The notes beneath the pieces were generated by a model. The model was not told the DNA's origin and did no database searches. It saw only the letters and a program-made list of their open reading frames with translations. Below are positions 1 through 64,000 of a stretch of 64,000 nt of DNA, one piece after another. How positions within the stretch are numbered: the first letter of the stretch is position 1; every line of letters starts with the position of its first letter. Position numbers and translations under genes: made by a program. Origin of the DNA: Alphaproteobacteria bacterium (GTDB taxonomy: Bacteria; Pseudomonadota; Alphaproteobacteria; SP197); assembly GCA_964291265.2 (NCBI GenBank), contig OZ219747.1, positions 3,392,001 to 3,456,000 on the forward strand. Direction: 5' to 3'.

Positions 1-620
1 AGGCGAACGGCTCCATCGGGCGAAGTGGCGAATCCAAAACCTTCCGTGCCTATCCGGGCACCGGATTCAATTGTCACGCGATTGCCGATGACGCAGAACA
101 TGAGAGTGGCACCGGGTCCGATCTGACAGTCATCACCAATTCTGACATGGTTCGCGACGACACACCCGGCGCCAATGCTGCTTCGTGCGCCAATCTCGAC
201 ACCGCTCCCGATCACGGCGAAGGCGTCGATCCTGACGCCCTCGCCGACTTTCGCGCCGCCTTCAATGAAGGCCCGGGAGGAAATGCCCGGCACGACGACC
301 GGGTCCGGGTAGAACATCCGAGCAGCCCTGGCGAAGGCAAGATAGGGGTTGTCGCTGATCAGCGGGATCAGGCCCCGCGGCGCCCGGTCGCCGTATTGCT
401 CCCGGATGAAACACCCTCCGGCACGGCACCCGGCGAAGGCCGCGACGTACTTCACGTTGTCGAGAAAGGCGAGATCGGAGCTGCCGGCGTCCTCCAGTCC
501 GGCGACATCGTGAAACAGCCGCGACGTGTCATGGTGGCCTGCGACACGGGCGCCGGTTGCCTCGAGCACTACGTCCAGAGCAAAGGGTCCCTGACGCCTG
601 AAGAAACGGGAATCCGCCAC
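1..620 (-). CDS. lpxD: UDP-3-O-(3-hydroxyacyl)glucosamine N-acyltransferase, 5' part (runs off window)
   Basis: Manual translation from GTG at 620: MADSRFF...DLAFLDNVKY...DNPYLAFARAARMFYP, hexapeptide repeats, IGTEGFGF; follows skp. Confidence 0.9.
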   Translation of the reverse strand, partial: MADSRFFRRQGPFALDVVLEATGARVAGHHDTSRLFHDVAGLEDAGSSDLAFLDNVKYVAAFAGCRAGGCFIREQYGDRAPRGLIPLISDNPYLAFARAARMFYPDPVVVPGISSRAFIEGGAKVGEGVRIDAFAVIGSGVEIGARSSIGAGCVVANHVRIGDDCQIGPGATLMFCVIGNRVTIESGARIGTEGFGFATSPDGAVR

Positions 621-627
621 GCGAAAC

Positions 628-1182
628 TCAGCCATCCGGCGCCGGAACGACCGGAACTCCTGTCAGGATCGCGTCCAGTTCCCGCAACACATCGTCTGAC
701 ACGTCAAGGTTGCTGTTGGCGACCAGATACTGCCGACGGTCGAGCACCACATCGATGTGGTGCTCGAAAATCAGCTTTCCAAGAACTTCCAGGATGCCTG
801 AGTGCAGCTGTTCCATGGCCTCGAGGTAGGCCGTGTCAAGATTGCGCCGCCGGTCCTGGAACGTGGTCTGGTAGGTGATGGAGTCCTGCTCGATCTCCTG
901 ACGCAGTTTTTCGTAACCCTCCTGAGTCAGCAAGGCTTCCTGTTCCTTCAGTGAACGCAGGCGCTCGCGAATCTCTCCTTCCACCACATTGACCTCTTCG
1001 GCCAGTTCCTGGCGATAGCGAAAGATCTGGCTTTCGATCGACTTGCCGGCACTGGATTCCTGGCGGACCCGCTCAAGATCGATGATGGCAATGCTGGTGC
1101 CTTCGTCCGCGGCGACCGGCGCCGCCAGAGTCATCACGAAGAAGAGGATGCAGGCCTGGCGGAGGATCCCCGACATGGACAT
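628..1182 (-). CDS. skp: OmpH/Skp periplasmic chaperone
   Basis: Signal peptide, IAIIDLERV motif, coiled coil; between bamA and lpxD. Confidence 0.85.
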   Translation of the reverse strand: MSMSGILRQACILFFVMTLAAPVAADEGTSIAIIDLERVRQESSAGKSIESQIFRYRQELAEEVNVVEGEIRERLRSLKEQEALLTQEGYEKLRQEIEQDSITYQTTFQDRRRNLDTAYLEAMEQLHSGILEVLGKLIFEHHIDVVLDRRQYLVANSNLDVSDDVLRELDAILTGVPVVPAPDG

Positions 1183-3449
1183 CAGAATGCTAGCCCGATG
1201 GAAAAGCGGAAAAGCTCCGTCTTGTCGTAGTCTTCCTTGAGAAAGGCCCTGGCCCAGTCGAACTGCATGGGACCCAGGGGGGAATAGTAGGACAGGCCGA
1301 CACCCACGGAGGCGCGCGGCGAGGCATCATCGGCCAGGGAGGGACTGGTCTGGTCGATGTCGAAGAGGCTCCCCCAGTCGGTGAACACGCGCCCCAGGAC
1401 ACCGAGCTCTCGCGGCAGGCCAACGGGGAACTCCATTTCGCCCGTTGCAGTCCAGTAGACGTTGCCGCCCAGGGAGTCCGACGTCATGGTGTCCACCGGA
1501 CCGACGCCCGAAGGTTCAAAACCCCTGAAATTCGACCCGCCGAGGAAGAACCGGTCGGTCAGGCTGATGTCCTTGCCACCGAGGCTCGTGATGACACCAC
1601 CGTCAGCGCGCAGGTTGAGCGTCCACTCGATGTCCATCGGATAGAAGTAGCTGAATCCCGCAGTATTGCGAAGGAAGGCTCTGTCGCCACCCAACCCGGC
1701 CAGGTCGGTGCCCTGGAAGATGAGATAGCCTGATGTCGGGCGCAGCACATCATTGCGCACATCGTAGTCGAGACGCTCGCCGACGAGCGACACCGTCGAC
1801 CTGCCTTCCTCCGCCTTGACGAGGTGCGAGGCGTTCGCTGAAACATTCTCGACCGTTGAGGTTCTGAGTGTGTAGGAGACCGTCTGCGTCAGGTGCTCGG
1901 TCAGGGGATAGCCGGCACGCAGCACTCCACCGATATCCTGCCGGGAAAAGGAAGACCGGGACACCAGGTCCCGCCGTACCCGGAAAATGTCGAATCCCGC
2001 GCTCAGTTCCCGGTCAAGGAAGTAGGGGTCGGTGTAACTGAGGTCGATGGCCTGGCTGTTGCCGGAGGCGGTCAGGTCAAGACGTACATGCTGTGCCGTG
2101 CCGAGCAGGTTGCGCTCACCCAGGGAAACACCGATCAGCGCATTGTCGACCGATGAGAAACCGACTCCGAAAGACAGTTCCCCGGTGGATTTCTCCTCCA
2201 CTGCCACCTCGATGATGGTGGTGTCCGGGCGGCTTCCCGGACGGTTGGCGAGGGCAACGCTGGAAAAGAAGTCAAGCGCCCGGATGTTGCGTTCCGTACG
2301 CTGTACCAGTGCGGTATTGTAGGCGTCGCCTTCGGCGAATTCGAACTCCCGCCGAATCACGTCGTCGGTGGTGCGAAGGTTGCCGACGATGTCGATGCGC
2401 TCGACGTAGATTTCCGGGCCCTGGGCAACGACATACGTGACATCGATGATGGCGCCGTCCACATCCCGTTCGATGCGGGGCCGGACATCGACGAACGGCT
2501 GTCCCATGCGACCCAGTTCAAGTGTCATCTCGACCACGTCGTCATCGATGGCGCCGACGTCGTACCAGTCACCGGGCTCGACATCGACAAGATCCTCGAT
2601 CAGGGCAGGATCGACTGCCGGCATGTCGCTGATGACCGAGATCTCTCCGATCTCGTATCGGGGCCCTTCCTCGAGAGTGAACGTGACGAAGAACTCCTCA
2701 CGATCGGGCGCCAGCTCGGCGGTGGCCGACACGACCCTGAAATCGGCATAGCCTTCCGAGAGGTAGTACCGTCGAAGCAACTCCTGATCCAGTGCCAGAC
2801 GGTCGGGATCATAGGTGTCGTCACTCGTGAGAAAGCGATACCAGGCGCTCTCCACCGTGACAATGACGTCGCGCAGCGTGCCGTCCGAAAAGGCTTCATT
2901 GCCGAGGAAGACGATCTCGCGGACGATCGTCCGCTCACCTTCGGATATCTCGAAGACGAGATCGACCCGGTTCTGATCCTGCTGGATGACCTTGGGCTCG
3001 ACAATGGCATTGAAGCGCCCGACACGGCGATAGATCTCGGTGATCCGGGCCACATCAGCCTGCACCTTGGTCAGGGTGAAGACGGTACGCGGCCGCAACT
3101 GGATCTCCGCTTCGAGGTCCTCCGAGTCAAGCCTGAGATTCCCTTCGAAGGCAATCCTGTTGATGATCGGATTCTCGACAACCTCGACGATCAGCCTGGA
3201 GCCGTCTCGGCGAATGAAAACGTCGGCGAAGAACCCGGTGTCGAAGAGATTCTTGATCGAATCGTCAACTTCGTCGAGGTCATAGGCGTCACCGACGCGG
3301 ATGGTCATGTAGTTGGCGACAGTCGCCGGTTCGATCCGCTGGTGGCCGGAGACGACAATCTCCGTGATCACTTCCTGGGCGTGGAGATCGAGGGCGACAA
3401 TCCCCGGAATCAAGGGGACGGCTGCAATCAAGCGCCTGAGCAATGCCAT
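1182..3449 (-). CDS. bamA: Outer membrane protein assembly factor BamA
   Basis: POTRA-like repeats, FRGF loop motif, C-terminal FRFSIGLAF; start ATG 3449 gives a signal peptide. Confidence 0.97.
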   Translation of the reverse strand: MALLRRLIAAVPLIPGIVALDLHAQEVITEIVVSGHQRIEPATVANYMTIRVGDAYDLDEVDDSIKNLFDTGFFADVFIRRDGSRLIVEVVENPIINRIAFEGNLRLDSEDLEAEIQLRPRTVFTLTKVQADVARITEIYRRVGRFNAIVEPKVIQQDQNRVDLVFEISEGERTIVREIVFLGNEAFSDGTLRDVIVTVESAWYRFLTSDDTYDPDRLALDQELLRRYYLSEGYADFRVVSATAELAPDREEFFVTFTLEEGPRYEIGEISVISDMPAVDPALIEDLVDVEPGDWYDVGAIDDDVVEMTLELGRMGQPFVDVRPRIERDVDGAIIDVTYVVAQGPEIYVERIDIVGNLRTTDDVIRREFEFAEGDAYNTALVQRTERNIRALDFFSSVALANRPGSRPDTTIIEVAVEEKSTGELSFGVGFSSVDNALIGVSLGERNLLGTAQHVRLDLTASGNSQAIDLSYTDPYFLDRELSAGFDIFRVRRDLVSRSSFSRQDIGGVLRAGYPLTEHLTQTVSYTLRTSTVENVSANASHLVKAEEGRSTVSLVGERLDYDVRNDVLRPTSGYLIFQGTDLAGLGGDRAFLRNTAGFSYFYPMDIEWTLNLRADGGVITSLGGKDISLTDRFFLGGSNFRGFEPSGVGPVDTMTSDSLGGNVYWTATGEMEFPVGLPRELGVLGRVFTDWGSLFDIDQTSPSLADDASPRASVGVGLSYYSPLGPMQFDWARAFLKEDYDKTELFRFSIGLAF

Positions 3450-3468
3450 CTGTCCATTCCTCCCCGGC

Positions 3469-4587
3469 TCACGATGCCAGTTCGCGAAACATGTCAAACA
3501 GCCCCAATCTGAGCAGGTCGTTGAATGTCACGAACAGGAACAACGCCCCCACGAGCCCGATACCGACAAGCTGGCACATCTCCTGGGCGCGTGCACCCAA
3601 AGGCCTCCCGAACAGGAATTCGAATGTATAGAACATGAGGTGGCCGCCGTCGAGAAGCGGTACCGGGAAGAGATTGATGAGTCCGAGATTGACCGACAGG
3701 ATAGCCATGAAGAGAACGAGGCTGGCGACTCCCAGCTCCGCGAATCCGGCTGACACATGGGCGATTCCGAGAGGTCCAGCAAGGTCGCGACTGCTCTGGG
3801 AACCTCCAAGGATCTGGCCGAGGAAATCGAAGATCCGAAGACACCAGTTCCATGTCTCACGGGCGCCTTCCCAAAGCGCCTCGACAGGCCCCAGACGTTC
3901 GACAACGATGTTGGCGGCCGTCAGCATGATGCCCAGCCGCCCGGCTTCGCGCTGGTTCCCGAATCCGTCGTCCGCCATGACGATGTCGGGCGCAATGACA
4001 AGGTCGAGGGTCTCACCCTCGCGCAGGACCTTGAACACGAGCGGAACACCGGGGTTCGTCGAGACCATGAACTGGAGGTCCTGGAAGGCCTCGATCGATG
4101 TCCCGTCGATGGCGACAATGAGATCCCCGGCCGCCATGCCGCCTCGATCTGCAGCACTTCCCTCGATGACTTCGCCGGCCCGGGGAAGCGTCTGGTTCTG
4201 TCCCACAAGGCAGAATAATCCGGCAAAGAGAACGATCGACAGGATGAAATTGGCCAGCGGGCCGGCAAGCACGATGGCAAAGCGCTGCCCCACCGACTTC
4301 GTCTGGAACGACATCGCGTGTTCTGCTCGGGAAAGCTGCATGCTTTCGCTCTCGAGCGCACCCTGGCCGAACATCTTGACGTAGCCACCCAGCGGCACCA
4401 GTGAAAGTCTCCAGCGCGTTCCCGCCCGGTCTGTCCAGCCGACAATCTCCGTCCCGAATCCGATGGAGAAGACTTCGACACGGACCCCGTTCCTGCGGGC
4501 CACCCAGTAGTGGCCGAGTTCGTGAAAGAACACGATGACTGTAATCACAACGAGAAAGGGCCAGATGCCATTGACAATGTCGATCAT
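3469..4587 (-). CDS. rseP: RIP metalloprotease RseP
   Basis: HELGH, PDZ region, NLFPVPLLDGG. Confidence 0.96.
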   Translation of the reverse strand: MIDIVNGIWPFLVVITVIVFFHELGHYWVARRNGVRVEVFSIGFGTEIVGWTDRAGTRWRLSLVPLGGYVKMFGQGALESESMQLSRAEHAMSFQTKSVGQRFAIVLAGPLANFILSIVLFAGLFCLVGQNQTLPRAGEVIEGSAADRGGMAAGDLIVAIDGTSIEAFQDLQFMVSTNPGVPLVFKVLREGETLDLVIAPDIVMADDGFGNQREAGRLGIMLTAANIVVERLGPVEALWEGARETWNWCLRIFDFLGQILGGSQSSRDLAGPLGIAHVSAGFAELGVASLVLFMAILSVNLGLINLFPVPLLDGGHLMFYTFEFLFGRPLGARAQEMCQLVGIGLVGALFLFVTFNDLLRLGLFDMFRELAS

Positions 4588-5768
4588 GATGTCCGCTCCG
4601 ATCTGCCCAGGAGCACCTCCTCGGCACGACGCCTTGCCTCGCCGTCAGCCATGATGACGGTCTCGATATCACCTGTCGCGGAGGTCCCGACGCACGTCAG
4701 GGTGCCCTCGACGACCGGAACGATATCGAGAAATCCGATACGCCGGTCAAGAAAGGCGGCCACGGCGACCTCATTGGCGGCATTCAGGGTCACAGGCGCC
4801 GAGCCACCGGTGCGAATGGCCGTCCTGGCCAGAGAGAGTGCCGGAAACCTGTCTTCATCCGACATCTCGAACGTCAGTTGTCCCGTGGCTGCCAGGTCAA
4901 GACGCCTGGACGGTGCCTCGACACGGTCGGGCCAGGCCAGCGTGTGGGCGATCGGCGTGCGCATGTCCGGAGCCGCAAGGCCCGCCAGGACGGACCCGTC
5001 ATGATAGGTGACAAGCCCGTGGACAATGGACTCGGGATGCACGATGACTCCGATCCTCTCCTCGCCGACCGGAAACAGGTGGCTGGCCTCGATGATCTCG
5101 AGGGCCTTGTTCATCATGGTGGCCGAATCGACGGATATCTTGCGCCCCATGCTCCAGTTGGGATGTCGAACGGCCTCCTCCGGAGTGGCGGCTGCCATTC
5201 TGGCGCGGGTGGCGGTGCGGAACGGTCCGCCCGAGGCGGTCAGCCAGATCTTCTCGATGGCATCGATCCTGCCCGGGTCAAACACCTGAAAGATGGCATT
5301 GTGCTCGGAGTCCGCCGGTAGCAGAACACATCCGCTTCGACGTGCCTCTTCGATCATCAGTTCACCGGCGCACACGAGGGCTTCCTTGTTGGCGAGCGCC
5401 ACGATCCCGCCCTGCCGGATGGCCGCAAGGGTGGGCGCCAGACCGGCGGCGCCAACGATGGCCGCCATCACCCAGTCGGCGTCCATGCGGGCCGCTTCCT
5501 CCACGGCTCCCGGCCCCGCGCCGACGCGGGTTGCCGTGTCGGCAAGTTCGTGGCGAAGCACCCCGAGGAGACGCTCATCGGCAATGGCGGCGTAGGCCGC
5601 CCCGGTGGCCCGGGCAATGGCGGCGAGTTCCCTGACACGGGTACCGGCCGTCACCGCCTCCACGCGATAGCGGTCGGGGCCGCCGGCGATGATGTCGAGG
5701 GTCGATGTTCCGATCGAGCCGGTGGCGCCCAGGATCGACACACGGCGCGGCTCAGGACATGACGCCAT
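4584..5768 (-). CDS. dxr: 1-deoxy-D-xylulose 5-phosphate reductoisomerase
   Basis: LGATGSIG, LPADSEHNAI, HPNWSMGRKISVDSATMMNK. Confidence 0.98.
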   Translation of the reverse strand: MASCPEPRRVSILGATGSIGTSTLDIIAGGPDRYRVEAVTAGTRVRELAAIARATGAAYAAIADERLLGVLRHELADTATRVGAGPGAVEEAARMDADWVMAAIVGAAGLAPTLAAIRQGGIVALANKEALVCAGELMIEEARRSGCVLLPADSEHNAIFQVFDPGRIDAIEKIWLTASGGPFRTATRARMAAATPEEAVRHPNWSMGRKISVDSATMMNKALEIIEASHLFPVGEERIGVIVHPESIVHGLVTYHDGSVLAGLAAPDMRTPIAHTLAWPDRVEAPSRRLDLAATGQLTFEMSDEDRFPALSLARTAIRTGGSAPVTLNAANEVAVAAFLDRRIGFLDIVPVVEGTLTCVGTSATGDIETVIMADGEARRRAEEVLLGRSERTS

Positions 5769-6579
5769 GGCCCACCTCCAGGGAACGGGCCGTCCACACC
5801 GTGGCGAAGACAGGCGCAGCGAGGACGAGAGAGTCCAACCGATCCATGAGACCGCCGTGGCCCGGAATGAGCCTGCCCGTGTCCTTGACCTGCCAGAGCC
5901 TCTTGAGCGCCGACTGCAGGAGGTCGCCCGACTGCGCGGCGATGCACACGATGACGCTCAGCACGAGCGTCGTTGTCACTGTCTCCTGGATCATGGCTGC
6001 CGTGCCGACGCCGGTGGCAACGGATGCCAGGAGGCCGCCGATGGCCCCTGCCCAAGTCTTGGCGGGACTGACGGAAGGATACAGCAAGGGTCCGCGAACA
6101 ACGCAGCCGACAACGAAAGCGGCCGAATCCGATGCCCAGATCACAAGGAACATCCACAGAAGGATGAGGCTGCTGCCATCCGCATTGCGCATCCATACGA
6201 GCGCCACCATGGGAATGACCGCATAAGCGATCCCGCAGGTTGCCCATATCACCCGCGTCTCATGCCCCCTTGCCAGGAGATAGAAAGCGCTGCCGATCAT
6301 GCCGACGACGAGTGCATAGAGAGCCATCAGCAGATTCTCCTGCCAGGCGATGGCAATCCAGGCGGCCATGATCGCAGCGGCGGAAAGAAGATATCCCGGG
6401 GTGGCGGAAAGCCGATGCCACTCATGAAGCAGCACGCCGGCAAGGACCAGTGCCGGGAGCGCAAACCACATGCCGCCAAGCTGGGTGATGAGCACCGCGA
6501 CAGCGGCCAGAACGGCGGCCGAGAGCAGCCGGCGGAGCACTTCCGCGGAGCGTTGCTCAGGAGGTTGAGACAGCGCCAT
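5752..6579 (-). CDS. cdsA: Phosphatidate cytidylyltransferase
   Basis: Multiple TM segments, SPAKTWAG, KDTGRLIPGHGGLMDRLDS. Confidence 0.95.
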   Translation of the reverse strand: MALSQPPEQRSAEVLRRLLSAAVLAAVAVLITQLGGMWFALPALVLAGVLLHEWHRLSATPGYLLSAAAIMAAWIAIAWQENLLMALYALVVGMIGSAFYLLARGHETRVIWATCGIAYAVIPMVALVWMRNADGSSLILLWMFLVIWASDSAAFVVGCVVRGPLLYPSVSPAKTWAGAIGGLLASVATGVGTAAMIQETVTTTLVLSVIVCIAAQSGDLLQSALKRLWQVKDTGRLIPGHGGLMDRLDSLVLAAPVFATVWTARSLEVGHGVMS

Positions 6580-7288
6580 AACGCCGGTCGCGGCGGCGAA
6601 ACTCGCCGATGGCCGCCTCGAGATCGTCGCGGCTGAATTCCGGCCATGGCACATCCAGAAACACGAGCTCCGCATAGGCGCCCTGCCAGGCAAGAAAGTT
6701 GCTCAAGCGCTGTTCACCACCGGTTCTGATAATGAGATCCGGATCCGGCAGCGCCGAGGTATCAAGGTGAAGGGCGAAACCTTCCTCGTCGAGCATGCAG
6801 GGTTCGAGGTTTCCCGCTGCACAGTCCGTGGCAAGGGCGCGTGCCGCCCTGACGATCTCGTCGCGAGCCCCGTAGTTGAGAGCGACCGTCACCGTGAGGG
6901 CGGTTCCGTCCGCCGTTGCGCGTTCCATGTCGGCCATGAGGCCGAGAACGTCGCGGTCGAGGCCTGAACGATCACCGATGAAACCGACGCGAATGCCCCT
7001 GCTGGCGAGTTCGTCCTTCTCGTTGCTCAGATGATACCGAACAAGGGCCATGAGATGGCCCACCTCCCGGCCCGGACGACGCCAGTTTTCGGAAGAGAAG
7101 GCAAAAATGGTGAGGTAGGGAATGGAGAGCTCGATGGCTGCCTGAAGAATGTGGCGGACGGACTCGGCACCGGCCCGGTGTCCCTCCTCCCTCGGCAGGC
7201 TTCGCCGGCTGGCCCATCGGCCGTTGCCGTCCATGATGATGGCGACATGCCGCAACTGCCGCCCGTCATGATCACTGAACGTCACCAT
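6557..7288 (-). CDS. uppS: Undecaprenyl diphosphate synthase
   Basis: HVAIIMDGNGRWA, FSSENWRR, IRTGGEQRLSNF. Confidence 0.97.
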   Translation of the reverse strand: MVTFSDHDGRQLRHVAIIMDGNGRWASRRSLPREEGHRAGAESVRHILQAAIELSIPYLTIFAFSSENWRRPGREVGHLMALVRYHLSNEKDELASRGIRVGFIGDRSGLDRDVLGLMADMERATADGTALTVTVALNYGARDEIVRAARALATDCAAGNLEPCMLDEEGFALHLDTSALPDPDLIIRTGGEQRLSNFLAWQGAYAELVFLDVPWPEFSRDDLEAAIGEFRRRDRRYGAVSTS

Positions 7289-7294
7289 CAGGGC

Positions 7295-7852
7295 TCAGAC
7301 TTGCATGATCTCGGCCTGCTTGACGTCAAGCAGTTCGTCGACCCGGACGATCTCGGCATCGGTCAGTTCCTGGATGACGTTGATCCATTGATGCAGTTCG
7401 TCCCGGGAGACTTCGCCGTCGCGCTCCAGACGCTTGAGACGATCGTTTCCGTCTCTCCTGACGTTGCGAATGGCGATCTTGGCCTGTTCGGCGTACTTGC
7501 CGGCAATACGCGTGATCTCGACACGCCGTTCCTCGTCGAGTTGCGGTATCGGCACGCGCACTGTCTGGCCATCGCTCTGCGGATTGAGACCGAGATCGGC
7601 GTTGCGGATCGCCTTTTCCACGGCGTTGACAAGACTCCTGTCCCACACATGCACTGTGAGGAGTCGTGCCTCCGGTGCGCCCACACTGCCGACCTGGTTG
7701 ACCGGCATGCGGCTGCCATAGGCCTCCACCATGACCGGGTCCAGAAGACCGATCGAGGCCCGGCCGGTGCGCAGACCTGCGAATTCCCTGCGCAGCACGT
7801 CCACGGCCCCCTCCATGCGACGCTTGAGATCCTTCACGAGACTGTCAGTCAT
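7295..7852 (-). CDS. frr: Ribosome recycling factor
   Basis: [15 protein letters not shown]; ATG overlaps pyrH stop. Confidence 0.97.
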
Positions 7853-8586
7853 GACCCCTCTCCCTCCTGCGTCGAGATGATCGTACATCGCCCCGTACCC
7901 TTCAGAACCGCCGAGAGGCCTCCCGGTTCGTGAAGCGAAAAGACAAGGCACGGAAGATTGTTGTCCCGGGCCAGGGAGATTGCCGCCGCATCCATGACCC
8001 GGAGGTTCTGCACCAGCACGTCGTGGTAACTCAATCTGTCGTATCGTACCGCATTTCTGTCCGCATTCGGATCGGCAGAATAGACACCGTCAACCTGAGT
8101 AGCCTTGCAGAGGGCGTCGCAACCGGTCTCCACGGCCCTCAGTGCCGCCGCCGTGTCGGTGGTGAAGTAGGGACTTCCCGTGCCCGCGGCAAAGATCACC
8201 ACCCGACCCTTCTCAAGGTGAGCAACGGCGCGGGTCCGCGCATAGGGCTCACAGATGGTGGGCATCGGTATGGCAGAGAGAACTCTGGTTTCAAGGCCCT
8301 TGCCGGCGAGTGCGTGTTCGAGGGCGAGCGCGTTGATGACCGTCGCCAGCATGCCCATATGGTCGGCGGACACCCGTTCCATGCCACGGGCAGCACCAGC
8401 CACGCCCCTGAAGATGTTGCCCCCGCCAATCACGATGGCAATCCGGGTGCCCGTTGCGACTGCCTCGACGACATCGTCAGCGATGCGCCCTGCCTCCCGC
8501 GGATCGACACCGTACTCCCCCTCGCCGGTCAGCGCCTCGCCGGATACCTTCACAAGAACGCGTCTGTAGAGAGGTTCGACTGTCAT
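7849..8586 (-). CDS. pyrH: UMP kinase
   Basis: [28 protein letters not shown]. Confidence 0.97.
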
Positions 8587-8619
8587 GCGCTGGTCTGCCG
8601 GCACCGGATAGGGTCCCCC

Positions 8620-9555
8620 TCACCTCCCGCTGGCTGCGGCCGCGACCTCGGCGGCGAAATCGCTTTCAGTCTTCTCGATTCCTTCGCCAAGACCGTAGCG
8701 CACGAAACCTGCCACCTCGACGGACGTGCCCAGTTCACGGGCAAGATCTTCCATGACCCTTGCAACCCGGCTCTCGCCATCGATGACGTAGACCTGTTCC
8801 ATGAGGACGACATCCTGGAAGAACTTGCGCAGCCGGCCTTCCACCATCCGTTCCACGATGGCTTCGGGCTTGCCCGATTCGCGTGCCTGCTCGGTCAACA
8901 CCGCGCGCTCCCGTTCGACCAGCGCCGGGTCCAGGGCTTCCGACGTCACCGCCTCGGGTCGGCTCGCAGCGATATGCATCGCGAGTCTCCTGCCTGCGTC
9001 GCGCAGAACCTCGCGATCACCGGCGGATTCCAGGGCCACGATCACGGCAATTCTGCCCATACCGGGAGCGGCCGCCGTATGGACGTAGTGGGCCACGGCG
9101 CCCTGCGTCACGCCAAGCACGTGGGAGCGTCTGATCTGCAGGTTCTCCCCGATGGTCGCCACGAGGTCGGTGAGACGATCCTGAACTGTTCCGGACGAGC
9201 CGGGCCAAGGCGCCCTGCCCAAGGCATCAACGTCTCCGTGGCCCTCGAGCGCCAGGGTTGCCGTGTGGCGCACGAAATCCTGGAAGGTCGCGTTGCGGGC
9301 CACGAAGTCGGTTTCGGCATTGATCTCGACAACGGCACCACGGCGTCCATCCCCGGAAACGGCCGTCGCCACGAGACCCTCGGCAGCCACACGTCCGGCT
9401 TTCTTGGCCGCCGCTGCCAGACCCCTGGTGCGCAACCAGTCGACGGCAGTCTCCATGTCACCGGCGGTCTCCACCAGTGCCTTCTTGCAATCCATCATGC
9501 CGGCGCCCGACCTGTCCCGCAGTTGCTTGACCAGCGCCGCTGAAATAGCTGTCAT
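8620..9555 (-). CDS. tsf: Elongation factor Ts
   Basis: [26 protein letters not shown]. Confidence 0.98.
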
Positions 9556-9582
9556 TGTTCGATCCCCGCCAGTCCTCTTGTC

Positions 9583-10422
9583 TCAGGCGCTTGCGCCTTG
9601 TGATGATGTATCCGGCGCATCCGGCGCCTGCCCTTCCTCTTCCGTCGACTCCGCGCCTTCTGCGGCTGTTTCCGCATCGATCGCCGGTTCGTTGACCATG
9701 TCACGGGCGCCGAGGTCCTCACCGGATGCCGCCATCTCGGCTTCAATTCCATCGAGAACCGCACGGGCAAAGAGGTCGCAGTAGAGCGTGATCGCGCGTA
9801 TGGCATCGTCGTTGCCGGGGACGGCGACATCGACCACGTCGGGATCGCAGTTGCTGTCGATGACGGCAACGATGGGAATGCTGAGCTTGCGCGCCTCGGA
9901 GATGGCGATGTCCTCCTTGTTGGTGTCGATCACCAGAAGGATGTCGGGCAGTCCAGCCATGTCCTTGATGCCTCCGAGTGCGCGTTCAAGCTTGTCGCGT
10001 TCCCTTGTCATATGCAGGACCTCCTTCTTGGTGAGGCCTGTGACGTCCTCCCCGAGACGCTCGTCAAGCTCGTGCAGCCTCCTGATGGAGTTCGATACGG
10101 TCTTCCAGTTGGTCAGCATTCCGCCCAGCCAGCGGTGGTTGACATGATACTGGCCGCAACGACCGGCGGCTTCGGCGATGGCTTCCTGTGCCTGGCGCTT
10201 GGTGCCGACAAACAGCACCCTGCCGCCTCCGGCGACGACATCGCGAACTCTCTGCAACGCATGCCGCAGCATCGGCACCGTCTGCTGGAGATCAATGATG
10301 TGAACATCGTTGCGCTCACCGAAGATGTAGGGTTTCATCTTCGGGTTCCAGCGCCTTGCCTGATGTCCGAAGTGAACGCCGGCTTCAAGCAGCTGGCGCA
10401 TGGTGAACTGCGGCATTGTCAT
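9583..10422 (-). CDS. rpsB: 30S ribosomal protein S2
   Basis: [29 protein letters not shown]. Confidence 0.99.
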
Positions 10423-10435
10423 GACATCTCGCTCC

Positions 10436-10506
10436 TCTTCCGGTTCTTCCTCCGCGGACCGGGACCGGACATGCCGGCACCGGAAAGATCTGGTCCGCGT
10501 GCGGGT
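10436..10506 (-). promoter_or_regulatory. Probable rpsB (S2) structured 5' leader
   Basis: Minus-strand stem cgcggacc...ggtccgcg followed by ggaggaagaaccgg directly upstream of rpsB. Confidence 0.45.
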
Positions 10507-10553
10507 TGGGTCAATGGGCGGTATTTAGACGGTCACCACCCCGACATCAAGTT

Positions 10554-13500
10554 TCAGGCAGCCTCCACCGACCGCAGACACGGCAGTGCTTCGATCTGGG
10601 CCTTCAGACCAAGCGAAAGGGACACACGCCTCGGCAGGACAATGTCCACCACCTTGCCGCTCAGGGCGGCGTAGGACAGCGTGATCCGCCCCCCTCCGGG
10701 TTCGGCGTTGTCAAGAACCTGCTGCAGGCCGGCGAGTGACTGACCTGAGTCGATGTGCAGGACAAGGGCCTTGAGGGATTTCGCTACCATGTCGTCGAGA
10801 CGGACGACGCGACGCGCCGAAAAGCGCACGCTCTCGCCGTCCACACGACCATCGACTTCCAAGTAGAACGGTCCTGTCCCCTCGAGCGTGCCGGAGCAGT
10901 CATCGAGCGTATCGGAAAAGACGACGACCTCGTAATGCCCGGAGCGGTCCGAGAGTTCCAGGAAGGCATAGCGATTGCCCCTGGCGCTGGTTCTCTGACG
11001 CCTGGCGACCGGAACACCGGCGAGCCTGAATGGTCCCGTGTCGTGTTCACGGGCAAGGCGCAGGGCGTCGGTGTGCGTCATGACACCCAACCTGGCCAGT
11101 TCGCCATCGTAGGCTTCCAGGGGGTGGGCCGACAGATAGAACCCGATCGCTTCCGCTTCGGCCTTGAGGGCGTCGGCCGGTGTCCATGGGAGGGCTTCGA
11201 TGAGTTCTGGTTCACGCGCCTCGCTGTCATCACCGAACAGGTTCTGCTGCCTGCTTTCGCGTTCTGCAGCAACGCTGGCATTGAACTGGACGAGACGGTT
11301 GATGTTGGCGGCGACCCGGGCCCGGTTGCCGTCGATGCAGTCGAAGGCGCCGGCGCTGGCCAGCATCTCCAGTTGCCGCTTCTTGACGACACGAACATCG
11401 AGCCTGGAGGCAAACTCGAAGAGGCCCGAATAGGGACCGTTGGCTTCGCGTTCGGCAACGAGGGCCTCCATCGCGCCTTGTCCGACGTTGCGGATGGCGG
11501 CGAGCGCATAGCGCACCGCCGTCCTGCCCCCTTCGGTCTCCTCCACGGTGAAGGTGACATCCGACCGGTTGATATCCGGGGGCAGCAAGGCGATGTCGAG
11601 GCGGATGAGTTCCTGCCTGAAGTGATTGAGCTTGTCGGTGTTGCCCATGTCGAGAGTCATCGACGCGGCGAGGAACTCGACGGGATGGTGCATCTTCAGC
11701 CAGGCCGTCTGGTAGGCTACGATGGCGTAGGCTGCAGCGTGGCTCTTGTTGAATCCATACCCTGCGAACTTGTCCACCAGGTTGAAGATCTCGGTCGCCT
11801 GCTTCGGGGCGACGCCACGGCTGGCGGCGCCGGAAACAAAGCGATCGCGCTGAGCCGCCATCTCTTCCTTCTTCTTCTTTCCCATGGCCCGGCGCAGCAG
11901 GTCCGCTTCACCAAGACTGAATCCGGCCAGAATTCTGGCGATCTGCATCACCTGCTCCTGATAGATGATGACGCCGTAGGTCTCGCGCAGCACGTCCTCG
12001 AGCGACGGGTGCAGGTAGTCGATCTCCTCCTGACCATGCTTGCGGTTGCAGAACCGGGGAATGTTGTCCATGGGCCCGGGCCGGTAGAGCGACACCAGGG
12101 CGATGATGTCCCCGATGGAGTCGGGCTTGAGTTGGCTCAGGGCATCGCGCATGCCCTGTCCCTCGAGCTGGAAGACGCCGACGGTCTCCGCCCTGGCCAG
12201 CATGGCGAAGGTGTCGGCGTCGTCGAGTGGCAGTGTGTCGAGATCGACGGTCATGCCGCGGCGCGCCAGCAGGACGCGGGCGCGTTCGAGAACCGTCAGG
12301 GTCTTGAGACCGAGGAAATCGAACTTGACGAGACCGGCCCTTTCCACGTCATTCATGTGAAACTGCGATACCGGAAACTCCGAACGCGGGTCGCGATAGA
12401 GAGGAATCAGCTGCTGGAGGGGACGATCGCCGATGACAAGCCCGGCAGCATGGGTGCTGGCGTGGCGGTAGAGACCCTCGAGACGGAGCGCGGTTTCGAA
12501 CAGCCGCCTGACCGCGTCGTCCGTCATGGCTTCCCTGAGCGCCGGCTCATCGTCGATGGCCTTCTGCAGGGTGACCGGTGCGGCCGGGTTGTTGGGGATG
12601 AGCTTCGCCAGCCTGTCAACACGATGGTAGGGCATTTGCAGGACACGCCCCACGTCGCGCACCACGGCGCGCGCCTGAAGCGTGCCGAAGGTGATGATCT
12701 GCGCCACCCTGTCGGCGCCATAGCGGTCCTGGACGTGGGCAATCACTTCCTCGCGGCGGTCCTGGCAGAAGTCGATGTCGAAATCGGGCATCGACACCCT
12801 CTCCGGATTGAGAAAGCGTTCGAACAGGAGTCCGAACTCGATGGGATCGAGGTCGGTGATGGTGAGAGACCACGCCACCACCGAGCTGGCTCCTGACCCG
12901 CGCCCCGGACCGACGGGTATGTTCTGCTCCTTCGCCCACTGGATGAACTCGGCAACGATCAGGAAGTAGCCGGCGAACCCCATGCTGATGATCACCTCGA
13001 GTTCGAACTCGAGGCGTTCCAGGTAGGACCCGGTGTCGCGCGTGGCAGGAAACGAGCGGAGCCGCCGGTCCAGCCCTTCCCGTGCCTGGCGGCGAAGTTC
13101 GTCAGCTTCGGTCCGATCCCCGGCAACCGGAAAGGGCGGCAGGATGGGTGCGCGTGCCGGTGCGGTGACGGCGCAGCGCCTCGCGATCGCGAGCGTGTTG
13201 GCAAGGGCCTCGGGAAGGTCCTCGAAGCGCGCCGCCATGGCTTGCGGGCTGGCAAAGTCGTGATGCGGGGTGACGCGCCGCCTGTCACGACGGTCGATGG
13301 TGGCGCCGCCGGCGATGCACATCAGGACGTCATGGGCCTGGTGCATGGTCTCGTCGGCAAACATGACATCGTTGGTGGCCACCAAGGGTACATCCAGGTC
13401 GTAGGCGAGATCAAGCATTCCCGCCTCGCTGGCCTCTTCCGCCTCGAGTCCGTGCCGCTGGATCTCGACGTAGAGGCATCTGGGGAAGAGTTCCTGCAAA

Positions 13501-13979
13501 CGCACCAGGTGCTGATGTGCCTGCTCCATGGCTCCGGCAAGGACCAGTTGGCCGAGAGGCCCCGAAGCCCCTCCGGTCAGGCAGATGAGGCCATCGGTGC
13601 GGTCGGCCAGCTGGTCGAGAAGAAGCGAGGGGACGTCGCCGGGACTTGTCGTCAGGCAGGCTTCGCTCACTAGACCGAGGAGATTGGTGTATCCCTTGTC
13701 ATCGCGGGCGAGCAGGACCAGGCGTTCGGCGAGATCGGGATCACGCAGCCTCTCCTCCTCGTTGTGGCGGATGGCAAGCAGGGTGCCGATGATCGGCTGA
13801 ACACCCCTGGCCTGGCATATGGAGGCGAACTCCATGGCGCCGAACATGTTTCCGGTGTCGGTCATGGCCATGGCCGGCATGGCATGGGCAACGCAGAGCC
13901 CGACGAGATCCGGGATCCTGACCGCTCCCTCGAGGAGGGAGAACGGCGTATGGACACGAAGGTGGACGAAACCGGTCAT
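10554..13979 (-). CDS. dnaE: DNA polymerase III alpha subunit
   Basis: FVHLRVH PHP domain, GPGRGSGA, PDFDIDFC, GYGFNKSHAAAY; no intein-sized insert. Confidence 0.98.
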   Translation of the reverse strand: MTGFVHLRVHTPFSLLEGAVRIPDLVGLCVAHAMPAMAMTDTGNMFGAMEFASICQARGVQPIIGTLLAIRHNEEERLRDPDLAERLVLLARDDKGYTNLLGLVSEACLTTSPGDVPSLLLDQLADRTDGLICLTGGASGPLGQLVLAGAMEQAHQHLVRLQELFPRCLYVEIQRHGLEAEEASEAGMLDLAYDLDVPLVATNDVMFADETMHQAHDVLMCIAGGATIDRRDRRRVTPHHDFASPQAMAARFEDLPEALANTLAIARRCAVTAPARAPILPPFPVAGDRTEADELRRQAREGLDRRLRSFPATRDTGSYLERLEFELEVIISMGFAGYFLIVAEFIQWAKEQNIPVGPGRGSGASSVVAWSLTITDLDPIEFGLLFERFLNPERVSMPDFDIDFCQDRREEVIAHVQDRYGADRVAQIITFGTLQARAVVRDVGRVLQMPYHRVDRLAKLIPNNPAAPVTLQKAIDDEPALREAMTDDAVRRLFETALRLEGLYRHASTHAAGLVIGDRPLQQLIPLYRDPRSEFPVSQFHMNDVERAGLVKFDFLGLKTLTVLERARVLLARRGMTVDLDTLPLDDADTFAMLARAETVGVFQLEGQGMRDALSQLKPDSIGDIIALVSLYRPGPMDNIPRFCNRKHGQEEIDYLHPSLEDVLRETYGVIIYQEQVMQIARILAGFSLGEADLLRRAMGKKKKEEMAAQRDRFVSGAASRGVAPKQATEIFNLVDKFAGYGFNKSHAAAYAIVAYQTAWLKMHHPVEFLAASMTLDMGNTDKLNHFRQELIRLDIALLPPDINRSDVTFTVEETEGGRTAVRYALAAIRNVGQGAMEALVAEREANGPYSGLFEFASRLDVRVVKKRQLEMLASAGAFDCIDGNRARVAANINRLVQFNASVAAERESRQQNLFGDDSEAREPELIEALPWTPADALKAEAEAIGFYLSAHPLEAYDGELARLGVMTHTDALRLAREHDTGPFRLAGVPVARRQRTSARGNRYAFLELSDRSGHYEVVVFSDTLDDCSGTLEGTGPFYLEVDGRVDGESVRFSARRVVRLDDMVAKSLKALVLHIDSGQSLAGLQQVLDNAEPGGGRITLSYAALSGKVVDIVLPRRVSLSLGLKAQIEALPCLRSVEAA

Positions 13980-14525
13980 GACCCACTTTCCCACCCCTGC
14001 CTGTGGATGGTCCACCGCCTCGACCAACCCCCTTCGTCCGCGCAGCACGAGCCGGAACGGCGATGACCCGCCGGGACGCTCGGGACCGGCTGACCACGGA
14101 TGTGTCTCTGCAGGCGCCCCGCAAGAGTGCCGGGACAGGAAGGATCTCTCGACTGTCGGCGGCGTCAGCGTTGGTGCTTCGTTCGACCTTGCTTGCGCTC
14201 CGTTGTCGTCCTGCGGCCCGCAACCTGAGAGTTTGAATCATAATCCATTGATATTGTAATTTTTTATTCACGCATTTAACTCGTGCCCGCCCGAGAAAGC
14301 AGGACTTTCCCATGCTACGGCTGATTTGGGAAGCCGATGAATCGCGCCCGAATCGGCCATCTGATCTTTCGCGAAACCGCCGAATCGAGGCCGAATCGGG
14401 ATGTCCTGGGCGGATTCCGTGGCGTCAGTGCCGCCCGCACAGCGACACCGGCAGCGTTTTCGGCCCGGATGCCTGGTTCTTGATGGTCTGGCAGCGTTCC
14501 GGGATTCCCGGACGCTCAAGGCGCC

Positions 14526-14858
14526 TCAGGGCCGGGCTTGGAGAGGATCAGGAACCGCGTGTTGTTGGCCACCACCCCGAGCCGCTGGAACTGCTGCTTA
14601 AGGCTTCCAGCCGGTCCACTGGTCGCGGGGAGCGCACTTGAAGGCGCCGTTCTGCCACGCCGCCAGACCCAGCCAATGGCCCCTGAAGGTCGCAAGGTAG
14701 CGCAGACCGCGACCCGCCAGGCGACGGAAGCCGAGATCGTGGTACTCGTTCATCAGCGCGTCCAGGAGCGGACGCTCCTCCGGCCTCGCCAGGCGAACCT
14801 CAACCTCAGACAGGGAAAAACCCTCAGGAGCTTCCTGATGGATCGGGACAGCTTCCAT
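14526..14858 (-). pseudogene. DUF4338-like (IS-associated) protein fragment, frameshifted and truncated
   Basis: EVRLARPEERPLLDALMNEYHDLG...LRYLATFRGHWLGLAAW...RDQWTGWKP stop; after a +1 shift near 14600 it continues KQQFQRLGVVANNTRFLIL. Confidence 0.7.
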
Positions 14859-14978
14859 ACGCTTGCGAATCGACAACATGACCGGACCGTCGCACATCCC
14901 AAGCGGGATGGCCAGCGGGAAATGTCCGCGCACGTGCAACATACGAACGCCTGACGTCAAGTGAAATCAAGCGAATTC

Positions 14979-15160
14979 CAGGACCATTCTGTTGTCGCGA
15001 TCGGCGGTGGATAACCGGGTCAGAGGCCGTTCTTGAAGTGGGTGGCACCTTCTCGATGTCGGAACCGGTATATCGACAACGAAATCCTGTCCCGAATGGA
15101 CCTCCAGATCTACCTACAACGCCCCTTCATCGGACGAAACCGGACAAAAGAAGAGCCCTG
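14979..15160. mobile_element. 182-bp MITE, copy 1 (ISAs1-like ends)
   Basis: Ends caggaccattctgttgtc / gacaaaagaagagccctg (14/18 inverted match); perfect 10-bp direct repeat aagcgaattc at 14969-14978 and 15161-15170; second copy at 50130-50312. Confidence 0.9.
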
Positions 15161-15209
15161 AAGCGAATTCCAGCGTGGGACGGCCTTGGATTCACGGGGG
15201 GGGTAACGC

Positions 15210-15238
15210 TTGCCGGGCACCCGCACTGTCCGTATGAT
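15210..15238 (+). promoter_or_regulatory. Putative sigma70 promoter, leaderless geometry
   Basis: TTGCCG-17 nt-TATGAT, ATG 6 nt downstream, no SD. Confidence 0.6.
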
Positions 15239-15244
15239 GTCCCC

Positions 15245-15847
15245 ATGTCAGAGGCCATCGGGTTCGATACACACCGCTTCGTCAAGCACCTGACCGACTG
15301 CGGCTTCACCGAGCAGCAGGCCGAGGCGCTTGTCGACGAGCAGGTCGCCCTGCTCGACGCCAAGCTGGCGACGAAGACCGACATCGCGGAGATCAACGCC
15401 AACCTGGCGACGAAGACCGACATCGCGGAGATCAAGACCGACATCGCGGAGATCAAGACCGATGTCGCGGAGATCAAGACCGATGTCGCGGAGATCAAGA
15501 CCGACATCGCGAGGCTCGAGGCCGACATGGCGACGAAGACCGATGTCGCGGAGATCAAGACCGACATCGCGAGACTCGAGGCCGACATGGCGACGAAGAC
15601 CGATGTCGCGGAGATCAAGACCGACATCGCGAGGCTCGAGGCCGACATGGACGCGCTGCGCCAGGAGACCAAGGCAGGCATCGACGCGGTGCGCCAGGAA
15701 AACGCAACCGCCATGGCGGAAAACGCAACCGCGATGGCGAGGCTCGAGACGCGCATGGAGTCGATCAAGTCCGATCTGTTGAAATGGATGATCGGCCTGA
15801 TGATCGGTCTGGGAGGGTTGATGGTCGCCTTCGTCAGATTTCTGTAG
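15245..15847 (+). CDS. DUF1640/CCDC90-like coiled-coil membrane-anchored protein (200 aa)
   Basis: FDTHRFVKHL...GFTEQQAE head, ATKTD motifs, heptad repeats KTD(I/V)AEI, C-terminal TM LLKWMIGLMIGLGGLMVAFV. Confidence 0.85.
   Translation: MSEAIGFDTHRFVKHLTDCGFTEQQAEALVDEQVALLDAKLATKTDIAEINANLATKTDIAEIKTDIAEIKTDVAEIKTDVAEIKTDIARLEADMATKTDVAEIKTDIARLEADMATKTDVAEIKTDIARLEADMDALRQETKAGIDAVRQENATAMAENATAMARLETRMESIKSDLLKWMIGLMIGLGGLMVAFVRFL
15367..15740 (+). repeat. Intragenic in-frame tandem repeats (21-bp, 33-bp and 60-bp units)
   Basis: aagaccga(c/t)(a/g)tcgcggagatc repeated; KTDVAEIKTDIARLEADM x3; ENATAMA x2. Confidence 0.9.
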
Positions 15848-15959
15848 TGCTTGCGGCGGCATTTGGTCAGCGGCGTCCCGGAAGCGAAACTTGCCACCAC
15901 GCCGGCGAGCAGGACTCGATGACGAGCGTTTTCCTCACAGCCCGCCTCGCCACGGCTTC

Positions 15960-16760
15960 GCGGTCGTCGCGGTTCGCTCGAGGACCCTCTTCACGCAGAC
16001 ATGGATGTCGCGGCACAGTTCCCATGGGCTGAAACGCATCACGGCCCGACGTTCAGCTGAACGGAGTGACCACGCGCAGCAGGCGCGTCCTCGCCGGTCT
16101 CGAACACCGCGCCATCTGTCTGTTCGCCAAAGAGCCGGATACCGTTGTGTTCGACTGCGAGGCCGAGCCTGTGCCCGGCGACCTTGACGTCCCTTGGGCC
16201 TTGATGCCGCCTTCCCGCAGGCTTGCCGCCGAGAGCAAACTCCAGAGGGGTGTGGAACTCGACTCTCCGAGGCGGAGGGCGTCGTGGCCCGCGCGGGAAT
16301 GACCGTCTTGGCTGACCTTCCGGCGAAGTTCCGGGCTTGATCGACCCCCGGGCGCTCCGATCGCTCCATTGTCGTCTTGCAATCCGCCACCTGGATCCCG
16401 CTCATCTTGCCCATGGCGGTTTGGCGACGATCCGGCTGGCCTTCCTCTCGGCGCGCCGCACCGGTCCGGTGATGTCGGTCACAGCCCCACACGCCGTTGC
16501 CCTCGTCGGTGTCCACACGCGACGGTTCCCGGTGAAACTCCTCATGCGCGGCGCGGTCACAACACCAACGAACCGCGCCTCGCCCTCCCGGCATGGCGAA
16601 CCGCCGCTTGTTGCTCGTGACGTGTCGTGTTCTGGCGAAGGACCACGGCACCGGAGGGCGCCACATCTGGCGTCGAGAACAGGCGAATGGTCGTGCGAAC
16701 GCGTGAACAGCGATGGTGTCTCGTGTTCGGGAAGAATGAACGTAGCGCTTTTAGTCATCA
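15960..16760 (-). pseudogene. Decayed SF1 helicase + DUF559/Vsr-like nuclease remnant (copy 1)
   Basis: Fragments across frames: FTGNRRVWTPTRA (motif VI-like), RLGLAVEHNG...DG, AVMRFSPWELCRDIHVCVKRV (DUF559-like end). Confidence 0.4.
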
Positions 16761-16882
16761 TCCCACCACACTCACCGCGCCCTCAGATGCGCTTTCCGTG
16801 AACCTCGTGAGCCCGTACCGCGGCGACCGGTCGGTCCCCGACGTCCGATTCCGGGCAGCCCTCGGATTCGCCGGGTTGACGC

Positions 16883-16911
16883 TTGCCGGGCGGCGGCGCT
16901 GTCCCTATGAT
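16883..16911 (+). promoter_or_regulatory. Putative sigma70 promoter, leaderless geometry
   Basis: TTGCCG-17 nt-TATGAT, ATG 6 nt downstream. Confidence 0.6.
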
Positions 16912-16917
16912 GCCCCC

Positions 16918-17322
16918 ATGTCAGAGGGCATCGCGTTCGATACACACCGCTTCGTCAAGCGCCTGACCGACTGCGGCTTCACCGAGCAGCAGGCCGAGGT
17001 GCTTGTTGACGAGCAGGTCGCCCTGCTCAACGGCAACCTGGCGACGAAGACCGACATCGCGGAGATCAAGGCCGACATCGACGCGGTGCGCCAGGAGACC
17101 AAGGCGGGCATCGACGCGGTGCGCCAGGAGACCAAGGCGGGCATCGACGCGGTGCGCCAGGAAAACGCAACCGCCATGGCGGAAAACGCAACCGCCATGG
17201 CGAGGCTCGAGACGCGCATGGAGTCGATCAAGTCCGATCTGTTGAAATGGATGATCGGTCTGATGACTGGCCTGCTGATCGGTCTGGGAGGGTTGATGGT
17301 CGCCTTCGTCAGATTTCTGTAG
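16918..17322 (+). CDS. DUF1640/CCDC90-like coiled-coil membrane-anchored protein (134 aa), paralog of 15245-15847
   Basis: Near-identical head and TM; stalk has DAVRQETKAGI x2 instead of the KTDIAEI array. Confidence 0.85.
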   Translation: MSEGIAFDTHRFVKRLTDCGFTEQQAEVLVDEQVALLNGNLATKTDIAEIKADIDAVRQETKAGIDAVRQETKAGIDAVRQENATAMAENATAMARLETRMESIKSDLLKWMIGLMTGLLIGLGGLMVAFVRFL

Positions 17323-17444
17323 TGCTCGCGACGGCATTCGGTCCGCGGCGTCCCGGAAGCGAAACTTGCCACCACGCCGGCGAGCAGGACTCGATGACGA
17401 GCGTTTTCCTGACAGCCCGCCTCGCCACGGCTTCGCGGCGAAGG

Positions 17445-18000
17445 TCAATCTGTCGCGGTTCGCTCGAGGACCCTTTTCACGCAGGCATGTATATCGCGGC
17501 TCGACTCCCTTGGGCCAAAACGCATCACGGACCGGTCTTCGACCTGAACGGAATGATCACGTGCAGCAGGCGCGTCCTCGCCACTCTCGAACGCCGCGCC
17601 GCCTGTATGTTCGATATCGGACCGGCCATCGTCCCGGCCAACGCACAAGGCCAGTTCGCCCTCGTCGTTCACGCTCCTGAAGAACTTGAGGCGCGGTCCT
17701 CCAGGGCCCGCACCTGCTCCGGGGAGAGAGCCTCCTCGCATTCGCTCATATCCAGCCCGCCGGCGGGTTGCCTTCCCCGGGTTCGGCAAGAGACGATTCG
17801 AAAACGCCGGGATCGTCGTCGGGCCATTCATCCTCGCCCTCCTCCCCGGTTGTCACGGGTACACCCGCCACCATCACTGCACGGTCCGCAAGCTGCCGGA
17901 AGTCCACCGTGCCCTCATCCCAGACCGCGAGCTCCTTGCGGTCCGCGCCGGGAACGTGAAGTCCTCGCCGCCATTCTCGGCGAAGCAGAGGACCGGCCAG
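17445..18000 (-). pseudogene. Decayed helicase C-terminus + DUF559-like remnant (copy 2)
   Basis: LHVPGADRKELAVWD, GVFESSLAE, RDHSVQVEDRSVMRFGPRESSRDIHACVKRV; DNA similar to 15960-16115. Confidence 0.4.
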
Positions 18001-18463
18001 TGCTCGATGGCGTTCGTATGGTCCTCGCACCTACGGCCTCGGGCTTGTCGTCGATTCGCGTCTCGAGCGCTATCGACGGGCCTGGACCAGGGTTCGGTTC
18101 TCTGACGACACCCTGGATCCTCTGCAGTGCGGCGCCGGCCTCCAGGCCTTCGTCATCAACCTGCTGGTCGCCCACAGACTCATCCCTGCGCCGGATCGTC
18201 GCACTTATGCATGCAATCTCCGGCCTCAGGCTCTGCGAGGCGACCTGCCTCGGCCATGTCCGCCGCCTTCACGACATGCTCGCGCCATGGGATGAGGCCG
18301 CCGTGGCGCATCTCCTGCAACGCCCGGCCCTGCATGGTCGTCACCGACGAGGCCCTCACCGTGAAGTTCCCGCACCATAAGCGCCGGCCGTGACAGGGTG
18401 ATCAAGCGCATCGACCTTTCGGCACTGAAGCTGGAGTTCGCGGTGATGCTCCAAGACCGAAGC

Positions 18464-18499
18464 GTCTTGCAAGACTTCCGCAATCTTCCGCGATCTCCC
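18464..18499 (+). promoter_or_regulatory. Candidate operator upstream of protease
   Basis: gcaagacttcc-gcaatcttcc-gcgatctccc direct repeats plus palindrome gtcttgcaagac; 14/15 match to 20118-20132. Confidence 0.5.
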
Positions 18500-18588
18500 T
18501 GGCAGGTTTCTCAAGAACTCAACGATACCAACGCCGATCACGGATCGGCACCGTGCCCTCCGTTTCCAATCACAACGGAGAAGTCACA

Positions 18589-20049
18589 ATGGGTATTCAG
18601 ACACAAACGTTCCTCGCCAGCGCCATGGTTGCAGCGTTCGCTGCATCGACATGGACTGCGGCATCGGAATCGCCTCAGCCGTGGTCTCTGGAAGCAGGAT
18701 TCGAGGACGACCCCAGATCCCTCGAGATCGTGGCCGGTGGTCCGAACGGTGGTGAATGCGTTTACCTTCTGGACGACGGTTACTTTCCGGACGAACCCCA
18801 GCTCGTCGTCGACTACGTCAGCGGAAAGCATGCTCTCAGCTTCGGCACGGCGAGCCACGAGGCGGATACCATGCTCGAGGTCACGACGCCCTCGGGCGTT
18901 GTCCTGTGCGACGACGACAGCGGCGTCAGCCGCGACGCGCTCGTGACGCTGGACAACCCGGAAAGTGGTCAGTACCTGATCCGAATCGGAACGTACTCGC
19001 AGGAAGAGATCGGCAGTCACTCCGACGTGTTCGTCACCGAGTTCATCACGGGTGCTGCCAGCGACGAGATCGTCCTGCAGTCAACGCGCCGATGGTCTCT
19101 GGAAGCAGGATTCGAGGACGACCCCAGAACCGTCGAGGTGGTGGCCGGCGGTCCGAACGACAGTGAATGCGGCTACCTCCCGGAGGAACCCCAGCTCATC
19201 GTCGACTACGTCAGCGGGGAACACGCTCTCTCCTTCGGGACGGACAGCGACGAGTCGGATACCACGATCGAGGTCACGACGCCTTCGGGCAATGTCCTGT
19301 GCAACGACGACAGCGATGTCAGCAACGACGCGCTCGTGACGCTGGACAACCCGGAAAGTGGCCAGTACCTGATCCGGGTCGGAACGTACGCGCAGGAAGA
19401 GATCGGCAGCCGCTCCGGCGTGTTCGTCACTGAAATGTTTGAAGACGAGACCAGCGTCTCCTCCGGAACGGGTTTCCTGGTCTCCCGCCATCACATCGTC
19501 ACGAACTGGCATGTCGTTGACAGCGCCATCGGCAGCGTCACCGTACGGGCACTGGGCCTCCCGGAATTCCAGGCCGAGGTCGTGATGTACAATGAAGAGG
19601 GCGACATCGCGCTTCTCTACGTTCATGACATGCCCGAAGAGCTGAGCGGGGTTGTCTTTCGCTCCCGGCCGCCGGTTTCTGTCGGCGAAACCGTCTTCGC
19701 CTTCGGGTTCCCGATGTCGAACGGCAACTTCACCCAGGGCAACGTCTCGGCGCTGACCGGTGCCGACGGTGATCTCACCCGACTCCAGTTCACGGCCCCC
19801 ATGCAGTTGGGCAGTTCCGGTTCGCCATTGTTTGACGCGGAGGGACATGTGATCGGCATGGCGACATCGAGATTCAGGGATGAACAGCTGGTCAACTTTG
19901 CCCTCCGCGGCGCCCTTGTCCGGGTCTTCCTCGATGCGAACAATGTCGACTACGAGCTCGCGGACCTCGCTGGCATCCTGCCGCCGGCCGACATCGGCAG
20001 CCATGCTCAAATCGCCGTGGTGGAACTGATCGTCAACTCCACTTCGTAA
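18589..20049 (+). CDS. Secreted trypsin-like (S1) serine protease with two tandem N-terminal PPC-like domains
   Basis: Signal peptide; duplicated WSLEAGFEDDPR...CDDDSG...PESGQYLIRIGTY domain; triad VTNWHVV / DIALL / GSSGSPL; GGAG RBS. Confidence 0.88.
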   Translation: MGIQTQTFLASAMVAAFAASTWTAASESPQPWSLEAGFEDDPRSLEIVAGGPNGGECVYLLDDGYFPDEPQLVVDYVSGKHALSFGTASHEADTMLEVTTPSGVVLCDDDSGVSRDALVTLDNPESGQYLIRIGTYSQEEIGSHSDVFVTEFITGAASDEIVLQSTRRWSLEAGFEDDPRTVEVVAGGPNDSECGYLPEEPQLIVDYVSGEHALSFGTDSDESDTTIEVTTPSGNVLCNDDSDVSNDALVTLDNPESGQYLIRVGTYAQEEIGSRSGVFVTEMFEDETSVSSGTGFLVSRHHIVTNWHVVDSAIGSVTVRALGLPEFQAEVVMYNEEGDIALLYVHDMPEELSGVVFRSRPPVSVGETVFAFGFPMSNGNFTQGNVSALTGADGDLTRLQFTAPMQLGSSGSPLFDAEGHVIGMATSRFRDEQLVNFALRGALVRVFLDANNVDYELADLAGILPPADIGSHAQIAVVELIVNSTS

Positions 20050-20059
20050 CGATCCCCGA

Positions 20060-20094
20060 TCCCGGGCGCTGTCTCAACGAGGCGGCGCCCGGGA
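20060..20094 (+). terminator. GC-rich hairpin after the protease gene
   Basis: tcccgggcgc...gcgcccggga 10-bp perfect stem, extended by G-U pairs; no U tract. Confidence 0.45.
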
Positions 20095-20117
20095 GGTTGC
20101 GTGCTTAAGCTCCGACC

Positions 20118-20139
20118 GCAAGACTTCTGCAAGACTGCG
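20118..20139 (+). promoter_or_regulatory. Candidate operator upstream of repeat protein
   Basis: gcaagacttct-gcaagactgcg, 11-bp period direct repeat. Confidence 0.5.
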
Positions 20140-20210
20140 GAACCCCGCGATCATGTTGCGTCCATCGCCGATGTGCTTGAATGGGGCACTTGAACACTAG
20201 GCTGGACGAC

Positions 20211-22289
20211 ATGCCTGACCGCAACTGGTGCATCGCACTTGTTCTGGGTGCTGCGGTGGCGGCGTTGCCAACCGTGGCAGCGTCCGAATCCGTCGGCAGT
20301 GGCCCCGAATTCGGCATCAACCGTGGCGCCCTGGCCTTCGACGGCGCGTGCAACGATCCCCGATTTGTCGTCAGGCAGGGACCGGATATAAGCGATCCTG
20401 CGCAGATCTTCGGCGACGCAGCGGATTGTCATGCCGCCTGGGAACGTGGTGAGATCGTCCTGCGGCAGACGGCGCACTACAGCGTAAGCGGCATGGCCGC
20501 GGTTTCCCGTCTCGACGACCTTGGCCAGCACTCCAACGGACCAGGCGACGCCCTCGGCGAGGACCAGGGTCCCTGGTCTTCGAATGGCGTGTGCAACGAC
20601 CCACGGTTCACAGCCGACCCGCGCTGGCCAGGCGCCGTCGAGCGGATTGACGATGCCGAAGGCAAGGACTCCACCGACTGCCTGCGGGCGAACCTGTTGC
20701 GCCAGGCGTGGCCGATTCGGCTTCGACTGACGGGCGGCGAGGGTCTCGTGTTCGGTGACGACAGCGGCGAGTGGGCCGGCGACGGCGAATGCGACGATCC
20801 CAGGTTCTTTGGAATCGCTGCTGCCAGCGACGCTGGCATATCCGACCTTCTGCGCGATGCTTCGGACTGTTACGACGCCTGGTCTGAAGGGCACGTCAAA
20901 CTGATCTCACCGGTTGTTGTCCTCGACCGGTTGCCGGCCGGATTCGACCTTGGCAACGACACCGGCGAATGGTCGTTCGATGGCGAATGCGATGATCCAC
21001 GGTTCGAAGGTGCCGGCACAGCTGGCGAGTTGCGAATCGAGCATCGGGCACGCGACGCAACCGATTGCGCCAGGGCTCTTCTGAACGAAGAGGTCGACCT
21101 CAAGGCCCCGAGACTTCAGGACGGAACGGAACTCTCCTTCGGAGACGACGGGAGCGATTGGGCCCATGATGGTGTGTGCAACGACCCACGCTTCGACGCC
21201 GACCCACGACAGGCGGACGCGGCTGCACGCGTGGGCAGTGCAGAGGAACATGACGCCAGCGATTGTCGGCGAGCCTTCCTCGAGCGCCGCGTGTGGCCGG
21301 TGTGGGGGCGCTCAGCGGACGACAAGGTCCTCGCGTTCGGCGACGACAGCGGCGAGTGGGCCGGCGACGGTGAGTGCGACGACCCCAGGTTTTTCGGAGT
21401 CGCTGCGGCCAGAAGCGCCAACGCGTCCAGTCTTCTGCGCGATGCGTCAGACTGTTACGAGGCCTGGTCGGAAGGGGGCATCACGCTGATCTCGCCGGTT
21501 GCCGTTCTCGACAGGCTGCGCGAAGTCGACCTTGGCAACGACACCAGCGAATGGGCGTTCGATGGCGAATGCGACGATCCAAGGTTCGAAGGCGTGGGCG
21601 TGGCGAACGAGTTGCGGATCGAACATCAGGCGCGCGATGCGACTGACTGCGCCAGGGCCCTGCTGAACGAAGAGGCCGGCCTCAAGGTCCCGAGACTTCA
21701 TGACGGAACGGAACTTTCCTTCGGAGACGACGGGGGTGGTTGGGCCCAAGATGGTGTGTGCAACGACCCACGCTTCGACGCCGATCCACGACAGGCGGGT
21801 GCGGTTGCACGCGTGGGCAATGCCGAAGAACATGACGCCAGCGATTGTCGGCGAGCCTTCCTCGAGCGCCGCGTGTGGCCGGTGTGGGGGCGCTCAGCGG
21901 ACAACAGGGAGCTCGCGTTCGGCGACGACAGCGGCCAATGGCCCCTCGACGGCGAGTGTGACGATCCCAGGTTCGTCGGAGCTGCCACCGCCGAGAGCGC
22001 CAGCGTGTCGGACCTCCTTCGTGACGCTTCGGACTGTTACGAGGCCTGGATCGCCGGGACAATCAAGCTCTTCTCGCTGGAAGATGCATCGGGCAAGATG
22101 CCGCCCGACTTCGACCTCGGCGACGACTCCGGGGAATGGGCGTTCGATGGCGAATGCGACGACCCACGGTTTCATGGTGATCACGTGGCGTCCGAGTTGC
22201 ATCCGGAGAATCGGGGACGCGACGCAACCGATTGCGGACGGGCCTTGCTGAATGGCGAGGCGGACATCACGATTCAAGCGTCGCAGTGA
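20211..22289 (+). CDS. Secreted Asp/Cys-rich repeat protein (10 x GDDSGEWxxDGECDDPRF...DAxDC)
   Basis: Signal peptide; ten copies of a two-Cys acidic motif; ~582-585 bp higher-order DNA repeat. Confidence 0.85.
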   Translation: MPDRNWCIALVLGAAVAALPTVAASESVGSGPEFGINRGALAFDGACNDPRFVVRQGPDISDPAQIFGDAADCHAAWERGEIVLRQTAHYSVSGMAAVSRLDDLGQHSNGPGDALGEDQGPWSSNGVCNDPRFTADPRWPGAVERIDDAEGKDSTDCLRANLLRQAWPIRLRLTGGEGLVFGDDSGEWAGDGECDDPRFFGIAAASDAGISDLLRDASDCYDAWSEGHVKLISPVVVLDRLPAGFDLGNDTGEWSFDGECDDPRFEGAGTAGELRIEHRARDATDCARALLNEEVDLKAPRLQDGTELSFGDDGSDWAHDGVCNDPRFDADPRQADAAARVGSAEEHDASDCRRAFLERRVWPVWGRSADDKVLAFGDDSGEWAGDGECDDPRFFGVAAARSANASSLLRDASDCYEAWSEGGITLISPVAVLDRLREVDLGNDTSEWAFDGECDDPRFEGVGVANELRIEHQARDATDCARALLNEEAGLKVPRLHDGTELSFGDDGGGWAQDGVCNDPRFDADPRQAGAVARVGNAEEHDASDCRRAFLERRVWPVWGRSADNRELAFGDDSGQWPLDGECDDPRFVGAATAESASVSDLLRDASDCYEAWIAGTIKLFSLEDASGKMPPDFDLGDDSGEWAFDGECDDPRFHGDHVASELHPENRGRDATDCGRALLNGEADITIQASQ

Positions 22290-22308
22290 CCACCGAGCGA
22301 GACATCGA

Positions 22309-23163
22309 ATGGGCAGCTACGAATACAAGGTTCTGATCGTCGATGACGAGGCTGATGTCCGCAACGGCTGGGCGGCGGGACTGTGTGAGTTGGGCGTGCG
22401 CAAGCAGGAGTTCATCGCCATCGGCGCAAAGACGGCCGGGGACGCTCTCGACCTCCTCGCGGAAGAGAGATCTCGTGGCGCGCCCTTCAACGTCGCCGTG
22501 CTCGACCTGAAGCTCGAGGGAAGCGGCGAGCCTTGGGAGAGCGACCCATGGGCTCTCGCAAGGCGGCTGAAGGAACTCTATCAGCCCTATCCCGATCTGG
22601 GGATCCTCGTGGTGACGGCCATCCACTGCGATCCGGCCGATTTCAAGGTTGCCAGCGACATCGCCGACGGAGGCTATCTCTCCAAGGCCGCCATCGACGC
22701 CGAGAACCTCGCCGAGGTCATCAGGACACGCTTTCCGCCTCGGGAAGCTCCCGTCTACCGGTTCTCTCCGGCGCACCGGGACAACCCGGAGCACGGCTTC
22801 ATCCTGGACACAGGCACCATGACCTTGCGGCGCCTTCCGGGCCGCGCAAGGGTGTCGACGCCGCGCGGCATGGGAGATCTCTGGTTTCTCGAGGTGTTCC
22901 TGCGCGAGGCCCTGGACGGGCCCCCGGAAACTCTCGTCGGCTACGACACCATCCATGCCTACAAGGACGGCCGCCGCCAGACGACCATCCCAATTCCCTG
23001 GCACCTCGGCACACAGCGGACCCAGGGAGAGGACAACAGCTGGATTCATCAACCCGTGTCCCGACTGCGCGCCCTGCTTGATCCGGTGGAAAGGAGCATT
23101 TTCGAGAACAGGCGCAATGAAGGTTACGTGGTCGCGGCGAAGATCACGAGGGACGACGCTTGA
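22309..23163 (+). CDS. Response regulator (REC + divergent winged-helix-like output)
   Basis: VLIVDDE, AVLDLKL (phospho-Asp), VVTA, YLSK; C-terminal VSRLRALL...RRNEGY resembles OmpR-type DNA-binding end. Confidence 0.8.
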   Translation: MGSYEYKVLIVDDEADVRNGWAAGLCELGVRKQEFIAIGAKTAGDALDLLAEERSRGAPFNVAVLDLKLEGSGEPWESDPWALARRLKELYQPYPDLGILVVTAIHCDPADFKVASDIADGGYLSKAAIDAENLAEVIRTRFPPREAPVYRFSPAHRDNPEHGFILDTGTMTLRRLPGRARVSTPRGMGDLWFLEVFLREALDGPPETLVGYDTIHAYKDGRRQTTIPIPWHLGTQRTQGEDNSWIHQPVSRLRALLDPVERSIFENRRNEGYVVAAKITRDDA

Positions 23164-24470
23164 TGGAGTGGCGCCTCTGGCCCAAGGTTGTCCAGGCCCT
23201 GTTGCTGCTTGCACTCCTGTTCGCTTCCGCCAGCGTCATCCTGCACCTTCTGCATGTCACCGTTCCGCCCGCATTGCCCTCGAATGCCCACGAGTTGTTC
23301 CAGTCAAGATGCCACCTGCCCGACAAAGCCAGGAAGCACTTCTCGGAGAGCCGGGAGTCCTACGCCGAAACCCGCGCCGACACCGAGTTGCGATGGTATC
23401 CAAGCGCCGGGTATCCGGGGTTCAAGGACATGCATGGTGTTGTTCTGGGGAGACCGGGCGTCCCGGAGGAGGGAGTGTCCGACGAGAACAAGGACGGTCC
23501 TTCGAACAACGCTTACGGCACCAGGGACGGGGTACGCATCTGGCCCGTCATGGAAGGGAGATTTCCCTTTCTCCGGGCGAGAGTGCCGGCGTCCAGGGTT
23601 GTCCACTGTGACGGGTCGAAGAGCGCATCACTGAAGGAGCCGTACATCCTCGTCGAAAGCAGGTGGGCATACGATGACTCGTTCGAATTGAAGGCGATCG
23701 TGACTCTTGTCCTCTTCCTGTTCAGCGTGATCGTGTTGGCCCTGATCATGTGGCATGTCGGTCGCCGCCGCCAGATGATGGATATCAGGCATGATCTCAG
23801 AAACATGCTGAACGGGCTGGTCGTCATGCTCGGCCAGCAGTTGCGGGAAGAGCATGGTTCAGAGACGGCCCGCACGGTCATGAGGACCGTCACGACCCGC
23901 GTCGACTACCTGATCCAGATGGTGGAACCGGGGCACTACAGGAGCGAGACCGAGATTCTGCATCTGCGTTCGCTGTTTCTCGATCTCGGCATGGGTGTCC
24001 CGACCGACGTCAAGGTCGACCTGGACTGTGCGGATTCCATCGACATCGAGTGCTGGGAGGAGTACTTCAGGCGGGCCATCGATAACGCCCTCGTCAACGC
24101 GGCCTCCGCGGCACGGGCAGCGTCCCGTCCCCTGGTGCGTATCCGCGTCGACACCACGGCGAGGACGGTGACGATTGTCATCGAGAACAACGGACAACGG
24201 GTCCCGGACCATGTGTTGCGGAGCTTCAGGCGCCGTCATTCATTGCGCGTGCGGGGAAGCAACGCGGGCCTGGGCCTCAACATCGTGCGGTCCGTGACAT
24301 GGCGCCATGGTGGCAGGGTCGCACTCGACAACCTCGCGCCAGAAGACGAGATCAGCGTGCGCCTGACGCTTCGCTTGCCGCGTCGTCAGGCCCATGCGTT
24401 GTCACGACTCCCCGGACGGTGGCGGCCTCCTGGCAGGCGCAGGAGCGCAGCGAGCGCCTCTTGTCCATGA
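23163..24470 (+). CDS. Membrane sensor histidine kinase
   Basis: Two TM segments around a periplasmic domain, H-box IRHDLRNML, N-box DNALVNA, G2 GLGLNIVR; TGATG overlap with RR. Confidence 0.82.
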   Translation: MEWRLWPKVVQALLLLALLFASASVILHLLHVTVPPALPSNAHELFQSRCHLPDKARKHFSESRESYAETRADTELRWYPSAGYPGFKDMHGVVLGRPGVPEEGVSDENKDGPSNNAYGTRDGVRIWPVMEGRFPFLRARVPASRVVHCDGSKSASLKEPYILVESRWAYDDSFELKAIVTLVLFLFSVIVLALIMWHVGRRRQMMDIRHDLRNMLNGLVVMLGQQLREEHGSETARTVMRTVTTRVDYLIQMVEPGHYRSETEILHLRSLFLDLGMGVPTDVKVDLDCADSIDIECWEEYFRRAIDNALVNAASAARAASRPLVRIRVDTTARTVTIVIENNGQRVPDHVLRSFRRRHSLRVRGSNAGLGLNIVRSVTWRHGGRVALDNLAPEDEISVRLTLRLPRRQAHALSRLPGRWRPPGRRRSAASASCP

Positions 24471-24484
24471 CAGGGGATTAAGCA

Positions 24485-25151
<667 letters not shown>

Positions 25152-25159
<8 letters not shown>

Positions 25160-26408
25160 AGCGCAGGGCATCGGCAGGTTCGATGCGCGCTGCCCGCCAG
25201 GCAGGGTAGAGAGAGGCAAGAAAGGCAAGACTGAGGGCCATCAGGGAGATGGTCACGACTTCAGGCCAATCAAGACGTGCGGGCAGACGGGACAGGAAAT
25301 AGACCTCCGCTGGAAACAGCTCGAGACCGATGAGCGTCTGGACCAGCTGGCGGATTTCCTCGATGTGGAGGCAGAACAGGACGCCGATGATGGTGCCGGC
25401 CAGAGTCCCGGCAATGCCGATGGCCGATCCCGTCAGAAGAAAGATGCGCATGACGCTGCCGCGTGTCGCGCCCATGGTGCGCATGATGGCGATGTCTCCG
25501 TTCTTGTCCTTCACGAGGAGAATGAGAGACGAGATGATGTTGAAGGCGGCGACGAGGATGATGAGCGTCAGGATGAGGAACATCACGTCGCGTTCCACCT
25601 GAAGGGCGCCATAGAGGTGGCGGTTGGTCTGTTGCCAGTCCACGACGACAACCCCCGGTGACGCGGCATCGGCCACGATGTGACGAACGTCCGCCGCCGT
25701 GGCCGCCGGTTCTTCCGGGTGGGCAACCATGACCTCGATCTCGGTCACTCGATCCCCGAGGCGGAAATAGGTCTGTGCCATCTCGAAGGGCACGAAGACA
25801 ACACCGGAATCGAATTCGTACATGCCGACCTCGAAGACGCCCACCACCGGCCATGAGACGGACCGCGGCATGGTGCCGAGGGCCGTGGGCAGACCACGCG
25901 GCGAGAGAAGCGTCATCGAGTCGCCGAGCCCGAGTCCGAGGCGGCGCATCAGTCGGGAACCGGCGATGATGCCGGACCTGTTCCGAGGAAGATCAATCGA
26001 GCCGGCGACCATGTTGTCGGCAATCAGTGGCTTGGCGGCAAGATCATCCGCCGTCAGTCCGCGAACGATCACACCGGCGTGGGCGCGGGGCGATGAGGCG
26101 AGAACCTGGCCTTCGACCACGGGCGCGGCAAGGGTGACATCGGGATGCGCCGCCACGTCCCTCACGAGATCGCCATAACCCGCAAGACCCCCGGCGGGCG
26201 CGGTGATGGTGACATGACCCTTGAATCCGAGGATCTGGCTGATGAGCTCATGGCGAAATCCGTTCATCACCGACATGACGATGATGAGCGCGCCGACCCC
26301 GAGACAGATGCCGACAAGCGAAAACCCGGCGGTGACCGAGATGAACCCTTCCTGGCGCCGGGATTTCAGATAGCGCAGGGCTACCGTCAGTTCGAATGCT
26401 CCGATCAC
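25152..26408 (-). CDS. lolE: Lipoprotein-releasing ABC permease LolC/E
   Basis: ALRYL...[26 protein letters not shown]. Confidence 0.93.
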
Positions 26409-27727
26409 GAGCGTGATTCGAGAATGCGGGGAACGACATCGTCCAGCGCCAGGTCCAGACGCTGGCCATCGGCCCGGTGCTTGAGTTCCGCCCTGGACGA
26501 TGCGGCTCCACGCGGCCCGATGATGATCTGCCAGGGAAGACCGATGAGATCCATGTCGGAGAACTTCACCCCTGCCCTTTCGTCGCGATCATCGTGCAGC
26601 ACCTCGAGACCAGCGACAGCGAGACGCTCTTCCAGAGTCGCCGCCATGGAATCGCAGCGCGGATCGCCGGCCTTGAGATTGACGATACCGGCGTCGAAGG
26701 GAGCCACACTGGCCGGCCAGATGATTCCGGAATGGTCATGGCAGGCCTCGATGATGGCGCCGGCAAGGCGCGAGACGCCGATGCCGTAGGAGCCGCCGTG
26801 CAACAGCCGCCGTTCACCATCGGGCATCGTGACGCTGGCCCCCATGGCTTCGGAATACTTGGTGCCGAAATAGAAGATATGACCGACCTCGATACCGCGT
26901 GCGACAAGCAGGTCCTCTCCCGAAACCGGTGTGGCTTCGGGGTCGTGCCTGTCGTCGCTCGCCGCATAGAGCGATGTCCATGCCCTGACAACAGGCTCGA
27001 GATCGCTGTCATGGTCGAGGCCGGAACAGGTGGCATCCAAGTCGAGCAGGCGCCTGTCGGCATGGACCCTGGTTTCGCCGGTGGCCGCGAGAATGACGAA
27101 CTCGTGCGAGAGGTCGCCCCCTATGGGGCCGGAGTCGGCCTGCAAGGGGATCGCCTTGAGGCCCATGCGCGCATAGGTCCTCAAGTAGGCAACGAACATG
27201 GCGTTGTAGGATCGTCGGGCCGATTCGAAATCGAGATCGAACGAATAGGCATCCTTCATCAGGAACTCGCGACCGCGCATGACCCCGAAGCGCGGTCGAA
27301 TCTCGTCCCGGAACTTCCACTGAATGTGATAGAGGTTTCGCGGCAGGTCGCGGTAACTCCGGATGTCGTCACGCACGATCTGGGTAATCTGTTCCTCGTT
27401 GGTCGGACCGTAGAGCATGTCGCGCCCATGGCGGTCGCGGGCGCGCAGCATCTCCGGTCCGTAGGCATCGTAACGCCCGCTTTCACGCCACAGGTCGGCC
27501 AGCTGCATGGTGGGCATGAGAACGGCGTGAGCGCCGGCTCTCTGCATCTCCTCGTGCACGATGGTTTCAATCCGCTTGAGGACCCGGAAGCCCAGTGGAA
27601 GCCAGGAGTAGATACCGGCGCCAGCCTGGCGGACCATGCCGGCACGCAGCATCAGCCGGTGCGAGGCGATCTGGGCCTCGGCGGGTGTTTCCTTGAGTGT
27701 GGGCAGGAAGTAGCGGGTCAGACGCAT
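26405..27727 (-). CDS. proS: Proline--tRNA ligase (short alphaproteobacterial type)
   Basis: [44 protein letters not shown]. Confidence 0.98.
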
Positions 27728-27758
27728 GATTCAACCGAATCCGAAGAATGCGCTCACT

Positions 27759-28322
27759 CTAGCCATCCGAGTGCGCCTTGTCATGGCAGTCGAGCCACGG
27801 CGGACGCGCCTTGATGATCCTCTCCTGGACGGGGCAATCGTCGTTGTGGGCACCGGGAAGCCAGCCCGTCGACATCAGGAATTCCTCGACCACAAGGGGA
27901 CCGGTGAAGACGAATGTCTGCCTGAAGAGCCGGGTCCACGCGGCATGGCCGCGAGGATGGTGCGCCTCCAGCCATTCATGAAAGCCGCCATGGAGCGCCC
28001 GCAGGTCCACGAGGCGTTGCGCATTGGCGATGGCGGCCTCGATCTTGCGCCGGTTGCGAACGATGTCGCTGTCTCCCATCAGCCGGGCGATGTCCCCCTG
28101 CGTGTAGGCGGCGACGGTATCGATGTCGAAGCCATCGAAGGCCCGGACGAATGCCGCACGCTTCTTCAGGATGAGTCCCCATGACAGCCCGGCCTGGTTG
28201 ATCTCGAGCACCAGTCTCTCGAAGAGTTCCCTCTCTCCCCTGACCGGAAACCCGTATTCGCTGTCATGGTAGGAACGATGCACGGGATCACGGGGAGCAA
28301 GGGTGCAGTAGCTTTCGCTCAT
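27759..28322 (-). CDS. tag: DNA-3-methyladenine glycosylase I
   Basis: YHDSEYG, LFERLVLEINQAGLSW, IVRNRRKIEA, GAHNDDC. Confidence 0.93.
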   Translation of the reverse strand: MSESYCTLAPRDPVHRSYHDSEYGFPVRGERELFERLVLEINQAGLSWGLILKKRAAFVRAFDGFDIDTVAAYTQGDIARLMGDSDIVRNRRKIEAAIANAQRLVDLRALHGGFHEWLEAHHPRGHAAWTRLFRQTFVFTGPLVVEEFLMSTGWLPGAHNDDCPVQERIIKARPPWLDCHDKAHSDG

Positions 28323-28573
28323 GGCGGCAAGCCGATGAACCAGGCGCCGATGTTCGTCATGTCCGTCGCCTCGAGGAGAGCCGTGCCGCCAACCAGCAGG
28401 CATGTGATGGCTGTCGTCCACAGCGCCTTCTTCAACAGCATGGGTTCGGCGGGCGCCCCGGGATCGTGTCCTTCGGCCACCCGCCCCTGGCGCCTGACGC
28501 CCATGGGCAGGGCAGCAAAGAACACCACCCACCACACGCATGTGAAGACGACAATCAGCCCGAAGAGCGACAT
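28319..28573 (-). CDS. DUF1467 family small membrane protein
   Basis: WWVVFFAALPMGVR...GHDPGAP; usual neighbour of mce/proS. Confidence 0.85.
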   Translation of the reverse strand: MSLFGLIVVFTCVWWVVFFAALPMGVRRQGRVAEGHDPGAPAEPMLLKKALWTTAITCLLVGGTALLEATDMTNIGAWFIGLPP

Positions 28574-29001
28574 GGTTCACCTCCCCTCCCCGCCGTTCAT
28601 CCTCGAGGAGATTCAGGCGCAAGCGTTCGATCACGCCCAGACGGCCGATTCTCGCCGGTTCCGCACCTTCTGACAACATCCCGACAAGGGGCTGACAACA
28701 GACTCCGGTCCTGTTCATGGTCAAGGACATCGGAGGCCTTCGACGAAACACACGGGGCGGCACGGCCGATCTTCCTGCCATCGTCGATGGGCGTGCGAAC
28801 TGACAAGGACAAGTGCACGGTCGTCGCCTCGCCGCGATCCCTCGTCGACGCCTTCGTCCAGGCACCACGCTTCACCGGGGCCGTCTGCTTAGGCGTCAGG
28901 GTGGACCCGTGTCGGGGGCACGGGCAGAAGACACGACAAGCCCAGGAGAAGGAAGCGCATGCTTGGCCGGTGATCATCACCTCGTGACCGGATGCCTAGA
29001 C

Positions 29002-29406
29002 TCAGGTCTCCTCCAGCTCGATGAGAGTGCCGCAGAAGTCCTTGGGATGGAGGAACAGGACCGGCTTTCCATGGGCCCCGATCCGGGGTTCGCCGTTGCC
29101 GATGACACGCCCGCCCGCGGCGACGATGCGATCCCGGGCGGCGCGAATGTCATCGACCTCGTAGCACACATGATGCATGCCCCCTGCCGGATGGCGTTCC
29201 AGGAAGGCGGCTATCGGTGACCGGTCACCGAGAACGCCGAGAAGTTCTATCCTGGTGTTGGGAAGATCGACGAAAACCGTCGTCACGCCGTGGTCGGGCT
29301 GATCGACCGGTTCCGAAACCGTCGCCCGGAGTGTCACGCGATAGAGCGCACTCGCGGCGGCAAGATCCGGCACGGCGATCGCAACATGGTTCAGTCTGCC
29401 GATCAT
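29002..29406 (-). CDS. mce: Methylmalonyl-CoA epimerase
   Basis: LNHVAIAV, GGMHHVCYEV, IGAHGKPVLFLHPKD. Confidence 0.96.
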   Translation of the reverse strand: MIGRLNHVAIAVPDLAAASALYRVTLRATVSEPVDQPDHGVTTVFVDLPNTRIELLGVLGDRSPIAAFLERHPAGGMHHVCYEVDDIRAARDRIVAAGGRVIGNGEPRIGAHGKPVLFLHPKDFCGTLIELEET

Positions 29407-29413
29407 GTGGCCC

Positions 29414-31057
29414 TCAGATCCTCAAGATGGTGACCCGTGTCAGCGGACGGCGCACCCGGGTCCCGGCGAACCAGCGGCGGGAAACACGCCGCAGGGCCCG
29501 CGTGACGTCCTCATCCTTCATCCTGGCGCACGGACGAAGGCCCTCGAAGGCATCGGCCGCATCATCGGACATCGACAGGACGGCATCGGACTCCTCGGCC
29601 AGGCCGATGAGCGCCACGTGCGGGTCGGCGGCGAGGCATGCCTCCTCGTCATCGACGACCAACGTGATGATCACCACGCCGCATGCCATGGCGTCACGCC
29701 GTTCGCGGATCAGCGGATCATGGATCGGAACAGCACGCCGTCCGGTCCATGCGACGCGGCCGTGGGTCACCGTTCGAACGACCTCGGGGGCGCCGGGCGC
29801 CAGGCGCACCAGGGAGCCGTTCGCCACGCCCCTCACCGGTTCGACGCCAAGGGACTCCGCCAGGGCGGCATGCTCCCTGAGATGGCGGATCTCGCCATGA
29901 ACCGGAATGGCGTAGCGCGGCCGCACGAGGGCGTACATGCGCGCCAGTTCATCCCTGTTGGGATGGCCGGAGACATGGACAAACCGTTCACCCTCCGTGA
30001 CGGTCTCGATTCCGAGACCTGTCAGGCGGTTGATGAGATCGAAGATCGCCCTTTCGTTCCCCGGGATGATCTTCGAGGAAAAGATGACGTGATCGCCGGC
30101 CTCCAGGGTCACCGTCTGATGCTGGCCATCGGCGATCCGCGACAAGGCGGCATTCGGCTCTCCCTGACTGCCGGTCAGCATGTAGAGCACCCTGTCCGGA
30201 GCCAGGTGGCGCGCGTCCCTGTCGGACATGAAGTGCGTCTCGGACGGCAGGTATCCCGTTTGCCGGGCACACTTGATGATTCGCCACATGGACCGTCCCA
30301 GGGCGACGCACCGGCGCCCGTTGGCCTCGGCCGCCCGGTGGATGGAAAGCAGGCGGGCGAGATTGCTGGCGAAGGTGGTGACAGCGACACGGCCGTGCCG
30401 GCCGGCGACCTCGTCGATGAGACTGCGCCTCACATCGGCTTCCGACCCCGAGGTGCCGGAGCGAAACACGTTGGTGGAATCGCACACCATCGCCAGGATG
30501 CCGGCATCGCCGCTCTTCCTGATGGCCGCCTCGTCCACCGGATCCGAGATCAGCGGCTGCGGATCGAGTTTCCAGTCGCCGGTGTGCATGACACGGCCGG
30601 CCGGCGTGTCGATGACGAGGGCGCTGGGCTCGGGAATCGAGTGCGTGAGGCCATGCAGGGCGATGGAAAAGGGCCCCAGATCCAGCGTGCTTCCCGGATC
30701 GATGATGCGGATCTTCATGTCGTGGATGCCGTCCGCGCCTTCATGGAGCTTCTCGGCGAGCAGGGCAGCGGTAAAGGGCGTGGCGTAGACCGGACATTGA
30801 AGAAGGGGCCACAGATAGGGCACCGCCCCCATGTGATCCTCGTGGGCATGGGTGAGGACGAGACCGAGGAGACGCCGGCGGCGCTCGGCAATGTAGGAGA
30901 TGTCGGGCATCACGAGATCGATGCCGGGAAGCTCCTCACCGGCGAAGGTCACACCGAGATCGCACATCAACCACGAGCCGCCATACTCGTAGAGATTGAG
31001 ATTCATGCCGATTTCGCCGGAACCGCCCAGGGGCAGGAAATGCAGGGAATGGGTCAT
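29414..31057 (-). CDS. rnj: Ribonuclease J
   Basis: LGGSGEIGMN, THAHEDHMG, HVSGH, PVHGE. Confidence 0.96.
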   Translation of the reverse strand: MTHSLHFLPLGGSGEIGMNLNLYEYGGSWLMCDLGVTFAGEELPGIDLVMPDISYIAERRRRLLGLVLTHAHEDHMGAVPYLWPLLQCPVYATPFTAALLAEKLHEGADGIHDMKIRIIDPGSTLDLGPFSIALHGLTHSIPEPSALVIDTPAGRVMHTGDWKLDPQPLISDPVDEAAIRKSGDAGILAMVCDSTNVFRSGTSGSEADVRRSLIDEVAGRHGRVAVTTFASNLARLLSIHRAAEANGRRCVALGRSMWRIIKCARQTGYLPSETHFMSDRDARHLAPDRVLYMLTGSQGEPNAALSRIADGQHQTVTLEAGDHVIFSSKIIPGNERAIFDLINRLTGLGIETVTEGERFVHVSGHPNRDELARMYALVRPRYAIPVHGEIRHLREHAALAESLGVEPVRGVANGSLVRLAPGAPEVVRTVTHGRVAWTGRRAVPIHDPLIRERRDAMACGVVIITLVVDDEEACLAADPHVALIGLAEESDAVLSMSDDAADAFEGLRPCARMKDEDVTRALRRVSRRWFAGTRVRRPLTRVTILRI

Positions 31058-31836
31058 GGGGCGCCTCGCGTACGCCGCCAGACTTCCAGCAGGCCGTGGA
31101 CGGTGATGTCGGGATCAAACCTGTCGATACTGTCGGTCGCCGCATCGAACAGGGGCGCCAGACCGCCGGTCGCCACCACCTTCATCGGTTTGCCGTATTC
31201 GGCGCGGATTCGGCCGACGACGCCTTCGATGAGGCTGACGTAGCCCCAGTAGGCGCCCGATTGCATGCAACTGACGGTGTTCGTGCCGATGACCCGCTGC
31301 GGCCGGTCAATGCCAATTCTCGGCAGGCGGGCAGAAATCCGGTGCATGGCGTCAAGAGCAAGGTTGACCCCGGGAGCGAAGACGCCTCCGGCGAATCCGC
31401 CATCCTCATCGACGACGTCAAACGTGGTCGCGGTGCCGAAGTCGATGACGATCAGAGGCCCGCCCTGACGCGTCCAGGCGCCGACCGCGTTCGCCAGACG
31501 GTCCGCCCCCACCTCGTCCGGCATGTCGATCCTGAGCGGGATGCCGAGGCGCGCCGATTCTCCCACCACAACCGGTTCGCAGTGGTGATGACGGCGACAC
31601 AGGAGCTTGAGTTCATGAAGGCCATGAGGGACGACGCTTGCGATCACCGCGTCACCGATGGCGCCGGCATCGAGGCCTTTCAGGCTCAGCAGGTGATGCA
31701 GCCACACGGCGTGTTCATCGGCAGTACGGCCGGTGTCGGCGCTGACCCGCCACTGTCCCACGAGATCATCTCCCCGGAAAACGGCAAACACCGTGTTCGT
31801 GTTGCCTGCATCGATGGCGAGAAGCAGGTCCTTCAA
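31054..31836 (-). CDS. coaX: Type III pantothenate kinase
   Basis: AIDAGNTN, VGADR, IDFGTATTFD; TTG start. Confidence 0.95.
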   Translation of the reverse strand: MKDLLLAIDAGNTNTVFAVFRGDDLVGQWRVSADTGRTADEHAVWLHHLLSLKGLDAGAIGDAVIASVVPHGLHELKLLCRRHHHCEPVVVGESARLGIPLRIDMPDEVGADRLANAVGAWTRQGGPLIVIDFGTATTFDVVDEDGGFAGGVFAPGVNLALDAMHRISARLPRIGIDRPQRVIGTNTVSCMQSGAYWGYVSLIEGVVGRIRAEYGKPMKVVATGGLAPLFDAATDSIDRFDPDITVHGLLEVWRRTRGAP

Positions 31837-31866
31837 GGCCGTGTCTCCGGCGCCGCTCGATCCGCA

Positions 31867-32362
31867 CCCTTCCCCGACCGCCGGTGCATGGCTGGCGCCA
31901 TGCGCAGGGTCCCGGACACCACCCGCATGTGACGGCCGCCCGACTCCATGATCAACGCCCCGTCATGAGCGAGTCCCACAACGCGGCCCTCCCTTCTCCG
32001 ACCGCCGGTGCATGGCTGGCGCCATGCGCAGGGTCCCGGACACCACCCGCATGTGACGGCCGCCCGACTCCATGATCAACGCCCCGTCATGAGCGAGTCC
32101 CACAACCCGGCCCTCCCTTCTCCGACCGCCGGTGCATGGCTGGCGCCATGCGCAGGGTCCCGGACACCACCCGTATGTGACGACCGCCCGACTCCATGAT
32201 CAACGCCCCGTCATGAGCGAGTCCCACAACCCGGCCCTCCCTTCTCCGACCGCCGGTGCATGGCTGGCGCCATGCGCAGGGTTCCGGACACCACCCGCAT
32301 GTGACGGCCGCCCGACTCCATGATCAACGCTCCGTCATGGGCGAGTCCGACAACCCGGCCCT
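31867..32362. repeat. 4 x 124-bp tandem repeat of the birA 3' end
   Basis: Units start at 31867, 31991, 32115, 32239; 8 variable sites in total. Confidence 0.97.
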
Positions 32363-32990
32363 GCGTGTCGATGTCTCCGCTGACAAGGGCATGGGCGCCG
32401 ATGCCGGCAGCACGGTCGAGCCAGGCGCGGCGATGGGAATAGAAACCGGAACTCTCCCAGTCCGTCACCCGGTCCTTCAGACGACGGCAGAGCGCGGCAA
32501 GAAGGAGATCGCGGTCCACTCCTCGAGCTCCCTCGCTTGCCAGATCCGTGGTGACGACATCCCTGATGGCGGGGTGGCTGACCAGATTGACGCCGATTCC
32601 GGCAATCACTGCGCTGCCAGCCGTCTCCACCAGGATCCCGGCCACCTTGGCGTCGTTCAGCAGGATGTCATTGGGCCACTTGCAGCGTGCCGGAGCAAGG
32701 TCCGGCGCCGCCGCCTCGATGGACTCGGCGACAGCCACGCCGGTGATGAGGGAGACTTGCGGGAGATCGCGGGGCGCAACGCGGGGCCTGAGAACGAAGG
32801 AGGTGTAGGAGTTGCCCGGAGGCGACACGAATTCCCGTCCCCTGCGGCCGCGTCCACTCGTCTGGACGCGCGCCCGAACCACGGTCCAGGCCGCGGCTCC
32901 GGACTCTGCCAGGGCGATGGCGACGTCATTGGTGCTCGTCACCTCGTCGCGTTCGACCAGGTGGAAGGGCGGGGGCAGCCTGGTGTTCAT
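32211..32990 (-). CDS. birA: Biotin--[acetyl-CoA-carboxylase] ligase
   Basis: STND, QTSGRGRRGR, KWPNDI, KVAGIL; C-terminus altered by the repeat. Confidence 0.94.
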   Translation of the reverse strand: MNTRLPPPFHLVERDEVTSTNDVAIALAESGAAAWTVVRARVQTSGRGRRGREFVSPPGNSYTSFVLRPRVAPRDLPQVSLITGVAVAESIEAAAPDLAPARCKWPNDILLNDAKVAGILVETAGSAVIAGIGVNLVSHPAIRDVVTTDLASEGARGVDRDLLLAALCRRLKDRVTDWESSGFYSHRRAWLDRAAGIGAHALVSGDIDTQGRVVGLAHDGALIMESGGRHMRVVSGTLRMAPAMHRRSEKGGPGCGTRS

Positions 32991-34453
32991 GGACCCGGCA
33001 GGCTCACGCCGGCGACCAGGGTGGCGGCGGCATTCCGGGCACTGTCGAGAAGGGGATCGGAAAACAGGAAGAAACCGACCGTGAGGACCGCCGTCACGGC
33101 AATCACGGGCACCAGGTCGCGACCCACCGGACGGTCGAAGACATCCGCCGGTTCATCGAAATACATGATCTTGACGATCCTGATGTAGTAGAAGGCGCCC
33201 ACCACGCTCATCAGGACTCCGATCACGACCAGCGTGTAGAGGCCGGCGTCAACGGCCGCCAGGAAGACATGGAACTTGCCGAAGAAACCGGCGAGTGGCG
33301 GGATGCCGGCCATGGAAAACATGAAGACGGCCAGGGCCAGAGCCAGGGCCGGTTGGCTGCGCGACAGCCCGGCGAGATCACCGATTCCCTCCACCATGGC
33401 CCCATCACGGCGCATGGCAAGGATACAGCCCCAGGTGCCCAGGCTCATGACCAGATAGATGGCGAGATAGACGGCGACGCCGTGAACCCCGGCTTCGTTC
33501 CCTGCCGCAAGGCCGATCAGGGCGAAACCGGCATGGCCGATGGAACTGTAGGCCATCAGCCGCTTGATGTTGCGCTGGCCGATGGCGCCCAGCGCGCCAA
33601 GCGCCATGGACCCCACCGAAAGAAGGAAGACGATCTGCTGCCAGTGATCGACGAGGGCGGCGAAGGGATCGATGAGCACCCGGACCAGAAGCGCCATGGC
33701 CGCCACCTTCGGCGCCGCCGAGAAAAAGGCGGCAACCGGTGTGGGCGCCCCCTCGTAGACATCGGGAGTCCACATGTGGAAGGGCACGGCGGATATCTTG
33801 AAGGCGAGGCCGGCGGCCATGAAGACGGCGCCGACAAGAATGCCGGTGGCCTCGCGGCCATCCGCGAGAGACACGACAATTCCCTGGAAGGATGTCGTGC
33901 CCGAGAATCCGTAGACCAGGGAACAGCCATAGAGCAGCATGCCGGAGGCGACGGCGCCCAGCACGAAGTACTTGAGGCCGGCCTCGGTGGAGCGCAGCTT
34001 GTCCTGCTGGAATGCCGCGCACACATAGAGCGCCAGGCTCTGCATTTCAAGACCGACATAGAGTGTCATGAGGTCGCTGGCCTGGACCATCAGGTACATG
34101 CCGAGCGTGGCCAGGACCACGAGGACCGGCAGCTCGAAACGTTCCATGGACTCCCGGCGCATGAATCCCCGGGCCATGATCAGGGCCAGCACGGCGCCCG
34201 TCAGCACCAGGACGGTCATGAACCGCCCGAAGGCATCGATGACGAGAAGACCGCCGAAGGGCCGCTCGCCGACGGGCGACATGACGGCCAGGATTGCCGC
34301 TGTCACAAGGGAGGTCACGGCTCCCCAGAAGACAATGTGGGATGCGTTCCTGGAGACGAAGACGCCGACCATGAGAAACGCCATGCCGGCGACGGCAAGC
34401 ACGAGCGCCGGCAGGACGGCCAGCAGGTCCTGCGTGAGGAAGGGAGTCATCAT
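32987..34453 (-). CDS. nuoN: NADH-quinone oxidoreductase subunit N
   Basis: EAGLKYF, FKISAVPFHMWTPDVYEG. Confidence 0.96.
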   Translation of the reverse strand: MMTPFLTQDLLAVLPALVLAVAGMAFLMVGVFVSRNASHIVFWGAVTSLVTAAILAVMSPVGERPFGGLLVIDAFGRFMTVLVLTGAVLALIMARGFMRRESMERFELPVLVVLATLGMYLMVQASDLMTLYVGLEMQSLALYVCAAFQQDKLRSTEAGLKYFVLGAVASGMLLYGCSLVYGFSGTTSFQGIVVSLADGREATGILVGAVFMAAGLAFKISAVPFHMWTPDVYEGAPTPVAAFFSAAPKVAAMALLVRVLIDPFAALVDHWQQIVFLLSVGSMALGALGAIGQRNIKRLMAYSSIGHAGFALIGLAAGNEAGVHGVAVYLAIYLVMSLGTWGCILAMRRDGAMVEGIGDLAGLSRSQPALALALAVFMFSMAGIPPLAGFFGKFHVFLAAVDAGLYTLVVIGVLMSVVGAFYYIRIVKIMYFDEPADVFDRPVGRDLVPVIAVTAVLTVGFFLFSDPLLDSARNAAATLVAGVSLPGP

Positions 34454-35967
34454 CCGCCGTCTGCCGTGGCGAAGGACACCGCTTCGTTCGCTGCCGCGGT
34501 CTGTTCGACGAGGTTGGCGACCGAGGCGTGCATGGCGTCGAGCAGTGATTCCGGCCACACACCCATGATCAGCACGGCCGCCACCAGCGGTACGAAGAAC
34601 AGCATCTCGCGCCTGTTGCAGTCGCTGATCGACTTCAGTTCCGTCTTCACGAGATCGCCGAACACGACGCGCCGGTAGAGCCACAGCATGTAGGCCGCAC
34701 CCAGCACGATCCCCGTGGTGGCCAGAAACGCCACCCAGGTGTTGGCCCGGAATGCGCCGACGAGAACCAGGAACTCACCGATGAATCCCGAGGTGCCGGG
34801 CAGGCCCACGGACGCCAGCATGAACACCATGAAGACCAGGGCATAGCGCGGCATGCGGTGAACGAGGCCGCCGTAGGTGGCGATCAGGCGGCTGTGCACC
34901 CTGTCATAGACGACGCCGACCACGAGAAAGAGAGCGGCCGAGACAACCCCGTGGGACAGCATCTGGAAGAGGCCGCCTTCGATTCCCTGCTGATTCATGG
35001 TGAAGAGCCCGATGGTCACGAAGCCCATGTGAGCCACCGAGGAATAGGCAATGAGCTTCTTCATGTCCTCCTGCATCAGCGCCACGAGGGAGGTGTAGAT
35101 GATGGCGACGATGGACAGGCAATAGACCAGCGGCGAGAAATAGACCGATGCCTCCGGCAGCATCGGCAGGGAAAACCTGAGAAACCCGTACGCTCCCATC
35201 TTGAGCAGGATGCCGGCGAGGATGACGGATCCCGCCGTCGGCGCCTCGACATGGGCATCCGGCAGCCACGTGTGGAACGGCCACATCGGCACCTTGACCG
35301 CGAACGAGGCGAACATGGCCAGCCACAGCCAGCGCTGCAGGTCCTCGTCGAATCTCCAGTCCATGAGATCGGGGATGCTGGTCGTGCCGGCCTCGAAGTA
35401 CATCGTCAGCACCGCCACCAGCAGCAACACCGAACCGGCGAGTGTGTAGAGAAAGAACTTGAATGCCGAGTAGACGCGCCGTGGCCCGCCCCAGATGCCG
35501 ATGATCAGGAACATCGGGATCAGCATCGCCTCGAAGAAGAGGTAGAAGAGAACGAAATCGAGGGCACAGAAGACTCCGATGATGAAGGCTTCCATGACCA
35601 GGAAGGCGATCATGTATTCCCTCACCCGAGTGCGGATGGAGTCCCACGAACAGAGAATGCAGACGGGCACCAGGAAGGCCGTCAGCACGATCAGGAGGAG
35701 GGAGATGCCGTCAACCCCAAGGTGATACTCGATACCGAACGCCGGAATCCACGGAGCCCTCTCGACAAACTGGAATTCCGACGTGGTGGTGTCGAAAGTG
35801 GCCCAGATGAGAAGCACGACAACGAGGACGACGAAGGACGTCCACAGGGCGACATAGCGCGTGTTGCGGGTCACCGCCTCGGCGTTGTCTCCGCGCGTCA
35901 GCAACACGAAGGCCGCACCGACCAGGGGCAGGAAGATGGCCAGGGAAAGAAGCGGCCACTGCGACAT
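34450..35967 (-). CDS. nuoM: NADH-quinone oxidoreductase subunit M
   Basis: HTWLPDAHVEAPT, KKLIAYSSVAHMG. Confidence 0.97.
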   Translation of the reverse strand: MSQWPLLSLAIFLPLVGAAFVLLTRGDNAEAVTRNTRYVALWTSFVVLVVVLLIWATFDTTTSEFQFVERAPWIPAFGIEYHLGVDGISLLLIVLTAFLVPVCILCSWDSIRTRVREYMIAFLVMEAFIIGVFCALDFVLFYLFFEAMLIPMFLIIGIWGGPRRVYSAFKFFLYTLAGSVLLLVAVLTMYFEAGTTSIPDLMDWRFDEDLQRWLWLAMFASFAVKVPMWPFHTWLPDAHVEAPTAGSVILAGILLKMGAYGFLRFSLPMLPEASVYFSPLVYCLSIVAIIYTSLVALMQEDMKKLIAYSSVAHMGFVTIGLFTMNQQGIEGGLFQMLSHGVVSAALFLVVGVVYDRVHSRLIATYGGLVHRMPRYALVFMVFMLASVGLPGTSGFIGEFLVLVGAFRANTWVAFLATTGIVLGAAYMLWLYRRVVFGDLVKTELKSISDCNRREMLFFVPLVAAVLIMGVWPESLLDAMHASVANLVEQTAAANEAVSFATADGG

Positions 35968-35972
35968 CGATC

Positions 35973-37913
35973 CTAACCCCAGACCCTGAAGAGAAACCAG
36001 CTGGCCAGCACGACGAGGCCGATCAGCATGGCAAAGGCGTAGTGATAGAGATAGCCCGACTGCAGGATCCTGGCACGGCGCGCCAGGGAGAGTGTGGCGC
36101 CGGCAACTCCGTCAGGGCCCAGGCCATCGATCACGTCGCCATCTCCCGACTTCCACAGTCCCAGACCGATCCGTTTTGCCGGCCGCACCAGCAGGGCTTC
36201 GTAGATCTCGTCGAAATACCACTTGTTGAGAAGAAAGCGGTGGCTGCGAGAGAAACGGGAGGCAAGGCGCCCCGGCAGGGTCGGCCTCTTCACATAGGCC
36301 CACCAGGCGGCCGCGATCCCTCCTGTCGCCACCACAAGGACCAGCGCCTTGATGACGAGGGGCGTGTCGCGGTGGGCCTTCTCGATGACGTTCTCGCCCA
36401 GCATCAGGATCGACGATCCGAAGAAGTCCGCGCCACCATGATCCACCATGTGTCCTCCCAGCACCGGCAGTCCGCCGACGAGGGCGCCTCCGGCGAGAAC
36501 CAGCAGCGGCGCCCACATGAGGCGCGGCGCCTCGTGTGCGTGCTCGAGCACCTCGGCTGTCATGCGAGGCCTGCCGTGGAATGTCATGATGATCAGGCGC
36601 CACGAATAGAGCGCCGTGAGAAAGGCAGCCCCAACGCCGATCCAGAAGGCATATCCAGCGGCGAAACCGTCGGTCACGAAGGCCGATTCGATGATGAGAT
36701 CCTTCGACCAGTAGCCGGCAAACACCGGGATGCCGGCGAGAGCAAGACTGCCGATCCACATGTAGGCGTAGGTCACGGGCATGCGGCGCCACAGTCCTCC
36801 CATCCGGCGCATGTCCTGTTCGCCGCCGACTGCGTGAATGACCGCACCGGATCCCAGGAACAGCAGGGCCTTGAAGAAGGCATGGGTGAAGAGATGGAAG
36901 AGCGCCACCGGGTAGGCTCCGAGGCCGCAGGCAAGGAACATGTAGCCGAGCTGGCTGCAGGTCGAATAGGCGATGACGCGCTTGATGTCATTCTGTACCA
37001 GGCCCACGGTCGCCGCGAAGAGGGCCGTTGAAGCGCCGACGATGGTCACCACCCACAGCGCCGTCGGAGCGAATTCGAACATGGGTGACAGGCGCACCAC
37101 CATGAACACGCCGGCCGTGACCATGGTGGCGGCGTGGATCAGGGCCGATACCGGGGTCGGCCCCTCCATGGCGTCGGGAAGCCAGGTATGCAGTGGCACC
37201 TGGGCCGATTTTCCCATGGCGCCAACGAACAGGAGCAGACAGAGCAGAGTCAGCGTGTCGACCTCCATCGACAGGAAGGCGAGCGATGTCCCCGCCACGT
37301 CGGGAACCGCAGCGAAGACGGCATCGAAGGCTACCGTGTCGAACACGAGGAAGACGCCCATGATGCCAAGCGCGAGGCCGAAATCCCCGATCCGGTTGAC
37401 AATGAAGGCCTTGATGGCCGCAGCGTTGGCGCTCGGTCTCCTGTACCAGAATCCGATCAGCAGGTAGCTGCAGACACCGACTCCCTCCCAGCCGAAGAAC
37501 ATCTGCACGAAGTTGTCGGCCGTCACCAGCATCAGCATGGCGAACGTGAAGAGGGAGAGATAGGCGAAGAACCGCGGCCTGTGGGGATCGTGCGCCATGT
37601 AACCCAGGGAATAGACATGGACCACGGCCGACACCGTGGTCACCACGACCAGCATGACAGCGGTCACCTGATCAAGCGCAATCGCCCAGCTGACCTCGAA
37701 ACTGCCGGAGTCGATCCACGTGAAGAGATGCAGCGTGACATGTTCCGCGGAGCCCGTGAGCTGAAAGAAGACGATCCAGCAGAGGACAGCCGACGCCACC
37801 AGCAGCACCGACGCCAGAGGGGGCGCGACGCGGTCGCCCAGCCAGCGCCCGCAGAAGCCCGAGATCACGGCGCCCAACAAGGGCAGGAACACAGCGACAA
37901 CGGCGTGAAGCAC
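35973..37913 (-). CDS. nuoL: NADH-quinone oxidoreductase subunit L
   Basis: WLPDAMEGPTPVSALIHAATMV. Confidence 0.97.
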   Translation of the reverse strand: MLHAVVAVFLPLLGAVISGFCGRWLGDRVAPPLASVLLVASAVLCWIVFFQLTGSAEHVTLHLFTWIDSGSFEVSWAIALDQVTAVMLVVVTTVSAVVHVYSLGYMAHDPHRPRFFAYLSLFTFAMLMLVTADNFVQMFFGWEGVGVCSYLLIGFWYRRPSANAAAIKAFIVNRIGDFGLALGIMGVFLVFDTVAFDAVFAAVPDVAGTSLAFLSMEVDTLTLLCLLLFVGAMGKSAQVPLHTWLPDAMEGPTPVSALIHAATMVTAGVFMVVRLSPMFEFAPTALWVVTIVGASTALFAATVGLVQNDIKRVIAYSTCSQLGYMFLACGLGAYPVALFHLFTHAFFKALLFLGSGAVIHAVGGEQDMRRMGGLWRRMPVTYAYMWIGSLALAGIPVFAGYWSKDLIIESAFVTDGFAAGYAFWIGVGAAFLTALYSWRLIIMTFHGRPRMTAEVLEHAHEAPRLMWAPLLVLAGGALVGGLPVLGGHMVDHGGADFFGSSILMLGENVIEKAHRDTPLVIKALVLVVATGGIAAAWWAYVKRPTLPGRLASRFSRSHRFLLNKWYFDEIYEALLVRPAKRIGLGLWKSGDGDVIDGLGPDGVAGATLSLARRARILQSGYLYHYAFAMLIGLVVLASWFLFRVWG

Positions 37914-37919
37914 GGCTGA

Positions 37920-38228
37920 CTAACCCTTCATCGTCGAGATGTCTTCTACCGCGATGGAACTGCGGTTGCGGAAGAAGACAACGAGGATGGCCAGCCCGAT
38001 GGCCGCCTCGGCAGCGGCGACGGTCAGCACGAACATGGCGAAGACCTGCCCGACGAGATCACCGAGCTCGACGGAAAAGGCCACCAGATTGATGTTGACG
38101 GCAAGCAGCATCAGTTCCACGGACATCAGGATGATGATCACGTTCTTGCGGTTGAGGAATATGCCGAGGATTCCCAGGGTGAAGAGGATCGCCGCCAATG
38201 CCAGATAATGGTCAAGCCCGACAGCCAT
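37920..38228 (-). CDS. nuoK: NADH-quinone oxidoreductase subunit K
   Basis: [19 protein letters not shown]. Confidence 0.97.
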
Positions 38229-38229
38229 G

Positions 38230-38853
38230 TCAGACCCCCTCCCCGCGCCGGGTGTCGCGGAGCCTGATCACGTCCTCGGGGCGTCGTCGGACCTGATCAC
38301 CGATTCGCTGACGCTTGATCGGACGATGACGCAAGGTCAGCACGATGGCTCCGATCATGGCGATGAGGAGAATGATGCCGGCAGCCTGGAAGAGAAGCGC
38401 ATAGCGGGTGTAGAGCACGTCGCCGAGGGCAGCTGTGTTGCTGCGCACCTCCAGGGGCGGCACGGGCTCTGCCAGTCCGCTTGCCATGGCCGGCTCGTAC
38501 TGCCACAGCCCGGCGACGATGACGAGTTCGACGAGCAGGACAAGGCCGACAAGGGCGCCGATGGGAAGATAGCCGAGAAAGCCCCGGCGCATCTCGGCAA
38601 GGTCGATATCGAGCATCATGACGACAAACAGGAAGAGAACGGCGACAGCGCCCACGTAGACGATGACCAGGATCATGGCCAGGAACTCGGCGCCCATGAG
38701 AACGAAGAGGGCCGCCGCACTGAAGAATGCCAGGATCAGGCAGAGCACGGAGTGCACGGGGTTGCGCGCCACGATCACGACAATGGCCGAAACCAGCAGA
38801 ACGGCGGCGAAGAGGTAGAACGCGAGTGTCTGGAGAATCATGGCGCCTGTCAC
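38230..38853 (-). CDS. nuoJ: NADH-quinone oxidoreductase subunit J
   Basis: [24 protein letters not shown]. Confidence 0.96.
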
Positions 38854-39338
38854 CTGTAGGGGGCGTCCGCGGCAAGCCGCGCCGCGATTTCCTTCTCCCA
38901 GCGGTCACCGTTGGCGAGAAGCCGTTCCTTGTCATAGAAAAGCTCCTCGCGGGTTTCCGTGGCGAACTCGAAGTTCGGCCCCTCGACGATGGCATCCACC
39001 GGACAGGCTTCCTCGCAGAACCCGCAATAGATGCACTTCGTCATGTCGATGTCATAGCGTGTGGTGCGGCGACTGCCATCCTCGCGCGGCTCCGCCTCGA
39101 TGGTGATCGCCTGGGCCGGGCAGACGGCCTCGCACAGTTTGCAGGCGATGCAGCGCTCTTCGCCGTTGGCATAGCGCCGCAAGGCATGCTCCCCGCGGAA
39201 ACGGGGCGACAATGGTCCCTTCTCGAAGGGATAGTTGATGGTCGCCCGTCTCCGGAAGAGGTAGCTGAATGTCCTCATCATGCCGGCAACAAGCTCCGTG
39301 AGCAGTACTGTGCGAATCACGCGACGGAACATGGTCAT
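38850..39338 (-). CDS. nuoI: NADH-quinone oxidoreductase subunit I
   Basis: [24 protein letters not shown]. Confidence 0.97.
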
Positions 39339-39360
39339 CCGCCGTCCTCCTGACCGGGTA

Positions 39361-40389
39361 TCATCGTGGCAGCCATCCGAACACCTGCAGCGCACCCGCC
39401 ACCACCACGACCGCCGCCAGGGAAAGCGGCAGGAACACCTTCCACCCAAGGCGCATGAGCTGATCATATCGATAGCGCGGGAACGTTGCTCTCACCCAGA
39501 TGAAGAGGAAGAGCATGAGGGCCGTCTTGAGGAGGAACCACAGCGGCCCGGGAATCCAGTCCAGCCACGGACCCTCGAAGGGAGGCAGCCAACCGCCCAG
39601 AAAGAGCGTGGCAGCGAGCCCCGAAAGGAGGACCATGTTGGCGTATTCACCCATGAAGAACAGGGCGAATGTCATGGCCGAGTACTCGACATTGTAACCG
39701 GAAACGAGTTCCGACTCCGCCTCCGGCAGATCAAAGGGTGCGCGGTTCGTCTCCGCCAGTGCCGAAATGAAGAAGATCACGAACAGCGGGAACAGGGGCA
39801 CGATGTACCATGACCAGAAACCACCGCTCTGGGAACGGACGATGTCGGCGAGGTTGAGCGAACCGACACACACCAGAACGGCGACGAGGACGAAACCGAT
39901 GGAGACCTCGTACGAGACCATCTGTGCCGCCGAACGCAGGGCTCCGAGGAAGGCGTAACGCGAATTCGAGGCCCAGCCTGCCATGATGACGCCATAGACA
40001 CCGAGCGACGAGACGGCAAAGAGATAGAGGATGCCGACATTGATGTCGGCGACGGCCCAGACTCCCGAAGCGCTCTCACCGAGGGGAATCACGGCCCATC
40101 CCACCATGGCGGTGACGAAGGTGACGATCGGCGCGAGGATGAAGATGACCCGGTTGGCGCCTGCAGGAATGATGGTTTCCTTCAGGAGCAGCTTTCCGGC
40201 ATCGGCAAAGGGCTGGAGCAATCCGAAGGGACCGACGATGTTCGGACCGCGACGCAGCTGCATCGCTGCCATGACCTTGCGTTCCGCATAGGTGAGAAAG
40301 GCAACGCTCACCAGGAGCGGAACCAGGATCGCCGCAATGGAGAGCAGCACCAGGACGAGGTGCCAGATCCACTCCGTGATCAGCTGCAT
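39361..40389 (-). CDS. nuoH: NADH-quinone oxidoreductase subunit H
   Basis: ERKV...[21 protein letters not shown]. Confidence 0.97.
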
Positions 40390-42434
40390 GACGTGCTCTG
40401 CCCCGCGCCGGGAAGAAAGGCATCCGTGGCAAGGCCCATAGTGGGAGAGGCGCGGCTGATCGTGCAGGTCCGATAGAAGTTGCCGACTGCCGGCAGAAAG
40501 GGATCGTCCGTCATCTCCCGGGTGGAGCCGAAGGACTGCCAGGGCGCCGGCGTGATCGTGTCAAGGGCGCCAAGATGCGGCACCTCCCCGGTCATGGCCC
40601 CGCGCAGGCTGTCAAGATCGTCAAAGGGCAGCGGCACACCGAGGTATCCGGAAAGCGCCCGCAGGATTCGCCAGTCCTCGCGGGCCTCACCGGGCGGGAA
40701 CACGGCACGCTGGGCACGCTGCGGCCGTCCCTCGAGATTGACGTAGGTGCCGTCCTTCTCCGTCCACGCCGCCGCCGGCAGGATGACATCGGCAACGGCG
40801 GCGCCCCGGTCGCCGTGATGGCCGATGTAGACGACGAAGGCGCCTCGAAGAACCGAGGTATCGATCTCGTCTGCACCCAGCAGGAAAACCGTATCCACTG
40901 CCGATCCCGCAGCGGCGAGCATGCCGGCGGTGTCGAGTCCACCACGTCCAGGAACAAACCCCAGGTCGAGACCGCCTACCCGCGATGCCGCCAGGTTGAG
41001 GACACCGAAACCGTTCCAGTCTTCCTGGACGGCGCCAAGCGCATCGGCAATGCGTGCCGCGGTGCCCAGTACCGCGTCTCCATCGTCTCGCGCCAGCGCG
41101 CCCTTGCCGACGATGACCAGCGGTTTGGCAGCGCCGACGAAGGGTGATTCGCCCGCCTCGATATGGCGCAGCGTGTCTGTCGCGTTGCCCAGTTCGGTCA
41201 CGGGATAGGAGTGATCATCCGCCGGTCCGGCACTGACAACGGAAAAGCCGCCAGCAAGCCAGCGCTTCCTCAGCCGGGCATTGACGATGGCCGCCTCGCG
41301 CCGAGGCAGCGTGCCGATCAGCAGACAGGCATCGGCGTCCTCGATACCGGCGATGGTGCTGTTGAAGAGCCAGGAGGCACGCACGTCCGGGTCGACGGCC
41401 ATGCTGTCCTGTCGGCAGTCCATGTGTGGAGACCCGATGGCTGTCATCATCCGCTTCATGGTGAACAGGGTCTCGCAATCGACAAGATCACCGGCAATCG
41501 TGGCGACACGCGCTGCATCGCGACTCTCGAGGCGGTGGGCAATCGCGCCCAGCGCCTGTTCCCAGGAAGCTTCCTCCAGTCCGCTCCCGCCTCGCACCCA
41601 GGGCCGGTCGAGCCGCCGCCGAAGAAGACCGTCGATGGCAAAGCGTGTCTTGTCCGAAATCCACTCCTCGTTGATGTCCTCGTGCAGGCGCGGCAGCACT
41701 CGCAGCACCTCCCGGCCTCTCGAATCAACGCGCACGTTGCTGCCCGTTGCATCCATGACGTCGACGGATTCCGTCGTCACGAGCTCCCAGGGCCGCGCCA
41801 CGAAGGCATAGGGCCCGGACGTAAGCGCTCCCACCGGACACAGATCGATGACGTTGCCTGAAAGCTCGCTTGCGATGCCCTCTTCGATGTAGTTCGTGAT
41901 CTCCATCGACTCGCCGCGACCGGTGGCCCCGAGGGCCGGAACACCGGCGACTTCGTCAAGAAATCGAATGCAGCGCGTACAGTGAATGCAACGGGTCATC
42001 GCCGTCTTGATCAGGGGGCCGAAGTCCTTCTCCCGGACCGATCGCTTCTGTTCACCGTAACGGCTGATCCCCGCGCCATACCCCATGGCCTGGTCCTGCA
42101 GGTCACACTCCCCTCCCTGATCGCAGATCGGGCAGTCGAGAGGGTGGTTGACAAGCAGGAACTCCATAGCGCTCCTTTGCGCCTTCCTCGCCACCGCACT
42201 CCTCGTGGAGACCACCATGCCGTCCATGAGCGACTGGGCGCACGATGCGACCGGCTTGGGCGCCTTCTCCACTTCGACAAGGCACATGCGGCAGTTGCCG
42301 GCAATCGACAACCTGTCGTGGAAACAGAAACGTGGAACTTCCGCGCCGGCCAGTTCACAGGCCTGCAGCAGGCTCAAGCGACGGTCGACATCGATCTCGA
42401 CGCCGTCGACCGTGATGGTGACCGTCTCCGCCAT
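40380..42434 (-). CDS. nuoG: NADH-quinone oxidoreductase subunit G
   Basis: [34 protein letters not shown]. Confidence 0.97.
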
Positions 42435-42439
42435 GGTCG

Positions 42440-43729
42440 TCACGCCGCCTGCCTCATGTTCCGGCGGCAGGCCTCGATGCGTCGTTCCAGTTCGGGGCGG
42501 AAGTGGCGTATCAGGCCCTGGATCGGCCATGCTGCAGCATCGCCAAGGGCACAGATGGTGTGGCCCTCTATCTGGGTCGTGACCTCCTGCAGCAGGTCGA
42601 TCTCGCCGGGTTCCGCCCGGCCCTCGATCATGCGCCCGAGCACACGCATCATCCAGCCGGTCCCTTCACGGCATGGGGTGCACTGGCCACAACTCTCGTG
42701 GTGATAGAACTTCGACAATCGCCAGATCGCCCGGACGATGTCGGTGGATCGGTCCATGACGATGACCGCGGCGGTGCCAAGACCCGACTGGACGTCCTTG
42801 AGGCGGTCGAAATTCATCGCCACGTCGTCACAGATCGCCTTCGGGATCAGGGGAACGGAGGAGCCGCCCGGGATGACGGCAAGAAGGTTGTTCCAGCCTC
42901 CCCTGACACCCCCTGCGTGGCGCTCGATGAGTTCCCTCAAGGAAATTCCCATCTCCTCCTCGACATTGCAGGGCTCGTTGACGTGACCGGAGATGCAGAA
43001 GATCTTGGTACCGGTGTTCTTCGGTTCACCCAGGCCGGCAAACCACGAAGCGCCACGGCGCATGATGGTCGGCGCCACGGCCACGGTCTCGACATTGGAG
43101 ATGGTCGTCGGACATCCCCAGAGCCCCGCCATGGCCGGAAACGGCGGCTTGAGGCGCGGCATGCCCTTCTTGCCCTCGAGGCTTTCGAGGAGGGCCGTCT
43201 CCTCGCCGCAGATGTAGGCTCCGGCGCCGCGGTGGAGGTGGATATCGAAGTCGTATCCCGAACCGCAGGCATTGCGTCCGATGAGACCGGCCTCCAGTGC
43301 TTCGTCGATGGCGGACTGGAGCACTCTTGCCTCGTTCGCGAACTCGCCGCGGATGTAGATGTAGGCCGCCGTCGCGCGCATGGCGAAACCGGCGACAAGA
43401 CAGCCTTCGATGAGTTTGTGGGGATCATGGCGGATGATGTCGCGATCCTTGCAGGTGCCGGGCTCGCTCTCGTCCGCATTCACCACGAGAAAGGCCGGTT
43501 GACCGGAGGGGCGTTCAGCCGGCATGAACGACCACTTGAGGCCCGTCGGGAATCCGGCGCCGCCACGACCACGCAGTTCCGATGCCTTGACTTCACCGAT
43601 GATGTCGGCCGCACCCCGCGCCAGCAGCTGGCCTGTGCCGTCCCAGTCCCCCCGCCTTCTCGCTGCATCCAGAAACGGGCTCTGGAAACCGTAGAGATTG
43701 GTGAAGATCCGGTCCCTGTCCTGCAGCAT
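42440..43729 (-). CDS. nuoF: NADH-quinone oxidoreductase subunit F
   Basis: [32 protein letters not shown]. Confidence 0.98.
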
Positions 43730-43732
43730 GAC

Positions 43733-44344
43733 TCACTCCTCACCGATGAGGGTTCGCGGACCCGACTGCGGTTCCGATGCGTGGCGCCCGCCCTGCGGTC
43801 CCGTCCGCGGCCTTTCACCCGCGGCCAGCGCGTCCAGGACGGCGATCATGCTGCCGGCGTCCAGGTCCTCGTAGTAGTCGTCGTTGATCTGCACCATCGG
43901 AGCATTGACGCATGCACCGAGACACTCGACCTCCTTGAGCGTGAAGAGGCCGTCGGGCGTGGTTTCGTCGAAATCGATGTCGAGCCGGTTGCGGCAGGCC
44001 TCCACGATGGCATCGCTGTCACGCAGCATGCAGGGCGTGGTGGTGCAGACCTGAACGAGATAGCGCCCCACCGGCTCCAGGTTGAACATCGTGTAGAAGG
44101 TGCCCACCTCGTAGACCCGGATGCGCGGCATGGCAAGCATGTCGGCCACCGTGTCCATGGCGGCGACGGGCACCCAGCCCGCCTGGCGTTGCGCGAGATC
44201 GAGCAACGGCAGGACCGCACTCGCGGTGCGGCCCGGCGGGTACCGAGCCATGATCCGCTCCGCCTCCTCCAGGTTGGCCTTCGTGAAGGTGAACGAATCG
44301 GGTTGCTGTCCCGCCGCGCCCGGATGTCCGCCAGCCTGGCTCAT
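43733..44344 (-). CDS. nuoE: NADH-quinone oxidoreductase subunit E
   Basis: [17 protein letters not shown]. Confidence 0.96.
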
Positions 44345-45519
44345 CGGTCGATTTCCCCGAACACGATGTCCATGCTGCCGACGATCGCCGCCGCATCCGC
44401 CAGCATGTGCCCCTTGCACAGGTGGTCGGTGGCAGCGAGGTGAAGAAACCCCGGCGCCCGGATGCGGCACCGGTAAGGCCTGTTGGTGCCGTCGGATACA
44501 ATGTAGACACCGAACTCGCCCTTGGGCGCCTCCACCGCCCTGTATGTTTCACCCTCGGGCACGTGGTAGCCCTCGGTGAAGAGCTTGAAGTGGTGAATGA
44601 GGGCCTCCATGGACTGTTTCATGTCGGCCCGCGATGGCGGCGCAACCTTGGGATTGGCGGTCATCACCGGACCGGTGGGCATGTCGGCGATGCACTGGCG
44701 GATGATGCGGATGGACTGGCGCATTTCCTCGATGCGACACATATAGCGCTCGAAGCAATCTCCGGTCGAACCCACCGGCACGTCGAACTCCATCCTGTCG
44801 TAGACATCATAGGGCTGCGTCTTGCGCAAATCCCAGGGGACGCCTGCACTCCGCAGCATGGGCCCCGAAAAACCCCAGTCGATGGCATCGTCGACCGAGA
44901 CCGCGCCGATGTCCACGGTTCGCTGCTTGAAGATACGGTTCTCGTTGAGAAGATGTTCGATGTCTGCGATGACCCGGGGAAGCGCGTCGACGCAGCTTTC
45001 GATATCGCCTTCGAGACCGGCGGGAAGGTCCCGGGCGACGCCGCCCGGACGGAACCACGCCGCGTGCATGCGCGCACCGGACGCCCTTTCATAGAACTCC
45101 ATGAGCTTCTCGCGTTCCTCGAACGCCCACAGCGCCGGAGTCAGGGCGCCCACGTCCATGGCGAACGTGGTGACGTTGAGCAGGTGATTGAGCAGCCGCG
45201 TGATCTCGCAAAAGAGCACGCGGGCATACTGGCCGCGCGGCGGCACCTCGATCTGGAGCAGTGTCTCCACGGCGAGCGCGTAGGCATGTTCGAGACACAT
45301 CGGCGAGACATAGTCGAGGCGGTCGAAGTAGGGAACTGCCTGGAGCCAGGTCTTGTACTCGATCAGCTTTTCGGTGCCACGGTGCAGCAGTCCGATATGC
45401 GGGTCAGCGCGCTCGACCACTTCTCCGTCCATCTCGAGGACCAGACGCAGCACGCCGTGTGCCGCCGGATGCTGGGGACCGAAGTTGATGGTCGTCGTCC
45501 TGATGTCGACTTCAGCCAT
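44341..45519 (-). CDS. nuoD: NADH-quinone oxidoreductase subunit D
   Basis: [24 protein letters not shown]. Confidence 0.98.
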
Positions 45520-46105
45520 CTTCCGGCATCCCGGGCATGCCGGCCGCTTCCCAGGGCGACAGGCTGTCGAAGTTCCGAAAGGCCTGCGTCAGCTTCACAC
45601 GCTCGTAGATCACCCGTTTCTGGTCCTCGTCGTATCGCATCTCGACATGACCGGTCAGGGGAAAATCCTTGCGTTGCGGATGGCCTTCGAAACCGTAGTC
45701 GGTGAGAATGCGGCGGAGGTCCGGATGGCCATGGAAACGAATGCCGTACATGTCCCAGACCTCGCGTTCGAGCCACAGGGCGGCGCTGAACACCGGGAAG
45801 CACGATGGCACGTCTTCGTCCTCGGCCACTGTGATGGCGACACGCATCCGCAGGTTGTGCTGCAGGCTGAGCAGATTGTAGACGACAGTAAAACGCTTCT
45901 CGTCCTCTGGACGATCGACCGCCGTGAGGTCCACCAGCTGCCGGAAGCGGCAGCTGGTGTCGTCGCGCAACCACGTCAGGAGAGAGATGATGCACCCGGG
46001 GGCGGCGTGGAGCGTGGCCTGCCCGGTCTGAAAGACGAGTTCGCCGACGCAGCTTCCATGGCGCAGTCTTGCGGCACCGCCGATTTCGTTCAGGGCTTCG
46101 GACAT
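45512..46105 (-). CDS. nuoC: NADH-quinone oxidoreductase subunit C
   Basis: [28 protein letters not shown]. Confidence 0.97.
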
Positions 46106-46120
46106 CAGGTGGACGTCCCG

Positions 46121-46630
46121 TCAGCGTCTGATCGTGCCGGTGCGGCGAATCTTCTTCTGCAGCTGCAGGATCCCGTAGACCAGCGCCTCGGCGGTGGGCG
46201 GACAGCCCGGGACATAGACATCGACCGGAACGATGCGGTCGCAACCACGCACGACGGAATAGGAGTAATGGTAGTAGCCGCCCCCGTTGGCGCACGAACC
46301 CATGGAAATGACCCAGCGCGGCTCCGGCATCTGATCATAGAGCTTGCGCAGGGCCGGCGCCATCTTGTTGCACAGGGTGCCGGCCACGATCATGACATCC
46401 GACTGTCTGGGGCTGGCTCTCGGGATGACCCCGAACCGGTCGAGATCGTAGCGGCTCATGTACGCGTGGATCATCTCCACGCCGCAGCAGGCCAGCCCGA
46501 AGGTCATGGGCCACAGACTCCCCGTCCGCGCCCAGTTCACGAGGCGATCGACGTTCGTCACGACGAAGCCCCTGTCCTCGATTTCCGCCCCGAGAAGGTG
46601 GGGCAGGTCGTCCCTTGCTTCTATTCCCAT
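46121..46630 (-). CDS. nuoB: NADH-quinone oxidoreductase subunit B
   Basis: [20 protein letters not shown]. Confidence 0.97.
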
Positions 46631-46986
46631 TCGAGAGCTCCCTTGCGCCATTCGTAAATGAAACCGGCGGTCAGAACGGCGAGGAACACGACCATGGACC
46701 AGAAGCCGAAGAGGCCGATTTCCGGGAGCGACACGGCCCACGGAAACAGGAACGCGACCTCCAGATCGAAGATGATGAAGAGAATGGCGACCAGGTAGAA
46801 GCGGACATCGAAGCGGCCACGCGCATTCTCGAACGCGTCGAAACCACATTCGTAGGCCGACAGCTTTTGCGGATCGGGTTTCTGATGGGCGATGAACCAG
46901 GACGCTCCGACCATGGCGCCGGCCATGACAATGGCCAGACCCAGGAAGACGAGGATCGCAAGGTACTCAAGCAGGAATTCCGTCAT
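46621..46986 (-). CDS. nuoA: NADH-quinone oxidoreductase subunit A
   Basis: [25 protein letters not shown]. Confidence 0.97.
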
Positions 46987-47031
46987 GAGTGCTCCCTGCG
47001 CTACCTGGACTCGTCAGTGGACATGAACATG

Positions 47032-47108
47032 TGGCGGGAGTGACGGGACTCGAACCCGCGACCTCTGGCGTGACAGGCCAGCACTCTAACCAGCTGAGCT
47101 ACACCCCC
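47032..47108 (-). tRNA. tRNA-Asp (GTC)
   Basis: Cloverleaf, anticodon arm ctggc-ctGTCac-gccag, GTTCGA, encoded CCA. Confidence 0.96.
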
Positions 47109-47123
47109 GAAAAACGACGCTTA

Positions 47124-47153
47124 CGTCTAGGCGACAAGTCCCCCTTGTGTCAA
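47124..47153 (-). promoter_or_regulatory. Putative sigma70 promoter for tRNA-Asp (and possibly nuo)
   Basis: TTGACA-18 nt-TAGACG on minus strand. Confidence 0.45.
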
Positions 47154-47175
47154 GCCGTGCCGCAGGCCAGGACCC

Positions 47176-47250
47176 GGTGGGCGGTGACGGGCTCGAACCG
47201 CCGGCCTACTGGGTGTAAACCAGTCGCTCTTCCTGCTGAGCTAACCGCCC
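47176..47250 (-). tRNA. tRNA-Val (TAC)
   Basis: Cloverleaf, anticodon loop ttTACac, GTTCGA; 3' end reads ACC then G (full CCA not encoded). Confidence 0.93.
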
Positions 47251-47286
47251 TGGAGGGCCGTCACACGTCCCGGTGGATGCAGGGAA

Positions 47287-47562
47287 CTACGACGAGACAG
47301 CATCCTTGAGAGCGAGGCCTGCCTTGAACTTGGGCAAGGTCTTCGCCGGAATCGTCATCGGCTCATTCGTTCGAGGGTTGCGCCCCGTCGATGCCGCGCG
47401 CTGGCTCACGGAAAACGTGCCGAAGCCCACCAGACGGACATCGTCGCCCCTGGCAAGGGCACCAGTGATGCCGTCGAACACCGCGTCCACGGCCCTGGCG
47501 GCGTCGGCCTTGGAAAGACCGGCCGATTCACTGACAGCACTGACAAGATCACTCTTCCTCAT
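47287..47562 (-). CDS. hupB: DNA-binding protein HU
   Basis: LVGFGTF, GRNPRT, PKFKAG; downstream of lon. Confidence 0.94.
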   Translation of the reverse strand: MRKSDLVSAVSESAGLSKADAARAVDAVFDGITGALARGDDVRLVGFGTFSVSQRAASTGRNPRTNEPMTIPAKTLPKFKAGLALKDAVSS

Positions 47563-47651
47563 TGACGGTCTCCGTTTTTCCGCGACGCTGTGTTGGTTAC
47601 CCAGAGTGTCACTCTAGGGAGGGGCACTCACATCGTCAATCATCCTCAGCC

Positions 47652-50048
47652 TCAGTGCGTGACCACATCTTCGGTCTCACCGACATGGCGCGCCAGCCGC
47701 TCCATCTCTTCCACGTCGGCGTCGGACCATTCCACCGGTACCGGCGTCTCGGCGAGGGCCATGTGCACGACGTCATCAACCGATGACACGGCGATGATGT
47801 TGAGTCCCCGCTTGACGTTGTCCGGAATCTCCTTGAGATCCTTTTCGTTTTCCAGCGGGATGATGACGGTCTCGATGGCGCTGCGATGGGCGGCAAGGAG
47901 CTTTTCCTTGAGCCCGCCGATGGGAAGGACACGTCCCCTCAGCGTGATCTCGCCGGTCATGGCGACGGTGCGTTTGACCGGAATGCCCGTGAGGGCCGAA
48001 AGCATCGAAATGAACATGGCGATTCCCGCCGACGGTCCGTCCTTGGGTGTGGCGCCCTCCGGCACATGGACGTGGATATCGCGCTTGTCGAAGACAGTCG
48101 GTTTCAGACCGAACTCAGGAGAGCGGGCACGCAGGTAGCTGCGCGCGGCCTGCACCGATTCCTGCATGACGTCGCCGAGCTTCCCCGTAATCGTCATCTT
48201 GCCGCGACCGGGCAGCACGACGGCCTCGATGGAAAGCAGCTCTCCTCCGGTATCCGTGTAGGCGAGGCCACTCGTGATCCCCACCATGTCGTCATACTCC
48301 ACTTCCCCGAAACGGTAGCGCCTGACGCCGGAGAACTTCTCGAGATTGCGCGATGTCACCCTGACCTTCTTCATCTCGCCGGCAACGATCATCTTGACCG
48401 CCTTGCGCTGGAGATTCGCGATCTCCCGTTCCAGATTGCGCACGCCGGCTTCCCGCGTGTAGTAGCGAATCACGTCACGAAGCGCGCCCTCGGTGATCGA
48501 CCACTCGCCGTCCTTCAGCCCATGGGCCTTGTACTGCTTGGCGATCAGGTGGTCGGTGGCGATTCTCACCTTCTCGTCTTCGGTGTAGCCGGAAAGGCGG
48601 ATCACCTCCATGCGATCAAGCAGAGCCTGGGGTATGCGGGTGGTATTGGCGGTGGTGACGAACATGACATCGGAAAGGTCGTAGTCCACCTCGAGATAAT
48701 GGTCATTGAACGACACGTTCTGCTCCGGGTCGAGAACCTCGAGAAGCGCCGAACTCGGATCGCCCCGCCAATCGCTGCCAAGCTTGTCGATCTCGTCGAG
48801 AAGGAACAGGGGATTGGATGTGCTTGCCTTCTTCATTCCCTGGAGGATCTTGCCCGGCATGGATCCGATATAGGTGCGGCGGTGGCCGCGGATTTCCGCT
48901 TCGTCGCGCACGCCACCCAGCGACATGCGCACGAACTTGCGTCCCGTCGCCCTGGCGACCGATCGGCCCAGCGAGGTCTTGCCAACGCCCGGGGGGCCGA
49001 CCAGACACAGGATGGGGCCCTTGAGCTTGCGCGAACGCGCCTGGACGGCGAGATACTCGACAATCCTCTCCTTGACCTTTTCGAGACCGAAGTGATCGGC
49101 GTCGAGAATGGTCTCGGCGTTGGTGATGTCACGCTTGAGCTTCGAACGCTTCTTCCACGGAATGGACAGCATCCAGTCAAGGTAGTTCCTGACCACCGTT
49201 GCCTCGGCCGACATCGGGCTCATCGTGCGCAGTTTCTTGACCTCCGCCAGCGCCCGTTCCCGGGCCTCCTTCGACAGACTGGTCGAATCGATCTTCTTCT
49301 CGTACTCGCCGACCTCGTCCCGGCCATCCTCACCCTCGCCGAGCTCCTTCTGGATCGCCTTCATCTGCTCGTTGAGATAGTACTCGCGTTGCGATTTCTC
49401 CATCTGCTGCTTGACCCGGCCGCGGATCTTCTTTTCCACCTTGCGCACCGAGATCTCGCCCTCGATGAGGGCATAGACGCGTTCCAGGCGCCGGACCACC
49501 GATTCGGCCTCGAGAAGTTCCTGCTTGTCGGCGATCCTGATGGTGAGATGGGAGGCGACTGTATCGACCAGCTTCGCCGGAGACTCGATCTGTTCCAGGG
49601 ACGTCACGACCTCGGGAGGGATTTTCTTGGCGAGCTTGACGTAGTCCGCGAAGAGCGCCGTCACGGCACGGGCGAGAGCCAGTTGCTGAGCCTCGTCGGA
49701 TGCGCTTTCCGCGAAGGGCGACACCACAGCCCTGATGCACCGTTCATCCTCGAGGAAATCGGTGATGGCCGCCCGGTGTGACCCCTCCACGAGCACCTTG
49801 ACCGTGTCATCGGGCAGCTTGAGGAGTTGCAGCACACTCGACACGGTTCCGACACCGTAGAGAGCGCCGGGGTCCGGATCGTCCTGGGAGCCGTCCTTCT
49901 GGGCAACCAGAAGTATCTGCCTGTCCCCGGACATGACTTCCTGCAGCGCCCGCACGGACTTCTGGCGGCCGACGAAGAGCGGCACCACCATGCCCGGAAA
50001 GACAACGATGTCCCGCAAGGGCAGCACCGGATACTGGGATTCACTCAT
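47652..50048 (-). CDS. lon: Lon protease
   Basis: GPPGVGKTS, PKDGPSAG, IGGLKEK. Confidence 0.99.
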   Translation of the reverse strand: MSESQYPVLPLRDIVVFPGMVVPLFVGRQKSVRALQEVMSGDRQILLVAQKDGSQDDPDPGALYGVGTVSSVLQLLKLPDDTVKVLVEGSHRAAITDFLEDERCIRAVVSPFAESASDEAQQLALARAVTALFADYVKLAKKIPPEVVTSLEQIESPAKLVDTVASHLTIRIADKQELLEAESVVRRLERVYALIEGEISVRKVEKKIRGRVKQQMEKSQREYYLNEQMKAIQKELGEGEDGRDEVGEYEKKIDSTSLSKEARERALAEVKKLRTMSPMSAEATVVRNYLDWMLSIPWKKRSKLKRDITNAETILDADHFGLEKVKERIVEYLAVQARSRKLKGPILCLVGPPGVGKTSLGRSVARATGRKFVRMSLGGVRDEAEIRGHRRTYIGSMPGKILQGMKKASTSNPLFLLDEIDKLGSDWRGDPSSALLEVLDPEQNVSFNDHYLEVDYDLSDVMFVTTANTTRIPQALLDRMEVIRLSGYTEDEKVRIATDHLIAKQYKAHGLKDGEWSITEGALRDVIRYYTREAGVRNLEREIANLQRKAVKMIVAGEMKKVRVTSRNLEKFSGVRRYRFGEVEYDDMVGITSGLAYTDTGGELLSIEAVVLPGRGKMTITGKLGDVMQESVQAARSYLRARSPEFGLKPTVFDKRDIHVHVPEGATPKDGPSAGIAMFISMLSALTGIPVKRTVAMTGEITLRGRVLPIGGLKEKLLAAHRSAIETVIIPLENEKDLKEIPDNVKRGLNIIAVSSVDDVVHMALAETPVPVEWSDADVEEMERLARHVGETEDVVTH

Positions 50049-50083
50049 GAGGACACGATCTCCGGTCTGGGCTCAATCTGGGA

Positions 50084-50112
50084 AAATGGCTACGACAGGG
50101 CGCCCGATCAAG
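50084..50112 (-). promoter_or_regulatory. Possible sigma32-type lon promoter
   Basis: CTTGAT-17 nt-CCATTT upstream of lon. Confidence 0.35.
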
Positions 50113-50129
50113 GGGCAGGGCCCGTGGGC

Positions 50130-50312
50130 CAGGACTATTCTTTTGTCCGGTTTCGTCCGACGAGGGGCGTTGTAGGCAGATCTGGAGGTCCATTCGTGAC
50201 CGGATTTCGTTGTCGATATGCCGGTTTCGACCTCGAGAAGGTGCCACCAAACTCAAGAACGGTCACTCTGACGCGGTTGTCCACCGCCGATCGCGACAAC
50301 AGAAAGGTCCTG
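50130..50312. mobile_element. 183-bp MITE, copy 2 (inverted relative to copy 1)
   Basis: Reverse complement aligns end to end with 14979-15160 (about 90% by eye); ends caggactattcttttgtc / gacaacagaaaggtcctg. Confidence 0.9.
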
Positions 50313-50365
50313 CGGACCCCCGCCGGAGACTTGATGAAAACCCGCCCCCGGGGCAGGATGCGCCC

Positions 50366-50707
50366 ATGATGTCGTCCTTCGACACCCTCGCTGCCGCTGA
50401 GGCTCTCCAGGACGCCGGCGCGAAGCCCGAACTCGCCAAGGCCATGGCCGCCCAGCTCAAGGCCGCGGCGAAAGCCGGCGAACCCGTCACAAGACCCGAA
50501 CTCGACGCCGCTCTCGGCACACTCAAGGCCGAACTTCTTGAACGAATCGCCGCGACCGAGACGCGCCTGCTCGGACGCATCGCCGAGACGGAACGCCGGC
50601 TGATGGACCGCACGGCCGCCCTCGTCTGGCGGCTGTTCGGCGCCATGGTCGCGCTCGCCGGCATCACCGTCGCGACGCTCGAATACCTGCGCACACCACA
50701 GGACTGA
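50366..50707 (+). CDS. DUF1640/CCDC90-like coiled-coil membrane protein (113 aa)
   Basis: FDTLAAAEALQDAG head, VTRPEL neck, 11-residue repeats, C-terminal TM; stop codon overlaps the TIR; TTGATG-17-CAGGAT-6-ATG upstream. Confidence 0.78.
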   Translation: MMSSFDTLAAAEALQDAGAKPELAKAMAAQLKAAAKAGEPVTRPELDAALGTLKAELLERIAATETRLLGRIAETERRLMDRTAALVWRLFGAMVALAGITVATLEYLRTPQD

Positions 50708-50748
50708 CAAAAGAATGGTCCTGGCGCGCGGGCGGCTGCTCCGGGGGA

Positions 50749-52011
50749 TCACGATGCCGGCGTCGCCTCGCCTTCCCGATCGCCATAGATGAGCATGGGT
50801 GCGGAACCGCGCTCCACGGTTTCGCTGTTCACCACGACGTTCTGAACGTTCTCCATGCCTGGCAGTTCGTACATGGTATCAAGCAGTATGGTCTCGAGAA
50901 TGGAACGCAGCCCCCGTGCCCCGGTCTTGCGGGCAATCGCCTTGCGCGCCACCGAGCGCAGGGCGTCTTCGGTGAAGTCAAGCTCGATGTCGTCCATCTC
51001 GAAGAGTTTCTGATACTGCTTCACCAGGGCATTGCGGGGTTCGCGGAGAATCTTCACCAGGGTTTCCTCGTCCGGTTCATCGAGCGTCGCAATGACCGGA
51101 AGCCGGCCGACGAACTCCGGAATCAGTCCGTACTTGAGCAGGTCCTCGGGTTCCACGTCCCGCAGGATGGCGCCAAACTGGCGGTCCTCCGGCGTTCGCA
51201 GGTCAGCGCCGAAGCCGATGGCGGTCGACTTTCCGCGAGCGGTGATGATCCTGTCGAGTCCCGAGAAGGCGCCGCCGCAGATGAACAGGATGTTGGTCGT
51301 GTCGACCTGCAGGAACTCCTGGAGCGGATGCTTGCGTCCACCCTGGGGCGGCACCGAAACAACCGTGCCTTCCATGATCTTCAGGAGGGCCTGCTGCACA
51401 CCCTCACCGGAGACATCCCGCGTAATCGAAGGGTTCTCGGACTTGCGCGCGATCTTGTCCACCTCGTCGATGAAGACGATGCCGCGCTGGGCCCGTTCGA
51501 CATTGTAGTCGGCCGCCTGCACCAGCTTGAGGATGATGTTCTCGACGTCTTCGCCGACATAGCCGGCTTCCGTCAGGCTCGTGGCATCCGCCATGGCGAA
51601 GGGAACGTCGGTGATGCGGGCCAGGGTCTGGGCAAACAGCGTCTTGCCGGAGCCCGTGGGTCCGATGAGCATGATGTTGGATTTCGCCAGCTCGACCTGC
51701 TCGCTGCGATCCCCGCCGTCGAGCCTCTTGTAGTGGTTGTGGACCGCCACGGAGAGGATTCGCTTGGCGGTGTCCTGGCCGATCACGTATTCCATGAGGA
51801 TGGCGTTGATCTCGCGCGGTGTCGGAACATCGCCCCGCGGCGACCTGACCACCGATCCGCGATTCTCCTCGCGGATGATGTCCATGCAGAGTTCGACGCA
51901 CTCATCGCAGACGAACACCGTCGGACCGGCGATCAGCTTGCGGATCTCGTGCTGGCTCTTGCCGCAAAAGGAACAGTAGAGCGTGTTCTTCGAGTCGCCC
52001 TTCTTGCTCAT
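50749..52011 (-). CDS. clpX: ClpX ATPase
   Basis: CSFCGK zinc finger, [11 protein letters not shown] loop. Confidence 0.99.
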
Positions 52012-52090
52012 GAACCACTGTCCCCCTCGAGACCGTTCGCAACACCGGCATGTCAACACAACAGATGGCGGATGTGCAAGTCCGCCCGGT

Positions 52091-52729
52091 TCAGGAATCC
52101 CCGGCGTCCTTCGCCTCGCCGCGCGAGCAGACCACCTCGTCGATGAGGCCGAAATCCAGCGCCTGCGCCGGTGTCATGAAGGTATCACGCTCCATGCATT
52201 CTTCCACAGCCTCGAGAGACTGTCCGCTGTGACGCGAAAAGATGTCGTTGAGACGACGGCGCACCTCGACGATCTCCCGGGCATGTATCGCGATGTCGGA
52301 CGCCTGGCCCCGGACCCCTCCCGACGGCTGATGCAACATGACTCGCGCATGGGGCAGGGCCGAACGGCGGCCCCTGGAACCGGAACACAGGAGCAGGGCT
52401 CCCATCGACGCCGCCTGGCCGATACACAGGGTCTGAATCTCCGGGCGGATGTACTGCATGGTGTCATAGAGAGCGAGACCCGCCGTGACCGTGCCGCCCG
52501 GCGAGTTGATGTAGAGCGCGATGTCACGCGTCGGATTCTCGGCCTCGAGAAAGATCATCTGGGCACAAAGCAGGCTCGAGACATGATCATCCATCGGACC
52601 GGTCAGAAAGATGATCCGCTCCTTGAGCAGGCGTGAATAGATGTCGTAGGCGCGCTCGCCTCTCGCCGTCTGTTCCACCACCATGGGCACCAGGGTGTTG
52701 GCATGGATGTCATCGGCATCCCGCATCAC
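52091..52729 (-). CDS. clpP: ClpP protease
   Basis: [33 protein letters not shown]. Confidence 0.98.
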
Positions 52730-54177
52730 CGGGACGCCCCTTCCACCCCTTCGGCGGCCTCGGCGTCTCCGGCGTCGGCGGCATCCGAGACCTTCAGGCG
52801 CTCCCCGAGGTTGCGTATGACGCGCCCGGCGACCCGCATGTAGTGTTCCCTGGCATGGGTGGCTTTCACCCCGTCTTCATCGTTGTCGAGGTCGAGGAAT
52901 GTCCTCACATCCATGGTCTCCCTGTCGCATGCGGCGGACTCGAGGATGTGGTCGATCACGCGGTCCTCGACGATGGGCGCGGCGAATTGCCTCAGATCTT
53001 CGGGATGTTCCTGAAAATGCCGCACCACCTCGGCTTCCCGTCCGGGATGTCGTGCTGTCTGCTGAACGAGGATCGTCTGCAGGTCCGTCTGATCAACCCG
53101 GATGCCGACGTCCCCGGCGATCCTGGCCATCAACAGGGCCGCGCGAACCCGCCGTTCGGCGAGGGCGCGACAGTCGCTGCGTTCCCTCGCGAGGGCTTCC
53201 TCGTCCATGTCCCTTCGCTTCAGGGTGGGCTCGACCTGCTTCCACACCGAGCGGAACTCGCTTTCGACCAGGCCGGGCGGAACCTCGAAATCACAGGACT
53301 CGTTCAGATGGTCGATAAGACGGCGCTTGGTATAGTCGCGGGCCAATCTGGCGAAGAGCTCCTCCAGGGCCGTCTGCGCTTCCTCGCGAAGACCGTCCAG
53401 ATCGTCGCAGCCATAGTGCTCGGCGAGGCTGGCATCGACAGCGTGGGGAACCAGGCGCTCCGCCTTCAGGAGACTGATGCGAAAGAGGGCGGGGGAGCCG
53501 CCCTCTTCTTCGGCATCCGGCAACGGACTCTCGACCTCGACCCTGTTGCCCGTGGTGAGGCCCATGACGGCATCGAGAAGCCGCGGCGCAAGGCTCCCTT
53601 CAGTCAGGAAGATCTCCTGGCCTGCAGCACTCAACTCATCGCTTCTTTCGCCATCCACCAGCACCTCGATATCGGCCGTGATGCGGTCCTCGAGCATGAC
53701 CGGCGTGGCATTGTCGAGAACTTCCACCTTGCCGGCAGCGTGCGCCAGGGTGTCGAAGACTTCGACGATGTCCCTTTCGCTGACCTCGACGACAGGGACG
53801 GAAAGAACGAGGCCCGAAGGGTCGAAGGGCTCGATTTCGGGCATGACCTCGACGGCCAGAACGTACTCAAGGTTCTCGCCCTGGGAGAACGAGACATCCC
53901 GGACCGTTGCCGGCAGGGCCTGGCGAAACTTCCGTTGCGACAGTGCGTCGTTCGAACTTTCCCGGATCGCATCCCTGAGCACTTCCTTGACCACTCCGTC
54001 GCCGTGCATGCGGCGCAGCAGCTCCATGGGAACCTTGCCGGGCCGGAACCCCTTGATATGTGTGGATTTCTTCAGCTCCAGCAGACGGGCGTCAATGCGC
54101 GACGTCATCTGTGCCGCATCGATCACGACCTTGTATTCCCGCCTGAGACCCTCGTTGAGGGATTCGGTTACGTCCAT
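52726..54177 (-). CDS. tig: Trigger factor
   Basis: GFRPGKVP ribosome-binding motif; position upstream of clpP. Confidence 0.93.
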
Positions 54178-54240
54178 CTCGGCATCACATTCCGCTGAAG
54201 ACCCTGACCTCTTCCGGACAGCACTCGACCAACGATGACG

Positions 54241-54325
54241 TGGTGCGGGCGGAGGGACTTGAACCCCCACGACTTGCGTCACCAGAACCTAAATCTGGCG
54301 TGTCTACCTGTTCCACCACGCCCGC
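54241..54325 (-). tRNA. tRNA-Leu (TAG)
   Basis: 85 nt, long variable arm, ccaga-ttTAGgt-tctgg, encoded CCA. Confidence 0.96.
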
Positions 54326-54411
54326 GCCTTGCGGGCCAGTCCAAGGAAGCCTGCCATTCGTTGCGCACCTCATAGCGACGAAAGTCCGCTGCCGCAAGGG
54401 TGCGTCACAAC

Positions 54412-55884
54412 TCAATGACGCAGATGCCTCAGCACCGGCGCCATGCGCTCGGCAAGGTCCTCGGCCACCAGGCCCGGCGTATCGCGCCCTCCTGCCTCGG
54501 CATGGAGCCAGCATCCCATCATGGCGGCGTCGAGAGCCCGGGTCCCCTGTGCCAGAAGCCCGCCGATGATGCCGGCCAGGACATCGCCCGAACCGGCCGT
54601 AGCCAGAAAGGGCGAACCGTTGGCGTTCACCGCCACCCTTCCGTGCGGGTCGGCAATCGTCGTGTCGGGACCCTTGAGAAGGACGACACACCCCGCCTCG
54701 GCTGCGGCGCAGGCGACATCGCGCAGGCGGTCGCCGGTCGCCTCGAAGAGTCTCCGGAATTCTCCGACGTGTGGCGTCAGAACACAGTGTTCGTGGATCG
54801 CCTCGAGGAAATCCCGGCGATACGCGCGACATGCCGTCAGGGCATCGGCATCGAGAACCAGCGGCTTCCCGCTGGCGAGTGCCGCCATCACGAGGTCGCG
54901 CGTTCCCTCACCCGTGCCCGCACCCGGTCCAAGCACTCCGGCATGGACATGTCCGGCCGCCATCAGCCCGGCGAAGTCCTCGACTCCGGCGAAGGCATGA
55001 TTCATGACCGCCGTGTGATGCGCGGCATGGGCGAGAAGGGCGGCTCGCGGCATGGCGCAGGTGACGAGACCGGCCCCGGCACGCAATCCGGCAGCCGCGG
55101 CAAGCCGTGATGCACCGCCGGACCCGAGACTTCCGCCCAACACGACGAGGTGCCCCCGTGCATGCTTGTGGGCGTCCGGCGACGGCCACGGCCAGCGGTG
55201 TCGCCACAGGGCAGGCGCATTGCAGACGATTCCCGGAGAAACCGCCGTCACGATCGCATCCCCGATGCCGATGTCCGCCACCGTCACGTCGCCGCACAGG
55301 CGTCGTCCGGGCATCAGCACGTGTCCTGGCCTGCGCCGGCAGAACGTCACGGTGGCGCGGGCCGTCACCGCATGGCCCCGGATGCCTCCGCTGTCGCCGT
55401 CCACTCCACTTGGCATGTCGACGGCGATGACGGGTGCACGAAGTCGGGCGAAGAGAGCGCCAAGAGCGGGATCGAGGTCGCGTGCAAGGCCGGCGCCGAA
55501 CAGGGCGTCCACCACGAGGTCCGCATCGTCTGCGCATGCTTCGGTCACGGGCGCGATCTCGCTTGTCCAGAGATCCGCCATCCGGCGGCTGGCGCCTGTC
55601 ATGGCATCGGGCCGCAGTGTACAGACCCGCACCGGCCACCCCCGCTCCGCGAGAATCCGCGCTGCGACGAAACCGTCTCCTCCGTTCCCTCCCGGACCGG
55701 CAAGAACCACGACCCGCCCGGACGGCAGGCGTGTCATCACGGCCTTGGCGACGGCGGCGCCGGCGCGTTCCATGAGCACATCCTCGGCAATCCCGGAGGC
55801 CACGGCACGACGCTCGGCCTCCTGCATTTCGGAGATCGTGAGAAGCGCATGCCGGAGCGCATCCTCCGGCCATGGTCCGCTCAT
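54412..55884 (-). CDS. nnr: Bifunctional NAD(P)H-hydrate epimerase/dehydratase
   Basis: LMERAG, GGNGGDG, DALFGAG, LTPHVGEF, AGSGDVLAG. Confidence 0.94.
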   Translation of the reverse strand: MSGPWPEDALRHALLTISEMQEAERRAVASGIAEDVLMERAGAAVAKAVMTRLPSGRVVVLAGPGGNGGDGFVAARILAERGWPVRVCTLRPDAMTGASRRMADLWTSEIAPVTEACADDADLVVDALFGAGLARDLDPALGALFARLRAPVIAVDMPSGVDGDSGGIRGHAVTARATVTFCRRRPGHVLMPGRRLCGDVTVADIGIGDAIVTAVSPGIVCNAPALWRHRWPWPSPDAHKHARGHLVVLGGSLGSGGASRLAAAAGLRAGAGLVTCAMPRAALLAHAAHHTAVMNHAFAGVEDFAGLMAAGHVHAGVLGPGAGTGEGTRDLVMAALASGKPLVLDADALTACRAYRRDFLEAIHEHCVLTPHVGEFRRLFEATGDRLRDVACAAAEAGCVVLLKGPDTTIADPHGRVAVNANGSPFLATAGSGDVLAGIIGGLLAQGTRALDAAMMGCWLHAEAGGRDTPGLVAEDLAERMAPVLRHLRH

Positions 55885-56558
55885 GTGCGGCCGGTGAAGA
55901 GGTCGACGCGCATGGGCTGTTCGAAGGCATGGCCGGAGGCCGTACGGGCCGCCTCGAACGCCGCCCTTGCGGCAGGCGTGTCGACCGCCTCGCGGGGAAT
56001 GGCATTGTAGCTGCGCGACGTGACCGCGTGGACGAACGCCTCGAAACTCGAAAAGGCGTAGCGGGCGACAAACCGCACGACCTGCCGAGAGAGGAAGGCG
56101 CCCGCGGTCGATGCCGTCAGCACACCCTGTGCCGCGCGCAGTTCCGCGGATTCGTCGTGAAACGGCTTCGCCAGTTCCGTGTAGCTGCCGCCTGCCTCCG
56201 GTTCGAGCACATAGAGAAAGCCGCCGGGTTTGAGAACACGCCTGGCCTCGCCGATCGCACCATTCATGAGGGCGACCGGTACGTGATGCAGGGACTTGCT
56301 GAAGATGACGCCATCGACGCAAGCATCGTCAACCGGCATCGACTCGGCGCCGGCTTCATGGAAGGAAATCGGCCCTTCCGCAAGTTCATCCCGGTTGGCG
56401 GCCGCCTGGACCGGGTCGGGTTCAAGGGCAATGACTTCGGCGCCGCGTTCGGCCAGGGCGCGGGCAAGGCCGCCCTCCCCGCACCCGGCATCGACGACAC
56501 GCTTGCCGGCCACGTCAATGAGCCGGTCCATGACGTCGATGTCGCGCTCGACGATCAT
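55881..56558 (-). CDS. Class I SAM-dependent methyltransferase
   Basis: VVDAGCGEG, SLHHV, ARRVLKPGG. Confidence 0.88.
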   Translation of the reverse strand: MIVERDIDVMDRLIDVAGKRVVDAGCGEGGLARALAERGAEVIALEPDPVQAAANRDELAEGPISFHEAGAESMPVDDACVDGVIFSKSLHHVPVALMNGAIGEARRVLKPGGFLYVLEPEAGGSYTELAKPFHDESAELRAAQGVLTASTAGAFLSRQVVRFVARYAFSSFEAFVHAVTSRSYNAIPREAVDTPAARAAFEAARTASGHAFEQPMRVDLFTGRT

Positions 56559-56594
56559 CGCACGGCCTTGCCGGGGAAGTCCCGGACGGGGAAA

Positions 56595-56671
56595 TGGTCG
56601 GAGCGGCAGGATTTGAACCTGCGACCTACGGTCCCCCAGACCGTTGCGCTACCAGGCTGCGCCACGCTCCG
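56595..56671 (-). tRNA. tRNA-Pro (GGG)
   Basis: acggt-ctGGGgg-accgt anticodon arm, encoded CCA. Confidence 0.95.
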
Positions 56672-56689
56672 AACCGGACCCGACATAGC

Positions 56690-57043
56690 TCAGGTCGCAC
56701 TCGCCAGCAACCGCCGCACCTCTTCGAGCTCCTGCACGGCCTGGCGGATGGTCTTGTGGCCGTCGGTCTCGTGGCGGCCATGGGGTTCGACCGCCGATGA
56801 GCCGCCGAGCAGGCGCAGGGCACCTTCGATCGTGTAGCCTTCCTCATGGAGAAGACGCTTGATCCTCCTGAGGAGGTCCACGTCTTCGGGACGATAGTAT
56901 CGCCTGTTGCCGGTGCTCCTGAACGGTCTGACCTGCGGAAACTTCGACTCCCAGAACCGGAGGACGTGCGTGTCGAGCCCGAGCTCCCTTGCCACCTCGC
57001 CAATGGTACGGAACGCAGTGGCCGCCTTGCTGCCGGAATTCAT
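56690..57043 (-). CDS. MerR family regulator (ihfA-linked)
   Basis: [27 protein letters not shown]. Confidence 0.93.
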
Positions 57044-57360
57044 GGACCGCTCGAGCCCCGGTCGGCCGGTCCCGAGGCCACCCGGTGTCTCAGACGCCGG
57101 GACGGACGAAACAGCACCACGCGCCGTTCGCTGACCGTGACCTCTTCCAGAGTCTTGAGGTTGCGGCCGATACGCGCCCTCTTGTCACGCAGGCGAAAGC
57201 TGCCGAACGTCGCGATCTTGACGTACTCGCCCCGCACCAGCGCATCGCAGACCTCGTCGATCACGAAGTCCACGACATCGGCCGACTCCCTGAACGAAAG
57301 ACCGACCTTCCGGTGAAGTCTCGTGGCGATGTCGGCTCGTGTCAAGGCCTTGCCAGGCAT
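57040..57360 (-). CDS. ihfA: Integration host factor alpha
   Basis: [27 protein letters not shown]. Confidence 0.93.
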
Positions 57361-57441
57361 CCAGCGGTTCTCCCCTGCGTTGCTGCAACCCACTCTACCG
57401 GGACGACATGACAACTGCAACCGGTTGAAAGCCATGGCATT

Positions 57442-58452
57442 TCAACGTACCGCCTCGCCTGCTGCGGAAGCTTCCCTGCGGGATGGGGCCGACCACCTCA
57501 CGAGTGCCGCCCCCCATGTGAAACCGCCGCCCATCGCTTCGATGAGCACCAGGTCTCCGGGGGAAATGCGTCCGTCCGCCGTGGCCTCGGCAAGGGCCAG
57601 CGGAATGGACGCGGCAGAGGTGTTGGCGTGGCGGTCGATGGTGACGATGACCCTGTCGGGCGCCAGGCCAAGCTTGCGCGTCGTCGCGTCGATGATCCGG
57701 CGGTTTGCCTGATGCGGCACCAGCCAGTCCACTGCCGACGCCTCGACTCCGTTGGCCACAAGGGCCTCCTCGACGACTTGCGTCAACCTTCGCGTGGCAT
57801 GGCGAAACACCTCGCGCCCGTTCATCTTCAGATGACCGACGTGACGCGTCGCCGATGGTCCGCCGTCCACATGCAGCATGTCCCGGTAGCGGCCATCGGA
57901 ATGCAGATGGGTCGACAGAACGCCGCAGTCTCCGGCAGCCGCCTCGAGGACGACGGCGCCGGCGCCGTCCCCGAACAGCACGCAGGTGCTGCGGTCGTCC
58001 CAGTCGAGGATGCGCGAGAATGTCTCGGCGCCGACGAGCAGCACCCTGTCGGCCTGACCCAGACGAATGAAGTTGTCGGCAACGGCAAGGCCGTAGACGA
58101 ATCCCGTGCATACGGCGTGAACGTCAAAGGCAAAGCCACGGGCCATGCCGAGCAAGGCCTGGACTTGTGTGGCCGTCGCCGGAAAGGTGTAATCGGGTGT
58201 TGCCGTAGCCAGCACGATGCAGTCGATGTCGGCCACACAGAGCCCGCCCCGGGCCAGGGCCTGCCTCGCGGCATGGCAGGCAAGGTCGGAGGTCGTCTCC
58301 CCCTCGGCAGCGACATGGCGCTGCATGATGCCCGTGCGTTCGCGTATCCAGGCGTCCGAGGTGTCGAGGCGGTCGGCGAGTTCCTGATTGGTGATGCGGC
58401 GCTCGGGCAGATAGGACCCTGCGGCGACAACGGCGGACCGGCGGTCGATCAC
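57442..58452 (-). CDS. fabH: 3-oxoacyl-ACP synthase III
   Basis: [26 protein letters not shown]. Confidence 0.97.
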
Positions 58453-59498
58453 TTGAAGGCGGCTCCGCCGAGCGGGATCGTCCCGTTCGCCATGTTCCGG
58501 AGATCGAGAATCACCTTGTCGTTGAATCCCTCGGTCATCATGTCCAGGGCAAAACCGATGGCGTTGGCGAAACCCCTGGCATCGGTGCCGCCGTGGCTCT
58601 TGACCGCCACGCCGTTGAGGCCGAGAAACATGCCTCCGTTGTAACGTCGGGGATCGACCCTGTTCCTGAGCGCCATCAGGGCGGGCTTGGCCAGCAGATA
58701 ACCCAGCTTGGAAAAGACGGAGCGGCGGAAGGTCGCGCGCAGGAACCCGGTGTAGAGATTGGCGGTTCCCTCGAACGTCTTGAGTGCGATGTTTCCCGAA
58801 AAACCGTCGGCGACGACGACATCGACGGTGCCTTCGGTGATGTCGTTGCCCTCGATGAAGCCGTGGAACCTGAGTGGCAGGCTGGTAGACTTGAGCATCT
58901 CGGCGGCCCGGCGGATTTCGCCATGCCCCTTTGCTTCCTCGCTGCCGACGTTGAGCAGGCCGACGGTCGGCTCGCTGAGCCCCTGGACGCTGCGCGCGAA
59001 TGCCGCCCCCATGATGGCGAACTGGACGAGATCGTCGGCGTCGCATTCGATGTTCGCGCCCAGGTCGAGCATGACCGACTGACCACGCAGTGTCGGATAG
59101 GTCGAGGCGATGGCCGGGCGGCGGATGCCCGGAAGGGTTCTCAGGACCAGCTTGGCCATCGCCATCATGGCTCCGGTGTTGCCGGCCGACACCACGCCCG
59201 CAGCCCGCCCCGAACGTACGTCGTCGATGGCCAGCTTCATGCTGGAACCCGCACCCTGGCGCAGCGCCAGGGACGGCTTCATGTCGGACTCGATCACCAC
59301 GTCCGCGGGCACGATTTCCGAGACATGGGCCAGTTTCGGAAATCGGCGCAGGATCTTTCCGATCCGGTCCGGCTTGCCGACCAGGCGAAAACGGGCATCA
59401 GGAAAGCGCTTCATGGCCATGCTGGCGCCGGCCACCACGATTCCGGGAGCCCGGTCGCCTCCCATGGCATCAAGGGCAAGGACCTTGGAAGCGGTCAT
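58449..59498 (-). CDS. plsX: Phosphate acyltransferase
   Basis: [30 protein letters not shown]. Confidence 0.97.
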
Positions 59499-59519
59499 CA
59501 GCGAGGCATGCAGTCGGAC

Positions 59520-59705
59520 TCAGTAAGCCTGTCGGGGTTCCGTCACCGGACGGTCACGGTAGTAGCCGCAGAACCTGCACACGTGGTGGGGAAGCTTGAT
59601 TTCACCGCAATTGGGGCATTCGACCGTACCGACGACGCCCGGGCCGCTGTGGGACCGGCGTTGACCGCGCCGGGAACGGGACACCTTCTTCTTGGGAACC
59701 GCCAT
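59520..59705 (-). CDS. rpmF: 50S ribosomal protein L32
   Basis: MAVPKKKVSRSRR, CPNC...HHVCRFCG. Confidence 0.96.
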   Translation of the reverse strand: MAVPKKKVSRSRRGQRRSHSGPGVVGTVECPNCGEIKLPHHVCRFCGYYRDRPVTEPRQAY

Positions 59706-59774
59706 GACGTGCACCCTCGACGCGCTTGGAGACCGGCGAACTCTATAATCGGGTTTTGCCGGGAGAACAACTGC

Positions 59775-60299
59775 TCAGTCATCTCCCTTGAGGGACCTCA
59801 GGACGGCGAAGGGCGACGCGTGGCGGGACTGGACGGCGACAAGGTCGCGGTCGACCTCGGCGCCCGGCTTGCGCGGCCACGGATCGAGGGCAAGCGCCAT
59901 CATTTCACAGACCGCAGCCCCGACATCGACGGTTTCATCCACAAGGGGTTCGGGCGGGTCGTCGTCGGTCACGCAAAGAAGTTCGTCGAACTCGCCGCCT
60001 GGCCTGACGTCAGGGTCGTAGATCAGGGTGAACTCCTCGTCCAGTGTGGTGTCAAGGTCGTCGAGGGTGACGACACAGGCCTGCACGACGTCGGCGCGAA
60101 CGTGGACATCGGAACGAACCTGGCGGCCGCGGCGGGTCAGCGCGACATCAGCCTGGAGACGGCGCACGGCAACGGTTCCGAGAAACCGCGCCAGGCGATC
60201 GCATTCTTCCGGCGTCGCCTCGACATGCTCGCAGAGGATGCTGCCATCACCAAGACGGCTCACGTCGAAGGACCGCGAGAAAGGGTGGACCTGCATCAA
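59775..60299 (-). CDS. YceD/DUF177 family protein
   Basis: QACVVTL, LALDPWPRKPG, SPFAVL; upstream of rpmF. Confidence 0.9.
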   Translation of the reverse strand: MMQVHPFSRSFDVSRLGDGSILCEHVEATPEECDRLARFLGTVAVRRLQADVALTRRGRQVRSDVHVRADVVQACVVTLDDLDTTLDEEFTLIYDPDVRPGGEFDELLCVTDDDPPEPLVDETVDVGAAVCEMMALALDPWPRKPGAEVDRDLVAVQSRHASPFAVLRSLKGDD

Positions 60300-60850
60300 T
60301 CGTCCTCCGTGCGCGTGAAGTCGATACGGCCGGTGACCACACGATCAATCTCCATGCCGTCGAGGTGCGTCGCCTGGCGGCGCACGTAGCAGGCCAATCG
60401 ACTGACCGTCTCCGCCTCGACGGATACCGTGCCGTAGACATTCCGTTCCAGCACCTCATCGAGAGTGTCCGGCACGGCGGCCGCCAGGGCTTCGTCAAGG
60501 GCGCGGGCCCGCCCGAAATAGGCCTCTGCCATCCGCCGGACCCGCGAGCCGACCTTGAGATCGCCGACACCGGCTTCACGCAATGCCCGATCGAGATCGG
60601 CAAACACGAGGTCGAAGAGTTCCTGTGCCGCGTTGCCGCCATCGACACCGCCGGACCTCAGTCGACGCATCACGAGGAGCACATGCAACACGAGAAACTC
60701 GAAACGGCCATCGATGGTATCGGGAATGGCATGACGGCGGAAGAGGACGGGTGTGCGAGCCTGAGCCACGATGGCGTCGTGGAGGAGATGGGCGCGCTCG
60801 CTGAAACGGGAGCGATTGAAGGGGCGTCGCAGTGCTTTCCAGATGACCAT
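60296..60850 (-). CDS. Ubiquinol-cytochrome c chaperone (Cbp3-like)
   Basis: PDTIDGRFE, DRALREAGVGDL, AYFGR. Confidence 0.9.
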   Translation of the reverse strand: MVIWKALRRPFNRSRFSERAHLLHDAIVAQARTPVLFRRHAIPDTIDGRFEFLVLHVLLVMRRLRSGGVDGGNAAQELFDLVFADLDRALREAGVGDLKVGSRVRRMAEAYFGRARALDEALAAAVPDTLDEVLERNVYGTVSVEAETVSRLACYVRRQATHLDGMEIDRVVTGRIDFTRTEDD

Positions 60851-60913
60851 GTCTGCAGGATTGACTTGCCTTGCCTTTCGTGGCCTCAATACGTCCATGA
60901 ACCGGTCCGGTCA

Positions 60914-61381
60914 ATGAAGCCCACGCGACTTGCGATCATCGCAGCTCCAGTCATCATCGCCACGGTGCTCGCGGCGTGCGAGCCGCGCGTCTCGAGGCAT
61001 GGCCAGGTGCTGGATCAGGAGACCGTGGCCGGGATCGAGCCTGGCGTTGACCACAGGACCGAGGTGACACGCAGGCTGGGTACGCCGTCGTCACGTTCGC
61101 TGTTTGGCGACGAGACGTGGTTCTACATCAGTCAGTACCGGACCACGTCCGTTCTCTCCCTTCCCGAAACCGAATCGCAGACCGTTGTCGCCATCGCCTT
61201 TGATTCGTCGGGAATCGTCGAGGAGGTCGCCATGCTGACGATCGAGGACGGCATCGTCATCGATCCCGTTTCCAGCACCACACCAACGCACGGGCGCGAC
61301 CTCGGCCTCCTCGAACAGCTGCTCGGCAACATCGGTCGCTTCGACTCTCCCGGAACCACGGCCCAGTTCCCCACGCCCTGA
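60914..61381 (+). CDS. bamE: Outer membrane assembly lipoprotein BamE
   Basis: Lipobox LAAC, LGTPS, WFYIS, QLLGNIGRF. Confidence 0.9.
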   Translation: MKPTRLAIIAAPVIIATVLAACEPRVSRHGQVLDQETVAGIEPGVDHRTEVTRRLGTPSSRSLFGDETWFYISQYRTTSVLSLPETESQTVVAIAFDSSGIVEEVAMLTIEDGIVIDPVSSTTPTHGRDLGLLEQLLGNIGRFDSPGTTAQFPTP

Positions 61382-61612
61382 GCCATCCTGGCCGAAGGGA
61401 CCGCAAGGGATCCGGCGCAGGAAACCCGACCTGTTCCCGGCCGCCTGAGTCCTCTTCGGGGATCGCGGCAGCCTCCGCCCGTCCCGGCGTATCGAAGCAT
61501 CGTCGGTGACGTTCCAAGCCCTCCCCTGCCCTGCGGCCGGAAGCGGGACGACAACTCCGGAACGCTCGACCGCGTCCTCGGGCTGATGCTTGAGCGTTCC
61601 GCGGTGACCGTG

Positions 61613-63694
61613 TCAGGACCAGCCGCCGAGCGTGGCAAGAAGCAGCAGGGCGACGATGTTGATGATCTTGATCATCGGATTGACCGCAGGACCTGCCGTG
61701 TCCTTGTAGGGATCGCCGACGGTGTCACCGGTCACGGCAGCATGGTGGGCCTCCGATCCCTTGCCTCCGTGATGGCCGTCCTCGATGTACTTCTTGGCAT
61801 TGTCCCAGGCCCCGCCACCCGAGGTCATGGACAGCGCCACGAAGAGCCCTGTCACGATGGTGCCCAGGAGCATCGCGCCGAGTGATGCAAAGGCCGCCAC
61901 CTCGCCCGCGATCGCCCGGATGACGAGCCACAGCAGGATCGGCGCCAGGACCGGCAGCAGCGAGGGAATGATCATCTCGCGGATAGCCGCCTTCGTCAGC
62001 ATGTCGACAGCCCGGCTGTAGTCAGGCCTCGCCGTGCCTTCCATGATGCCGGCGATCTCGCGGAACTGACGCCTGACCTCCTCCACCACGGAGCCTGCGG
62101 CGCGGCCGACCGCCTGCATCGCCAGGGAGCCGAAGAGGTAGGGCAGCAATCCGCCGATGAAGAGGCCGACCACCACGAAGGGGTCGCTGAGACGGAACGT
62201 GACGTCGAGGTCCGGGAAGTAGTGCGAGAGATCTTCGACATAGGCAGCAAACAGGACGAGCGCCGCCAGCCCGGCCGAGCCGATGGCGTAGCCCTTGGTC
62301 ACGGCCTTGGTCGTGTTGCCGACGGCATCGAGCGCATCGGTCGTCAGGCGCACATCCTCCGGCAGTTCGGCCATCTCGGCGATGCCGCCCGCATTGTCCG
62401 TGACCGGTCCGTAGGCATCGAGGGTGACCACGACTCCGGCCAGGGCCAGCATGGTGGTCACGGCGATGGCGATTCCGAACAGGCCGGCAATCAGGTAGCC
62501 AACGACGATACCGGCCGCGATGACGATCACCGGCGCGGCGGTGGCTTCCATCGACAGCGCCAGGCCCTGGATGATGTTGGTGCCGTGCCCCGTTGTCGAG
62601 GCTTTCGCGATGACCCTCACGGGCCGGTACTCTGTCGAGGTGTAGTACTCCGTGATGACGATCAGCAGGCCCGTGATGACAAGGCCGAGGATGCCGCACC
62701 AGAACATGTCCCAGCCGGTGAAGGAGGTGTCGGCGACGGTGAACTCGCTGTCGAGACCGATCACCCAGTCGGTCACCGGAATGAACAGCAGCGCGGACAT
62801 CACCGAGGTCACGATGAATCCCCTGTAGAGCGCCCACATGATGTTGCCGCCACGGCCCAGTTTCATGAAGAAGCTGCCCAGCACCGTACCCAGGATGCAG
62901 GCGCCTCCCAGGACCAGAGGGAAGACCATCATGCTCGCTTCCTGCGCTCCGTCGAAGAAGATGGTGCCGAGGAGAATGGTCGCGACGAAGGTGACGGCAT
63001 AGGTCTCGAAGAGGTCGGCGGCCATGCCGGCGCAATCGCCGACATTGTCGCCGACGTTGTCGGCAATCACGGCCGGATTGCGGGGATCGTCCTCGGGGAT
63101 GCCGGCTTCGACCTTGCCCACGAGATCGGCGCCGACATCCGCACCCTTGGTGAAGATGCCGCCGCCCAGGCGGGCAAAGATCGAAATCAGGGACCCGCCG
63201 AAGCCAAGGGCGACCAGGGCCTCGACGACCTCGCGTTGCGCCACGCCAAGCTCGAGCAGGACGAGAAAGTAGACGGCGACGCCAAGGAGGCCAAGGCCGA
63301 CAACCAGGATCCCCGTGACCGTGCCCGCATTGACGGCAACCGACAGCGCCCGCGCGAGGCTCTCGCGGGCCGCTTCGGCGGTTCTCACGTTGGCGCGCAC
63401 CGACACCAGCATTCCCGTGTAGCCCGCGGCCCCCGACAGAATGGCGCCAATGGCAAAGCCGATGGCCTGGCTGGCGCCCAGCGCCGCCAGAAGCAGCAAG
63501 AAGATCGCGACGCCAACGATGGCGACCGAGAGGTACTGCCTGTTGAGATAGGCCTGCGCGCCTTCCTGAATGGCGGCGGCAATGCCCTGCATCCGCTCGC
63601 TGCCCGCGCTCTGCGCCATGACCTTGCGGATGGCCAGCAATCCATAGAGAACTGCCACGACGCCACAGGCGATGGCAAAGTAAAGGGAATCCAT
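61613..63694 (-). CDS. hppA: Membrane proton-translocating pyrophosphatase
   Basis: [44 protein letters not shown]. Confidence 0.97.
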
Positions 63695-63822
63695 CGTTGC
63701 CTTGCTCCCTGACGAGAAGTCCGGCCGGAACGTTCCTGAGGCGCAGCGCCGGGTCCGGCCGTTCACCGACGCTGTCCGCGCATTCAGGAAGGAGGGCTTA
63801 TAGACAGATCACGCAGGCGAAT

Positions 63823-64000
63823 TCAACGACCCTGATCCATGGCGCCCGTCGTCAGGACGTTGTGGCGCCATCCGCGACCAACGACGTCGACCGGTGAGCC
63901 CCCATCATCGAGAAGGGTGACACCGGAACCGCTGCGGCAGCGTCCGATCGCCGTCAGGCGGGTTCCGCATCGCCGGGCGATGACGCCGGCACGGGGCATG
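63823..64000 (-). CDS. thiL: Probable thiamine-monophosphate kinase, 3' end
   Basis: LTAIGRCRSGSGVTLLDDGG...GWRH resembles the ThiL C-terminus; thiL often precedes hppA. Confidence 0.6.
   Translation of the reverse strand, partial: MPRAGVIARRCGTRLTAIGRCRSGSGVTLLDDGGSPVDVVGRGWRHNVLTTGAMDQGR

What the first reader, a model, noticed from the sequence alone, without database searches (positions are those of the whole stretch)
18464..24470. Candidate self-contained two-component module: protease + Cys/Asp repeat protein + RR + HK with a shared operator
Seen: four co-oriented intact genes. The 15-mer GCAAGACTTC(C/T)GCAA (14/15 identical) lies upstream of both secreted-protein genes (18469, 20118), inside 10-11 bp direct repeats. 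The repeat gene, RR and HK are tightly spaced (19-bp gap, TGATG overlap). Established: OmpR-type winged-helix regulators bind direct repeats one helical turn apart. Inference: an autoregulated extracytoplasmic sensing/proteolysis system that I do not recognise as described.
Basis: partly seen in the sequence, partly recalled or inferred. Interest (0 to 1): 0.7.

Follow-up and report, generated by a model that had tools for sequence, protein, structure and literature searches.

The report
Two-component switch for novel repeat protein
A four-gene block kept together in a group of uncultured Alphaproteobacteria pairs a sensor and a regulator with a protease and an unstudied cysteine-rich repeat protein, both likely secreted, and a conserved DNA repeat in front of them is probably where the regulator binds to switch the block on, likely when protein folding outside the cell membrane fails.

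Summary
Observation confirmed. Four intact genes: a 2xPPC-trypsin-like protease, a protein of ten Cys/Asp repeats, a divergent OmpR-type regulator and a two-helix histidine kinase. The 15-mer occurs exactly twice in the 4.83-Mb genome. The gene order recurs at 7 further loci in 6 of 22 same-genus genomes. One distant genome has the four genes rearranged. The site precedes the protease gene at 8 of 8 co-linear loci, including two whose proteins are only 28-47% identical. It is missing before 75 of 75 repeat genes that lack this regulator, and also from the rearranged locus. All four genes are under purifying selection. Best reading: a small, self-regulating envelope circuit like MprAB-PepD or CutRS-HtrA; the sensor's two invariant cysteines suggest disulfide or folding sensing. 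Binding, signal and expression are untested. The new element is the repeat: widespread, no Pfam/NCBIfam family, confident predicted fold (pLDDT 94), no match among solved structures. A Notch-LNR likeness was not supported. Three of eight loci carry a broken gene. Verdict: new variant of a known kind.

The parts
18469..18493 (+). Candidate operator 1: GCAA-N7-GCAA core (18469-18483) plus a degenerate third unit, 120 nt before the protease start
   Evidence: core identical in 5 of 5 close relatives against 63-69% identity in the flanks; 13/15 and 14/15 in two divergent loci
18589..20049 (+). P0001, 486 aa: N-terminal export-like leader (by eye; hydropathy did not reach the 1.5 cut-off), two tandem PPC-like domains, trypsin-like serine protease domain (H308, D339, S410); no PDZ domain
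   Evidence: Pfam Trypsin_2 E 3e-25, PPC E 7e-8; triad motifs and hydropathy; Atlas look-alikes named 'Peptidase S1 family protein'
20060..20094 (+). 16-bp GC-rich hairpin just after the protease stop; likely terminator or mRNA stabiliser (no T-tract, not called by the terminator scan)
   Evidence: present in 6 of 6 close loci
20118..20138 (+). Candidate operator 2 (core 20118-20132), 93 nt before the repeat gene; would drive repeat gene, regulator and kinase
   Evidence: full core in 5 of 6 close loci, one unit deleted in L016
20211..22289 (+). P0002, 692 aa: hydrophobic leader (res. 7-25) and ten ~55-residue repeats, each with two invariant Cys and several near-invariant Asp; higher-order triplet period of 582-585 nt
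   Evidence: no Pfam or NCBIfam hit; two-repeat model pLDDT 94; no structural match
22309..23163 (+). P0003, 284 aa response regulator: receiver domain (D66, T103, K126 kept) and divergent OmpR-type winged-helix domain
23163..24470 (+). P0004, 435 aa histidine kinase: two membrane helices (9-27, 178-196), ~145-residue outer sensor with invariant C50 and C149, H-box H210, N-box, G1 box with Asn in place of Asp
18397..18466 (-). Flank, not part of the module: remnant of a helicase-like gene whose intact copy is at G000:C2:3940910-3943147; similarity stops 2 nt before operator 1

Best explanation
This conserved four-gene block is likely a small self-regulating two-component circuit, in which the membrane kinase would sense the folding or disulfide state of exported proteins through its two invariant outer cysteines and the regulator would bind the conserved 11-bp direct repeat to switch on the protease, the repeat protein and its own genes. 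Shown: gene content, domain types, conserved phosphotransfer residues, co-occurrence, purifying selection, and conservation and rarity of the repeat site. Inferred from the OmpR/PhoB family (recalled): H210 autophosphorylation, transfer to D66, head-to-tail binding of the phosphorylated regulator to half-sites one helical turn apart, and activation rather than repression. Inferred from spacing: site 2 drives a repeat-regulator-kinase transcript (positive feedback), and in the divergent loci the single site in front of the protease gene serves the whole block. Inferred by analogy to CutS: the signal is failure to form the C50-C149 disulfide. The outputs would be a PPC-targeted serine protease that clears or processes extracytoplasmic protein and an acidic, disulfide-stapled, probably calcium-binding repeat scaffold. 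My odds: circuit about 0.75; this signal, given the circuit, about 0.55.
For: Same order at 8 loci in 7 of 23 genus genomes, rearranged in L037, and at 2 of 2 metagenome loci that carry this regulator. Site before the protease gene at 8 of 8 co-linear loci; in the divergent two, 1 of 5000 and 0 of 5000 resamples match as well. Of 20 exact pattern matches in 23 genus genomes, 13 are at the block and the other 7 lie inside long open frames. 0 of 67 repeat loci from other taxa and 0 of 8 genus orphan or fusion loci have the core within 2 mismatches. A weight-matrix scan of the own genome scores only the two sites above 20 (34.7 and 27.3; next 19.3; the two were in the training set). The regulator C-terminus matches OmpR-type domains with probability 89%, E 2e-6, against at most 2.7% for 30 column shuffles. 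dN/dS is 0.20-0.39 for all four genes. C50 and C149 are the only invariant cysteines of the sensor in 9 of 9 aligned kinases. Streptomyces CutS uses two conserved sensor cysteines to control htrA3/htrB, and Cys-to-Ser makes it constitutive (PMC12802291). Both outputs are cysteine-rich (20 Cys in the repeats, 4 in the protease).
Against: No binding, expression or phenotype data. The rearranged locus L037 has regulator and kinase but no such site and no shared upstream word above chance. Site 2 is no better conserved than its surroundings (68 of 161 windows score higher). Paired sensor cysteines are common: 98.9% of strains have such a kinase (PMC12802291), so they may be merely structural. The protease is not an HtrA (far below NCBIfam cut-offs, no PDZ). 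In L023 and L144 it lacks the catalytic serine while the block persists. L021's kinase is split by an insertion element and L020's protease gene is frameshifted. The close relatives are kin, so they are not independent tests. No sigma-70-type promoter was found to place the sites against.
Confidence: 0.45

Rival explanations
1. Same circuit, different input: the kinase reads a substrate-derived peptide, a metal such as Ca2+, or the repeat protein itself as a CpxP-like partner, and the outputs serve digestion or binding of outside protein rather than quality control.
For: PPC domains of other secreted proteases bind substrate, for example triple-helical collagen (PMC6168687 abstract). Repeats are fused to PPC-like domains at 11 of 79 loci and to trypsin domains at 2 of 79, and in three genus MAG loci L028-L030, so repeat, PPC and protease work together without the kinase. 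The repeat gene stays directly upstream of the regulator even in rearranged L037. Near-invariant Asp residues suit metal binding.
Against: 71 of 79 repeat loci have no regulator of this family nearby, so the repeat does not need the kinase. No evidence of contact. The two-domain region of the protease has no solved relative by sequence, so substrate binding is only by family analogy.
Confidence: 0.3
2. The conserved word is a promoter element for another factor (an alternative sigma or a regulator encoded elsewhere), copied once by promoter duplication; the local regulator acts on other DNA.
For: L037 keeps the genes but not the word. The two sites share extra upstream sequence in some relatives, as expected from duplication. 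The regulator's recognition region differs strongly between close and divergent loci while the word stays the same.
Against: A shared factor should have other sites, yet none scores above 20 in the own genome, and genus genomes without this regulator show the word only inside open frames. The direct-repeat geometry fits a winged-helix regulator (recalled).
Confidence: 0.17
3. A mobile cargo block in decay: the genes sit together by history, and the circuit no longer works in most carriers.
For: Patchy (7 of 23 genus genomes), at different chromosomal places, flanked by element fragments and a gene remnant; 3 of 8 loci carry a broken gene; partial duplicates in G005 and G019.
Against: dN/dS 0.20-0.39 in every gene and 0.15-0.43 in every domain tested, phosphotransfer residues invariant, and the operator unchanged at synonymous distances of 0.35-0.75. 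A solved kinase core (7zp0_A) also has Asn at the G1 position, so that change does not mark a dead enzyme.
Confidence: 0.08

Closest known systems
CutRS (and CssRS) with HtrA3/HtrB in Streptomyces (PMC12802291; abstract, passages and section 6 read)
   Same: Two-helix kinase with two conserved cysteines in the outer sensor; small regulon centred on extracytoplasmic serine proteases; htrB-cssRS likely one operon.
   Different: The CutR site is TAWATAAA, not a GCAA direct repeat; the targets are HtrA-family; CutR did not bind its own promoter in vitro; no repeat protein; homology of the sensors was not tested.
MprAB-PepD of mycobacteria (PMC3062566 and PMC8561658; passages read)
   Same: Stress-responsive two-component pair encoded next to a serine protease gene that it regulates directly; positive feedback; kinase tuned by a third extracytoplasmic protein (DnaK).
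   Different: PepD is HtrA-like and lies downstream; MprA has a wide regulon including sigma factors, whereas here only two sites exist in the genome; the protease has PPC domains and no PDZ.
CpxAR-CpxP-DegP of E. coli (CpxP-CpxA link seen as a passage in PMC8561658; the rest recalled)
   Same: Kinase, OmpR-type regulator, periplasmic protease and an accessory periplasmic protein under one regulator.
   Different: No sequence likeness of the repeat protein to any Pfam family, CpxP included; CpxA and CpxR family cut-offs not met; an accessory role for the repeat is untested.
Uncharacterised Asp/Cys repeat proteins of Devosia, Pelagibacterium, Salinarimonas and others (labelled 'hypothetical protein' or 'protease YdgD')
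   Same: Same repeat unit, 34-63% identity in best segments; 512 confirmed stretches in genome contigs.
   Different: Elsewhere the gene stands among housekeeping genes or is fused to PPC or trypsin domains, without this regulator or the operator.

Membership tests
OmpR/PhoB-family response regulator | Receiver domain with phospho-accepting Asp, Ser/Thr and Lys | tested here: met
   D66 and K126 invariant in 12 of 12 rows, T103 in 6 of 6; receiver fold in the model; Pfam score 20.5 is below the 30.2 cut-off
OmpR/PhoB-family response regulator | C-terminal winged-helix domain (Trans_reg_C) | tested here: met
   No direct Pfam hit in 6 of 6 members and a low-confidence model there, but profile-profile probability 89% against shuffles at most 2.7%; 14 of 19 profile hits scanned carry Trans_reg_C; long-branch clade of 12 (support 99/98) in a tree with ordinary OmpR-type rows
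OmpR/PhoB-family response regulator | Binds tandem half-sites about one helical turn apart | not testable with these tools
   A conserved 11-bp-period site is present; binding not measured; the family rule is recalled
Classical membrane histidine kinase (HisKA/HATPase_c) | Two membrane helices, H-box His, N-box Asn, G1/G2 boxes | tested here: met
   HisKA only E 0.059; G1 has Asn for Asp in 9 of 9, as in 7zp0_A; no named NCBIfam kinase cut-off reached
HtrA/DegP family protease | Trypsin-like domain with His-Asp-Ser triad | tested here: met
   H308, D339, S410; serine motif present in 7 of 8 homologues checked
HtrA/DegP family protease | PDZ domain(s) and family score | tested here: not met
   No PDZ in Pfam; TIGR02037 74 bits against cut-off 416
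CutRS-like disulfide-sensing system | Two conserved cysteines in the outer sensor | tested here: met
   C50 and C149 invariant in 9 of 9; divergent members carry two or more extra Cys
CutRS-like disulfide-sensing system | Loss of the disulfide activates the kinase | not testable with these tools
   needs Cys-to-Ser mutants
CutRS-like disulfide-sensing system | CutR site TAWATAAA and HtrA targets | tested here: not met
   The conserved site is a GCAA direct repeat; the target protease is not HtrA
Notch LNR repeat (PF00066) | Profile or fold match | tested here: not met
   No match in the own genome at E 10, in 35 repeat units, in PDB sequences or by structure; small domains can be missed
Notch LNR repeat (PF00066) | Three disulfides per unit (recalled) | tested here: not met
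   Two cysteines per unit

The most novel reading that the evidence does not exclude
The repeat is a new small fold, stapled by one disulfide and loaded with calcium, that acts as the kinase's outer co-sensor: its folding state or its cleavage by the co-regulated protease sets kinase activity and closes a feedback loop. The block would then give the first function for a repeat family spread over hundreds of proteobacterial genomes.
Probability: 0.15. Interest if true: 0.75.

Novelty: new variant of a known kind. Interest (0 to 1): 0.45.

Why it matters
The circuit logic is familiar, but it gives a testable handle on a widespread secreted-type repeat family that has no Pfam or NCBIfam model, no solved relative by sequence or fold in the libraries searched, and no hit in my literature searches. 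The operator, regulator and kinase are a complete minimal set that could be rebuilt in a laboratory alphaproteobacterium. If the sensor cysteines work as in CutS, it would extend disulfide-state sensing to Gram-negative bacteria; if the repeat protein tunes the kinase, it would be a new class of accessory sensor.

Tried and rejected
Notch-LNR likeness of the repeat (my own recalled lead): not supported. Operator as a remnant of a transposase: the 7 one-mismatch hits lie in a transposase-like frame with different flanks, that protein has no match in the window, and the element fragment upstream ends at 18393; rejected. Operator as part of the upstream helicase-like remnant: the intact copy lacks the word; rejected. 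A wider regulon: none found. Shared upstream word in L037: none above chance. Regulator structure model: C-terminal domain too uncertain to use. Kinase profile in 400 class genomes at E 1e-25: none (only 4 candidates per genome were scored). Regulator profile in 400 phylum genomes: best score 107 bits against 292 for the own gene; the top 9 loci are ordinary OmpR-type genes without repeats within 1.5 kb. G430's six genus mates: no close member. Sigma-70 promoter scan: 0. No RNA holder listed. The complex predictor was not available, so kinase-repeat contact is open. Literature: peptide-motif search 0 papers; combined system search 0; YdgD/Devosia listing unrelated; AgrC G1-box, UzcRS and OmpR direct-repeat searches gave nothing usable; PMC538824 not held. 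Most subscription papers are outside the library, and no supplements were read.
Full report
Observation. The stretch holds four co-oriented intact genes: P0001 (18589-20049), P0002 (20211-22289), P0003 (22309-23163) and P0004 (23163-24470). The 19-nt gap and the TGATG overlap are real. The 15-mer lies at 18469 and 20118 and nowhere else in the 4.83-Mb genome; 7 one-mismatch hits fall in one multi-copy transposase-like frame. The word is a GCAA-N7-GCAA direct repeat with a weaker further unit. Within the window alone, 2 of 2000 resamples reach 14/15, but neighbouring word lengths give 33-153 of 2000. Contigs of one public run match most of the block letter for letter (possibly the source sample).

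The proteins. P0001 has two tandem PPC-like domains and a Trypsin_2 domain with H308, D339 and S410; it has no PDZ and scores far below HtrA cut-offs. Its leader looks like an export signal by eye but did not pass my hydropathy cut-off; no signal-peptide predictor was run. P0002 has a hydrophobic leader and ten repeats of about 55 residues. In 76 two-repeat rows, two Cys and three Asp per unit are invariant and further acidic positions are 87-99% conserved. It matches nothing in Pfam or NCBIfam or among PDB sequences. A two-repeat model is confident (pLDDT 94, pTM 0.80), yet Foldseek finds nothing at E 0.001 in the PDB or viral libraries and VIA-align finds nothing at Z 2 among 48,161 chains. 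The tool warns that a missing match does not prove a new fold. One disulfide and calcium binding per unit are my inference from the residues. P0003 has a receiver domain with D66, T103 and K126. Pfam misses its output domain and the model is poor there, but profile comparison with 15 OmpR-type C-termini gives probability 89%, E 2e-6, against at most 2.7% for 30 shuffles. Its distant full-length hits carry Trans_reg_C (14 of 19 scanned, chosen from 70 hits), and it sits in a long-branch clade of 12 (99/98, midpoint root only). P0004 has two membrane helices around a sensor of about 145 residues, H210, an N-box and a G1 box with Asn for Asp in 9 of 9 rows. A solved kinase core, 7zp0_A, has the same Asn. 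C50 and C149 are the only invariant sensor cysteines.

Co-occurrence. The regulator is found in 7 of 23 genus genomes, own included. In all seven the four genes stand in the same order, at 8 loci: five close relatives at 68-86% identity and two divergent loci at 28-47%. Of 79 repeat loci fetched from genome contigs (the best 80 of 512 stretches), 8 carry this regulator: seven are the genus loci, and L037, titled a Rhodobacter sp. MAG, has the order repeat-regulator-kinase-protease. Both metagenome loci with the regulator have the block, but they are near relatives of the G013 copies. The kinase was not found in 400 class genomes, nor a close regulator in 400 phylum genomes. The repeat itself is far wider: 1,492 shorter homologues among 7,994 scored. 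It is fused to PPC-like domains at 11 of 79 loci and to trypsin domains at 2 of 79, plus three genus loci, so repeat, PPC and protease are recurrent partners. The kinase link is lineage-limited. Against the sequence of five relatives (four for P0001), dN/dS is 0.20-0.39 for all four genes. Three of the eight loci are damaged: a frameshift in L020's protease gene, an insertion element in L021's kinase, and an internal deletion removing the catalytic serine in L023, shared with L144.

The operator. The core precedes the protease gene at 8 of 8 co-linear loci. It is identical in 5 of 5 close relatives and no 15-nt window of the 246 upstream is better conserved; the flanks are at 63-69%. The divergent loci match the window's word at 13/15 and 14/15, which 1 and 0 of 5000 resamples reach. 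Site 2 is complete in 5 of 6 close loci, has lost a unit in L016, is no better conserved than its surroundings, and is absent from the divergent loci. A conserved 16-bp hairpin separates the protease stop from site 2. Across 23 genus genomes the degenerate pattern has 20 exact matches against 2 for the reversed control: 13 at the block and 7 inside long open frames. None of 67 repeat loci without the regulator (4 more had too little upstream DNA) and none of 8 genus orphan or fusion loci has the core within 2 mismatches. L037 lacks the word and shows no shared upstream word. In the close clade, similarity to a helicase-like gene remnant stops 2 nt before site 1, which marks the module's left edge.

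Mechanism. The likely circuit: the kinase autophosphorylates H210, transfers to D66, and the regulator binds the half-sites in tandem (family behaviour, recalled; my search for a source found none usable). It would raise transcription of the protease and of a repeat-regulator-kinase unit, giving positive feedback and a regulon of just this block. Activation against repression is not resolved; no sigma-70-type promoter was found. For the signal I favour extracytoplasmic folding or disulfide state: Streptomyces CutS has two conserved sensor cysteines whose loss activates htrA3 (PMC12802291; abstract, passages and section 6), and both outputs here are cysteine-rich. The same paper shows that paired sensor cysteines are very common, which weakens the inference. 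Rivals are a substrate, metal or repeat-protein input (PPC domains can bind collagen, PMC6168687 abstract; CpxP and DnaK tune their kinases, PMC8561658 passages), a site read by another factor, and decaying cargo.

Comparison and novelty. It works like MprAB-PepD (pepD adjacent to and directly regulated by mprAB; PMC3062566 passages), CutRS/CssRS-HtrA and Cpx, but it is not a member of any: the protease is not an HtrA, no named kinase family cut-off is met, and the site differs. The regulator and kinase are members of the broad OmpR and classical kinase classes. I found no paper on the repeat or this block (the library lacks most subscription journals). Earlier scan notes had no look-alike DNA; word search returned analogous protease-plus-sensor blocks elsewhere, which I did not test. 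Verdict: real, conserved, probably functional; a new variant of a known kind whose value lies in the uncharacterised repeat family. Interest 0.45.

Noticed in passing
window 15038-15847 and 16627-17322: Two tandem CCDC90-like (PF07798) coiled-coil genes with 21-nt internal repeats, within a ~1.5-kb duplicated stretch just upstream of the module.
   Followed up: no
window 14200-15150 and 18077-18393: Fragments of multi-copy elements (14-43 and about 22 BLAST hits in the genome); the first holds a DruA-like frame at 14598-14960. Element families not determined.
   Followed up: partly
G000:C2:2481153 and six other places: A transposase-like frame (IS66 type by recall), present in 7 identical copies, contains a 14/15 match to the operator; insertion of this element could carry a near-site to new places.
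   Followed up: partly
L023:10778-12103 and L144:3-401: The protease gene ends in the same in-frame internal deletion without the catalytic serine in two assemblies, while repeat, regulator and kinase stay intact.
   Followed up: partly
L036:14575-15906 (G019); fragments in L019:4299-4717 (G005): A partial duplicate downstream of the block fuses a piece of the regulator's output domain in frame to most of the kinase; similar 413-443 aa proteins occur in the protein database.
   Followed up: partly
L028, L029, L030: About 690-aa proteins with glycine-rich MORN-like repeats, a peptidoglycan-binding-like segment (both named by eye), a trypsin domain and two of the Cys/Asp repeats.
   Followed up: no
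L045, L046, L052, L081, L088, L090, L092, L095, L102, L105, L106: Fusions of 1-6 repeats with 1-4 PPC-like domains and no protease domain, several titled Gammaproteobacteria such as Pseudohongiella and Woeseiaceae.
   Followed up: no
Devosia loci such as L086, L103, L109: The repeat gene sits in a stable housekeeping context, after an EamA-like transporter gene and facing the succinate dehydrogenase genes (named by eye).
   Followed up: no
window P0004 residues 289-298: A cytoplasmic Cys-x7-Cys-Trp motif at the start of the catalytic domain is invariant in 9 of 9 kinases; unexplained.
   Followed up: no
window 18932-19326: One contig of run X2 skips 393 nt, exactly one PPC-like domain: a one-domain variant or a collapsed assembly.
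   Followed up: no

Follow-up and report, generated by a model that had tools for sequence, protein, structure and literature searches.

Why does the end of a housekeeping gene stand four times in a row, with the extra copies out of frame, and why do these copies differ mostly at silent sites of the frame that they have lost? The question is raised by a locus in a 64,000-nt stretch of contig OZ219747.1 (referred to here as the window), in which positions 31867-32362 form a tandem array with a period of 124, 4.0 copies, 97% matches and 0 indels (TRF). In a repeat search, the spacing between repeat starts was 124, equal to the unit length, and the copies abut with 0 bases between them. The gene run around the array, which is on the minus strand, consists of a nuoN-like gene, birA, coaX and RNase J, and the units are numbered here along that strand from the birA side (U1 first, U4 last). 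The birA gene (32211..32990, minus strand) encodes a biotin protein ligase of 259 aa, whose product matched Pfam PF03099 (E=1.6e-18) and 29 PDB sequences (best E=3.3e-23), and it is the sole strong PF03099 match in the genome. Its reading frame covers U1 and ends 28 nt inside U2, the protein tail being GGPGCGTRS.

The coding 124-bp unit, U1 (32239..32362, read from 32362 to 32239 on the minus strand), carries C14, C23, A32, A80 and A118; it is the sole unit in the birA frame in the window strain, and it contains the last of the residues that align with solved biotin ligases (to residue 236-240). The other three, on the same strand, are spare copies. The U2 (32115..32238) has G14, T23, G32 and G80 together with the private letters T56 and A65, and contains the present birA stop codon. 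The U3 (31991..32114) also has G14, T23, G32 and G80. The last spare copy, U4 (31867..31990), has the private C8 and the ancestral G118 and runs on into the ancestral birA tail (31833..31866, minus strand), whose TGA (31835-31833) forms a TTGA overlap with the coaX start. This ancestral stop codon lies outside the 124-bp unit, about 30 nt beyond U4, and the birA of the window strain stops before reaching the tail. Positions 8-32 of U2-U4 are outside the birA frame in this strain, where that frame runs into TGA stops in both U2 and U3. Elsewhere in the window, tandem arrays at 15352-15739 and 17061-17202 have periods of 21, 33, 39, 60 and 81 (all multiples of 3) and a common 21-bp unit at 15697 and 17160.

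Downstream of the array, coaX (31054..31836, minus strand) encodes a type III pantothenate kinase (Pfam PF03309 match) with a TTG start and GGAG upstream; at the place of this start codon (31836-31834), the nine closest genus loci (L002-L010) have ATG in eight cases and GTG in one. A chain of predicted short ORFs of 4, 36, 4, 36, 4 and 38 aa (31833..32214, minus strand) connects the end of birA with the start of coaX: an ATGA combines the birA stop with an ATG, after which ORFs of 4 aa and 36-38 aa, with gaps of at most 2 nt, reach the TTGA overlap with coaX. According to a review, NTGA is the commonest stop-start overlap, and coupling is most efficient at spacings of -4 to +3 nt (PMC12548453). 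The chain is made of codons already present in birA, so that no selection is needed to explain it, and it can put no constraint on unit positions 8-32. RNA structure prediction gave unit z-scores of -1.02 to 0.84 and thus no support for a structured element, Rfam had no match in 30000-34000, and no promoter- or terminator-like sites were found.

The original prediction described four exact-length 124-bp units with 8 variable sites, 7 of them third-position and 6 synonymous in the birA frame, and this description was confirmed exactly. The variable unit positions are 8 (CGG/CGC), 14 (GTC/GTG), 23 (GCC/GCT), 32 (GGA/GGG), 56 (GGC/GGT), 65 (ATG/ATA), 80 (GGA/GGG) and 118 (GAG/GGG). The probability of at least 7 third-position sites in 8 is 0.0026 when all rates are equal and ranges over 0.0026-0.0060 with six mutation weightings, including GC-to-AT and transition weighting, and that of at least 6 synonymous sites in 8 is 0.006-0.020, all these being post hoc values for a single array chosen from a large scan. 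Mutation bias was rejected as the cause of the third-position excess, since the expectation climbs to just 0.38. Sites 14, 23, 32 and 80 set U1 apart from U2-U4, so the 8 sites are non-independent; all four of these sites, which separate U1 from every spare copy, are synonymous. Among the other four, 56 and 65 are private to U2, 8 is private to U4, and 118 separates U4 from U1-U3, giving P=0.11 for at least three third-position sites in four. The joint P under a two-lineage null is about 0.001-0.002. It had also been argued that neutral decay ignores codon position, which is too strong a premise because one of the copies compared is coding. The bias nevertheless goes beyond expectation with the coding copy allowed for, both in this joint P and in simulation (0/46 simulated snapshots, described below).

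The next question is whether the array exists as assembled. The region is present in three runs of one study (X1, X2 and X3), and no record spans the array because all three are assembled contigs. The flanks in X1 show 0 differences from the window, and X1 is probably the source sample, judging from this identity. A contig of X1 bridges the tail-to-head junction with 37 and 62 letters on either side and matches U3 with 0 differences. The depth of the X1 junction contig is 2.26x that of the flanks (2.45 predicted from the assembly) and that of the shared core contig is 2.72x (2.84 predicted); the corresponding observed/expected values for the 4-unit assembly are 0.92 and 0.96. The X2 flanks differ from the window in 11/900 and 6/927 letters (~1%), and a contig of this run bridges the junction with 59 and 62 letters. 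The X3 flanks differ in 12/778 letters (~1%); in this run, three contigs extend across a junction by just 7-21 letters or so, which falls short of the bridging rule, and X3 is therefore supportive only. It also appears to be a mixture of two strains. No indel interrupts the 124-bp out-of-frame junction in the contigs of X1, X2 and X3 that cross it. The junction contigs in X1 and X2, together with a depth of 3-4 copies, establish that the 124-bp array is real and common to other strains, and they dispose of the proposal that it came from mixed strains or from mis-assembly of a single copy.

A partial artefact is a separate matter. Under this alternative the repeat exists with fewer units than assembled, and C8, T56 and A65 came from co-assembled strains or consensus error. 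These three letters are seen in no run, because the run contigs collapse variants, and with no record across the array, a 3-unit array without the private sites fits the X1 depth about as well as four units do (observed/expected 1.12 and 1.13). One unit would predict no junction contig, two units are off from the X1 depth about twofold, sites 14, 23, 32 and 118 are read directly in X1 contigs and A80 in an X3 contig, and the genome is in 2 contigs with no N, 100% completeness and 2.62% contamination. We therefore regard it as highly unlikely.

Comparison of the copies across strains separates the two halves of the unit. In X1-X3, the first copies have C14, C23 and A32, and the spare copies have G14, T23 and G32, so that the 5' alleles of U1 recur in the first-copy contigs of all three runs. 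In contrast to this constancy of the 5' haplotypes, which stay separate (first versus spare), the 3' halves are exchanged between copies across strains, as read from the contig sequences: position 98 is A in all X1 units and G in both X2 paths, the X2 first copy carries G80, and all four gametes occur at 7 site pairs (14, 23 and 32 with 98 and 118; 80 with 118). The haplotypes for this test were put together by hand from contig tables, and recurrent mutation could also account for the pattern. Copy number also seems to vary, contig depth giving about 2 units in X2 and 3-4 in X1; the X2 depths solve to 1.08 junctions per genome, and X2 therefore likely has two units. Its junction contig has a 1-nt deletion at unit position 95, which is derived because relatives have no gap there, and the frame that results continues open into the following unit. 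Given this 1-bp deletion, the X2 birA would be predicted to continue across the second copy as far as the ancestral stop; with the deletion in the first of two units, BirA would gain 41 residues over its ancestral form.

The units vary in the way that alleles do. The X3 first-copy allele in record 12 has 5 other letters in 103, and the distance between first-copy alleles of different strains reaches that between U1 and the spare copies, which places the difference between the first-copy and spare types within the allele range. The third-position share is 12/15 substitution sites in the units (three runs) and 17/30 in the flanking coding sequence, a difference with Fisher p=0.19, and on this measure the units again vary like alleles. 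When the 30 flank sites were polarised with four relatives, 3, 3 and 2 shared derived sites fell to the three strain groupings, 13 were private and 9 unpolarised, which points to flanks that are mosaics from between-strain recombination, with the caveat that X3 is seemingly mixed. Within window positions 31210-33085, between-strain differences also stand in close pairs or triplets (31210/13, 31279/82, 31326/27, 31685/86, 32268/71/74 and 32363/65), and this clustering suggests short imported tracts or multi-base mutations.

Relatives give the ancestral state. The birA protein was matched in 18/18 genus genomes, once in 17 and with a weak second match elsewhere in one, and the DNA was matched in 11/22 genomes with one strong match each. 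No long tandem repeat was found by TRF in 19 relative loci or 30 metagenome loci; birA is single-copy in the searched genus relatives, none of which has the array, and a genus-wide feature is ruled out accordingly. In the nearest relatives, the birA stop overlaps the coaX start, as in the sequence 3' of U4. The A32 and A80 of U1 are the states of all four nearest relatives, and the changes at 32 and 80 are therefore derived in the spare copies. The exact array pattern had 0 occurrences in the metagenome contigs and genome contigs searched, near-identical records possibly lying outside this set.

Within the genome itself, self-BLAST yielded 507 same-strand repeat pairs lying near each other, of which 18 are single-locus at an identity of at least 88%. 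None resembles the birA array, which rules out a genome-wide habit of forming such arrays. Two other two-copy tandems at gene ends are the ends of multi-copy elements, and in one multi-copy-element tandem the 15 differences are spread as 6, 3 and 6 over codon positions 1, 2 and 3, a rough in-genome contrast to the birA units. At C2:3309029-3309312 (L068), a 142-bp two-copy out-of-frame tandem ends a 420-codon frame, with the stop 22 nt into the second copy; the layout is as in birA, the two copies have 1 difference, and the unit is found at 4 further places. A single-locus 112-bp repeat pair (L069; C2:2294421-2294532 and 2294936-2295047) has its copies 515 bp apart, one of them in an ORF, and 13 differences that fall in two of three phases (7, 6, 0). 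At C2:2535085, 2593065 and 3295357, two-copy tandems of 90-129 bp contain the palindrome GGTAACGTTACC, which has 23 occurrences in the genome.

The explanation that we favour, at a probability of about 0.55, is that a young array arose from two working birA alleles and was then shuffled and changed in number, the spare copies being tolerated passengers. The silent-site bias would then need no selection on the spare copies, which are likely the remains of working alleles exchanged between strains. Of the three options in the original prediction, capture of alleles from different strains is thus the best supported, by the haplotypes, the simulations and the mosaic flanks; it is the donor that is missing, as no coding or single-copy allele of the spare type was seen in any strain (three samples, one study). 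In simulations, which are small-population toy models, a young array from two coding alleles had all differences at third positions in 47/87, 23/98 and 3/115 snapshots with rising age, and steady overwriting by coding alleles gave a third-position share of 0.49-0.68 and 0/15 all-third snapshots. With selection on U1 only, plus conversion between copies or random-copy exchange between strains, the share was 0.39-0.47, with 0/46 all-third snapshots, and the positive control, in which all copies were selected, gave 0.97 and 16/21. These outcomes mean that the allele origin works only if the array is young and moved between strain backgrounds. As the array is found in strains about 1% apart yet must be young, it must have spread laterally. 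Against the allele origin, C8 at least could hardly have been imported and would have to be put down to chance. No route of DNA uptake was found in the genome by queries for competence genes, one GTA marker and the VirB4 domain: comEC, dprA and the other two queries had no hit, ComEC (PF03772) and DprA (PF02481) being without a match in this 100%-complete genome and the controls being positive in 10 and 11 of 14 genomes.

The proposed course of events would begin with a duplication that joined an allele a (C14, C23, A32, A80) to an allele b (G14, T23, G32, G80). The X2 sequence just 5' of U1 is as in the relatives, which leaves a microhomology of 2 nt, GG, across which the two alleles may have been joined; alternatively, the first copy may have been replaced by another allele soon after the duplication. 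Slippage would then alter the number of b copies, leading to the roughly two units of X2 and the three or four of X1, and the first and last units might still be patched by allelic tracts anchored in the flanks. Lovett and Feschenko reportedly found in 1996 that diverged tandem repeats are stabilised by mismatch repair. Both mutS and mutL are present in the genome, and mismatch repair could slow the collapse of the diverged a-b pair. The array would be tolerated in that U1 completes the ligase domain and coaX retains a ribosome-binding motif and the chain of stop-start overlaps.

An ordinary slippage duplication within one genome would need no second allele: the coding copy fixed silent changes, the spare copies decayed and exchanged sequence with it, and the third-position excess that is left is post hoc chance. 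It accounts well for the fact that four of the 8 sites set only U1 apart and the other four are unremarkable (P=0.11), for differences at the outer edges (5' of U1 and 3' of U4), as unequal crossing-over predicts, and for position 98, which is uniform inside X1 and inside X2 and differs between them; the array is moreover the sole single-locus one of its kind found in the genome. What this account does not predict is that the changes at 32 and 80 lie in the spare copies and not in U1, and it must also meet the joint P under the two-lineage null and the U1-only-selection simulations, with the reservation that the latter are toy models. We consider it unlikely. The reverse assumption, that the spare copies are under purifying selection in the birA frame, is distinctly unlikely in our view. 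They would be translated via a 123-bp first unit, via +1 frameshifting, which would occur at the GAAGGGAGGG junction, or via re-initiation, and the product would be a BirA with a repeated C-terminal strand block, ending at the ancestral stop coupled to coaX. Derived sites of the spare copies only (8, 32, 56, 62 and 65) are third-position in 5/5 cases, P being about 0.006 if all arose in place, and those of the first copy only (n=3) include one second-position change, with the qualification that three of the five spare-only sites (C8, T56, A65) are known from the assembly alone. The sites newly added by X2 and X3 are third-position in 5/7 cases (p=0.045), the simulation with all copies selected reproduces the bias, and X2, with its 1-nt deletion and 1.08 junctions per genome, has an open shifted frame.

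Against such selection, the indel-free 124-bp junction occurs in all three runs and the X2 deletion is derived, while in the window strain the TGA stops shut the frame in U2 and U3. Re-initiation at the in-frame ATG (unit position 42) would leave positions 8-32 unconstrained, the part that can be aligned with solved ligases is already complete with U1, and the repeat is in none of the searched genus relatives. The suggestion that the copies are translated and selected therefore fits the window strain poorly, where positions 8-32 of U2-U4 are off the birA frame, though the 1-bp deletion of X2 would bring the second copy of that strain into frame. A further, very improbable version of selection is that the array is a maintained, switchable BirA C-terminal module, in which the copy number and a 124- versus 123-bp frame would toggle the end of birA. 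In one state, birA would stop early and coaX would be reached only via the relay of short re-initiated ORFs. In the other, birA would run on across a second copy and end at the ancestral stop, which is coupled to coaX; the spare copies would be selected in the birA frame.

Among known systems, the array belongs best with the long-unit tandem repeats from partial gene duplication, its copies being allele-like. The DNA contains a gene segment repeated head to tail, and exchange between copies was found (four gametes, 7 pairs). Like long-unit VNTRs, the array has head-to-tail units of exact length, edge-biased divergence and mutS and mutL in the same genome, and contig depth suggests that its copy number may differ between strains. 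Unlike them, its unit is out of frame and ends a single-copy housekeeping gene, and its differences resemble those of coding alleles and not free decay. In silent-cassette gene conversion (Neisseria pilS/pilE, Borrelia vls), partial unexpressed copies exchange sequence with one expressed copy, and the birA copies are alike in this respect. They are unlike these cassettes in that BirA is an enzyme of the cytoplasm and hardly any of the differences alters the protein, and therefore no protein diversity is produced; silent cassettes of antigenic variation were rejected on these grounds (6/8 sites synonymous, a biotin ligase as target). A diversity-generating retroelement was also rejected, as there is no reverse transcriptase in the window and C/G, C/T and G/C pairs at third positions follow no adenine rule. 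The genome has 18 RVT_1 matches, none in the window and the nearest about 130-140 kb from the array; all 18 are on C2, 14 with identical score, and presumably they belong to one expanded group II intron-like element.

In Escherichia coli K-12, a duplicate 3' gene fragment of icd, icdC, lies at the e14 prophage site, and the source describes icdC as a downstream, non-expressed C-terminal copy with largely synonymous differences that can recombine into icd (PMC13626634). Going by that account, birA is similar in being a housekeeping gene with a mostly synonymous spare 3' copy downstream, and it differs in that the icd copies flank a 15-kb prophage, whereas the birA copies abut, there are three spares, and the unit is without a stop codon. 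An integration-site (prophage-site) duplicate is ruled out at birA, with no mobile element between the copies and a unit that ends about 30 nt before the ancestral stop. In the Staphylococcus aureus lpl cluster, recombination in tandem paralogues shuffles 5' and 3' parts, and a unit of one 3' part and the next 5' part stays together (PMC2568036). The shuffling of 5' and 3' parts by recombination inside tandem copies is shared with birA, and the difference is that lpl consists of whole expressed paralogues, whereas the birA copies are 124-bp fragments. For homology-facilitated illegitimate recombination in natural transformation, the competence genes ComEC and DprA were not found in the 100%-complete genome. 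A literature search that left out most subscription papers found no published description of such a birA array.

On the reading that two working alleles gave rise to a young array, the locus would offer a clear natural example in which gene-end copies that do not code bear a coding signature from their origin, which is a warning against reading function into a low dN/dS of duplicated fragments. The same reading would mark allele exchange in a lineage in which no competence, GTA or VirB4 genes were found with the queries used. On this reading the array would be of moderate interest for molecular evolution and not a new functional system. If the spare copies were selected or switchable, they would form an unusual control point between two cofactor genes, and a switch, if true, would link biotin ligation and CoA synthesis by a structural change in a housekeeping operon.

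Follow-up and report, generated by a model that had tools for sequence, protein, structure and literature searches.

The DNA that we analysed, hereafter the window, is a stretch of 64,000 nucleotides in which clpX and lon lie next to each other on the minus strand, with clpX ending at 50749 and lon starting at 50048. The spacer between them harbours, at 50130-50723, a 594-bp insert (the cassette, or locus A) made of foreign DNA with one small gene between two transposon ends. Its left part is a 183-bp MITE (50130..50312, plus strand), supported by BLAST against the genome and by a catalogue of target site duplications (TSDs), which has 18-bp terminal inverted repeats (TIRs) of the ISAs1 type, the outer one forming the left end of the cassette. 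Captured foreign DNA follows (50313..50697, plus strand) and comprises an upstream region and the gene body, recognised by homology to pilus-operon loci that starts at the first base after the MITE. Within it, a likely promoter (TTGATG-17 nt-CAGGAT, 50331..50359, plus strand), identified by comparison with homologs, stands 6 nt before the ATG of a gene for a 113-aa DUF1640/CCDC90-like protein (50366..50707, plus strand) with an FDT head, a coiled coil and a hydrophobic C-terminus. On the right, an 18-bp TIR at 50706-50723 overlaps the TGA stop codon and matches the reverse complement of 50130-50147, the far end of the MITE, at 17 of 18 positions. There is no transposase inside the cassette; a passenger gene is present, bounded by inverted repeats of an IS family. 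The outer flanks, GCCCGTGGGC and GCGCGCGGGC, agree at 8 of 10 positions and, from the comparison of the flanks and the empty site described below, represent the left (50120..50129) and right (50724..50733) copies of a 10-bp target duplication, while the flanks of the MITE taken alone agree at 0 of 10. A preliminary description of this DNA had reported the coordinates of the MITE and of the third TIR with its 17/18 match, the 113-aa gene, the 8/10 flanks, the lack of a TSD for the MITE alone and the TSD of another MITE copy in the window, and all of these hold.

Comparison with genus relatives confirmed that the insertion is real and that its site is empty in them. The anchored spacer is 760 bp long here, against 156 bp in G001, the closest of these relatives, and 155 bp in each of G011, G004 and G016; it is thus shorter by exactly 604 bp (594 + 10) in G001 and by 605 bp in the other three. 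Once the element and one 10-mer are removed from the window, G001 aligns without a gap across the site, and the length gain is therefore 594 + 10 bp. The idea of a TIR-bounded passenger cassette without transposase at a clean site, and the prediction of an empty clpX-lon site in relatives, were both borne out. More distant relatives have spacers of 127-253 bp, which are uninformative at the base level. A search of 18 genus relatives with the 2-kb region as query returned only short weak matches to the insert, neither the MITE nor the cassette was found in any of 22 genus relatives with the 614-bp cassette as query, and a spacer pattern for a conspecific empty allele gave 0 matches in metagenome contigs. 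Just outside the insertion, at 50084-50112 (minus strand), lies a motif that resembles a heat-shock-type promoter for lon; its ATCAAG hexamer is conserved in close relatives, and the cassette therefore seems to spare it.

The ends of the cassette belong to a family that is well represented in the genome. The MITE gave 24 BLAST matches, or about 23 copies, ten of which have their own perfect 10-bp TSD. The cognate IS is about 2.1 kb long and encodes a protein with DruA, DDE_Tnp_1_assoc and DDE_Tnp_1 domain matches (PF13808, 53.6 bits, and PF01609, 24.3 bits, both above the cut-off). Six IS copies have 10/10 duplications, and a 597-aa reading frame is intact in three of the five full-length copies. 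The identification of a cognate transposase, called for in the preliminary description, has thus been achieved, and these intact copies appear to provide, in trans, the transposase source for the cassette ends. Elements of the ISAs1 family have ends starting with CAGG and generate duplications of about 10 bp. We take the DDE_Tnp_1_assoc and DDE_Tnp_1 pair together with the CAGG ends as marking this IS as ISAs1-type, and the N-terminal DruA domain (PF14236) presumably makes it longer than the textbook form. The copy at C2:2532061-2534154 is an example, with a 597-aa transposase carrying the N-terminal DruA (DUF4338) domain. DNA relatives of this IS occur in 4 of 22 genus genomes, and no paper on an ISAs1 element with DUF4338 was found in the open-access literature. 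At C2:2970980-2972190, a MITE lacking a TSD and the left end of an IS are 34 bp apart, forming another MITE/IS neighbour pair, and this MITE is the closest to that of the window (94.5%).

We examined 41 element-opening ends: 16 of them (10 MITE and 6 IS) have a closing partner at 10/10 and one has a partner at 9/10, which sets the duplication length of the family at 10 bp. By the standard of this MITE/IS family, the 8/10 of the window cassette is a poor match; at 2-3% divergence, two or more TSD mismatches would be expected only 1.6-3.5% of the time. The insertion may therefore be older or less clean than a model of composite deletion implies. Alternatively, the two mismatches would be accounted for if the target was palindromic and each copy had acquired one substitution.

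The cassette had been considered as built from MITE ends alone, a view that its right end does not support. The 28-mer at 50696..50723 (plus strand), which contains the 18-bp TIR and whose first two bases, the CC at 50696-50697, are common to the gene, occurs at 12 other places in the genome, identically at six IS right ends and near-identically at six more, and the same IS sequence precedes it at 11 of the 12. To judge from these matches, the third TIR is not a MITE end but belongs to a remnant of the 2.1-kb DruA-ISAs1 IS, of whose right end the final 26-28 bp are left. The possibility that a mini-element, a 25-bp hairpin located at the right end of the IS, defines the junction was also considered and rejected: one further base comes from the IS, and the folding is unremarkable (z -0.77 to -1.93).

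The same MITE-gene junction is found at two other loci, B and C. Locus B is a unit of 3,488 bp (3.5 kb) at C2:4086068-4089555 (C2:4089555-4086068 in MITE-to-IS order), in which the MITE is followed by the same gene with its native end PAG*, 240 bp from the donor, about 0.47 kb from a different multicopy transposase gene, a fragment that we take to be IS1634-like, and a full IS. Its flanks match at only 6 of 10 positions as long as they include a multicopy insert of 1.78 kb that has group II intron matches in Rfam; with this insert removed, they match at 10 of 10: the left flank reads GATCC, the 1.78-kb insert and GAGCA, and the right flank GATCCGAGCA. The inner pairings give 1/10 for the IS alone and 5/10 for the MITE alone. 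G013 runs collinear through the site and has just one 10-mer there; among the four relatives aligned, the empty site is clear in this one only, the other three having shorter, diverged spacers. As the outer ends share one TSD, the left end of the MITE and the right end of the IS moved the gene as one 3,488-bp unit, and locus B has the structure of a composite transposon of MITE and IS. The intron-like element in its flank (C2:4089561-4091336) has at least five more copies, about 98-99.8% identical, with no obvious long reading frame seen; its structure comprises a 780-bp body and a 108-bp 3' end, both duplicated, one pair of copies stands in tandem, and some copies lie inside ISAs1-type ISs at about position 1615.

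Locus C (C2:1455175) retains only the left part, surrounded by nested fragments of ISs and introns close to a tRNA gene; it has no recognisable right end or TSD, and no TSD partner was found among 75 catalogued ends. The orthologous tRNA-adjacent site holds a distant paralog (41% identity) in G004, at C2:191046-191252, and about 18 kb of other DNA in G013; this site is likely an island hotspot. Locus A differs from locus B at 10 of 548 aligned bases and from locus C at 24 of 566, and has private substitutions and indels relative to both. Locus B in turn has a private 20-bp deletion in its MITE, absent from A, and a frameshifted transposase. These features indicate that A and B are sisters derived from a common ancestor, rather than B being the parent of A.

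We then considered the origin of the passenger gene. A search with its protein matched 57 proteins. In another alphaproteobacterial assembly, three loci encode proteins 69-88% identical to it and match the DNA of the cassette from the first base after the MITE. There the homolog gene lies antisense within a block that encodes a T2SSE-type ATPase, a weak T2SSF match and prepilin-like ORFs, and the synteny of this donor block extends to four further loci (L038, L039, L043 and L050). TIRs were found at none of the 37 homolog loci scanned, and no close copy of the donor block was found in the window's own genome. We infer that the block belongs to a type IVb pilus region of a conjugative element, and the gene with its promoter was likely captured from such a pilus-operon mobile element, as the homologous sequences suggest. 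The candidate promoter has a TTGAC hexamer at its position in all 13 homolog loci displayed, so that it would have travelled with the gene and not come from the MITE, although a promoter scan called no sigma-70 consensus site there. In one assembly, a pilus-operon element of more than 10 kb is present in three copies (L035, L036 and L037) at 94-99% identity, which differ in the number of coiled-coil repeats of the passenger-gene homolog. In seven homolog loci the match ends about 240 bp downstream of the gene. We envisaged a separate mobile unit with its limit at this point and discarded it, since the stretch belongs to a convergent donor gene, of which it is the 3' end and whose remainder follows in those loci. 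The passenger protein had no confirmed locus among 601 candidates in metagenome contigs or among 40 in viral contigs.

The protein itself seems to resemble the DUF1640/CCDC90 family (PF07798; CCDC90B, PDB 6H9M) in its FDT head, two short helices, long helix and hydrophobic C-terminus. It differs from that family in lying below the Pfam cut-off and represents a divergent subfamily: the 113-aa protein has no PF07798 match over the cut-off, and three of 37 homologs match at E<=0.01, with a best value of 8e-4. The FDT head aligns with a true PF07798 member at 79% over 27 columns (hhalign). The predicted structure is a helix-helix-long helix arrangement (pLDDT 71, pTM 0.30). Fold and PDB searches returned no significant match; 6H9M ranked second by sequence (E 0.69) and first by fold (E 0.88), neither being significant. 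Atlas matches (0.91-0.92) lay in clusters that are 10-32% CCDC90-like. The label DUF1640-like is therefore fair, without establishing membership of PF07798. Proteins of the DUF1640/CCDC90 type are membrane-anchored trimers, and by analogy with the family the passenger most likely acts as a membrane-anchored coiled-coil scaffold.

According to these results, the cassette is a transposase-free element with a MITE on one side and the terminal 28 bp of an ISAs1-type IS on the other, and it probably arose by internal deletion of a 3.5-kb MITE-plus-IS composite whose gene would have come from the pilus-operon element. The scenario that we propose would have begun with the insertion of the MITE 53 bp upstream of the gene in the foreign element, and an IS of the same family would have landed about 0.7 kb downstream. 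The whole block then moved as one unit by its outer ends, a step to which the TSD of locus B attests. Next, a sister copy would have lost everything between the third-last codon of the gene and the last 26 bp of the IS. Indeed, locus A tracks B as far as the CC at 50696-50697, beyond which it has the final 26 bp of the IS, while B and C continue with the native gene end where A has the IS-identical 28-mer. The deletion would have been joined at this CC microhomology, of only 2 bp, and would have left the gene intact, ending on a stop codon that belongs to the IS: in A the last codons, PQD*, are supplied by the IS and replace PAG*, and the stop falls at the same codon position as the native one. 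The protein is thus whole, and it is without the internal coiled-coil repeats of copies B and C. That the deletion kept the gene whole hints that its product may be useful to the host. Finally, as the empty sites show, the unit entered the clpX-lon spacer with a 10-bp duplication.

Whether the deletion preceded or followed this insertion is a closely balanced matter, with a slight preference for trimming in place. The preliminary description had treated the 594-bp form as the unit that moved; it could not be upheld as such, the form being single-copy and a 3.5-kb sister with its own IS existing. As one branch of the scenario above, a cassette formed elsewhere and mobilised in trans, a true mobile insertion cassette, has somewhat less than an even chance. 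Both outer TIRs are intact, intact transposases are present in the genome, 183-bp MITEs with the same ends are moved in trans and have perfect TSDs, and the deletion halts just short of the TIR with the gene kept whole. Against this, no second copy of the junction was found in the genome, the cassette is absent from all 22 genus relatives, and clpX ends 26 bp beyond the TIR and would bound a deletion in place anyway. Moreover, a parallel deletion derivative at C2:1338721-1340591, with 36 bp of the IS right end left and a perfect TSD, has damage in its left TIR as well, which points to trimming in place.

One could imagine two separate events at this spot, an IS that inserted and decayed to its right end and a MITE-gene block brought in by recombination or by another insertion, in which case the flanks would not be a single TSD. 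The atypical 8/10 match and the density of nested, rearranged elements in this genome would suit such a history, which is nevertheless improbable, since the gain relative to G001 is exactly 594 + 10 bp, locus B shows the same end pairing and orientation with a perfect TSD, and random genomic 10-mer pairs reach 8/10 or better in only about 0.1% of cases. That the junction or the TSD mismatches stem from mixed strains or a collapsed repeat is harder still to credit, and is the least probable of the readings considered here. The genome is repeat-rich and was examined at the level of the assembly; however, that assembly consists of two contigs and is 100% complete, locus A differs from B and C by private substitutions and indels, and the frame is open through the junction.

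We also asked whether the MITE drives a system that specifically spreads DUF1640-like membrane genes, as had been suggested. The genome has 10 DUF1640-like loci. Three of these genes follow a MITE, and a fourth, canonical CCDC90-like gene at 15245 has a MITE upstream (14979..15160, minus strand). The expectation that other TIR-bounded paralogs exist was thus correct as far as it goes, but it concerns only three of ten loci and a single capture, because these three share one MITE-gene junction. The other seven loci are not enclosed, the fourth MITE being an independent one with its own perfect 10-bp TSD, and the 37 homolog loci scanned in other genomes lack such ends, as noted above. In addition, two direct MITE copies at C2:3127641-3129808 (L132:2142-4309) enclose an unrelated gene for an AAA-ATPase/PD-(D/E)XK protein between perfect outer 10-bp TSDs; the site holds one 10-mer in five relatives, with a separate 1.7-kb difference nearby. 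The cargo is therefore opportunistic, and a dedicated spreading system is very improbable. About 17 other copies of the AAA-ATPase/PD-(D/E)XK family are without MITE ends.

Several described systems resemble these elements, and the suggestion that they are of a kind not previously described does not stand, as mobile insertion cassettes (MICs) and MITE-built composites have been published. MIC231 of Bacillus cereus is reportedly a mobile insertion cassette. According to PMC5444012, such cassettes are non-autonomous IS derivatives that arose by internal deletion and carry a passenger gene, one with a MITE inside; the qnrS2 MIC of the Aeromonas plasmid pAC3 is an example, and integron mobilization units are named there as mobilised DNA with MITE ends. 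TIME-COMP, as outlined in PMC4133298, has MITE ends that mobilise the DNA between them in trans, like a composite transposon. MICs, MITEs and transporter ISs appear as standard classes in PMC3129680 and PMC9330008. The cassette shares with MICs the IS-type inverted repeats around a passenger gene and the lack of a transposase, and differs from the known ones in its hybrid ends (a complete MITE at the left, the terminal 28 bp of an IS at the right), its ISAs1 type, its coiled-coil membrane cargo and the hypothetical nature of any movement in the short form. The MITE pair at C2:3127641-3129808 is the direct equivalent of TIME-COMP and integron mobilization units. Those are Tn3-derived, with 38-bp IRs, 5-6-bp duplications and experimentally demonstrated movement, whereas the elements here have 18-bp TIRs and 10-bp duplications, and their movement is read from genomes only. 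Locus B resembles IS composite transposons in using the outer ends of two elements of the same family with one TSD, except that one flank is a MITE and not a second IS. No ISAs1-derived passenger cassette was found in the open-access literature, the field of this search.

Altogether, the insert is best placed with the mobile insertion cassettes and composite transposons, an already known kind, and has an unusually complete history; it represents neither a new kind of mobile element nor a dedicated route for spreading DUF1640 genes. With donor context, full composite and pared-down product all represented, this one genome shows how a transposase-free, one-gene cassette can be born, and adds ISAs1-type ends, as well as mixed pairs of MITE and IS, to the ends that carry cargo. 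We speculate, as a possibility that we consider rather doubtful, that the DruA-fused ISAs1 family and its MITE could form a mix-and-match gene-capture kit, in which any MITE end pairs with an IS end, lifts cargo from conjugative elements and is pared down to a minimal, still mobile one-gene cassette with an IS-supplied stop codon. If this were true, one genome would hold the full birth series of a mobile insertion cassette, from donor to composite to minimal cassette, in a family for which no such cassette turned up in the open-access literature.

Other repeats are present in the window. The genes at 15245-15847 and 16918-17322 are tandem canonical CCDC90-like paralogs with 21-bp repeat expansions, and each of them lies in a block of about 1.5 kb that has been duplicated. 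At 20306-22269 there is a long gene for a repeat protein, with units of about 195 bp, and a 124-bp tandem array lies at 31743-32486.
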